Of a stretch of DNA of 32,000 bases, positions 1 to 32,000 are shown piece after piece. The notes under the pieces are model-generated. The model worked only from the letters and a program-made list of their open reading frames with translations. It did no database searches and was not told where the DNA came from. Positions within the stretch are counted from its first letter, which is position 1. Each line of letters opens with the position of its first letter. Position numbers and translations under genes: made by a program. This DNA comes from Candidatus Velamenicoccus archaeovorus (lineage in GTDB: Bacteria; Omnitrophota; Gorgyraeia; Velamenicoccales; Velamenicoccaceae), in contig NZ_CP019384.1 of NCBI RefSeq assembly GCF_004102945.1, positions 1,350,001 to 1,382,000 of the forward strand. The letters are read 5' to 3'.

Positions 1-394
1 CGTGCCCCGTCACAAGGATCCCCTTGCCTGCCTTCGTTCCCGTTTCAACCTCGGCAGGACGGGGTTCGCCGAAACGCTTGACGTGCGCCTGATTCAATAA
101 CTCCATCACGCGCAGATTCATCCGGCCGCAGGTCAAAACCAAAGACAGGAATCGCTCGACATCGAAATCGACATTGGTCAACGTCGCGAACATGGCCTCG
201 TGCATAAAAGCGTCTATCTCGTCGTCTTTGGCTCCCAGCTCGCGGGCATGGTAGGCGTAGGCGCCGATGCCCTTTAAACCGAAAATCAAGGTATCCTGCA
301 AAGATGCAATGTCCTCATTCTTGCCGCAGACACCTTTAACCGTGCACCCCGTCCCGCCGGCTGTTTGTTCACACTGATAACAAAACATACTCAT
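1..394 (-). CDS. hcp: Hybrid-cluster protein / hydroxylamine reductase (Hcp), N-terminal ~131 codons; gene runs off the left edge
   Basis: Edge-truncated frame, absent from the ORF track. My reverse translation from ATG 394..392 reads MSMFCYQCEQTAGGTGCTVKGVCGKNEDIASLQDTLIFGLKGIGAYAYHARELG..., the hallmark Cys-rich Hcp N-terminus. GGAGG at 404..408, 9 nt upstream. Confidence 0.85.
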   Translation of the reverse strand, partial: MSMFCYQCEQTAGGTGCTVKGVCGKNEDIASLQDTLIFGLKGIGAYAYHARELGAKDDEIDAFMHEAMFATLTNVDFDVERFLSLVLTCGRMNLRVMELLNQAHVKRFGEPRPAEVETGTKAGKGILVTGH

Positions 395-444
395 GGCCTC
401 ACCCCTCCTGTTTAACCGCACCTCCGCCGGACACCGATGATTTT

Positions 445-1221
445 TTAGAAAATGCGGCGGCTATCGATATTGTCTTTCATCTCTCCTTCAATGCCCACAA
501 CAACATCCTCAACCGGTATATGGGCCCCTGCGCGGTCCATGGCCTCAGCCACGACCATCTTGAGACCCGAGCAGCACGGAACCTCCATGTGGACGATCGT
601 TAAAGACCGTATCTCGTTCTTCCGGAATATGAGCGCCAGTTTCTCGACATAAGCCTGCGCATCGTCCAGTTTGGGACAGGCGACCAGAAGGATTTTTCCA
701 AAAAGCAGGCTGCCGTGGAAATCCGGACAGCTGAACCCCGCGCAATCGGCCGCAAGCAGGATATCGGCGCCCCGCAGATAAGGCGCATTGACGGGGACAA
801 GCGCCAGCTGCACCGGCCAATTTGCCAGCGCCGAAGCAGCCTTTTCTTTTGCCCCACCGCCTGCCGCCGGGGCCTCTTTCTGCCGCAGGCGGCCTTTCAA
901 ATCGATAGCCCGGCTGGCCGGACAACCGTCAACAGCCTTTTGGGAGGCATCCGCACCACAAGCACAGCCTGCTTCCTGCGCCGCTGCCGGCTGTTCCTCA
1001 AGGGCTTCTGGTGGACGTTCAACCAAGCGGATGGCCCCTTGAGGACAATGGCCGAGACACGCGCCGAGGCCGTCGCAATAACGATCATTTACCAGTTTTA
1101 CCTTGCCGTTGACAAGCCTTAACGCCCCTTCGCGGCAATTCGGAATGCATCGGCCGCAGCCGTTGCACTTCTCTTCGTCGATCTCGATGATCTTCCTGAT
1201 TGTCCGTATCGCTGATCTCAT
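445..1221 (-). CDS. 4Fe-4S dicluster domain protein, Hcp-associated (FrdX-like)
   Basis: ORF 445..1251. Two ferredoxin motifs (CNGCGRCIPNC, CDGLGACLGHCP) plus a Cys-containing C-terminal domain (AADCAGF, VACPKLD, VPCCSG). I prefer the ATG at 1221 (MRSAIRT) because AAGGAG lies 8 nt upstream. It lies 50 nt upstream of hcp on the same strand. Confidence 0.8.
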   Translation of the reverse strand: MRSAIRTIRKIIEIDEEKCNGCGRCIPNCREGALRLVNGKVKLVNDRYCDGLGACLGHCPQGAIRLVERPPEALEEQPAAAQEAGCACGADASQKAVDGCPASRAIDLKGRLRQKEAPAAGGGAKEKAASALANWPVQLALVPVNAPYLRGADILLAADCAGFSCPDFHGSLLFGKILLVACPKLDDAQAYVEKLALIFRKNEIRSLTIVHMEVPCCSGLKMVVAEAMDRAGAHIPVEDVVVGIEGEMKDNIDSRRIF

Positions 1222-1273
1222 GGCCTCTTCTCCTTTCCAGGAAACAAGCATAACGCAGGAAGAAAAAAACGTC

Positions 1274-1289
1274 CTTGACTCAAGTCAAG
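1274..1289 (-). promoter_or_regulatory. Crp/Fnr-type operator: perfect 16-bp palindrome CTTGACTCAAGTCAAG (TTGAC-N4-GTCAA)
   Basis: Read directly. It lies between the Crp/Fnr regulator gene (stop at 1317) and the ferredoxin-hcp operon. The centre is ~60 nt upstream of ATG 1221. Half-site architecture matches the FNR family (TTGAT-N4-ATCAA). Confidence 0.55.
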
Positions 1290-1316
1290 TTTTCAAAATA
1301 TGAAAATAGGGGATGC

Positions 1317-2003
1317 TCAAAGCGGTTCGCCGCTGCTCAAGCGTTCGAGTTTGGATCGGTCCAGGAGGCGGACATGTTTTTTGCGGAGTTGGAGGATGCG
1401 GCGGAGGGACATCTTGCGGGCAATGCGGGAAAAGGTCTCGGGAACGATCCCAAGCCTGGCGGCCAGCTCATTCTTCCTGATATCCAGTTCAAACTGGTCA
1501 CTGTTACGCTGGACAGCCGTATCCAGAAAATATTTAGCCATCCGGGACGAAGCGCTTTTAAGGGACAACTCCTCGATGAGACTGTTGAAAAAACGGAGCT
1601 TCTCGCTCAAGGAAGCCAAGACAGACAGGGAAAGATCAAAATGCCTTCTCATCAAATCCAAAAACTGTCTCTTGGGAACATACAATAACTCGCTGTCCGT
1701 CAACGTTTCGGCAAAGGCCGGATATCTTTCAATCCCGCCGACAAGGACCGCTTCGGCGACGGAGCCGCCTTCGGAGATGACATGAAGGATCCTCTCTTCA
1801 CCGGAGACGGAAAGTTTATAGACCTTGACCCTGCCGTTGAGGACGACGAAGAATCCGGCGGCAGGCTCCCCTTCACGGAAGACCGTCTCGCCGGCGGCAA
1901 ACTTGCGCCGAATGGAAAAATTCCTGATGGCGCCCAGATAACGGGGGTCGATGCGGCAAAATAAAAAACATCTGTGGAGAGAAAGGCTATGAGATACGGC
2001 CAT
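1317..2003 (-). CDS. Crp/Fnr family transcriptional regulator (HcpR-like by context)
   Basis: ORF 1317..2027 starts with GTG; the first ATG is at 2003. cNMP-binding-like N-domain (GETVFREGEPAAGFFVVLNGRVKVY) and C-terminal HTH (ELAARLGIVPETFSRIARKM). Adjacent to hcp. Confidence 0.85.
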   Translation of the reverse strand: MAVSHSLSLHRCFLFCRIDPRYLGAIRNFSIRRKFAAGETVFREGEPAAGFFVVLNGRVKVYKLSVSGEERILHVISEGGSVAEAVLVGGIERYPAFAETLTDSELLYVPKRQFLDLMRRHFDLSLSVLASLSEKLRFFNSLIEELSLKSASSRMAKYFLDTAVQRNSDQFELDIRKNELAARLGIVPETFSRIARKMSLRRILQLRKKHVRLLDRSKLERLSSGEPL

Positions 2004-2106
2004 GCGATAAACTTTAAAATCCGACACGTGATTTGCAGCGGGGTCACAAGAAGGCGATTCCGAGCCCTCTTACGGTAACATTCGGAGACGGAGCTGTCAA
2101 AAAAAT

Positions 2107-2562
2107 TTACGCCGGGCCGGCCAGGCTGCTTTTGACCAAGTCGCTCACCGTCTTGTTATCGCAGCGGCCTCCGGTCCTGATCAGGACCTCCTTCATCACG
2201 CGGCCCATGTCTTTAAGCGATGAAGCCTGGGTCTCGGCCATCACGGCGCGAACGATCTTCTCCAGTTCCTGCGCGGACATCTCTTGAGGCAAATAGCCCT
2301 TGAGGATCTCCAGCTCTTTCTTCTCTTTATCGACTAGGTCCTGGCGTCCGCCCTTCTCAAACTGGGCGATGGATTCCTGACGCTGCTTGACGAGCTTTTT
2401 GATGACACCTATAACATCGGCGTCATCGAGCTTCTCGGTTCTCTTCTCGATAGCGCAGTATTTCATCTGCGAACGCAAAAAGCTGATCGTCTGCGTGCGC
2501 AGTTGGTCTTTGGTTTTCATGGCGTCCTTGAAATCGGCCATGATCTTATCTTCAAGTGTCAT
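2107..2562 (-). CDS. yqeY: GatB/YqeY domain protein
   Basis: 151 aa. MTLEDKIMADFKDAMKTKDQLRTQTISFLRSQMKY...LKGYLPQEMSAQELEKIV is the typical YqeY pattern. AGGAGG directly upstream. Confidence 0.85.
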   Translation of the reverse strand: MTLEDKIMADFKDAMKTKDQLRTQTISFLRSQMKYCAIEKRTEKLDDADVIGVIKKLVKQRQESIAQFEKGGRQDLVDKEKKELEILKGYLPQEMSAQELEKIVRAVMAETQASSLKDMGRVMKEVLIRTGGRCDNKTVSDLVKSSLAGPA

Positions 2563-2708
2563 ATCCCGCCTCCTGACCTTCTCTATCTAAAACCAGATCC
2601 TTGACGCCTACCTGAACAATATTCACAGGAAAACGTCAGGGATCTAATTCGGACGGATCATTTACGTTCACCTGCCGCGCCGCGGCGGTTCCGCAAATAA
2701 TGTCCTCA

Positions 2709-3314
2709 TTAAAAATACCACGACATGCCGACAAGATACATATTGGCGTTGATGCCGCCGTTCGGTTCCTTGATGGACGCATTGGACACATGACGCATCC
2801 TGTAGCCGACATTGACAGCTACATTATCCTTTATGAAATATGTCAGGCCTGCGCCGCCGGCCGAGGCGAAATTGAACTGCGTCGACTGTTCATAGGTGTG
2901 CAACGTCATATAGTACAACCCCGTTCCTCCCTCTATATAAGGATAGAGTTTCTTTGTCAGAGGATAGGAATAGCGCAAATAGAAACCCGCGCCCATTTCC
3001 GCGTTGTTCTCTGGTTGAAAGATGTTGCCTGCAAATATCTCATAGATCAGCTCCAGCATCCCCTTGGGTTCGAAGCCGAATTTTTTGGTGAACGGCTTGA
3101 GGTCAAAACCGAAGCGCACACCCAAAGGAATGGCCTGTTCGTCGTCTTGGTTCTTCAAGTCTGCCTGGATATAGCCGGTGAAGAAACCGATCTCCTGCAG
3201 CCACTTGCCGATGCCCTCCTGCGGTCTCTCGGCAAAGGCCGGAGTCACAAGGCAAGATAAGGCTAAAAGAACGATCAGACCCGCTACCGCAAAGCCACGT
3301 GCTGATTTTTTCAT
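2709..3314 (-). CDS. Acyloxyacyl hydrolase / lipid A 3-O-deacylase (PagL-like) outer-membrane beta-barrel
   Basis: ORF 2709..3362. Start moved to ATG 3314 (MKKSARGFAVAGLIVLLALS signal peptide, AAGGAG upstream). Alternating beta-strand pattern, HVSNAS (His-x-Ser-Asn catalytic motif of PagL) and a C-terminal WYF. Confidence 0.7.
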   Translation of the reverse strand: MKKSARGFAVAGLIVLLALSCLVTPAFAERPQEGIGKWLQEIGFFTGYIQADLKNQDDEQAIPLGVRFGFDLKPFTKKFGFEPKGMLELIYEIFAGNIFQPENNAEMGAGFYLRYSYPLTKKLYPYIEGGTGLYYMTLHTYEQSTQFNFASAGGAGLTYFIKDNVAVNVGYRMRHVSNASIKEPNGGINANMYLVGMSWYF

Positions 3315-3384
3315 GCCCTGCTCCTTTGTTAATGGGGCGTGTTTAAAAAGATCTATATCCACCGCACAAACGCGCGAAACTCCC

Positions 3385-3879
3385 TTAGGCGGACACCGTC
3401 TCTTTCGGCTTTTCCTGGAAACCCTCCGTCAGCATGTCCGCCACGGTCTGCGCCAACCACGGGCTTAGGGACGCCACCTCGATCTTCGTGGACCCTTCGT
3501 CCACCGGGGTAAAGAACAATCCCACCTGCGTCGTATCCACAAACCCGGCAAATTTCATTGCGGCCAGATAAGCGTCATTCTCGCCCCTCAGATAAATATT
3601 CGCGCCCTTGGCCTTGAGAATTTCATCGGCGCGCATAAAAGCATCATGCTTGGGCTTCTTGACAATAACGATCTTAGCGTCCGCGCGCGCCCGTTCCAGA
3701 TGGGTCATGGACGTTCCCCATACCTCTTTCCCGAATTCCTTGAGATGGGCGCATCCGCTGCACAGAACAACGGCGCTCAGGCAAAAAAAAGCGAAGCCCC
3801 GCCAGCACGTCCGCAGAAGAGACGAGGCAGCAGCTTCTTTTCTCTCGGTGCATGGCGAAATCCTGCACCAAACCTTCAT
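3385..3879 (-). CDS. Hypothetical lipoprotein
   Basis: ORF 3385..3969. Lipobox-like AVVLCSGC after a hydrophobic stretch. The start is uncertain: ATG 3879 gives a 43-aa pre-Cys leader and ATG 3969 gives 73 aa. No family recognised. Confidence 0.5.
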   Translation of the reverse strand: MKVWCRISPCTERKEAAASSLLRTCWRGFAFFCLSAVVLCSGCAHLKEFGKEVWGTSMTHLERARADAKIVIVKKPKHDAFMRADEILKAKGANIYLRGENDAYLAAMKFAGFVDTTQVGLFFTPVDEGSTKIEVASLSPWLAQTVADMLTEGFQEKPKETVSA

Positions 3880-4094
3880 CTCCAGACGAGAGTCCGGGGC
3901 TTTTTGGTGCAGGACAAGGGCCCCAAGCCCTTGCGATTTGTCCTGCACCCGTGTCCGACGCGTATTCATATCGTCCCGCTATAAGACCGTCCGCACCATT
4001 TCCTGAATAATATGCCTTTATTATATCTAATCTGATAAAAAAATCTACTTTAAAAATCTTTTCGCCGATGACACGGACGCAGGCATCCCGCCCT

Positions 4095-4122
4095 TTGATT
4101 TTATGGCGATATTGTCTATAAT
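4095..4122 (+). promoter_or_regulatory. Sigma70-type promoter TTGATT-N16-TATAAT, placed for a leaderless helicase mRNA
   Basis: -35 at 4095..4100 and a perfect -10 at 4117..4122. Only 6 nt (agcttt) separate it from ATG 4129, and there is no SD. Confidence 0.45.
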
Positions 4123-4128
4123 AGCTTT

Positions 4129-6036
4129 ATGATTTACGACCGCTTCCAACAAGAAGCCATCGATTTTATCAATCAAGGTTGCTCTGTCGTCGTCTCGGCG
4201 CCGACGGGCGCAGGAAAAACAGCTATTGCCGAGCATGTCATCACCGCCTCCATCGCCCAACAGAAAGGCGTCATCTACACGGCGCCCATCAAGGCCCTCT
4301 CCAACCAGAAATTCAGGGACTTTCGCCGGCTCTATGGAAGTGCCATCGGCATCGTGACCGGCGACATCTCCATCAATCCGCACGCGCCCGTCCTCATCAT
4401 GACGACGGAGATATTCCGCAACAGGATCCTCGACGACCCCGGATCGCTCAAACAATACTCCTGGGTCATTTACGACGAGATCCATTATATCGACAACCCC
4501 GAACGCGGCACCGTCTGGGAAGAATCCTTGATCCTCCTGCCGGAACACATGAATTTTCTCGGACTTTCCGCGACGATCCCCAATATCGACGCGTTTGCCT
4601 CCTGGCTCAAAACCATCCATCACAAAGACGTCAGGGTCGTCATCGAAAACAACCGGCCTGTCCCTCTTCATATCTTCTTCCAGTGCCACGACCGCGTCAC
4701 GGACAAAATTGACGCCTCTGCCTATCATCCCGGCAGACCCAACCGGCTCGACACCCTGATCGAACGCCTGGAATCCCAGGGAGGACTGCCGGCCATCTAT
4801 TTTGCCTTCAGCAGGAGAAAAACGGAAGAGTTGGCGTATGAATCGCGCGGCCACCGCTTTCTGGCGCCCGGGGAAGAAATGCGGATCTCAGAACTCTTTG
4901 ACTCCCTCTGCCGGAAATACGGTCTCCAGGATAATGCATCCGCCAAAGATATCTTCCCTCTCGTGCGGCGCGGCATCGCCTTCCATCACGCCGGGATGCT
5001 GCCGACGCTCAAGGAAATCATCGAACAGCTTTTCACCAGCCACCTTTTGAAACTCATCTTCACCACAGAGACGTTCGCCCTCGGCATCAACATGCCGAGC
5101 CGTTCGGTGATCTTCGACGATTTAAGAAAAATCTACGGCCGCTATGCCCGCAACCTCAAAACCAGGGATTTCTACCAGATGGCCGGCCGCGCCGGCCGGC
5201 GCGGCATGGATAAAGAGGGTTTCGTCTACTGCCGCGTCCATCCTGCCAAGATCAGGCCTGAAGAGGTCCGGCGCATCGTCTTCGGACGGCCGGAGGAAGT
5301 CAAAAGCCAGTTCAATACCTCCTACGCGACGCTCCTGAATCTTTTCGGGCAGCTCAAAGACAGGCTCCTGGACATCTACCCGCTCTCGTTCCACTTCTAT
5401 GGCTCGCGCAAGAATGAACAAAAAGAAGCCGCGCGGCTCCTGGCGGCAAAAATGAGCCTGCTCAAGGAGCTCGGCTTCATCAAAGACAGCGCCCTGACGG
5501 ACAAAGGGGATTTCGCCAAGGCGATCTACGGCTACGAGTTGATCATTTCCGAGCTCTACGACAAACGTATCCTGCAGTCTCTGGACGTCGCAAGCCTGGG
5601 GATGCTTGCGGCCGCGGCCGTCTTCGAGCCGAGAAAATACCAGCAACCTCCCGCCCGCCTGCCCCAAGGATGCCGTCAGATCAAACAGGCAAGCGACAAA
5701 CTCTACGAAGCCCTGCGGGCCAAAGAACAAAGATGCAGGATTTATCCCGTCTCAAAAAAACTCTGGTGGCACCTTTCGCCGGCGATGGAAGCATGGATGA
5801 AAGGCGAAGACTTCGGACGGGTGGCGACGCTGACGGATACGGACGAAGGAGAGATTGTCAGGTATTTCCGCATGGCCCTGCAGATCTTGAACGAGATGCG
5901 CGAGATCAAAAACCTGCCGACAGAGATGAAAGAAAAGATCGAAAAGGCCATCCGTCTCATCAACCGCAACGAAGTGGACGCGGAAAAACAAATAAATCTC
6001 CCCGTGCTCGCCCCGCCCGAGACAGGGCAGACCTGA
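4129..6036 (+). CDS. SF2 DEAD/DEAH-box helicase, Ski2/HelY-like with DSHCT-type C-terminus
   Basis: Walker A APTGAGKT, DEIH box, SAT (LSAT), motif VI QMAGRAGRRG. C-terminal DEGEIVRYFRMALQILNEM resembles the DSHCT domain. Confidence 0.9.
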   Translation: MIYDRFQQEAIDFINQGCSVVVSAPTGAGKTAIAEHVITASIAQQKGVIYTAPIKALSNQKFRDFRRLYGSAIGIVTGDISINPHAPVLIMTTEIFRNRILDDPGSLKQYSWVIYDEIHYIDNPERGTVWEESLILLPEHMNFLGLSATIPNIDAFASWLKTIHHKDVRVVIENNRPVPLHIFFQCHDRVTDKIDASAYHPGRPNRLDTLIERLESQGGLPAIYFAFSRRKTEELAYESRGHRFLAPGEEMRISELFDSLCRKYGLQDNASAKDIFPLVRRGIAFHHAGMLPTLKEIIEQLFTSHLLKLIFTTETFALGINMPSRSVIFDDLRKIYGRYARNLKTRDFYQMAGRAGRRGMDKEGFVYCRVHPAKIRPEEVRRIVFGRPEEVKSQFNTSYATLLNLFGQLKDRLLDIYPLSFHFYGSRKNEQKEAARLLAAKMSLLKELGFIKDSALTDKGDFAKAIYGYELIISELYDKRILQSLDVASLGMLAAAAVFEPRKYQQPPARLPQGCRQIKQASDKLYEALRAKEQRCRIYPVSKKLWWHLSPAMEAWMKGEDFGRVATLTDTDEGEIVRYFRMALQILNEMREIKNLPTEMKEKIEKAIRLINRNEVDAEKQINLPVLAPPETGQT

Positions 6037-6125
6037 GGTTTCTTTCCTGGATGACCCCGCATTCTGCGGCTCGATTACGGGAAGGATAAACGGCACAGTC
6101 AAAGTCTGGATCCGGCCATGAAGCC

Positions 6126-7019
6126 TTAACGAATCTCCGCCTGATCCCCGACAGCAATCTTGTTGCGATCGGCAAACCCGGCGTTGGCTTCAAGAACATA
6201 TCTGGCGGGGCGACTGTTGCTAAAAACGGGCGGCTGGCCTGGGCCGGAAGGCTCGACATTGCGTGCCATATCGACGATCCTGCCTGAAGAATCCATCCAG
6301 ATAACATCCAGCGGGATCCTCGTGTTCTTCATCCAGAACCCCCATATGCCTTCCTGAGAAAAAACAAAAAGCATCCCGCGGTCCTGCGGCAGAAAACGCC
6401 GGTACATCAGGCCTTTTTGCCTTGCGGCATCGGTGTCAGCCACCTCCACGCGCAGACAAACGCTGGGCCCAAAACACACCTGCGGTGAAGCTTGTCTTTG
6501 GGCCGCGAACAACACAAGACTGCAAACCGCCAGAAAACCTATCAACGCCCAGAGAAGGCGGCGCTTCATGGACATCCGGGGGGTAACAGGATGGGGCGAC
6601 GTCCCGTGCCGGCGAGCGATCACCCGCACAAGGGTATTGATCAGATGCTCGGCCTTGTAAAAATTACTCGATTTGTCAAAAAACCCGTTGACGCCGAGCT
6701 TGTAGGCGTCCACGCTCATCTCTTCCTCGCCGAACGCCGAAAGCATGACCACAGGAAGCCGGTCATCCACTTCCCTGATCGCCCTCAGCGTCTCGATACC
6801 CTCCTGACGGGGCATCTGCAGATTGAGGAAAACGATCCCCGGTTTCTTGCTCTTGATCATTTCAATGGCCTCGGCGCCGGACATAAGGGCCTCGATACGG
6901 TACCCCTGAGAGGTAAACCAGTACCTGATCGAATCGAGAAAATCCTTCTCATCGTCGACGATCATGATGTAAAAGTCGCTCTTGGAATCCTGGGGCTGAT
7001 TCATCGGCTTATTGGACAT
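6126..7019 (-). CDS. Receiver (REC) domain - transmembrane helix - DUF192 fusion protein; phospho-acceptor position is Asn
   Basis: 297 aa. Residues ~17-137 are REC (IVDDEKD, VVMLSAF, FFDK). Residues 152-173 are TM (RRLLWALIGFLAVCSLVLFAA). The C-terminus is DUF192 (RQKGLMYRRFLPQDRGMLFVF, FWMKNTRIPLDVIWMD, RYVLEANAG). GGAGGG SD 8 nt upstream. It overlaps the kinase gene by 11 nt. Confidence 0.85.
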   Translation of the reverse strand: MSNKPMNQPQDSKSDFYIMIVDDEKDFLDSIRYWFTSQGYRIEALMSGAEAIEMIKSKKPGIVFLNLQMPRQEGIETLRAIREVDDRLPVVMLSAFGEEEMSVDAYKLGVNGFFDKSSNFYKAEHLINTLVRVIARRHGTSPHPVTPRMSMKRRLLWALIGFLAVCSLVLFAAQRQASPQVCFGPSVCLRVEVADTDAARQKGLMYRRFLPQDRGMLFVFSQEGIWGFWMKNTRIPLDVIWMDSSGRIVDMARNVEPSGPGQPPVFSNSRPARYVLEANAGFADRNKIAVGDQAEIR

Positions 7020-9261
7020 CTATTTTCCCTCCGCGGAACGCCCTGGGGACGACAAAGGTGAACGTGCTGCCGTGACCGATCTGGCTCTCCACCCAGATAT
7101 CTCCCCCGTGAAGATTGATGATCTCTTTGGCAATGGACAAACCCAATCCCGTTCCGCCTGTGCCGACAGGCGAAACGAGGCTGACCTGTTCGAATTTGTT
7201 GAATATCCTCTTGAAATCTTTCGGGTCGATGCCGATGCCCGAATCATGGACCGCGATCTCCACGCACGGCTCCTGGCATATCTTTTCTTTCAGATCCAAT
7301 GGCTTGAGCTTGATATGGACTTCTCCTTTTTTCGGCGTGAACTTCAAAGCGTTGCCGACAAGGTTCACCATGACCTGCACCATGCGGTCCCTATCCGCAT
7401 TGACCGTCACGGGCGCCTCCGGCAGGTCGATCTTCAGCACGATCTCCTTGTCGCTCACCCAGCTTGAAAGAGACACCTTGACCTCCTGGATGACGCCCCG
7501 GATATCGAAAGAAGACGGCAGGAGGACAAATTTGCCGGCCTCGAGCTTGGACATATCCAGAAGATCGTTGATGAGGCTGTTGAGACGCGCCAGGTTGAGC
7601 TTGGAAATGGCCAGAAACCGCTTCTGGTCGTCATTGATGGCGCCGGTGACGCCGCTGTCGATGAGTTCCAGGGACTTCTGGATCGCCACCACAGGCGTGC
7701 GCAGTTCGTGCGTCACCAGAGAGACAAATTGCGACTTGATCTCTTCGATCTGTTTCTCGTGCGTGATATCGCTCAAAACCGACACCATCCCGACGGTATC
7801 GCCATCCTCGTTCTCGACGACAGCCGTAGACGCCCTCAGGACTTTCTTGGTCGTCTCGTCTTTACTGTCGAGTTCAATCTCCTTCGTCACCTGGGTCCCC
7901 ATTTCGGCGTCCAGATCTTTGGCGACGGCCAAGAGATGCTCATTTTTCAAGCTCTCGACGAGATACCTGCCGAGAGACTCCTTGGCCCGGCTGTCGAGGA
8001 GCTTCTCGGCCGCCGGGTTCATCATCACGATGCGGCCTTCCCGGTCGACGACGACAACGCCCTCGGCCACATGGCGCATAATGGCATCCGTCCTCTCTTT
8101 CTCATCGGCCAGCCTCTTATTGAGAGAGGTCAGATCTTCCGTCTCCCGGCGAACCTCTTTCTCAAGTTCCTCGTCGAACCTTTCGGCTATCCGCATAAGC
8201 CTGTCGAGTCTCTTCTTGGAAACGGCCACTTCCTTGTCCTGGGCAAGCTCCGCTTTAAGCTTTTCGACAAACAAGGCGGCCTTGTCGCGGGCCGCCCCGC
8301 GCCCCACGAAATAATCCTGGAGCCTGGGCACCAGCCTCTCCCCATCCCTCTCTTCGTTGAAGATGCGGGCCCCCAGGCTGACAGATTCCCCGGGTGCGTT
8401 TTCAAAAGACGAAAACGCATAAAATGCCATGGCCATCTTGATATCGTCTGTACAGGACCGGATTGCATCTTCGGCAGTCAAAAAAATAAAAACCGTATTT
8501 TTCTTGCGGAATGAATCGAAGACGCGCTCCATAAAACCCGACGGATCCGGCTTGCGTTTCAGGATAATGGGCGCGATATGTTCGGCCATCCAGGCGATGA
8601 ATTTCTTGATGACGGCCTCAAAATTCCCGGTCTCTTTGGCGCTCCGGATGATCACGTCGACGATAGACCCCGGATCCCGCTCAAGCTTCTCAAAAATGCC
8701 TTCAGGGGGCTGCGACAAATCCCCCCTCCTGCCGCTCAAGAAATCCTGGATATGCCCGGCCATCCCCTCAGACTCCGCCTGGCCTTCGGGCCGCACATCG
8801 GAAAGCACCGCGCCTGCCTCACGCAATCTCTCAGGAGACAGCCTGCGGACCTGGATATGCCTGGAGCCGCTCAACAGAATTGCCGGCGTCGAACGGCCCT
8901 CACCGGTATCCGTATCCCTGGAAGACGCCAATGCCTTGATAAAATCAATTAACTCGCCGGGTTCCACTCCCCGCAAGAAAACAACAGCTTCAAGCCCAAA
9001 GTTCACGAACCGGTCGTAAATCTCCCGGACCCCCGTGACATCTGCGTCCATCGGCTCCTCATTCAGAAGCATCCGGCCGCCCGGGAGGCCTGCGGCAAAA
9101 ATTATCTCTGTTTTTTCTTTAAGAATCGTATCGAAGATGGAAAAAAGGCTGTGCAAAGTCTCACGGGACAGGGAATGCTGGGAGACATAGAGCGAAAGCC
9201 TTTTGAAGGCGAGGAAGAAGGACTTAAAGACTTCTCTGTATAACGCTGATTTTTCAGACAT
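7009..9261 (-). CDS. Soluble sensor histidine kinase (unknown N-domain, coiled coil, PAS, HisKA, HATPase_c)
   Basis: 750 aa with no TM segment seen. PAS (HVAEGVVVVDREGRIVMMNPAAEKLL), H-box FVSLVTHELRTPV, N-box VNLVGNALKFT, G-boxes DSGIGI and GTGLGLSI. Confidence 0.9.
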   Translation of the reverse strand: MSEKSALYREVFKSFFLAFKRLSLYVSQHSLSRETLHSLFSIFDTILKEKTEIIFAAGLPGGRMLLNEEPMDADVTGVREIYDRFVNFGLEAVVFLRGVEPGELIDFIKALASSRDTDTGEGRSTPAILLSGSRHIQVRRLSPERLREAGAVLSDVRPEGQAESEGMAGHIQDFLSGRRGDLSQPPEGIFEKLERDPGSIVDVIIRSAKETGNFEAVIKKFIAWMAEHIAPIILKRKPDPSGFMERVFDSFRKKNTVFIFLTAEDAIRSCTDDIKMAMAFYAFSSFENAPGESVSLGARIFNEERDGERLVPRLQDYFVGRGAARDKAALFVEKLKAELAQDKEVAVSKKRLDRLMRIAERFDEELEKEVRRETEDLTSLNKRLADEKERTDAIMRHVAEGVVVVDREGRIVMMNPAAEKLLDSRAKESLGRYLVESLKNEHLLAVAKDLDAEMGTQVTKEIELDSKDETTKKVLRASTAVVENEDGDTVGMVSVLSDITHEKQIEEIKSQFVSLVTHELRTPVVAIQKSLELIDSGVTGAINDDQKRFLAISKLNLARLNSLINDLLDMSKLEAGKFVLLPSSFDIRGVIQEVKVSLSSWVSDKEIVLKIDLPEAPVTVNADRDRMVQVMVNLVGNALKFTPKKGEVHIKLKPLDLKEKICQEPCVEIAVHDSGIGIDPKDFKRIFNKFEQVSLVSPVGTGGTGLGLSIAKEIINLHGGDIWVESQIGHGSTFTFVVPRAFRGGKIDVQ

Positions 9262-9374
9262 AGGGACAATCGATAGGAAACATTTCTATCATAACGTGCT
9301 TTACGGCAAATGGCAAGGTGAATGTGGCGCTTAAACCCGCAGGATCGCCCCGGCTTTTCCGGCGAGCTCCTGAC

Positions 9375-10532
9375 CTATCCGAAGGTAAGGGCGTAGATCG
9401 ACAAACCGGGCCCGTCCACCTCGATCTCGAGCTTGTGCTGGCCATATCCCGGACCGCAGATAATGTGGTACATATCATGGCCGGAGACCTTGACCATGCC
9501 CCCATCCCCCGCGTCTTCGCAGCTATACGACTGACCGATATATCTGCCATCTACCTTAATCATGAGCCTCGCACCGGCTCCAGGGGCACCGGCGACGAGA
9601 TTGACGGACTTGGCCTTATAGATGAGGACGATCTTCCCTGTAGCCGACTGCAGACGGAGATGATCGGCATCATTGAACCACTCCCCTTCCAAATAGACCT
9701 GGTTAGGCGCCAGCGTATCCGGCAGGACATAGCGGATGACCCTGCCCTCTTCAAATCCTTCGGGGCTGCCGAAGTTACCGCGCGTCGTCTCGGCCCCGAG
9801 ATAAATCTCCGGCGTGCCGATCGAACCAAAATCAACCTCATCAATCTTTCCGGGCCGGACGGCGCCAAGAGAAGACGCGCCCTCTGCGATATGCAGGACA
9901 CGCCGGCGTTCTTCCAGGAGACGACGGATCACCTGTTCGGTCTGGCCGTAGCCGCCTTCGCCCACATGTTTGTAAACGATGAAGCCGTCGATATCGATCA
10001 GGTATTTCGTAGGCCAGTAAAGGGTATCGTAGAGACGCATGTTGGCATGGGCATTGTCCAGGATCACCGGATAATGGATCCCCGCTTTCTTGACGGCCAC
10101 GGCGACATTGTCATAGACCTTCTCAAAACCGAATTCCGGGGCGTGCACGCCGATGATCAGAAGTCCTTCGGATCCGTATTGGGCGTCCCATGCGGTCAAA
10201 TAGGGCAGCGTCCTTTGACAGTTGATACAGCTATAGGTCCAGAAGTCGATGAGGATGACCTTCTTGCCGATCGCATCGGAAAGACGGAAAGGTTTCGTAT
10301 TGATGTAGCCGTCGGGTGAAATGAATTCTTTGGCGCGTTCGTATTTCATTTTTTTCTCCGCGATCCGTTTTGTATTCGCCACCCCTTGCGCGACAGGCGC
10401 CGCGATCTCCTGGCTGGCGGCGACAGACGCAGGAACGCCGGACAATTCTTTCTCTTTACGGGGCTCCAGGACATATATAGCCGCGACGATCGCCGCAACG
10501 GCAACAAACAATAAAAAAGGTCTCTTTGTCAT
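9375..10532 (-). CDS. Membrane-anchored thioredoxin-like protein (DipZ/TlpA-type redoxin with extra C-terminal domain)
   Basis: N-terminal TM segment, then FWTYSCINCQRTLP (CxxC) in a redoxin fold and a ~170-aa C-terminal beta-rich domain. ATGA overlap with ccdA (10529..10532). Confidence 0.85.
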   Translation of the reverse strand: MTKRPFLLFVAVAAIVAAIYVLEPRKEKELSGVPASVAASQEIAAPVAQGVANTKRIAEKKMKYERAKEFISPDGYINTKPFRLSDAIGKKVILIDFWTYSCINCQRTLPYLTAWDAQYGSEGLLIIGVHAPEFGFEKVYDNVAVAVKKAGIHYPVILDNAHANMRLYDTLYWPTKYLIDIDGFIVYKHVGEGGYGQTEQVIRRLLEERRRVLHIAEGASSLGAVRPGKIDEVDFGSIGTPEIYLGAETTRGNFGSPEGFEEGRVIRYVLPDTLAPNQVYLEGEWFNDADHLRLQSATGKIVLIYKAKSVNLVAGAPGAGARLMIKVDGRYIGQSYSCEDAGDGGMVKVSGHDMYHIICGPGYGQHKLEIEVDGPGLSIYALTFG

Positions 10533-11245
10533 ATCCGTTTCAACAATGCTTTATTCAAAAAGGTGCCGTTCACAACCGCCGCCAGATCATCTGTAAAAAC
10601 AAGGATGCCCAGAAGAATCAGAAAAATACCCATCAAGCGGTTGATGATCCACAAATAACGGGCCAGCCGGCCGGTCCATTTCACGGCAAAAGACGCAAAT
10701 AACCCCGTCAAAAGGAACGGAACGCCAAGACCGAGGGCATAGCCGAGCAAAAGCCAGAAGCTTGCCGCCGGCCGGCTGGCGGCCAGGGCCAAGATGCTGC
10801 CCAGGATGGCTCCGACGCAGGGGGTCCAGCCGACCGCAAAAGCCGCTCCGAAGACGAAGGAAAAAACATAAGGAGGCAGCCGGGCCCCTGTCCTCAGCCG
10901 GACCTTATGCTCTCTCTGGAGCCAAGGAATCTCCAGAAGCCCCAGAAGATTCAGGCCGAAAACAATAATGACGATGCCGCCGATACGCCCCAGCCATTCT
11001 TTGGCCGCGAAAGAGACCTGCTGAAGGATGGTATTGAGCAAGACGCCGAGGAGGGCAAAGACCGAGGCGAATCCCAGCACAAAAAAACAGGAGCATAAAA
11101 AAATCCTGCGGCGCCCCGCAGAGGCTTGTGCCAAAGAAACGCCGGAAAGATATCCCAGGAAACCGGGAATAAGAGGCAAAACGCAGGGATTCAAAAAAGA
11201 CAATAAACCGGCGCCGAACGCTATGGCGAAAGAGACTCTATCCAC
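10529..11245 (-). CDS. ccdA: Cytochrome c biogenesis / thiol-disulfide electron transporter CcdA (DsbD core)
   Basis: 238 aa, polytopic. Both conserved Cys motifs are present: FLNPCVLPLIP and WTPCVGAILG. Confidence 0.9.
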   Translation of the reverse strand: MDRVSFAIAFGAGLLSFLNPCVLPLIPGFLGYLSGVSLAQASAGRRRIFLCSCFFVLGFASVFALLGVLLNTILQQVSFAAKEWLGRIGGIVIIVFGLNLLGLLEIPWLQREHKVRLRTGARLPPYVFSFVFGAAFAVGWTPCVGAILGSILALAASRPAASFWLLLGYALGLGVPFLLTGLFASFAVKWTGRLARYLWIINRLMGIFLILLGILVFTDDLAAVVNGTFLNKALLKRI

Positions 11246-11247
11246 CG

Positions 11248-12174
11248 TTAATCATCGTGATGCGCTTCGCTGCTCAAAGGCTCGACATGAACGACGATAT
11301 CGCTGACCCCGCAAAATTCCTTTTTAATAAGATCCTCGATCTTGACGGTCAGATCATGGGCCCGGACCACCTTCATGTTGTCATCTACCAGGAGATGCAG
11401 GTCGATAAAGATATCGTCGTGACGGCCGCGCGTCCTGATCTTGTGGCATTTTTTGACCTCGGGAATCGCCATCACGAGGCGTTCGATGGCGCGGCGATCG
11501 ATGGCCGCCGTATCGCACAGAATGGCCGAAGACCCTTTAAGGATCTCCAAGCCCGAAATGGCGATAAAAACGGCGATGACCATGGCCACAAGAGGGTCCA
11601 GGATGGGAAATCCGATCTTGACGCCGATCAGGGCAACGGCGACGGAACAGGATGTCAGAAGATCCGCCCGCGTATGCATGGCATCCGCGACAAGGATATC
11701 GCTGCCGAGGGCGCGGCCGCGGCGGCTCTCATAGAACATGACGGCCGTATTTATCAGCATCGTCAAGCCGAGAACGACAAAACCCCAGATATTGACTTCC
11801 GGCGCGCTCTTCGTCCGCAGTCTCTCCCAGCCGCTGTGGATAAGATTCAAACAGACCAAAAACAACAGGAAAGCGATGACAAGCGAAGCGAGGGTCTCGT
11901 ATTTCTTGTGGCCGTAAGGATGGTCTTCGTCCATGGGTTGCCCGGCGATCCTCATGCCCAGGAGACCGACGATATTGGAAGCGCCGTCCGCAAAGGAATG
12001 ATACCCGTCGGCCACCATGCTGGTGCTGTTGATCAGGTAGCCGAAGACCAATTTCAGGATCGCCACCAGCCAGTTCAATCCCAGGATAACAACAAGGATC
12101 CGCCGGACGGCGCGCACGTAGCCCTTTTCTCCCGCCGGGGCATGAAAGGCATGTTCATGATGGTGCAGAGACAT
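11248..12174 (-). CDS. Cation diffusion facilitator (CDF) family metal efflux transporter
   Basis: 308 aa. His-rich N-terminus (HHHEHAFH), TM2 HSFADGASN and TM5 HTRADLLTS metal-site motifs, and a C-terminal cytoplasmic domain. 2-nt gap to ccdA. Confidence 0.9.
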   Translation of the reverse strand: MSLHHHEHAFHAPAGEKGYVRAVRRILVVILGLNWLVAILKLVFGYLINSTSMVADGYHSFADGASNIVGLLGMRIAGQPMDEDHPYGHKKYETLASLVIAFLLFLVCLNLIHSGWERLRTKSAPEVNIWGFVVLGLTMLINTAVMFYESRRGRALGSDILVADAMHTRADLLTSCSVAVALIGVKIGFPILDPLVAMVIAVFIAISGLEILKGSSAILCDTAAIDRRAIERLVMAIPEVKKCHKIRTRGRHDDIFIDLHLLVDDNMKVVRAHDLTVKIEDLIKKEFCGVSDIVVHVEPLSSEAHHDD

Positions 12175-12177
12175 GGA

Positions 12178-12942
12178 TTATCCCACCAGTAGAAGGAGCG
12201 CCATGACTGCGACGCCCAGGATGATGGACAACAACTGAAAAACAGAACGCGAAAAACGTACTTCGCGATGAAGTTCGGGGATCAGATCCGATCCGGCCAA
12301 ATAGATAAAACCTCCCGCCGTCAGAGGCAGCGCATAATCCGCAAAATCTTTAATATGCGGGCCGACGAGGAGCGCTGTCACCGATCCTATGACCGCCACC
12401 AGCGCACACAAAAAATTCATAAACAGCGCCCGGAAACGGCCCAAACCGCCGTTGACAAGGATCCCGTAATCGCCAATCTCTTGGGGAATCTCATGCAAAA
12501 TGACGGCCAGCGTCGTCGTCAAGCCGATAGGAAAACTGACCGAATAGCTGGCGCCGATAATAATGCCGTCGATAAAATTATGGAAGCCGTCGCCGATCAG
12601 ATTGAGCCAGACAACGGGCTTGCTGTGCATGTCGCAGATGCCCGAATGGCAGTGCCGCCAATAGATGAATTTTTCAAGGATGAAGAACACGAGGATGCCG
12701 GCCATGACGCCGAAGGAGACGCGCAAAGGCGAGGCGGCCTTTTCAAAAGCCTCTGGAAGGATATGGATAAAAACGTCCCCGAACAACCCGCCGACAGCAA
12801 AGCTGACCAGAAAAAGCAGGGCCCTTTTCAGACGGTTCTCGTCCATGGCCAAAGTCACGATGCCAACCAAAGAGATGAGGCTGACCAGAAAAACGCTCAC
12901 CAAGGTGTAAAGCCAGGTCTTCATAATATCCATGTTTTCCAC
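12178..12942 (-). CDS. ZIP family metal transporter (ZupT-like)
   Basis: 254 aa. HNFIDGIIIG and ILHEIPQEIGDYG signature helices. The track start at 12942 is GTG; in-frame ATGs at 12933 and 12924 are alternatives. 3-nt gap to the CDF gene. Confidence 0.85.
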   Translation of the reverse strand: MENMDIMKTWLYTLVSVFLVSLISLVGIVTLAMDENRLKRALLFLVSFAVGGLFGDVFIHILPEAFEKAASPLRVSFGVMAGILVFFILEKFIYWRHCHSGICDMHSKPVVWLNLIGDGFHNFIDGIIIGASYSVSFPIGLTTTLAVILHEIPQEIGDYGILVNGGLGRFRALFMNFLCALVAVIGSVTALLVGPHIKDFADYALPLTAGGFIYLAGSDLIPELHREVRFSRSVFQLLSIILGVAVMALLLLVG

Positions 12943-12968
12943 AGGTTATGGTAGATTTTCTTTCTTAA

Positions 12969-12997
12969 AGATTAGTCTAAGAAGCGCGCTTTGTCAA
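12969..12997 (-). promoter_or_regulatory. Sigma70-type promoter TTGACA-N17-TAATCT for the ZIP-CDF-ccdA-trx operon
   Basis: Minus-strand reading: -35 at 12997..12992, -10 at 12974..12969. Located ~30 nt upstream of the ZIP start. Confidence 0.45.
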
Positions 12998-13002
12998 CCA
13001 AT

Positions 13003-13040
13003 AAGAAAACCAGGCGCCTGGACATCGGCGCCTGGTTTTC
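13003..13040 (-). terminator. Intrinsic terminator after thi4 (hairpin has T/A tracts on both sides, potentially bidirectional)
   Basis: 9-bp GC-rich stem CCAGGCGCC/GGCGCCTGG (13010..13018 and 13027..13035) with an 8-nt loop. It is followed on the minus strand by TTTTCTTATT. Lies 30 nt past the thi4 stop. Confidence 0.7.
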
Positions 13041-13066
13041 ATTGATAACCGATACAAACCTGCGGA

Positions 13067-13873
13067 TCAGGCCTTAACGGTACAAACGTCTGCCGCCCCG
13101 GCCGCAATCTTATCCTTAATGAGCCCGGCAACCTTCCTTCCTGAATACAGCATCCCGGAGAACGTCGGTCCCATACGGGGAATGGCAAAAACTGTGGCCA
13201 CGCTCATACCGCAGACATAAAGACCCGGATAGACCTCTCCTGTCTTTTCCACGAGCGCATCTTCGGAAGCGACGATATCCATGGCCCCGCACTCGCCGTA
13301 GGACAGAATCCCTCTCTTCTGCAAAGCCTGACAGACACGCGCATCGTGCCCGGTCGCATCTACGACAACCCTCGCCTCCAAGGCGACAGGATCGACACAG
13401 GTGATCGCCCGCGGCAGGGCCGATACGGCCGCCCAGTTGACGACCACGCCCTCCACGCGTCCCTGACGACAAACCACATCGTCGCACTTCGTCATTTGGA
13501 GGAATTTCACCCCTGCGTCGCATGCCGCGGCAATCAGCTTGGAACACGCCTCAGGACCTTTGGCCGCATACAACCCCTCTTCGATTTTTTTGTATCCGAC
13601 ACCTAACTCATCCAGCATCTCTTCTCCGGGACTGCGGAATGTCAGGGTATTCATAAAATACCCGCCGATCCAGAAACCGCCGCCGAGATAATTGTTGCTC
13701 TCGACCACCAGGGTCTTCAAGCCGCTCCGCGCCAGGTCCCGCGCCGCCACAAGACCGCTGGGGCCGGCTCCGACGATCACAACATCGCTTTCGATATGTC
13801 CGTCGAATTCCTGCAGGAATTCCGACGATATGGCACGCGTGATACGCGCTTCATTCACAGGATAAAATGTCAT
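13067..13873 (-). CDS. thi4: Thiazole synthase Thi4/THI1 family, Cys-type active site (ITCVDP)
   Basis: 268 aa. VVIVGAGPSG, NYLGGG, VNWAAV, DATGHDA, GMSV...RMGPTFSGMLYSG. Cys159 codon TGT at 13399..13397. AAGGAG SD upstream. Confidence 0.9.
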   Translation of the reverse strand: MTFYPVNEARITRAISSEFLQEFDGHIESDVVIVGAGPSGLVAARDLARSGLKTLVVESNNYLGGGFWIGGYFMNTLTFRSPGEEMLDELGVGYKKIEEGLYAAKGPEACSKLIAAACDAGVKFLQMTKCDDVVCRQGRVEGVVVNWAAVSALPRAITCVDPVALEARVVVDATGHDARVCQALQKRGILSYGECGAMDIVASEDALVEKTGEVYPGLYVCGMSVATVFAIPRMGPTFSGMLYSGRKVAGLIKDKIAAGAADVCTVKA

Positions 13874-13913
13874 ACGAGTCTCCTTAATTTTGCCTATAAC
13901 CAGGCCCTTTCCT

Positions 13914-14017
13914 TAGGCCCTCCCCTTAGGGGTATGGGGAAGGCCTACCCCTTGTGGGTTACAAAATTAGGCCCTTCGCTTATTTGGTATTGCGAAGGCC
14001 TACCCCCTTGTAGGGTT
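13914..14017 (-). repeat. Two tandem ~50-nt hairpin units (TAGGCC...GGCCTA stem plus small ACCC/GGGT hairpin) in the thi4 leader
   Basis: Unit at 13914..13960 has stem 13914..13925 / 13936..13947. Unit at 13968..14017 has stem 13968..13979 / 13992..14002. The outer 6 bp are identical. The inner 5 bp differ by two compensatory pair changes. A degenerate third unit lies at 14041..14080. Confidence 0.6.
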
Positions 14018-14088
14018 AATCCCGAGTCTGCGAAGGAAATTTTTGCCGGATGGCCGTCCGACGGCCTACCCTGGCAAAAATTTTCAAG

Positions 14089-14140
14089 CGCCCGCCACCA
14101 CTGCGTCGGCGGGCGTCCGCCGAAGAACTAGTGGCGGACG
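14089..14140 (-). repeat. Two abutting GC-rich 8-bp-stem hairpins; member of a dispersed palindromic repeat (second copy 24008..24048)
   Basis: CGCCCGCC-N11-GGCGGGCG (14089..14115) and CGTCCGCC-N11-GGCGGACG (14114..14140). The same stem, a similar loop and the flank CCCGCCAC(C/T)ACTGCGTC recur at 24008..24048. Confidence 0.55.
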
Positions 14141-14200
14141 TTGAGACGAGGGATAAGCGCCTATTCCTTAAGTTGTCCTTCTCATCATCGAACACTCTTC

Positions 14201-14235
14201 ACAAACAAAAAACCCTGCTGCCAAGCGCAACAGGG
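14201..14235 (-). terminator. Intrinsic terminator, probable expression platform of the TPP riboswitch
   Basis: Minus-strand CCCTGTTGC-GCTTG-GCAGCAGGG (9 bp including one G-U), followed by TTTTTTGTTTGT. Confidence 0.75.
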
Positions 14236-14261
14236 TCCTCAAAAGACATGGTCCATGTCTA

Positions 14262-14452
14262 CCTCCCTTCGCTGGCATTACCCAGTCCTGCTTCGCTAAA
14301 ACACTTTCGTTTTAGCTTCGCAGGATTCCTGCGTGGCCCCTTTAGAAGCGGGGCGCAACAGGAATCAGGTTCATGAGGTCATCCGCTGCGCCGTCGAAGC
14401 ACGCTTCGACAGCCTGCGGAACTCTCAGGCCGATACACGACCTCCCTCGTCC
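14262..14452 (-). promoter_or_regulatory. TPP (THI-box) riboswitch aptamer with two large insertions
   Basis: Minus-strand reading contains CUGAGAG (14428..14422), ACCUGAU (14370..14364) and CUGGGUAAUGCCAGCGAAGGGA (14285..14264). P2 is GAGGUC/GACCUC (14444..14439 and 14380..14375). It lies upstream of thi4 and is followed by a terminator. Confidence 0.75.
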
Positions 14453-14465
14453 GAATTGTGTCTTT

Positions 14466-14494
14466 ACCTTATCAAAGGACGACGCCTTTGTCAA
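14466..14494 (-). promoter_or_regulatory. Sigma70-type promoter TTGACA-N17-TAAGGT driving the riboswitch-thi4 transcript
   Basis: -35 at 14494..14489 and -10 at 14471..14466 (minus-strand reading). Predicted +1 near 14459, just 5' of the aptamer. Confidence 0.5.
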
Positions 14495-14518
14495 GGAAAG
14501 CGCCAACAAATAACCTCT

Positions 14519-15382
14519 TCATTTATGTTCGCGCGCTACGCGCTGGGTCAATGGGTTCAAAGGATCGAGCCGCTGGGCATCCGCCAGATATTTTTTGGCC
14601 AGGTCTTCCTCGTTACGGCGGAAATAGATCTGCGCCAGGCGCGCATAGGCATCGGCGAAACGCGGATCGACCTCGATCGTCTCTTTGAGGAGCGCCAGCC
14701 CCTTCTCGGCGTCGCCGCCGGCAATGCCGGGCGCCAGCGCATAAAAGCTCCCCAATCCGAAGAGGACGCCGGCGGAATGGGGCGTAAGCTCCTGCGCCTT
14801 CTTGAGATACCCCAATATCTGCGTGCCCTGGAAAAGCTTGGAGAAGATCCCTCCTTCGTCGGCCAGCATCGCCTTGGCGCCTCCGATCGTCAGGTAGGCC
14901 CGCGCATAATTCGTCAGGTCTACTTTCTGTCGCCCCTGTCTGATGACCTTCGAGGCCAAAGAAATCGAGCGGCCATATTCCCGCTTGTCGAAAATCATAT
15001 AGGCCAGCGTGATGTAGGCCGGAGAAAATTCAGGATCCTTTTGGATGATCTCTTCAAGGATCTTTTCGGCCTTATCCACCTCATGGCGCCGGCGCAACAC
15101 CTCGGCCTGTCCCCAGCGGGCCTCGATACTCTGGGGATCGGCCTGAAGCATCCGCTTAAAGACGCTTTCGGCCTCATCGACCTTGTATTCATTCAGAAGA
15201 ACGATACCCAAAAGATACAGGGCCTCCTGGGATTGCGGATTCTTCTGTTGATAAGCGACGGCTTCGGGGAGAGAAGTCTTGTCGGCCTTTTCATGAATAT
15301 CCTTCCAGTCCGTCGCCGCGGCAGATCCGCATAGCGATATAAAAACAGCCGCAGACACAACCGATAGGATACGCTTCGTCAT
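14519..15382 (-). CDS. Secreted tetratricopeptide-repeat (TPR) protein
   Basis: 287 aa. Signal peptide MTKRILSVVSAAVFISLCGSAAA, then repeated 34-aa A/Y/L-patterned TPR units (e.g. ALYLLGIVLLNEYKVDEAESVFKRML, YARLAQIYFRRNEEDLAKKYL). Confidence 0.85.
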   Translation of the reverse strand: MTKRILSVVSAAVFISLCGSAAATDWKDIHEKADKTSLPEAVAYQQKNPQSQEALYLLGIVLLNEYKVDEAESVFKRMLQADPQSIEARWGQAEVLRRRHEVDKAEKILEEIIQKDPEFSPAYITLAYMIFDKREYGRSISLASKVIRQGRQKVDLTNYARAYLTIGGAKAMLADEGGIFSKLFQGTQILGYLKKAQELTPHSAGVLFGLGSFYALAPGIAGGDAEKGLALLKETIEVDPRFADAYARLAQIYFRRNEEDLAKKYLADAQRLDPLNPLTQRVAREHK

Positions 15383-15396
15383 TCCATCCTCTCTTT

Positions 15397-15537
15397 GTGG
15401 AATCCTCCGGGCCTGCCTTAGCCAAGGCGAGCCGGACTCTCCCTTCTTGTTTCAAACAGTCTCCTGAATGATCCTCACAGCGCCTTCCCGGGGGTTCCCT
15501 CCCGAGACAGTGCTGCATTTCCTGCCGAGGGATTGAA
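15397..15537 (-). promoter_or_regulatory. Unassigned conserved bipartite 5'-leader element, copy 1 (141 nt)
   Basis: Blocks 15537..15494 and 15417..15397 match 28661..28619 (37/44) and 28597..28577 (21/21). Extended -10 TGTTACAAT (15549..15541) ends 3 nt upstream. The element ends 14 nt before ATG 15382. Confidence 0.5.
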
Positions 15538-15690
15538 CCCATTGTAACAAATACCAGGCGATGGACAATAGATAAATCGTCGCATGCCTCACACGTCTTC
15601 CTTCGGACATGTGTTGTTTCCAGCACTGTGAGATGATATGATAGGTTTATTGTTCATGCGACCTGCAACAAGGCATATGGAGAGCCAGCT

Positions 15691-16539
15691 ATGGCCATAA
15701 AGATCAATCTTGCCAAATCAGCCGGCTTCTGTTTCGGCGTACGCCGGGCCATCACCATCGCCCTCAAGACCACGGCAAAACACAAGGACGTGCGGATGCT
15801 CGGCGATATCGTCCATAACGAAGACGTCATCGCCATGATGGAGAGAACCGGAGTAAAAAAGATCAGGACGCTGCGCAAAAACCGCGGACAGACGCTCGTG
15901 ATCCGCGCCCACGGGCTGTCGGCATCCGTCTTTAAGCGCGCTCAAAAACTCGGCTACATCGTCGTGGATGCGACATGCCCCATGGTCAAGGAGATTCACA
16001 GGATTGCGCGCAGGATGGAGCAGGAAAAGCGCAGGATCATCATCATTGGAGATAAAAAACATGACGAAGTCCGCGGCATCAAGGGCCAGCTCAAGACAAA
16101 GGCCTTTGTCGTCTCTTCTGTCGGGGCCGCGGCCCGCCTGCCTTTTCCAAAGATCAAAAAAGCCGCGGTGGTCATTCAATCCACGCAAGACGAAGAAAAC
16201 GCGCTCGGCATATTGCAGCTGATCGCCTCGAAAGTGCGGGATTTGAAATTCTTCAACACCATCTGCGCGCCGACCAGGGTCAAACAAGCAGAAATCAAGG
16301 CCATCCCCTTGAAGAACGATGTCGCGATCATCATTGGTTCCGGCGCGAGCGCCAACACGCGGCGTCTTTTTGAGATCGCCAGGAAACTCAACCCGCGCAC
16401 CTATTGGGTCAGGTCCGCCGGAGACATCCGTCCCCGCTGGCTGAAAGGTATTTCATCCATCGGGATCACGACAGGGGCATCGACACCGGACTCAACGACT
16501 CAACAAGTGATCACGCGCCTCCGCGCCCTCTCTGCCTGA
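15691..16539 (+). CDS. ispH: 4-hydroxy-3-methylbut-2-enyl diphosphate reductase
   Basis: 282 aa. AGFCFGVRRAI, DIVHNEDV, DATCPMV, NTICAPT, ASANTRRL (three cluster Cys). GGAGA SD. Possible promoter TTGTTT-N17-TATGAT at 15614..15642. Confidence 0.95.
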   Translation: MAIKINLAKSAGFCFGVRRAITIALKTTAKHKDVRMLGDIVHNEDVIAMMERTGVKKIRTLRKNRGQTLVIRAHGLSASVFKRAQKLGYIVVDATCPMVKEIHRIARRMEQEKRRIIIIGDKKHDEVRGIKGQLKTKAFVVSSVGAAARLPFPKIKKAAVVIQSTQDEENALGILQLIASKVRDLKFFNTICAPTRVKQAEIKAIPLKNDVAIIIGSGASANTRRLFEIARKLNPRTYWVRSAGDIRPRWLKGISSIGITTGASTPDSTTQQVITRLRALSA

Positions 16540-16562
16540 ACTAGGCCCTTGCGGTCTTCTTC

Positions 16563-17837
16563 TCAAAAATTCTGCTTGTACTTCAAAAAGACGGCGTCGT
16601 TAGTTTCTGGCAGCTGCGTCGTATTCGTGACACTCTCCTGGGAACGCATCTCCTTTTCACCCTCAACGGACAGATGATCGGCCACCTTATAGACCAATGC
16701 CGCCTTTTGGGTCATGGAAACATTGCCGCTGCTGCCGTCTTCCTGTGAAACGGTATAATTCAACCTGGCTCGCGTCGTTATTTGCGTCCCCAGGCCGACC
16801 CCTTTCTTGTTCTGGTCGATCTCCAGATGGATATCGCTTACCCCCAAGGCATGGGCCAAATCAGTCACCTTCCCGCCGAAAAACAAGAAATCCAGCGTAT
16901 CTTTGATCAAATCTGCAGACACCCCTCCCTCGGACAAAGACTTCTCGGCGCTTTGCCAGCTTTTGCCTGTCAAAAGCATCACCAGAAGCCGCTCCTGGGG
17001 CATGGAAGGATCTGAATCAAACCTGAGCTTCGGTTCTTTGAGGGTCCCCTGAAGACGAATCGAGATGGAAACATTTTCCACCTGCGAAAAACCTCTAAGA
17101 TCCAACCGCACATCCCGCGGGCCGTCGGCCAGGATGATGCGGCCGGGTTTCAGGACAATAGCGGCATGAGGCAGCTCGAGTTGCCCGCCATAAATACCGA
17201 CAGAAGCCCAAGATCCGTTCGATTTCGCATATTCCCACAGAAATCCCAAAGGACAATTCTGAAGGACAAAACGGCTCCCCTGGATTTCCGCCACATGGGC
17301 TTTTCCTTCGACGGCGAACCGTTGCGCTGAAACCTTCAGGCGGCATTCCAGGCGGTCCACAAGACCCCGCAGATCCGCCAGCTCCTTGACGGCGGGCGCA
17401 AAACGGCGCACATCTCCCAGATGGATGTCCTTACCAAAAACATCCCCCTCAAAAACGCCATCCTGCAACGCGCCATCGAGGACGACATTCCCGGAATCAG
17501 GAAGGATCAGGCGGCCGTTATGGATCTCGACATTGAGCCCTTTCGGAAACGGAACGCTGAAAAACACATCGATCTTGGAAATCCTCACGATGAGATCCTG
17601 CGGCAGGCGCCCTTTGAAACGGCTGATTTCCAGATCTTTGATCACCAGGTGTCTGCCGAGCGAACCGTCGATTCCGGCGATCTTATAGTCGGCGGCGCCC
17701 ATGATGTCCCGGACGACTCTCCGGACAACAAAAGAAGCGCCCCAGCGCGTCAACAAGAGCCACCAAAGGCATACAACAGAAAAAACGACAAGCACGGATG
17801 TAAAAATCCCCAATATCGTAAATATTTTCTTTCTCAT
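16563..17837 (-). CDS. Short TamB/DUF490-like translocation-and-assembly-module protein
   Basis: ORF 16563..17906. Start moved to ATG 17837 (MRKKIFTILGIFTSVLVVFSVV anchor, GGAG 5 nt upstream). The C-terminal ~150 aa resemble the TamB DUF490 end (LLTGKSW...GVSDIHLEID...LNYTVSQ...VYKVADHLSVEGE). Confidence 0.75.
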   Translation of the reverse strand: MRKKIFTILGIFTSVLVVFSVVCLWWLLLTRWGASFVVRRVVRDIMGAADYKIAGIDGSLGRHLVIKDLEISRFKGRLPQDLIVRISKIDVFFSVPFPKGLNVEIHNGRLILPDSGNVVLDGALQDGVFEGDVFGKDIHLGDVRRFAPAVKELADLRGLVDRLECRLKVSAQRFAVEGKAHVAEIQGSRFVLQNCPLGFLWEYAKSNGSWASVGIYGGQLELPHAAIVLKPGRIILADGPRDVRLDLRGFSQVENVSISIRLQGTLKEPKLRFDSDPSMPQERLLVMLLTGKSWQSAEKSLSEGGVSADLIKDTLDFLFFGGKVTDLAHALGVSDIHLEIDQNKKGVGLGTQITTRARLNYTVSQEDGSSGNVSMTQKAALVYKVADHLSVEGEKEMRSQESVTNTTQLPETNDAVFLKYKQNF

Positions 17838-17984
17838 AGAACTCCAAACGGAATAAGCAAACTCCAAGAAACAATCACCAAGCAATAACCAAGCACCAAA
17901 ATCCAATCACCCAACAAAAAATAAAAACCGTGTTTGATCATTTGGCAGCCGTTACCCCAAGACTGCGCTCGTTGCACATTAAGC

Positions 17985-20816
17985 CTAGCGGCACAAATAG
18001 GAAAACGGGCACATCCGGCAATAAGGAGCATCGGACGGATCTGCTTCAAAATTGACGACGGGATCCAACAATTCCCGCATGACGGCCTCCAGGGCCTTTA
18101 GGTAGAAAGACATCCCGCGCGCCCGATCTTCCATGGTTTCCGTTTCGTCAAAAAGGGTCCTGATCCCGCCGTCTTTCGACGCATCCCTCAAATGGTAGAG
18201 ACCGGCATTCAGCGCTTCGGCGCCGGCTGCGTTTTGGATGAGATAAAAATAAATCGGCAGTTGGAACGATTTGACGGCCTTGCGAATGGCCCTGCGCTCA
18301 AAAGGAAAATTCTCAAGTTTTCCGGGATTGGCCGGCATCCGGTCTACGGAACCCGTCTTATAATCGACGACGAGAAGGCTTGAGTCATCGAGTCGATCCA
18401 CCCGGTCGATCCGGGCTTTGAAACGAAAACCCTCGCCATCCAGCCGGACATCGCCGGCCACTTCTTTCTCCAAGGCGACGATTTCTTTTATCCCTCTCTT
18501 GGCCTCATTTTCAAGGAACCGCTCCATACGGAAACGGATGACCTCCTGGACGAGAAAAGCGTCCGAGCGCATTCTTTTGCGCAATTCGGCCTCAAAACTC
18601 CTGTCAAGCTCTTCAAAAAAAATCTTGCGGAACGCACTGTTCACCACAGGCTTGCGGCCGACAAAGGGTGCAAAGACCCTCTCCAGAAAAGAATGCAGGA
18701 AGGTGCCGATATCGGAGGCCTCCAGCTCCTCTGAAACCCCTTCCTTTTCCTGCAGCCCCAGCACATACTGGTAATAAAACCGCAAAGGACAGTTCATGTA
18801 GGTGTTGATGCTTGAGGCGGAAAAGCACATTTCTTTAAGAAAAGCTGTATGGGCCTTCTGTTTCTTGGCATGCGCCTCAAGCGGCGTCACCCTGATGCGG
18901 AATGCCCCGGCCGAAGGCCGAAGGACGCCGATGTCCTTTTCCTCCTTCTCCTTTTCCCAGACCAGGGCCTCCACAAAACGGCTTTTTTCGCAGGTGTCCC
19001 GCTCCTGATAAAAAATGTGGGCCCGTCTTGCCGAAGCCACCAGGCGCATGAACTGGTAACGCTGGATCTCCTCTTCCTTCTCCAGCCGGTTCAATCCCAA
19101 CTGGATCATGACATCCCTGGGGATCAAAGGTTCGTATACTTTGAGTTTGGGCAGGACGGACTCATTGGCGTCCAGGATAAAGACATCGTCAAAACCCAGG
19201 GAGCGCGTTTCAAAGAGCCCCAGGATCTGCAGACCTTTCAAAGGAGATCCGGAAAAAGAAACCATCTGCTCTTGCAGACGCGCTTTAAAAATACGGAGGA
19301 TCTCCTCCCGGGGGAAATGCTCGCGACAGAATGCAGCCCCGGCCATCTGGCGGCACATGGCGTGCAGCTGCTCGACGATCTTGAGATTAAGGGGATATTT
19401 TTCCAGGGGGCTCTTTTCCAGGAGGGCGTCGAGAAAATCCTCAAGGACGGCTGCGAAATCCGCAAACGTCGCTACATGTTCCCAGTTGCCGAAAAGGAGC
19501 TTGTGCAGGCCGGCGAAGGCCTTTTTGAGATCGGCTTTCTTGGTGCCGGAATCCATCCTTTCGAGCATCGCCGCGGCGCCCGCATAAAGCCCCTCTTCAT
19601 CAAAGAGGTCTTTAGGATCGATAAACAGGCTTCCGCCCAGAGACGTCTGGATCGTGCCTGCCAGTATCTCTTCGGCTTTATGGACCAGGACGCGCGTTGC
19701 AGCCGCTTCAATGCCCCATTGGAGGTTCTTGACCAAAGGATGGCCTAACACGCCAAGATAATCCTTAACGTAATAGCCCTCGCCCTTACGGGTCTCCTGG
19801 GCGCGGAAAATCAGGTCAAGAAGGAAATAAAGGGAACTGCGGGAGACCGGATACCCCATGGACACATTGAAATCGCCGACAAAAGAAGCGATCTCGGAAA
19901 GGAACGGCACAAGGGTCGCTGGCTCGGGAAGCACGACAAGGGCATGGCGGTAGTCGCCGCATTCTTTTAATGCCTGACGCGCCATGCCGATCTGCGAATG
20001 CAGGTCAAAACCGCAGCTGATCCTGACCTGAGGCCTGCGGGCCGGGGCCACTGGAGGTTCAATGGGGACGCCGAAAACCGATGAAAGCCTTTCCAGAACA
20101 CTCCATTCGCCGGCCCGGCCCTGAAAGACCATTGTCGAACGTCCTTGCTCATGGAGGGCGCGCATCACTATTTCTTCGGTCCGGTGGAGATAAAAGAAAT
20201 TGCAGAAAAAGATCCTCTCGAAATCATCCAGCCGCGCCCCTGCCGCCTTGCGCGCCGCCAGAAGATAAACAAACCCGCGGCTGTAGGCCCGGGCCTCTTT
20301 CATCTTCCGGTGAAAATCTTCCCGCAGGAGATAAAGCTGTCCCAAAAGCTTATTGATGCTCTCGGGGACGTCGTAACCGATATCTGCATGGGCGGCCACA
20401 TCCTTCAAAGAAGGATTCTGAATGTCCTCCAGATCAAGTTGCTCGAAGAAGCCGAGGACCTCGCCGGCCCACGGCAGAAAACGCCAGAATTCGTTGCGCC
20501 CCTCCAAAAGGAACGGGGATTCTTTTTGAGCAGTCCTATAGATCTCAAAACACGCCTCCAGATCGTTCAAACGGCTGAACCCTTCATCCCGGGATACGAG
20601 ATGTTCCATAAATTCATCGATGGTGAAGAACCGCGGCGAAAAGCTCGCCTGGCCGACGCGTTCAGCCAACGCCTTTTGGAAGAAAAGCTGCGGCCGGCGC
20701 CCGCCGAAGACAAAGGCCAGGCGGGGCCAGGCGGCCGGCGCATAGGCGGCGACGATATCATCGGCCAGCTTGTCGATGAAACGATCGCCCAAATCATAGG
20801 TGATCACATTCTTCAT
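17985..20816 (-). CDS. addB: AddB-type PD-(D/E)XK nuclease subunit with Fe-S Cys cluster (helicase-like domain lacks Walker A)
   Basis: ORF 17985..20846. ATG 20816 overlaps the addA stop as ATGA. Nuclease motif RIDRVDRL...LLVVDYKTG. Cys ligands NCPLRFYY and YCRMCPFSYLC. Confidence 0.8.
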   Translation of the reverse strand: MKNVITYDLGDRFIDKLADDIVAAYAPAAWPRLAFVFGGRRPQLFFQKALAERVGQASFSPRFFTIDEFMEHLVSRDEGFSRLNDLEACFEIYRTAQKESPFLLEGRNEFWRFLPWAGEVLGFFEQLDLEDIQNPSLKDVAAHADIGYDVPESINKLLGQLYLLREDFHRKMKEARAYSRGFVYLLAARKAAGARLDDFERIFFCNFFYLHRTEEIVMRALHEQGRSTMVFQGRAGEWSVLERLSSVFGVPIEPPVAPARRPQVRISCGFDLHSQIGMARQALKECGDYRHALVVLPEPATLVPFLSEIASFVGDFNVSMGYPVSRSSLYFLLDLIFRAQETRKGEGYYVKDYLGVLGHPLVKNLQWGIEAAATRVLVHKAEEILAGTIQTSLGGSLFIDPKDLFDEEGLYAGAAAMLERMDSGTKKADLKKAFAGLHKLLFGNWEHVATFADFAAVLEDFLDALLEKSPLEKYPLNLKIVEQLHAMCRQMAGAAFCREHFPREEILRIFKARLQEQMVSFSGSPLKGLQILGLFETRSLGFDDVFILDANESVLPKLKVYEPLIPRDVMIQLGLNRLEKEEEIQRYQFMRLVASARRAHIFYQERDTCEKSRFVEALVWEKEKEEKDIGVLRPSAGAFRIRVTPLEAHAKKQKAHTAFLKEMCFSASSINTYMNCPLRFYYQYVLGLQEKEGVSEELEASDIGTFLHSFLERVFAPFVGRKPVVNSAFRKIFFEELDRSFEAELRKRMRSDAFLVQEVIRFRMERFLENEAKRGIKEIVALEKEVAGDVRLDGEGFRFKARIDRVDRLDDSSLLVVDYKTGSVDRMPANPGKLENFPFERRAIRKAVKSFQLPIYFYLIQNAAGAEALNAGLYHLRDASKDGGIRTLFDETETMEDRARGMSFYLKALEAVMRELLDPVVNFEADPSDAPYCRMCPFSYLCR

Positions 20817-23800
20817 AAAACCTCTTCTATGCTCGCGGTGTCGCAAAAAACCAAAAACCCCCTGATGCGCCGGCCGCTGAAAATCTCAGAAACAAGCCCC
20901 ATATACTCGCTAACCTGCTGGCGCCCTTTTTCCACCTCTTCGTCAGACATCTTGTAATCGACGACCCAGCACTCGTCCGGCCCGGCCAAGAGGCGATCAA
21001 TGCGCCTGGTGCGCCCCAGGCGGTCGATCACTTCTTTTTCAACCAGGACTTCGCGCCCTTGAGGATAAAAAACAGGCCGGCACGCGGCGGCCTCGACCAG
21101 GCGGGCCGCAAGCGAACCGCATGCCTCCATCTCATCGAAATCAGGAAACTCCAGGCTCGCCTTGCGCACGGCCAAATCCAGGATCTTCTTGGGATCCTTA
21201 CCGCTCAAATCCCCGATATAAGAAAGAATTTTATGGACGACCTCGCCTTTCAACAGCACGCGGCGGCGCCGGATCATGGCACTATCCACAAATTCGTCTT
21301 TCAAGTAATGGATCCAATCCTGGTAGGGAGTCGGCGGAATGTCTTCGGGAAACCCAGCCTTCGTCGCGGCCTCAACCCTTGTCTCCGGCAAAGGCTCCCC
21401 TTCTTCAACATCGGCGTTTCCCAGGAGACCCGCCGCAAAATTGGGACGGCGGCCGACGCGGGGGACAAAAATATAGAGCTCATCCTTCGCCCGCGTCAAC
21501 GCCACATAAACACTGTCCAATTCGTCGATAAAACAACGGCCGTATTCCCCGCAAAACGCCTCCTCCAGAAGAGGCGAAAACATCCGCGACTTCTCCGTAA
21601 GGCGGATCAAGCTCATCTTGTCATCGCCAGCGGATGCCAAGACGCCTGGTACCTTGACCGCCATCTCCAGGAATGGCAAAATGCACACCCGGAACCCCAA
21701 CCCCTTGGCCTTGTGGATGGTGAGCACCTTGACCGCATCCGTCTTGGGCGGACGCACGTAGAAAACCTCTGCCCGGCCCGTTTCGAAGAATTCCAGAAAA
21801 GAAGCCAATGGACCGTGGTCTTCTTCCGCCTCTTTGATCAATTCCAAAAATCTCATAAAAAACGCCTGTTCGTCGCCAAAAATCTCCAAGCAACGGAACC
21901 TGCGCAGGATGCTGATGACAAGCTCGTACAAAGGCACATAACCGACATTGCGGAAGAATTCCTCGATAAAATCCTCCCACGCCTCCGGGAAACGCTCCCG
22001 GAACTCCCTGTAAAAATAGATCCCGGCCCTTTTTTCACGTGCCTCGCGGAGACGGAAAAAGAAATCGTGAAGGGCCACTTCCCCTATCCCGCTTACCGCC
22101 TGAAATATCCGGCCGAGAATAAAAGACGCGAAGGAAAGATTGTCGATCGGAGACTGGAGGAATTTCAGGAACGAAACGAGCTCCTTGATCAGGGCGTTGT
22201 TGCGGATATCCAGGGTCTTCTCCGACTCGACGGGGATGTCCGCGGCGATCAACCATTCGGAGATCGTCTCGACATCTTCATTTTCACGCACCAGGATCGC
22301 GATATCGGAGCGGGCAAAGCGTTTCTCAAGATCAACAAGAAGCGCGATAAGTTTTTCGGCCGTGCGCTCGTTTTTCTCATCTTGGGAAGACACCTCAAGA
22401 TGCCATACGCGCACACACCCCCCCTCCCTGGAAGAAACCGGGAATTGCTCAACCTCTTCAAATACCCGGTAGACCGCCTCTTCGCCCTCTTGCGTCATGG
22501 GGAATTTCGTCCTGCCGCTTCTGAGGTCTTGCAAGAAACGCTTGAGGTTCTGCGCCGAAAAAATCCTGTTGGCAAAAAGGACGATCTGGCGCCGGCTCCG
22601 GAAATTGTGCCGCAGAAATTCCTTGCGGGAACCGAAAGCATCCAGTTCGCGGGCCACGGCGTCGAAAAGCGACACATCGCCACCGCGGAAACGGTAGATC
22701 GCCTGCTTTTTGTCTCCAACATAAAAGAGCGATCCGCCGACCGACAAAGACTCGCGGACCATCCCGCGGATGTTGACCCACTGCAAGGGACTCGTGTCCT
22801 GGAATTCATCGACAAGATAATGTTTCAGGCGCGTGGCCAGCCGGTAGTAGAGTTCCGGGACATCGATCTTCCTTTCATCGAGAAGCACATGGGCCTGCCG
22901 ATTGAGCTCTTCCAAAAAAAGAATGTCTTCCTTGGCGGCCAGGACGCGGACATCCTCCGAAACCATATGAAAAATAGAAATATAGGGGCCGAAAACAAGG
23001 ATCGCCTCCGCTTCTGCCGCCCGCCGGATATCCTGCCGTATTTTCTGCCATAATCTTTGGACGGTTGCCGGGACACGGCTCTCTTTCTTGGCCGGGAAAT
23101 CTTCACGCGCAAAGAAATCCGACAACTCCTGGATGGCAAAGCCCGAGCGGGGACGGGCGAGAAATTCTTCTAACTTCCTGGAAAACAACGCATGCACGCC
23201 TTCCGGGAGGCTGCGGTGCAGCTTGCGCATATCCGCCAGAATATCCTGTTTAAGCCTGGCGACATCCGCCAGACCCCCTTTCAGGGGCGCAAAGGTGCCG
23301 CCGGTGCGGTTGGTCCTCGCATAGAGGTCGCTGGCAACACCCAGGATGTCCTTCTTGGGAAACCAGCCGCTGCGGTTCTCCAGATAAAGATACTGATGAA
23401 GAAAATCCAGAAGGGCCTTCTCCACCCTTTTGTCGTGGGACGCGCGGTCCACGAGCGCGTCGACGCCGTAAGCCAGGTAGTCTTCAAACTCCGTCTTGAT
23501 CTTGAAGCGCGCCGACAGCCCTAATCTGAACGCGCATCCGCAAAGGATGGCATTAATGAAACTATCGATGGTCTGGATCTGGAAAAAATTATAATTTTTG
23601 ATGATCTGATCCATGACGGCAAAAGCACGGACGCAAGCCTCGTCTTCGGCGACGCCGAGTCCAGACAAAAGCGCCTTCTTCTCGTCTTCGCTGTCAAACC
23701 GGCCGAGGGCGATCTTTTTCAGGAGAAGGAGGATCCTCTCCTTCATCTCGATGGCGGCCTTATTGCTAAAGGTGACCGCTAGGATGTGCTTGAGGGGGAA

Positions 23801-23938
23801 TATCTCTTGCCGTCCGCCGGACAAAAAAAGAAGCTCAACATATCTGGCGGCCAGCGCATACGTCTTTCCGGAACCTGCGGAAGCTTCGACAATACGAACC
23901 TCTGGAAAACGTTCTTTGGGAGGATTTTGGATGGGCAT
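20813..23938 (-). CDS. addA: AddA-type UvrD/Rep helicase-nuclease subunit
   Basis: ORF 20813..24067. Start moved to ATG 23938 (MPIQNPPKERFPEVRIVEASAGSGKTY), which sits 7 nt downstream of a perfect TATAAT. Contains Walker A and DEFQDT. C-terminal nuclease motif RIDRLL...WVVDYK. Confidence 0.9.
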   Translation of the reverse strand: MPIQNPPKERFPEVRIVEASAGSGKTYALAARYVELLFLSGGRQEIFPLKHILAVTFSNKAAIEMKERILLLLKKIALGRFDSEDEKKALLSGLGVAEDEACVRAFAVMDQIIKNYNFFQIQTIDSFINAILCGCAFRLGLSARFKIKTEFEDYLAYGVDALVDRASHDKRVEKALLDFLHQYLYLENRSGWFPKKDILGVASDLYARTNRTGGTFAPLKGGLADVARLKQDILADMRKLHRSLPEGVHALFSRKLEEFLARPRSGFAIQELSDFFAREDFPAKKESRVPATVQRLWQKIRQDIRRAAEAEAILVFGPYISIFHMVSEDVRVLAAKEDILFLEELNRQAHVLLDERKIDVPELYYRLATRLKHYLVDEFQDTSPLQWVNIRGMVRESLSVGGSLFYVGDKKQAIYRFRGGDVSLFDAVARELDAFGSRKEFLRHNFRSRRQIVLFANRIFSAQNLKRFLQDLRSGRTKFPMTQEGEEAVYRVFEEVEQFPVSSREGGCVRVWHLEVSSQDEKNERTAEKLIALLVDLEKRFARSDIAILVRENEDVETISEWLIAADIPVESEKTLDIRNNALIKELVSFLKFLQSPIDNLSFASFILGRIFQAVSGIGEVALHDFFFRLREAREKRAGIYFYREFRERFPEAWEDFIEEFFRNVGYVPLYELVISILRRFRCLEIFGDEQAFFMRFLELIKEAEEDHGPLASFLEFFETGRAEVFYVRPPKTDAVKVLTIHKAKGLGFRVCILPFLEMAVKVPGVLASAGDDKMSLIRLTEKSRMFSPLLEEAFCGEYGRCFIDELDSVYVALTRAKDELYIFVPRVGRRPNFAAGLLGNADVEEGEPLPETRVEAATKAGFPEDIPPTPYQDWIHYLKDEFVDSAMIRRRRVLLKGEVVHKILSYIGDLSGKDPKKILDLAVRKASLEFPDFDEMEACGSLAARLVEAAACRPVFYPQGREVLVEKEVIDRLGRTRRIDRLLAGPDECWVVDYKMSDEEVEKGRQQVSEYMGLVSEIFSGRRIRGFLVFCDTASIEEVL

Positions 23939-23945
23939 TTGATTT

Positions 23946-23974
23946 ATTATAGACACTTGTGGGCCGACCTGCAA
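23946..23974 (-). promoter_or_regulatory. Promoter TTGCAG-N17-TATAAT positioned for a leaderless addA mRNA
   Basis: -10 at 23951..23946 and -35 at 23974..23969 (minus-strand reading). 7 nt (aaatcaa) separate the -10 from ATG 23938, with no SD. Confidence 0.5.
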
Positions 23975-24007
23975 GCACACAGATAAAGGATATGATCCGA
24001 TTGATCC

Positions 24008-24048
24008 ACCCGCCACTACTGCGTCCGCCACCACTTCTTCGGCGGACG
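24008..24048. repeat. GC-rich hairpin repeat, second copy of the 14089..14140 element
   Basis: CCCGCCACTACTGCGTC followed by CGTCCGCC-N11-GGCGGACG (24022..24029 / 24041..24048). The loop is the approximate reverse complement (9/11) of the loop at 14122..14132. Confidence 0.5.
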
Positions 24049-24208
24049 GCCGACGACTTATATTCACTCAGCTTACGCCTTCTGCATGTCCCGTCTCGCT
24101 TAACCTAAATAAAAAAACAAAGGAAGCGCTTCGACCTCGGCGAGCCTCACCATCTCGGCGGGCGTCGCAAGACGTGTTGCGGCTTATCCGCCGCAACAAC
24201 GACCTCAT

Positions 24209-24240
24209 TAAAAAAAGGGCCCGGTATTTCTACCGGGCCC
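24209..24240 (-). terminator. Intrinsic terminator of cspA
   Basis: Perfect 10-bp stem GGGCCCGGTA/TACCGGGCCC (24217..24226, 24231..24240) with a 4-nt loop. It is followed on the minus strand by TTTTTTT. Lies 22 nt after the csp stop. Confidence 0.85.
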
Positions 24241-24261
24241 TCTGGATTTACCGAACCGACG

Positions 24262-24462
24262 CTAAGCCTTGCGAACGTTTGTGGCCTGCTCGCCCTTAGG
24301 ACCTTGCTCGATCTCGAACTCAACCTCCTGGCCTTCTTCGAGGGTCTTATATCCTTCGCCTTGAATGGCGCTGTAATGCACGAAGACATCCTTGCCAGAT
24401 TCAGGAGTGATGAATCCGTAGCCCTTCTGGTTGCTGAACCATTTTACTTTTCCTTTTGCCAT
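24262..24462 (-). CDS. cspA: Cold-shock protein (CspA family)
   Basis: 66 aa. [20 protein letters not shown] (RNP1) and DVFVHYSAI (RNP2). AAGGAGGG SD. Confidence 0.95.
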
Positions 24463-24664
24463 TATCTACTACCCTCCTTTCTTACAAATTTTTTCCTGGA
24501 TCATTACGGCTCATAGATAGTAAATAACGGCAGGGAACACGGTCGTGCAAAACTGCTTTCCAACACCTTCCACTCCTTTATTTACTACTAAACCCCGTTA
24601 AAGAACTTTGTTCTCTGGCGGTCTCTTGCCGACGGCGGCTTTCTCTAACGGGGTAAACAGAAAA

Positions 24665-24693
24665 ATATTACGACGGAACATCCCCTCTGTCAA
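24665..24693 (-). promoter_or_regulatory. Near-consensus promoter TTGACA-N17-TAATAT for cspA (giving a ~195-nt 5'-UTR)
   Basis: -35 at 24693..24688 and -10 at 24670..24665 (minus-strand reading). Confidence 0.6.
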
Positions 24694-24735
24694 GAAAATC
24701 TTGTCTCGCATGCCCTTGGGGATCCGGTCGCTTTT

Positions 24736-26136
24736 TTAAAACCGGCGATCGGGGACGCCGTTATCCAAAAAGACGACCCGCCAGGCCGTATTGTCGAGCG
24801 GCAGATCCTTGGAACTTGTTTTGGCGCAAGCCAAAATACGGTCGGGGCCGCCCAAAAGGGTCAAGGGGATCTTGACGATCAGCGACTTGCCTTCGTAGGC
24901 CAGCGTCACATCTTTAGTGCGCAGCCTCCTCAGCTTGTCCCAGACCTGGACCCCCCGCATACCCACGCTGATCCGGATCTTCGGCATCTCGGCAAAATCC
25001 TCATTTTTGCGGTAACCGAAAAGATACAGAAAGATGCCGCGGTTCTTGTTGAATCTGTGCCGGAGCGTCAGGCGGACCATGAGATCCCGCCCCTTGACGC
25101 CGTAACTCAGGCTTGAGATCTCTCTCTCTTCTTCAACTGCCTCGTCCATTTCCGGATAGATACGCACATCCTGCCATTGGATCGACGAGGCATCTATGCA
25201 GGAAACGTGGATATCCGGAAGATCATCAAAAAGTTCATTTTTCCTGGCAAATGTATAGAGATAAGACGGGGCGTAGGCCAACTGGCTCCTGTAACAAGAA
25301 ATAGCCTGCCTCTTGTTCCAAACCTCCTTATCGGTCAATGCCAATTTCTGCCACTTGATGCCGACGTCTGCGAGGTTTGCCGGCGGCGAGAGTTCCAGCG
25401 ACGGACGGAATCCTCTCGGCATCGGCCAGCGCACGACGTGCACCAGATAAGTATCCACCTGCGGCGGATCGATCGTACCCTCCAGGTCCCAAAGAACTAC
25501 GCGCAAAAATAGGTTCAGGGCCCGATGGTCCCTGTTCGTATCAGCAGGGTGAGAGACAAATATCTTTGTCGGCCGGAAATCCATAATGACTTTCTTAAGG
25601 TCTTTGATCACGCTGGGACCCGCATAAGGCGCGCCGAAAGAAAAACTGTCTTTATACGGCACCGCCGTCACCCGTGTCAGCATGCTGCGCATCGGCTTGG
25701 CGGGATTCCAATACCGCATAAAGATCTCCATCGTCCCGAAATCGGGATATCCCAAAAACGTCAGGTTCTCTTCGCCGAGGCCGAGATATTTCATGGCCCG
25801 GACGGCCTCCTTGCGCCGCACCTCGCCCATGTACACAAAGGCCTTCTTGCGAAACACCAGGCGCTTCTCATAAACAACAAAGGACAACTCATTGTTATCG
25901 CCGTTGGTGAAATAAACGATCTTGAGGGGGACATGGTTCTGGAGGCAGCGTTGAATAACGCCGCTTGTTGCGATGGCCTCATCGTCCGGATGGGGCGCCA
26001 GGATCAAAACCCTGTCTACGGGCAAAAATGGGGGGAGGGCTTCCTCGGATGAGGCGCCGGCGGCCATGGGCGCCGCCGGAAGACACGTCCACAGGTAAAC
26101 GAAAAAAACCAGGAATGCCTTGCGAAAAAGAATCAT
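24736..26136 (-). CDS. Secreted PIG-L/LmbE-family deacetylase with an extra ~170-aa C-terminal domain
   Basis: 466 aa. Signal peptide MILFRKAFLVFFVYLWTCLPAAPMAAG, then LILAPHPDDEAIATSG and HPADTNRDH motifs. The C-terminal half is unrecognised. ATGA overlap with the GT39 gene. Confidence 0.85.
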   Translation of the reverse strand: MILFRKAFLVFFVYLWTCLPAAPMAAGASSEEALPPFLPVDRVLILAPHPDDEAIATSGVIQRCLQNHVPLKIVYFTNGDNNELSFVVYEKRLVFRKKAFVYMGEVRRKEAVRAMKYLGLGEENLTFLGYPDFGTMEIFMRYWNPAKPMRSMLTRVTAVPYKDSFSFGAPYAGPSVIKDLKKVIMDFRPTKIFVSHPADTNRDHRALNLFLRVVLWDLEGTIDPPQVDTYLVHVVRWPMPRGFRPSLELSPPANLADVGIKWQKLALTDKEVWNKRQAISCYRSQLAYAPSYLYTFARKNELFDDLPDIHVSCIDASSIQWQDVRIYPEMDEAVEEEREISSLSYGVKGRDLMVRLTLRHRFNKNRGIFLYLFGYRKNEDFAEMPKIRISVGMRGVQVWDKLRRLRTKDVTLAYEGKSLIVKIPLTLLGGPDRILACAKTSSKDLPLDNTAWRVVFLDNGVPDRRF

Positions 26137-27812
26137 ATCTTCCCTGCCCCTTGTCCCTTCGGCTGAATCCGGACGATATGTTCGTCGCCGGCCACGTAGA
26201 GAACGTCATGACGGTATTCATCGCCCATGAGGCGGCCAAGGCCGTTCACATAGTCCTTGCGCAAAACCGCGTAAGTCTCAGGCCTTTTTTTGAGATAATC
26301 CCGCAAGGCCTCGATGGTGTTGAGATATTCCACCGGATGGGGGCTGAAATATCCATCGCCGTTGATATCGATGACGGCGATCTGCCTGTCCGTATAGAAC
26401 CGTATGCCGCGCGCAAAGAACTTCGAGCAAAGGACAGGCGCGCCCGGATCGGCCTTCTCTCTCAGATAGCGGCCTGCCTCCCTCGAAGAGACATAAGACT
26501 CAAAATGCGGACTCATGGAAAGGGCAAAAACCAATAAAAGAGGCAGGAAGGCCGCGGTCATCCAGAAACTCCACGAAAAACGCCGACGGGCGCTTGAGAT
26601 TATGTAGACAACCAGGTAAGCCGCCAGGATGCCGGCGAAAATAAGGACGGGCGTACGGTCGGTGACATATTGCGGAAACCTGGACGATGCCACAACCATG
26701 CCCACGGGAAATGCAAGACAGAAAATGCCAGTCGCAAGATACAGGGCTTTCGGGCCGCGCGCCGGCACCTCCTTGAGGAGACGCACGCAGTGCGTCTCCT
26801 CAAGGAAACATCCCGTCATCAAAGCCAGGGCCGGAAAATAAGGAAAGACATAGCTCGTCAGTTTGGAATGCGCAACCTGGAAGATAACGAAGACCACAGC
26901 GACCCAGCTCAAAAGGAACCAGAAGAACGGCGGCGCCTGGCGCAGCTTTTTGACAAATCCGGCAAACGCTGCGACAAAAAAAAGGCTCCAGGGAAACATG
27001 CTGCCGACAGTCGAAAGAGGATAATAATACCATCTGTCGGCCGCCGGATGTTCGGCTTCGACCAGGCGCCGCCAGTGATCGTTGTAAAAAAATTCATGGA
27101 CAAAGACATTGCCATAGGTCTTGAGCATAAAGACATACCATGGCAGCGCCAACAGGCAAAAGAGCGCCAACCCCAGCGGGAATCCACCGCCGGCAACCAG
27201 GCGGAATTCCCTGCGCAAAATCAGGAACAGCAAGACGGCCGACAAAGGAATGATAAGACCCAGCGGGCCCTTGGTAAGGACCGCCAAAGCGGAAAACGCA
27301 AAAAACAGGACCCACCCTATCTGCCGCCTCTTTTCGACCGCATATCCCCACCAAAACGCCAAAAGAGACAAGAGAATAAAGACCGTAAAAATCAAATCCG
27401 TAAAAACCGTGCGGGAAAGCCCGACGTAGAGGCCGCAGGACATAAGGACGACGGCCGACACGAAGGCCTTGCGCCCATCACGGAAACCTAACCATCCAAG
27501 ATAATAAAGTGCGACGACGCCGGCGATGCCGAAAAACGCGGGGAAAAACCTCGCAGCAAAAGGGGTCGCTCCGGCAACGTCAAAGCTCAGACGCAGGAGC
27601 CAGAAGGTCATGATGGGTTTTTCAAACTGGGGCGAGCCGAAAAGATACGGCGTCATCCAGCTGTGCTGCTGCTGCATTTCCCTGGCGGTCTGGGCATAAA
27701 AAACTTCGTCGGGATTGGTAAGGCTCAATAGCCCGTTGCCTGCCATCAAAAAAACAAACCCTAAAACCAAAAGAATCGAGACAAATTTAATGTTTACCGG
27801 AATTTTGGGCAT
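26133..27812 (-). CDS. Glycosyltransferase family 39/83 (ArnT/PMT-like) polytopic membrane protein
   Basis: 559 aa with >=10 hydrophobic helices. First-loop motif NPDEVFYAQTAREM is typical of ArnT/PMT-type lipid-linked-sugar transferases. Confidence 0.9.
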   Translation of the reverse strand: MPKIPVNIKFVSILLVLGFVFLMAGNGLLSLTNPDEVFYAQTAREMQQQHSWMTPYLFGSPQFEKPIMTFWLLRLSFDVAGATPFAARFFPAFFGIAGVVALYYLGWLGFRDGRKAFVSAVVLMSCGLYVGLSRTVFTDLIFTVFILLSLLAFWWGYAVEKRRQIGWVLFFAFSALAVLTKGPLGLIIPLSAVLLFLILRREFRLVAGGGFPLGLALFCLLALPWYVFMLKTYGNVFVHEFFYNDHWRRLVEAEHPAADRWYYYPLSTVGSMFPWSLFFVAAFAGFVKKLRQAPPFFWFLLSWVAVVFVIFQVAHSKLTSYVFPYFPALALMTGCFLEETHCVRLLKEVPARGPKALYLATGIFCLAFPVGMVVASSRFPQYVTDRTPVLIFAGILAAYLVVYIISSARRRFSWSFWMTAAFLPLLLVFALSMSPHFESYVSSREAGRYLREKADPGAPVLCSKFFARGIRFYTDRQIAVIDINGDGYFSPHPVEYLNTIEALRDYLKKRPETYAVLRKDYVNGLGRLMGDEYRHDVLYVAGDEHIVRIQPKGQGAGKI

Positions 27813-28542
27813 CGTTTAACCTCATCTTCACCAGCTCATCGACCGTGACGAACCTCCACCCCTTCTCCTTGAGACGTTCGATCAGCCTCATGACCGCCAG
27901 GACCGTCTCGTCCCTGTCTCCCCCCTCGATGCTAAAAACCCCGCCGCTGTCGTGAAACAGGATGATATCTCCCGGCCGCACGTGATGCATCAAATACTTG
28001 ATCATATATTTATCGTCAAACGTCACCCAATCCTTGGAATTCAAGGACCAAAGGATGATCTCATAGCCCATGGATCTCACGAGGCGCTTTTCAGACGGCG
28101 TCATCCATGCTTTCGGCGGCCGGAAATACTGCGTCCGCACGCCCGTCACCTCCTTAATGATATCTTCTGTGCGGCGGATCTCGCTCTCCAGCTCTTGAGG
28201 GTGATAATACAGAAGGACATGGTGATCGTAGGTATGGTTGCCGATCGTGTGCCCCTCACGGGCCACGCGCCTGGCGACATCGGGATACTTTTTGACGTGC
28301 TCACCCAGCATGAAAAACGTCGCCTTGACGCCGGCATCCTTGAGCACGTCAAGGATCCGGGGGGTCCACAGGGGAGACGGACCATCGTCAAACGTCAGGG
28401 CGACGACCTTTTCTTTGACCCGCTCATGATAGATCGTCCCCTTGCGCACAAGGACGGCCTGGTCAAAGAAAACAACAAAAACCGCCGTCGCCAAAGCGGC
28501 CAGAAATATAAGAACAATCCCTATCCTGATGATGCGTCTCAT
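27787..28542 (-). CDS. Membrane-anchored polysaccharide deacetylase (NodB homology domain)
   Basis: 251 aa. N-terminal TM segment. NodB motifs ALTFDDGPS, GNHTYDH, YFRPP and ILFHD. GGAGAAG SD. Confidence 0.9.
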   Translation of the reverse strand: MRRIIRIGIVLIFLAALATAVFVVFFDQAVLVRKGTIYHERVKEKVVALTFDDGPSPLWTPRILDVLKDAGVKATFFMLGEHVKKYPDVARRVAREGHTIGNHTYDHHVLLYYHPQELESEIRRTEDIIKEVTGVRTQYFRPPKAWMTPSEKRLVRSMGYEIILWSLNSKDWVTFDDKYMIKYLMHHVRPGDIILFHDSGGVFSIEGGDRDETVLAVMRLIERLKEKGWRFVTVDELVKMRLNDAQNSGKH

Positions 28543-28576
28543 AGTCGCTTCTCCGCGTCCATCCGGTTAAAATTCA

Positions 28577-28661
28577 GTGGAATCCTCCGGGCCTGCCATG
28601 AACAGGACGAATCCAGAGGTTCTCTCCCAAGACAGCACGCATTCCCTGCCGAGGGATTGAA
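28577..28661 (-). promoter_or_regulatory. Unassigned conserved bipartite 5'-leader element, copy 2 (85 nt)
   Basis: Same two blocks as 15397..15537, with only 21 nt between them. Extended -10 TGGTAAAGT (28673..28665) ends 3 nt upstream. The element ends 34 nt before ATG 28542. Confidence 0.5.
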
Positions 28662-28714
28662 GATACTTTACCAAAAGCCGTCCTGCCGTACAACCAAATT
28701 TTTCCGGCCCCTTC

Positions 28715-28742
28715 TTTACATTCGGCCCCGATTTGCTAAAAT
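28715..28742 (+). promoter_or_regulatory. Sigma70-type promoter TTTACA-N16-TAAAAT for the second thi4
   Basis: -35 at 28715..28720 and -10 at 28737..28742. The ~68-nt leader has only a simple GCGCC/GGCGC hairpin and no THI-box. Confidence 0.5.
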
Positions 28743-28817
28743 GCAAACATGCGCCGCGGGCTTTCTGGAGACCTGGCGCCCCATGACATCATCATCCGTC
28801 TGAAGAAAGGAAAAAGC

Positions 28818-29588
28818 ATGATCGACGAAATCAAGATTTCCAGGGCCATCATCGACACTTACAGCAAAAAACTGATCGACCACCTTTCCGTAGATGTGGC
28901 GATTGCCGGCGCCGGCCCCTCCGGCATGGTCTGCGCTTACTATCTCGCCAAAAAAGGCAAAAAAGTCGCCATCTTCGAACGTAAGCTATCCGTCGGTGGA
29001 GGCATGTGGGGCGGCGGCATCATGTTCAACGAGATCGTCGTCCAGGCACAGGCCAAAAAGATCCTCGATGAATTCGGCATCCGCAGCCGCCTCTGGGAGA
29101 ACGGCTACTATCTGGCGGATTCCATCGAAGCCACGGCGACGCTGTGCGCGCAGGCCCTCAAAGCCGGCGCGGCCATCTTCAATTGCATGAGCGCCGAAGA
29201 TGTCATGATCAGGAAAAACCGCGTCTGCGGACTTGTCCTCAACTGGACGGCCGTCGAAATGGCGCGGCTCCACGTAGACCCCATCACGATGCGCGCCTCC
29301 TATGTCGTCGACGGCACAGGCCACGACGCGCAAATCGTCCATATCGTCGAAAATAAATCCGGGATACGCCTCAAGACAAAAACCGGAAGGGCCGCCGGCG
29401 AAGGCTCCATGTGGGCCGAGATCGCCGAGGCGACAACCGTCAAAAATACCGGCGAAGTGGCTCCGGGCCTCTATGTCTGCGGCATGTGCGCCAACGCCGC
29501 TTTCGGCGGACCCCGCATGGGCCCCATCTTCGGAGGCATGCTTCTGTCGGGAAAAAAAGCTGCAGAAGAACTCCTCAAGAAACTCTAG
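28818..29588 (+). CDS. thi4: Thiazole synthase Thi4 family, His-type active site (LHVDP; sulfide-dependent archaeal type)
   Basis: ORF 28749..29588. Start moved to ATG 28818 ([21 protein letters not shown]). [33 protein letters not shown]...[13 protein letters not shown]. His152 codon CAC at 29271..29273. Confidence 0.9.
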
Positions 29589-29598
29589 AAACGAAAAC

Positions 29599-29631
29599 GC
29601 CCCGCCGGATATCCTTTTCATCCGGCGGGGC
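29599..29631. terminator. Strong hairpin between convergent genes; T-tract only on the minus-strand side
   Basis: 12-bp stem GCCCCGCCGGAT/ATCCGGCGGGGC (29599..29610, 29620..29631). The minus-strand reading is followed by GTTTTCGTTTC. The plus-strand side lacks a U-tract. Confidence 0.7.
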
Positions 29632-29663
29632 GCCGCAGCCCTCCTCTTCCAAAACCTCTCTTC

Positions 29664-29957
29664 TCACATCGTCATCGGACCGCGGACAATACCGTCATAT
29701 TCAACAGTCTTCTGTTGTTCCTCCTCTTGTTCTGGACTTTGCGCGGCCTCTGGAACTTCCTGCCCTTGGGCCGGCGCCGAACCAACAGCCGGAACCTCAT
29801 GTGCCGGAATGTTTGCAGGGGCATCGGCCGGCGACGCTACAACCGGGGAATATCCCGTCTTTTTTTCCATCCAGAAGGCGATAAGCGCCAAGGCCAGGAC
29901 GACCACCGCCAAAACACATCCTGCTATCAACAATAAATTGAAAGACGTTCTTTTCAT
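29664..29957 (-). CDS. Small single-pass membrane protein with a Pro/Ala/Gln/Glu-rich tail
   Basis: 97 aa. MKRTSFNLLLIAGCVLAVVVLALALIAFW anchor, then low-complexity PADAPANIPAHEVPAVGSAPAQGQEVPEAAQSPEQEEEQQ. The start is 1 nt after the stop of the PilX-like gene. Confidence 0.6.
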   Translation of the reverse strand: MKRTSFNLLLIAGCVLAVVVLALALIAFWMEKKTGYSPVVASPADAPANIPAHEVPAVGSAPAQGQEVPEAAQSPEQEEEQQKTVEYDGIVRGPMTM

Positions 29958-29958
29958 G

Positions 29959-31689
29959 TCAGACCCCTTCTCCTTCCCAGATCAATCTGTCATCCATATG
30001 CTGATCGTCCTGGGCCGTAAAACCAGACAGATAAGGAAAATACGGCGGCGTCTTGCCGTTCAGGACGCGCGGATCATAAACAAAATTGCGGCCGTACCCG
30101 TGGATGGGCGTCGTCCCGGAGAACTGGCCGAACGCGCCGTAAAAATCCGTGATGACGCCGCCCAAAAGCGTGGCCGTGCCGCGCGGCGCGCCCGAGTCGT
30201 AACTATCCACCGTAAATTCCCCGTGAGGCGCCATGATGATGCCGTGGATCTCGACGTTGTTCGGCGCGCTCGTCCCGATGCGCACATCGCCTCCCCAGGC
30301 AATGATGCCCAGCATGTTGTCGGCAGCCGTGCCCGTGTCCGGATTGATCCCGCTCAAAGGACTGGCCGTATATTTCTCATAGCGTACATTGTTGGAAACA
30401 ACAATATCCCGTTCGGCCGACACCGTCACGGAAGAATCTTTTTGCACGGTCCCTGAAAATGACGTGATATCGTCCAAGGAATAAATCAATGTCCCTTCGT
30501 TGCCGACGCCGTCCGGCAGGCCCGTATACGTCGACGTGCTGCCGCCGACGGTCTGCACCGTGGTCTGGTTAGCCGTGCGGTTGACCGTGATATTTTTCGT
30601 CGTCGACCCCTGCGTGATGGTATAGACGGCGTTATCGCTTGCGTCGACGCTCATCGTCACTCCGGCATCCCCCTTGATCAGGATGCCCCCGGTGAGGGCG
30701 CCGTCGCTTTCCGGCACATAGATCCCGTCGGAACCTGGATTGGACATCGTTCCCAGGGCCTGGGTTTTGAGATCGTTCTGCGTCACGGTAGAAGGAAGAT
30801 TGATCAAACTGTAGCCGCGCGTAAACCCCACATCAAAGATAGGCACGTCCTTCGTGCCATTGGCATCCGCATCCAGCAGGATGGACGCCCCTTCGTTGTA
30901 AAACCTGGCCTTGGTTTCATGCTGAGTGACTTCATCCGAGAAATGCCCCGACGGATTATTGGCAAAACTGAAACGTTCGTTCGTCGAGACAGGCCCTGTA
31001 AAATTGGTGTTCTCCGTAAACCAGACGGTCGTGCCCGAAGGCGTGGTGTGGTGGCTTGTGAATAATGCAAATTTGGCAAAGTTGGCCCGAAGGACCGTCA
31101 AGGTAAACTGTCCCTGCCATAAGCGGATGGTTTTTAGCACAGGGGGATTCACGGCCGAAACGGACCCTTGGGAGCTGATCGTATAAAGATAAGGGAAAAT
31201 AAATATATCCTGGGCAGGATTCGTAGGCGCGCCGTTGGACGACACCATGAGCGTCGAGGTATAGTTACCGCTGATCCCCGTGTTAAGATCAGGCGCGGTC
31301 AACGTCAATGTCGCGGTATCGCCGGATACGGAGAATTGCGGCTGCCCCGTCGCGTAGGCAAAATCCTGCAAGAAACCCAAGGAATTATTCCCTGTCACAT
31401 ATGTCGAAAAGGTGGAGGACGTCCAATGCTGGGTATCGTCTTCCACCCTCCCTTTCAAATCCACGCGGATACGCTTTTTAAGCTCTGCCCGTGCCTGCGC
31501 AGCCCCTCCCTCAGCCAAGGCCAGGGATTGCATCGCATATTTCTGGATATCCACCGACGTCTTCTGGGTCAGCGCGCTTGAAAAAAATATGCTCGCCAGG
31601 ACCAAAAGCACGGCCACCCCCATCAGGACAGCGGCCAGCGCAACTCCTTTTTCATTCTTGTATTTTCCCATAATCTTTCCCTCTTTCAT
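29959..31689 (-). CDS. Large PilX-N-terminal-domain protein (type IV pilus / pseudopilus-associated, putative tip or adhesin)
   Basis: 576 aa. N-terminus KGVALAAVLMGVAVLLVLASIFFSSALTQ...ALAEGGAAQARAEL resembles PilX_N (from memory). The remainder is Thr/Ser/Gly/Asn-rich and beta-like. Alternative start at Met7. Confidence 0.7.
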   Translation of the reverse strand: MKEGKIMGKYKNEKGVALAAVLMGVAVLLVLASIFFSSALTQKTSVDIQKYAMQSLALAEGGAAQARAELKKRIRVDLKGRVEDDTQHWTSSTFSTYVTGNNSLGFLQDFAYATGQPQFSVSGDTATLTLTAPDLNTGISGNYTSTLMVSSNGAPTNPAQDIFIFPYLYTISSQGSVSAVNPPVLKTIRLWQGQFTLTVLRANFAKFALFTSHHTTPSGTTVWFTENTNFTGPVSTNERFSFANNPSGHFSDEVTQHETKARFYNEGASILLDADANGTKDVPIFDVGFTRGYSLINLPSTVTQNDLKTQALGTMSNPGSDGIYVPESDGALTGGILIKGDAGVTMSVDASDNAVYTITQGSTTKNITVNRTANQTTVQTVGGSTSTYTGLPDGVGNEGTLIYSLDDITSFSGTVQKDSSVTVSAERDIVVSNNVRYEKYTASPLSGINPDTGTAADNMLGIIAWGGDVRIGTSAPNNVEIHGIIMAPHGEFTVDSYDSGAPRGTATLLGGVITDFYGAFGQFSGTTPIHGYGRNFVYDPRVLNGKTPPYFPYLSGFTAQDDQHMDDRLIWEGEGV

Positions 31690-31697
31690 CTTTCCTT

Positions 31698-32000
31698 CTA
31701 AAACTCGCCTTCGGCCGGCTCCTCAACCGTTGTGCCGGCTGAAACCGTCATGTTCAAATTGCGCAGCGTTATTCGGGATTCCCAATCAAAACCGGCCTCT
31801 CGCCTGGTTTCTATTTCCATCAAGACGCGCGGGCAGGCATCGGTCACCGCGGCGCACCCCGAACAGCCGCAATCGACAAAAAAGTTTTCTACGGACGTTG
31901 CCGCCACGGTTTCGGCGGCCGTCCCTTCCTTCATCAAGAGGCGCGACGCATTGGCAGGATCGAGCTTAAAGGTGACCTTCTGCAAAGACGTCACGATGCC
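31698..32000 (-). CDS. Hypothetical protein, C-terminal ~100 codons (gene runs off the right edge)
   Basis: Open frame to the window edge, stop TAG at 31700..31698, 8 nt before the PilX-like start. Contains a CGCSGCAAVTDAC Cys cluster. No family recognised. Confidence 0.5.
   Translation of the reverse strand, partial: GIVTSLQKVTFKLDPANASRLLMKEGTAAETVAATSVENFFVDCGCSGCAAVTDACPRVLMEIETRREAGFDWESRITLRNLNMTVSAGTTVEEPAEGEF

Follow-up and report, generated by a model that had tools for sequence, protein, structure and literature searches.

The 32-kb stretch of Candidatus Velamenicoccus archaeovorus DNA analysed here (the window) carries, on its minus strand, two copies of a non-coding element in the leaders of two genes. 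They lie at 15537..15397 and 28661..28577, where the initial annotation had put them, the first in front of a TPR-protein gene (ATG 15382), the second in front of the NodB-GT39-PIG-L operon (ATG 28542); the gene assignments are backed by the Pfam families TPR, Polysacc_deac_1, PMT/PMT_2 and PIG-L. The features of the two leaders, with the basis on which each was placed, are as follows.

15541..15568, minus strand: native promoter of the TPR gene, TTGTCC-16-TG-n-TACAAT, its -10 hexamer ending at 15541 (promoter scan; conserved in the related loci L009, L011 and L013)
15534..15537, minus strand: TTCA directly 5' of copy 1, native, a candidate target motif whose A is the predicted transcription start (also seen in L009 and L011, whose sites are empty, and again ahead of copy 2)
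15495..15537, minus strand: imperfect hairpin of the 5' module (LE) of copy 1, UUC/GAA, UCCC/GGGA and GGCAG/CUGUC (pair counts)
15397..15533, minus strand: inserted segment of copy 1, the long form, 137 nt with an uncertainty of 1 nt in its boundary, in the leader of the TPR gene (comparison of filled and empty sites)
15432..15487, minus strand: 56-nt internal segment, in copy 1 only, between CCGG direct repeats (MAFFT alignment of both copies and L001)
15397..15417, minus strand: 3' block (RE) of copy 1, GGCAGGCCCGGAGGATTCCAC (exact match)
15380..15393, minus strand: native Shine-Dalgarno sequence (GAGAGGA) and ATG of the TPR gene (sequence)
28665..28673, minus strand: putative extended -10 TGGTAAAGT of the NodB operon (read from the sequence; conserved in L001, L080 and L003)
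28658..28661, minus strand: TTCA directly 5' of copy 2, with TTCG at the same place in L003 (sequence comparison)
28619..28661, minus strand: hairpin of the 5' module (LE) of copy 2 (part of the minimum-free-energy fold; pair counts)
28577..28657, minus strand: inserted segment of copy 2, short form, 81 nt, in the NodB-GT39-PIG-L leader (presence and absence in relatives)
28577..28597, minus strand: 3' block (RE) of copy 2 (exact match)

The 21-nt 3' block GGCAGGCCCGGAGGATTCCAC is indeed identical at 21/21 positions, with exact sites at 15417..15397 and 28597..28577; beyond these the window holds no match at up to three mismatches, and none of 100 shuffles gave any (0/100). The 44-nt 5' blocks are similar as annotated, although their identity is about 38/44 instead of the claimed 37/44 (five substitutions and one gap in the MAFFT alignment), and their first 17 nt, the 17-mer TTCAATCCCTCGGCAGG, are restricted in the window to the two copies. 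The spacers between the blocks measure 76 nt in copy 1 and 21 nt in copy 2, as had been reported. The complementarity proposed between AAUCC... at the 5' end and ...GGAUU at the 3' end likewise exists: AATCCCTCGG and CCGGAGGATT pair at 9/10 positions, one of them a G-U (G-T in the DNA), next to one C-A mismatch, and the right arm is set back by 4 nt from the end of the element. A third copy in the window was found by neither the repeat search nor nhmmer nor a covariance model with its filters off.

In front of copy 1, the promoter scan recovers the annotated TTGTCC-16-TACAAT with its upstream TG, ending 3 nt before TTCAATCC. As this promoter is conserved in L009, L011 and L013, all of which are without the element, it is native to the TPR gene. 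The extended -10 TGGTAAAGT annotated for copy 2 can be read in the sequence but remained sub-threshold in the promoter scan; since it is kept in relatives without the element, it is plausibly part of a native promoter as well. The predicted start is the final A of TTCA, 7 nt downstream of the -10. Thus, the earlier statement that the conserved sequence begins at about +1 is right as to the position, but this position is explained by the landing site of an insertion, and the start itself is only predicted.

What, then, is the origin of the repeat? It was followed through a graded series of syntenic Omnitrophota loci, gathered via the GT39 and TPR homologs, in which DNA identity to the window in nodB is 96.8% for L001, 91% for L080/L017, 85.7% for L003 and about 75% for L081 and L007, and TPR protein identity is 92% for L009/L010, 87% for L011/L012, 76% for L013/L014 and 77% for L015/L016. 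In the closest relative, L009/L010, the TPR leader reads ...TTGTCCATCGCCTGGCATTTGTTACAATGGGTTCAAAAGAGAGGGGCAGGGATG, with promoter and Shine-Dalgarno sequence as in the window. Its empty site is ...TGTTACAATGGGTTCAAAAGAGAGG..., that is, TTCA followed at once by AAAGAGAGG, where the window has TTCA[ATCCC...TTCCAC]AAAGAGAGG, with 137 nt extra exactly there. L009/L010 is the same genome as L001 and carries the NodB copy, its TPR site being empty. In L011/L012, L013/L014 and L015/L016 the promoter is retained, the TPR leader is short and the element is missing. The orthologous TPR leaders are thus without the copy in 4/4 cases, and conservation across them, as a conserved leader element would have it, is not borne out.

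Conservation across the NodB leaders fares little better, the copy being limited to the window and its two nearest lineages. It is full in the window and in L001/L002/L048/L066, and shortened in L017/L080, where the 5' hairpin is followed at once by GATTC and the remainder has been lost between GGGAG and CGGAG repeats. In L003/L004 the conserved promoter passes directly into the native leader, and the NodB leaders of L006-L008 and L081 are without the element too. Given these orthologous empty sites, the repeat is an insertion-derived cassette and not an ancestral leader, and in either case it was inserted into a short leader that already existed, downstream of the native -10 box and upstream of the native Shine-Dalgarno sequence. 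Each copy follows TTCA immediately and has the sense orientation (n=2). The empty 174-nt LytB-TPR intergenic region contains TTCA once on the sense strand and its complement TGAA once more; with this lone sense-strand motif, target specificity alone could explain a start at +1. No target-site duplication emerged from the comparison of filled and empty sites, at most one ambiguous A, and TTC was ruled out as such a duplication, because the CAC after it is found in both copies and is thus part of the element. That the nearest relative lacks a segment need not mean that the lack is ancestral: a 65-nt intergenic segment between the PIG-L and cold-shock genes (window 24594-24658) is common to the distant loci L015 and L081 and missing in L001, which has another 65-nt GC-rich hairpin near the equivalent position. 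The conclusion on the element therefore rests on several outgroups.

Parsimony places the NodB-leader copy as a single gain after the L003 split and before the window, L001 and L080 diverged, since when it has lost internal sequence via deletions between short repeats, and the TPR-leader copy as a separate, later gain of the long form in the window lineage only. The difference in spacer length had been read as a conserved core with a variable hairpin; it is instead a 56-nt indel flanked by direct repeats of CCGG. Relative to the L001-type sequence, copy 1 has just these 56 nt more, CCCCCGG[GAAGG...GAGTCCGG]CTCG, and without the segment CCCCCGG joins CTCG directly, as in L001 (MAFFT). At GGAAAT, GGGAGGG and CCCCCGG copy 1 has the ancestral state and copy 2 the derived one, so that copy 1 was not copied from the present copy 2 and a third source copy is implied. 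Mobility as such we infer from these two events, that is, from two insertion loci and four distinct sequences.

The surroundings of the two copies show further rearrangement. On the minus strand, the TPR gene is directly followed by the leader of thi4 (ATG 13873), which contains a TPP riboswitch (14203-14470) that Rfam missed in the window; the orthologous TPP sites score as RF00059 (L009 8088-8219, 59.5 bits; L013 10940-11075, 56.4 bits). In the window (14286-14363) and in L015, a two-hairpin insertion of about 78-80 nt interrupts the J4/5-P5 region of the aptamer, precisely at the junction of AACCUGAU and CUGGGUAAUGCCAGCG, with the sequence of the first inserted hairpin differing between the two. 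The riboswitch may have been disrupted in the window, or its aptamer may be a variant that is still functional and has an additional domain. Kinship of this insertion with the cassette was considered and rejected, as the two have only an 8-11 nt GGAATCC match in common. The insertion is patchy, being found in the window and L015 and not in L009 and L013, and thi4 itself differs at 31% of 4-fold sites (window 13067-13873 versus L009 8428-9234), compared with 8-15% in the neighbouring genes; together, these patterns suggest recombination with another lineage, in which the thi4 region was exchanged. Between a terminator-like hairpin, GCAGGGTTTTTTG (about 14215), and thi4, 315 nt of the window (13888-14202, minus strand) cannot be aligned with the 149 nt of L009 and contain repeated GGGTAGGCCTTC and AGGGCCTAA units along with GC-rich palindromes, for which there are weak matches only elsewhere. 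In L015 (10001-16211) the TPR ortholog heads a run of further TPR proteins, a cellulose-synthase-like GT2 and a GH8 glycosidase, a run without tblastn match in the window and in contrast to the thi4 leader that comes directly after the window TPR gene. Finally, the window has a pair of Thi4-family paralogs, the one downstream of the TPR gene (13067-13873, minus strand) and the other divergent from NodB (28749-29588, plus strand); that each adjoins an element-bearing unit is probably a coincidence.

Is the cassette under selection? Between the window and L001, nodB differs at 8.0% and PIG-L at 9.7% of 4-fold-degenerate sites, and the upstream intergenic region at 11.5%. Copy 2 differs from the L001 element by 12 substitutions and one indel over 85 nt, while the native leader downstream of it differs at 1/37 positions. 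By these counts, the element as a whole diverges roughly at the neutral rate and is not under sequence constraint. Nor does the perfect identity of the 3' block stem from deep constraint, as 3/21 positions have changed in L001, above the 8-10% 4-fold divergence; it points to a recent common origin. The identity in the window, set against three changes in L001, could reflect such a recent shared origin, gene conversion or constraint.

The 5' hairpin is another matter. Over the four distinct sequences, 97.9% of cells pair, and only one of the nine variable columns is a paired one, a G-U to G-C change (Fisher one-sided p=0.0045). The covariation that the initial annotation had put forward as a check is missing: among the four distinct sequences 10/12 pairs are invariant, one has gone from G-U to G-C and none (0) has changed on both sides. 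With no compensatory double changes, the stems are depleted of change rather than covarying. In the shortened copy of L017/L080, the 5' hairpin is intact despite 20% 4-fold divergence from the window. The loop differs in length by 1 nt between the copies, which favours a hairpin over an operator for a dimeric protein. From this pattern of substitutions we infer purifying selection on the stems of the 5' hairpin, even in the copy without a 3' end.

Neither known families nor further copies account for the element. As the annotation had anticipated, Rfam 15 gave nothing at gathering threshold over the whole window, and at E <=10 the two loci returned noise only (suhB, CRISPR-DR18, Hammerhead_1 and GHRLOS), far sub-threshold and in 3/4 cases on the wrong strand. 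The additional copies that were hoped for did not turn up, genome and metagenome scans yielding NodB-leader orthologs only. A degenerate pattern of the 5' end, AATCCCNCGGCAGGNAATGC, had 33 matches among the species genomes of GTDB and 30 among metagenome contigs of JGI, of which only the NodB-leader orthologs L017, L048 and L066 have the rest of the element; the species-representative genome of L048 has one pattern match. Six matches of the 3' block in viral contigs were all due to chance, blastn of copy 1 against plasmids and phages gave no match, and in some 150-200 kb of related loci no extra copy turned up, whether by fuzzy matching, nhmmer or a 5'-hairpin covariance model. In the sequences covered, the element family is rare and lineage-restricted. 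The window holds no transposase, and a full-length parent element was not found. L009 does have an insertion of about 860 nt (16189-17047, window equivalent 5992-6125) with a 221-aa Y1_Tnp protein (PF01797) flanked by CAGAGCTWAGCTCTG palindromes; missing from the window and L013, it indicates that HUH/Y1 elements are active in the clade. As the cognate enzyme of the cassette, this Y1 transposase was ruled out by its unrelated flanking palindromes.

What the inserted sequence would do to an mRNA was approached by folding. Fold stability is modest to weak (z = -0.6 to -2.5), and copy 1 in its minimum-free-energy fold has a competing helix where the 5' hairpin would be. Of the two end hairpins, which are dissimilar, the left one is clear and the right one a prediction, its register differing between the copies. 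In modelled mRNAs with the element, nucleotides 3-6 are nearly always paired in copy 2 and L001 and more weakly so in copy 1, whereas the 5' ends of modelled leaders without it are single-stranded. Occlusion of the ribosome-binding site was dismissed, because opening energies with and without the element shift by <=1.5 kcal/mol, as was a transcription attenuator, there being no terminator-like site within either copy. A leader peptide was also discarded: in copy 2 and L001 a 22-codon ORF starts at the AUG of the hairpin loop, but in copy 1 the frame overruns the TPR start, and the ORF lacks conservation; moreover, no Shine-Dalgarno sequence is suitably spaced, and most of the changes that separate copy 2 from L001 are non-synonymous. 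GGA is more frequent than expected in copy 1 (9 versus 3.9) and in copy 2 (5 versus 1.5).

Taken together, we favour, at somewhat better than even chances, the reading that the two copies represent an insertion cassette of 81-137 nt, new, non-coding and lineage-restricted, which occurs in an Omnitrophota clade and likely acts as a 5'-terminal mRNA stem-loop. What stands of the earlier reading is a non-chance repeat in two leaders with a hairpin-forming 5' block; what finds no support is the conserved, riboswitch-like structured leader. The cassette would have spread by a target-specific mechanism without duplication, either single-strand, HUH-type transposition or microhomology-mediated copying. 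As it lands at the predicted transcription start, the mRNA would open with its 5' hairpin, 1-2 unpaired nucleotides ahead. This hairpin, probably exapted, would then alter mRNA stability or provide a protein-binding site, and its conservation together with its 5'-terminal position suggests an effect of this kind, which is the most likely role.

The cassette could also be purely selfish or neutral, MITE- or PATE-like and without host function, the leaders being no more than tolerated landing sites that bear TTCA. The insertion polymorphism among relatives, the internal deletions in two lineages, a total divergence no lower than the neutral rate, including changes at 3/21 positions of the 3' block in L001, and the hardly altered predicted accessibility of the ribosome-binding site would all be in line with this, and the single sense TTCA of the empty LytB-TPR region would by itself place a sense insertion at +1. 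However, the stems of the 5' hairpin are conserved as the loops drift, even in L017/L080, whose copy without a 3' end should be immobile; the copy number is very low, unlike in typical MITE or REP families; and both copies lie in sense upstream of envelope or polysaccharide genes. We therefore consider a wholly selfish element rather unlikely, if a serious contender. The same conserved arms could be read as DNA, namely as an operator: a dimeric repressor would bind the imperfect palindrome TCCC-N2-GGCAG...CTGTC-N2-GGGA (+1 to +40), the copying of which would have put both units under one transcription factor. Overlap with the transcription start is the classic position of a repressor, the arms of the inverted repeat are conserved around a variable centre, and the G-U to G-C change in L001 raises half-site symmetry. 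Yet the half-site spacing in copy 1 differs by 1 bp from the others, the central sequence is different too, the bipartite element reaches 40-100 nt past the palindrome, and no adjacent regulator gene is specific to the lineages carrying the element, so that we regard an operator as improbable.

Least probable of all appears to us the new riboswitch class, in which the 5' sequence AAUCCCUCGG would pair either in the 5' hairpin or with the 3' sequence CCGGAGGAUU, an SD-like decoy, and so control envelope genes. The alternative pairings that it calls for can be drawn, of the 5' arm with the 3' block, of the 5' arm with the native Shine-Dalgarno sequence (as in the minimum-free-energy fold of copy 1) and within the 5' hairpin; no known family matches, hence the class would be new; and both downstream units belong to envelope or exopolysaccharide functions, the TPR gene of L015 even heading a cellulose-synthase-like operon. 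Against it, the element is missing from the orthologous leaders of close relatives and large scans yield no further copies, compensatory changes are absent, and evolution of the 3' block and spacer is no slower than neutral. Nor does it contain a terminator-like site, and the opening energy of the ribosome-binding site is nearly the same with or without it. In particular, a ligand-sensing aptamer is unlikely because L017/L080 do without the 3' half, the core can accommodate an indel of 56 nt and orthologous conservation is lacking.

How does the insertion cassette compare with known mobile repeats? Correia/NEMIS and ERIC-type MITEs are co-transcribed small repeats able to alter mRNA processing or stability (PMC3184786). 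Like these, the cassette is non-coding, within their range of 80-160 nt, has largely complementary ends that may fold into a long hairpin, lies between and beside genes, exists in long and short forms through internal indels and varies in presence between close strains. In contrast to theirs, which are flanked by TA duplications, its insertions are without target-site duplication; its right-end complementarity is subterminal by 4 nt, there is no sequence similarity, and it occurs in one or two copies per genome fragment instead of tens to hundreds. Assignment to the classical MITEs was rejected on the missing target duplication (PMC3184786). REP/BIME sequences were rejected too, being 20-40 nt GC-rich palindromes of high copy number that are typically found 3' of genes, whereas the cassette is composite, 81-137 nt long, low-copy and located in 5' leaders.

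Closer in its mode of insertion is the IS200/IS605 family, whose members insert 3' of a tetra- or pentanucleotide without duplication and give rise to end-only derivatives, the PATEs (PMC7290912, PMC10055086). The cassette shares with PATEs the position directly 3' of TTCA (2/2) without duplication, the strand-specific orientation, a clear left and a predicted right hairpin near its ends and the seamless empty sites in relatives. It differs in that no cognate TnpA/TnpB was found near its copies in the window and related loci, its left and right hairpins are unlike and guide/target pairing is not demonstrable; furthermore, it has about 10 bp of terminal complementarity, which that family normally lacks, and its 5' hairpin begins 2 nt from the junction, unlike in IS608. 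By analogy, its spread would resemble the IS200/IS605 'peel and paste' mode; the cassette is at most a candidate member of the family, given the missing cognate transposase, the unlike end hairpins and the complementary ends.

For the role of the 5' hairpin, a precedent is provided by the 5' stem-loops that stabilise bacterial mRNAs, and as in the stabiliser leaders of ompA, recA and vacA, the hairpin of the cassette lies a few nucleotides from the predicted 5' end and apart from the ribosome-binding site (PMC7509114). While those are native features of their leaders, the cassette is an insertion, with a putative stabilising role and a predicted start. A different precedent may come from leaders bound by CsrA, such as that of pgaABCD. 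The cassette is likewise enriched in GGA, which occurs in or beside hairpin loops and in the SD-like GGAGGAUU, and its downstream genes resemble a polysaccharide deacetylase/TPR system, although the GGA enrichment may just be that of a purine-rich, SD-like sequence. In a bolder variant, to which we give little credence, the cassette would be a mobile riboregulatory module: a structured 5' UTR able to transpose, with TTCA at transcription start sites as its target, and so to join envelope and exopolysaccharide operons in one post-transcriptional regulon. Each insertion would install the same 5' hairpin and GGA-rich or SD-like sites, and control might be exerted by a CsrA-like protein or along an RNase-dependent route. 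If true, a regulon would here grow through the transposition of a cis-acting RNA element.

More generally, similar paralogous leaders within one genome can mimic a new riboswitch, and here it is the empty sites that reveal an insertion. In the uncultivated phylum studied, a small, previously undescribed cassette has landed twice exactly at the predicted +1 of envelope-related units. It thereby offers a tractable example of a 5'-UTR structure that was gained in a single step and whose first hairpin has apparently come under selection after insertion.

Follow-up and report, generated by a model that had tools for sequence, protein, structure and literature searches.

Ahead of an operon that begins with a gene for a NodB-type polysaccharide deacetylase lies a short sequence whose two characteristic blocks recur in a second leader of the same genome. 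Is this sequence a conserved regulatory leader of the two mRNAs, or DNA that arrived there by other means? We addressed this question in the window, the 32,000-nt stretch of the Candidatus Velamenicoccus archaeovorus genome introduced above. The host is an uncultured predatory Omnitrophota bacterium with a closed genome (CP019384, 1.97 Mb), for which limonene enrichment metatranscriptomes exist (PMC12583861); homologues of the window proteins bear Candidatus Omnitrophota names. The original prediction had described a repeated, unassigned bipartite element and implied that it acts as a conserved cis-regulatory leader. We found both blocks exact in the two leaders, on the same strand and in the same order, and no Rfam family matches the element. 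That two leaders of one genome share identical blocks does not by itself point to a regulon. The feature is real, undescribed and narrowly distributed, and our results indicate that it is young, species-restricted inserted DNA and not a conserved riboswitch-like regulator.

Copy 2 in the leader of the NodB operon

Copy 2 occupies 80 nt at 28577..28656 (-), downstream of the NodB-PMT-PIG-L promoter and upstream of the SD and ATG of this operon. The element proper (TCCCTCGG...GGATTCCAC, TCCC...CCAC) scored 102 bits with covariance model R1. Its 5' block is the 17-mer TTCAATCCCTCGGCAGG (28661..28645, -), and its 3' block is the 21-mer GGCAGGCCCGGAGGATTCCAC (28597..28577, -). The promoter (28665..28693, -) consists of TTGTAC (28693..28688), a 17-nt spacer and TGgTAAAGT, with TGGTAAAGT (28673..28665) ending 3 nt ahead of TTCAATCC; the cognate TTGTGC-17-TGaTAAAGT is present in element-free relatives. 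On the minus strand, 28693..28540 thus reads TTGTAC, the 17-nt spacer, TGGTAAAGT, ATC, TTCAA, TCCCTCGGCAGGGAATGCGTGCTGTCTTGGGAGAGAACCTCTGGATTCGTCCTGTTCATGGCAGGCCCGGAGGATTCCAC, 34 nt containing GGAGAAG, and ATG. Those 34 nt separate the end of the 3' block from the ATG (28542) and form an older short leader (28543..28576, -) including the SD GGAGAAG (28548..28554), homologous to the leader of a relative with an empty site (L007). The coordinates, promoter geometry, SD and 34-nt ATG distance of the original prediction were all confirmed on the sequence.

Downstream of copy 2 lie, all on the minus strand, the genes for the NodB-type polysaccharide deacetylase (27787..28542), a PMT/GT39 glycosyltransferase (26133..27812) and a PIG-L deacetylase (24736..26136). 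By promoter geometry, the transcription start is predicted within the left flank TTCAA (28657..28661, -), probably at its first A, 7 nt past the -10 box; the -10 box ends 6 nt ahead of AAUCCC. The element would accordingly open about 2 nt into the predicted transcript, and the same geometry holds at the second locus.

A promoter scan recovered a plus-strand promoter-like site at 28715..28742, beyond copy 2, in agreement with the claim that a separate promoter leaves the element outside the thi4 transcript. Because copy 2 lies between a promoter conserved in relatives and the SD, it is almost certainly transcribed as part of the NodB operon's 5' leader, outside the thi4 transcript. The opposite-strand reading, in which the element would be a thi4 or ispH leader, was rejected: the thi4 promoter lies beyond the element, the position of thi4 is unchanged in element-free relatives, and the bottom strand folds about 10 kcal/mol worse. 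Two Thi4-family paralogues are encoded in the window, at 13067..13873 (-) and 28818..29588 (+); the latter is divergent from the NodB operon, and no riboswitch was detected there.

Further observations concern the surroundings of copy 2. The core of the 5' block, CGGCAGGA, is repeated in the promoter spacer (28681..28688, -) and is missing there in the sister lineage. AGGGAUU in NodB codons 10-12 (28508..28514, -) complements AAUCCCU, the 5' end of the element, without mismatch. In each of the three lineages with the 5' hairpin, the full leader pairs these segments in its minimum-free-energy fold, which may be a coincidence; L007 differs in sequence at this position of NodB. A candidate uORF of the copy 2 leader (ATGGACGCGGAGAAGCGACTATGA) was dropped, as it is not kept in the relative L005.

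Copies of the element and their sites in relatives

Copy 1 (15397..15532, -; 136 nt; 89 bits) is inserted at GGGTTCAA|AAAGAGAGG, 2 nt past the predicted start of a gene encoding a TPR protein. The promoter of this gene (TTGTCC, a 16-nt spacer and TACAAT with TG; 15541..15568, -) is kept in element-free relatives. Copies 1 and 2 share exact 17-nt and 21-nt blocks in identical order and strand, which in copy 1 lie at 15521..15536 (5' block) and 15397..15417 (3' block); for recurrence of the 21-mer, 0 matches were expected in shuffles. The two copies differ by 56 nt in length, and the block-to-block distance ranges from 47 to 103 nt.

About 1.2 kb past the right end of the window, in the continuation of the same genome (L029), a third and longer homologue of about 175 nt was found at 1964..~2140. 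This copy 3 was first seen as a weak match of covariance model R1 (L029 1964-2026), and it is also present in the sister lineage (L030 5001..~5150), with a 25-nt indel between the two lineages. Its stretch AATCCCCCGGCCGGAATTCCCCGG.. resembles the long loop of the sister-lineage copy 2, GGCGGAAATGCGGTTGTCTTTGGGAGGGAATCC resembles the 5' block, and TTCCAGGAGACTGGCAGGGG resembles the extra segment of copy 1 plus the 3' block. Local alignments among the three copies scored 31-52; shuffled sequences averaged 16-18 and reached 32 at most. The left flank of copy 3 is TTTAA|TCCC; its neighbours are a DUF483-like ORF on one side and, on the other, a type IV pilin-like operon with its own promoter. No promoter or terminator was called at copy 3. 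Its predicted fold branches several times, and a long-range helix closes it. The three copies thus lie within about 18 kb at three unrelated sites, all on the minus strand of the window.

The ORF beside copy 3 encodes 339 aa (L029 1049..2068) or, in the sister lineage, 324 aa (L030 4086..5060), carries a GYPxCC motif and is absent from L002. As a transposase candidate it was rejected, since its one domain match, to DUF483, fell below threshold. The final ~35 codons overlap copy 3, and the two lineages differ in the frame in which the ORF terminates; its C-terminus is therefore probably not conserved protein.

We fetched the orthologous loci via the downstream NodB and TPR proteins. In L007, whose NodB is 88% identical, the site is empty and reads TATCTTCGA|TGTATTTT; continued to the gene, TATCTTCGA|TGTATTTTGAGCAAATCGG..GGAGGA..ATG equals the window sequence without the element. 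L001 and L004 (77-79% identical NodB) keep the promoter TTGTGC-17-TGATAAAGT, have the ATG almost directly after it, and lack the element. In these two relatives an in-frame ATG lies about 8 nt after the promoter TGATAAAGT (L001 9930..9950, L004 9975..9995), so that the NodB mRNA looks leaderless; this suggests a leaderless NodB mRNA there versus a leader of about 115 nt with an SD in the window lineage. The NodB site of L002 has a differing intergenic sequence, and the element is absent. L005, L006 and L008 (95% identical NodB) hold the 5' part of copy 2 only; a 38-nt deletion between two GGAG repeats removed the 3' hairpin. The TPR site is empty in L023 and L024 (92%), L025 (87%), and L027 and L028 (76% identical TPR); these sites read ..TGTTACAATGGGTTCAA|AAGAGAGG..ATG with the promoter intact.

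Comparison with the empty sites defines the element proper as TCCC...CCAC, that is, 28577..28656 for copy 2 and 15397..15532 for copy 1. Both insertions abut TTCRA on the 3' side, with no target duplication beyond an ambiguous A-run. The left flank is TTCAA at copies 1 and 2, TTCGA at the sister copy 1 and at the empty site of L007, and TTTAA at copy 3. The sister lineage (L030-L043), whose NodB is 5 residues off that of the window, keeps copies 1 and 2. Its copy 1 is 136 nt with 6 substitutions, and its copy 2 is 116 nt, the loop of its 5' hairpin holding an inserted GC-rich stem of 36 nt. One base of the 3' block is variable, A in the window and C or G in the sister lineage; the two 3' blocks of the window are identical, and those of the sister lineage differ. 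Copy 2 had been described as a minimal 85-nt version; it is indeed the shortest intact copy seen, but the element proper measures 80 nt and its sister orthologue 116 nt.

Filled, empty, truncated and expanded states are therefore all present among close relatives. Alignment of the orthologous loci shows that both copies are insertions at otherwise empty sites, and that copy 1 was inserted later than copy 2, at the matching relative position in the TPR leader. The implied conservation of the leader did not hold up: orthologous NodB (77-88%) and TPR (76-92%) leaders exist without the element, one lineage lacks the entire 3' block, and the insertion is kept only in the sister lineage. In related genomes the blocks are largely absent.

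Database searches gave a similarly narrow distribution. Rfam 15 gave 0 window matches at the gathering threshold and only noise at E<=10 around copies 1, 2 and 3. Scanning 185,579 species genomes with the 5'-hairpin pattern returned, among the matches listed, the truncated L008 and 2 chance matches, and an exact scan of JGI metagenomes with the 3' 19-mer returned 12 chance matches among those listed. The latter missed the sister-lineage contigs because their 3' block is one base off the exact 19-mer; this pattern is thus too strict, and the metagenome negative is weak. Looser patterns of the element are TCCCTCGGCAGGN{6,50}CTGYCNNGGGAG and GGCAGGCCCGGNGGATTCC. Viral contig scans gave no match to the element, and six-frame translations of copies 1 and 2 had no match among 5.8 billion proteins, where spurious ORFs over other copies were sought. 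Covariance model R1, run over 352 kb of related loci, recovered the known copies, the truncated copies and the weak match to copy 3, and nothing further. No match outside this clade was among those listed in the exact-pattern genome, metagenome and viral scans; by these searches, the element family does not reach beyond Candidatus Velamenicoccus archaeovorus and the relatives closest to it. Resemblances to integron attC sites, tRNA-like and SRP-like RNAs were discarded by eye, as the core motifs do not fit.

Predicted structure, divergence and origin of the element

Minimum-free-energy folds predicted two hairpins. The 5' hairpin of copy 2 (28625..28656, -) has the form UCCC-UC-GGCAG-(variable loop)-CUGYC-YY-GGGA, and the 3' hairpin (28580..28622, -) has the form GAA-CCYCYGG...CYUG-loop-CAGG-C-CCGGNGG-A-UUC, its 3' arm being the 3' block described above. 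This two-hairpin arrangement is the minimum-free-energy fold of copy 2 and of both sister copies, and the 3' hairpin of copy 1 is paired in a different register. Over 4 distinct sequences, 96% of the cells in the two-hairpin model were paired, compared with 37-63% in slid controls; in the 5' hairpin all cells were paired, with one pair changing from G.U to G-C. Changes across the 4 sequences were G.U to G-C, in loops, or at one hypervariable (N) position, and size changes fell at the hairpin tips with the stem bases fixed. One compensatory pair was seen in 4 sequences, which is not significant (271/500 shuffles reached the same score). The top strand folded about 10 kcal/mol better than the bottom strand, with weak z-scores of -1.1 to -1.7. 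The short internal stem that had been proposed between CAGGGAAU and AUUCguCCUG is not common to copy 1 and clashes with these better-supported hairpins.

No terminator was found between the element and the ATG in copies 1 and 2. The probability of an unpaired SD was 0.23-0.53 with the element and 0.49-0.51 without it in natural empty-site leaders. In these models the SD appears not to be sequestered, and no expression platform was found, which speaks against the implied cis-regulatory role.

The copies differ in their rates of change. Between the window and the sister lineage, copy 1 has 6/136 differences (4.4%), whereas the intergenic DNA upstream of it has 19/158 (12%) and third codon positions of neighbouring genes have 11-13% divergence. 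The difference between copy 1 (6/136) and its surroundings (88/729) gave p=0.0065, and Fisher p ranged from 0.006 to 0.03 by comparison. Copy 2, with about 7 changes in 62 non-loop positions by hand count plus the 36-nt indel, changes at least as fast as its surroundings. In the sister lineage, the loop of copy 2 resembles copy 3. Selection could account for the low divergence of copy 1, as could sequence exchange among copies, and the helix-keeping substitutions likewise hint at constraint or gene conversion.

On balance, we think the element is probably a non-autonomous mobile insertion that is transcribed as an mRNA 5' end and has a passive or modest effect on its host genes. Several copies occupy unrelated sites, and their presence or absence is polymorphic among close relatives; the 38-nt deletion and the 36-nt, 56-nt and 25-nt size differences are typical of selfish or neutral DNA. 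At the NodB locus, an 80-nt segment was inserted 3' of TTCRA, between the operon promoter and its older short leader. The element may spread like a single-strand (IS200/IS605-type) transposon, a mode suggested by the fixed left pentanucleotide, the lack of duplication, the single orientation and a hairpin near each end. The minus strand, which is the top strand of the element, is G-rich (plus-strand GC skew -0.06 to -0.10 throughout); the single orientation is seen at n=3 and is confounded with gene direction. No Y1 (HUH) transposase or RAYT partner was found within the 32-kb window. Landing about 2 nt past the predicted start, the element would be transcribed as the extreme 5' end of the mRNA, with its two hairpins. 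A 5'-terminal stem-loop tends to protect mRNA from 5'-end-dependent decay. The effect on host genes would most likely be passive or modest, and the element may stabilise the mRNA; ligand- or signal-dependent switching would not be expected.

Several findings count against mobility as a full account, among them the lack of a transposase partner in the window, the small number of known copies (three), the unlike terminal hairpins and the weak fold z-scores. In addition, both leader insertions are equally distant from the -10 box, which random transposition would not yield, and copy 1 is more conserved than its surroundings between sister lineages. The start-site precision may reflect selection or integration into open promoter complexes. 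In the latter case, we would be dealing with a miniature single-strand transposon; it would enter the non-template strand exposed in the complex, 3' of TTCRA at about +2, and each hop would graft a structured 5' end onto a host mRNA as a portable leader module. Such integration would explain the equal -10 distance, the single orientation and the signs of constraint in copy 1, and we regard it as improbable. More credible, though still rather unlikely, is an exapted cis-acting leader RNA, in which the two-hairpin module is now under selection whatever its origin. It could serve as a site for an RNA-binding protein or small RNA, or as a determinant of stability or translation, and would place the TPR gene and the envelope-modification operon under joint control. 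The low divergence of copy 1 relative to the upstream DNA and third codon positions, the excess of paired cells over slid controls, size changes that spare the stem bases, the start of both copies about 2 nt past the predicted start, and several GGA motifs in the element are all consistent with such a role. However, the rate of change in copy 2 is close to that of neutral sites, the 3' hairpin is entirely gone from one lineage and relatives manage without the element, the covariation in 4 sequences was equalled by 271/500 shuffles, the SD is not sequestered, and gene conversion among copies could also give low divergence and identical blocks.

Two classical regulatory readings fared worse. A transcription factor could bind DNA operators at +1 and downstream, formed by the repeated CGGCAGG / TGGCAGG: GGCAGG occurs in both blocks in direct orientation and again in the promoter spacer of the window's copy 2, and the 5' block overlaps the predicted start. 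But the spacer GGCAGG is missing in the sister lineage, the block distance varies from 47 to 103 nt, folding is strand-asymmetric, and the entire unit came in as a single insertion, all of which make operators very improbable. Lowest of all we place a ligand-sensing riboswitch or attenuator, in which a long-range helix would compete with the two local hairpins; we give it hardly any probability. A helix of 10 positions can form between the 5' and 3' blocks, the minimum-free-energy fold of copy 3 closes with an analogous long-range helix, and the base opposite the mismatch varies among A, C and G. In copy 2, however, this helix (AAUCC-C-UCGG/CCGG-N-GGAUU) reached -16.3 kcal/mol versus -27.9 kcal/mol for the two hairpins, about 12 kcal/mol worse. 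Moreover, there was no Rfam match at E<=10, the element occurs in one species-level clade with orthologous leaders lacking it, neither a terminator nor an SD-sequestering platform was found, and the downstream genes have no common metabolite logic.

Neighbouring insertions and known systems

Further non-coding stretches of this genome region have also received lineage-specific insertions. One affects a TPP riboswitch at about 14261..14457 (-) of the window, between the TPR gene and the Thi4 paralogue at 13067..13873. Rfam detects it in L023 (59.5 bits) and L027 (56.4 bits) and not in the window or the sister lineage, where it was missed because of a hairpin-forming insertion of about 77 nt (~14286..14363) inside the aptamer, between CCUGAU and CUGGGUAAUGCCAG. 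In this lineage, the insertion may have disabled the riboswitch or remodelled it. The Thi4 paralogue (13067..13873, -) is followed by ZIP, CDF, DsbD_TM and thioredoxin-like genes. Just upstream of its SD, a window-specific insertion of about 281 nt (~13879..14162, -) is flanked by TTAAGGA(A/G) direct repeats and is rich in palindromes and internal repeats (GAAGGCCTACCC; TTAGGCCCT..CTTA); neither the sister lineage nor L023 has it, and it looks like a different small mobile repeat. In L023, the TPP riboswitch is followed by a REP-like palindromic insertion. The same relative carries a gene for an IS200-like or RAYT-like Y1 transposase at 16190..17045, between a response regulator and a DEAD helicase, and this insertion is absent from the window (6036..6126). 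The L023 Y1_Tnp gene was rejected as a partner of the element, being flanked by unrelated ATCAGAGCTTAGCTCTGAT palindromes.

If our reading is correct, the locus holds no new riboswitch class; a small, recently active insertion rewrites mRNA 5' ends instead. The series of filled, empty, truncated and expanded sites would then be a natural test set for the effect of a 5'-terminal structured insert on expression. The precise landing at predicted transcription starts is the part left unexplained.

Compared with riboswitches and other Rfam leaders, the element is alike in its position between promoter and SD, its fixed stems and variable tips, and a possible closing helix. It differs in having no family match, a range of one species-level clade, no platform and clean insertion boundaries. 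Stem-loops of the ompA type at the 5' terminus stabilise bacterial mRNAs, and in our folds both mRNAs likewise have a stable hairpin 2 nt from the predicted 5' end; that model, in contrast, leaves the second hairpin of the element without a function.

Correia elements of Neisseria, ERIC, RUP and BOX are MITEs or co-transcribed intergenic repeats. The element is similar to them in being 80-140 nt, non-coding and structured, in having long and short variants set apart by an internal segment, in lying near genes and within their mRNAs, and in its presence/absence polymorphism among relatives. Unlike a classical MITE, it has no target-site duplication at either site, and its inverted repeat is only an imperfect 10-mer (AATCCCTCGG/CCGGNGGATT) with 1-2 mismatches, flank bases included. 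Its apparent copy number is also very low for a MITE.

IS200/IS605 elements invariably join their left end to the 3' side of a tetra- or pentanucleotide specific to the element, and they prefer the lagging-strand template (PMC5027513); they have subterminal palindromes (PMC3201880) and miniature derivatives (PMC7290912). Like IS200/IS605, PATEs and REP/RAYT, the element lies directly 3' of a pentanucleotide (TTCRA or TTTAA) without duplication. It also shares with these systems the size variants from internal indels, a single orientation of all copies on the G-rich (lagging-strand-template) strand, and a hairpin predicted close to each end. In contrast to IS200/IS605, neither the window nor the relative L023 yielded a Y1 transposase or TnpB whose ends match, the left hairpin lies only about 6 nt from the junction, no more than three copies are known, and 2 of these sit exactly at a predicted transcription start. 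Furthermore, the two ends of IS608 are alike, whereas the terminal hairpins of the element are unlike in sequence and orientation, with swapped arms (GGCAG..CUGYC in the 5' hairpin versus CCUGUY..GGCAGG in the 3' hairpin). Because no matching transposase was found there and the hairpins are unlike, we do not file the element as a member of IS200/IS605, and describe it as one that appears to act like an IS200/IS605 transposon.
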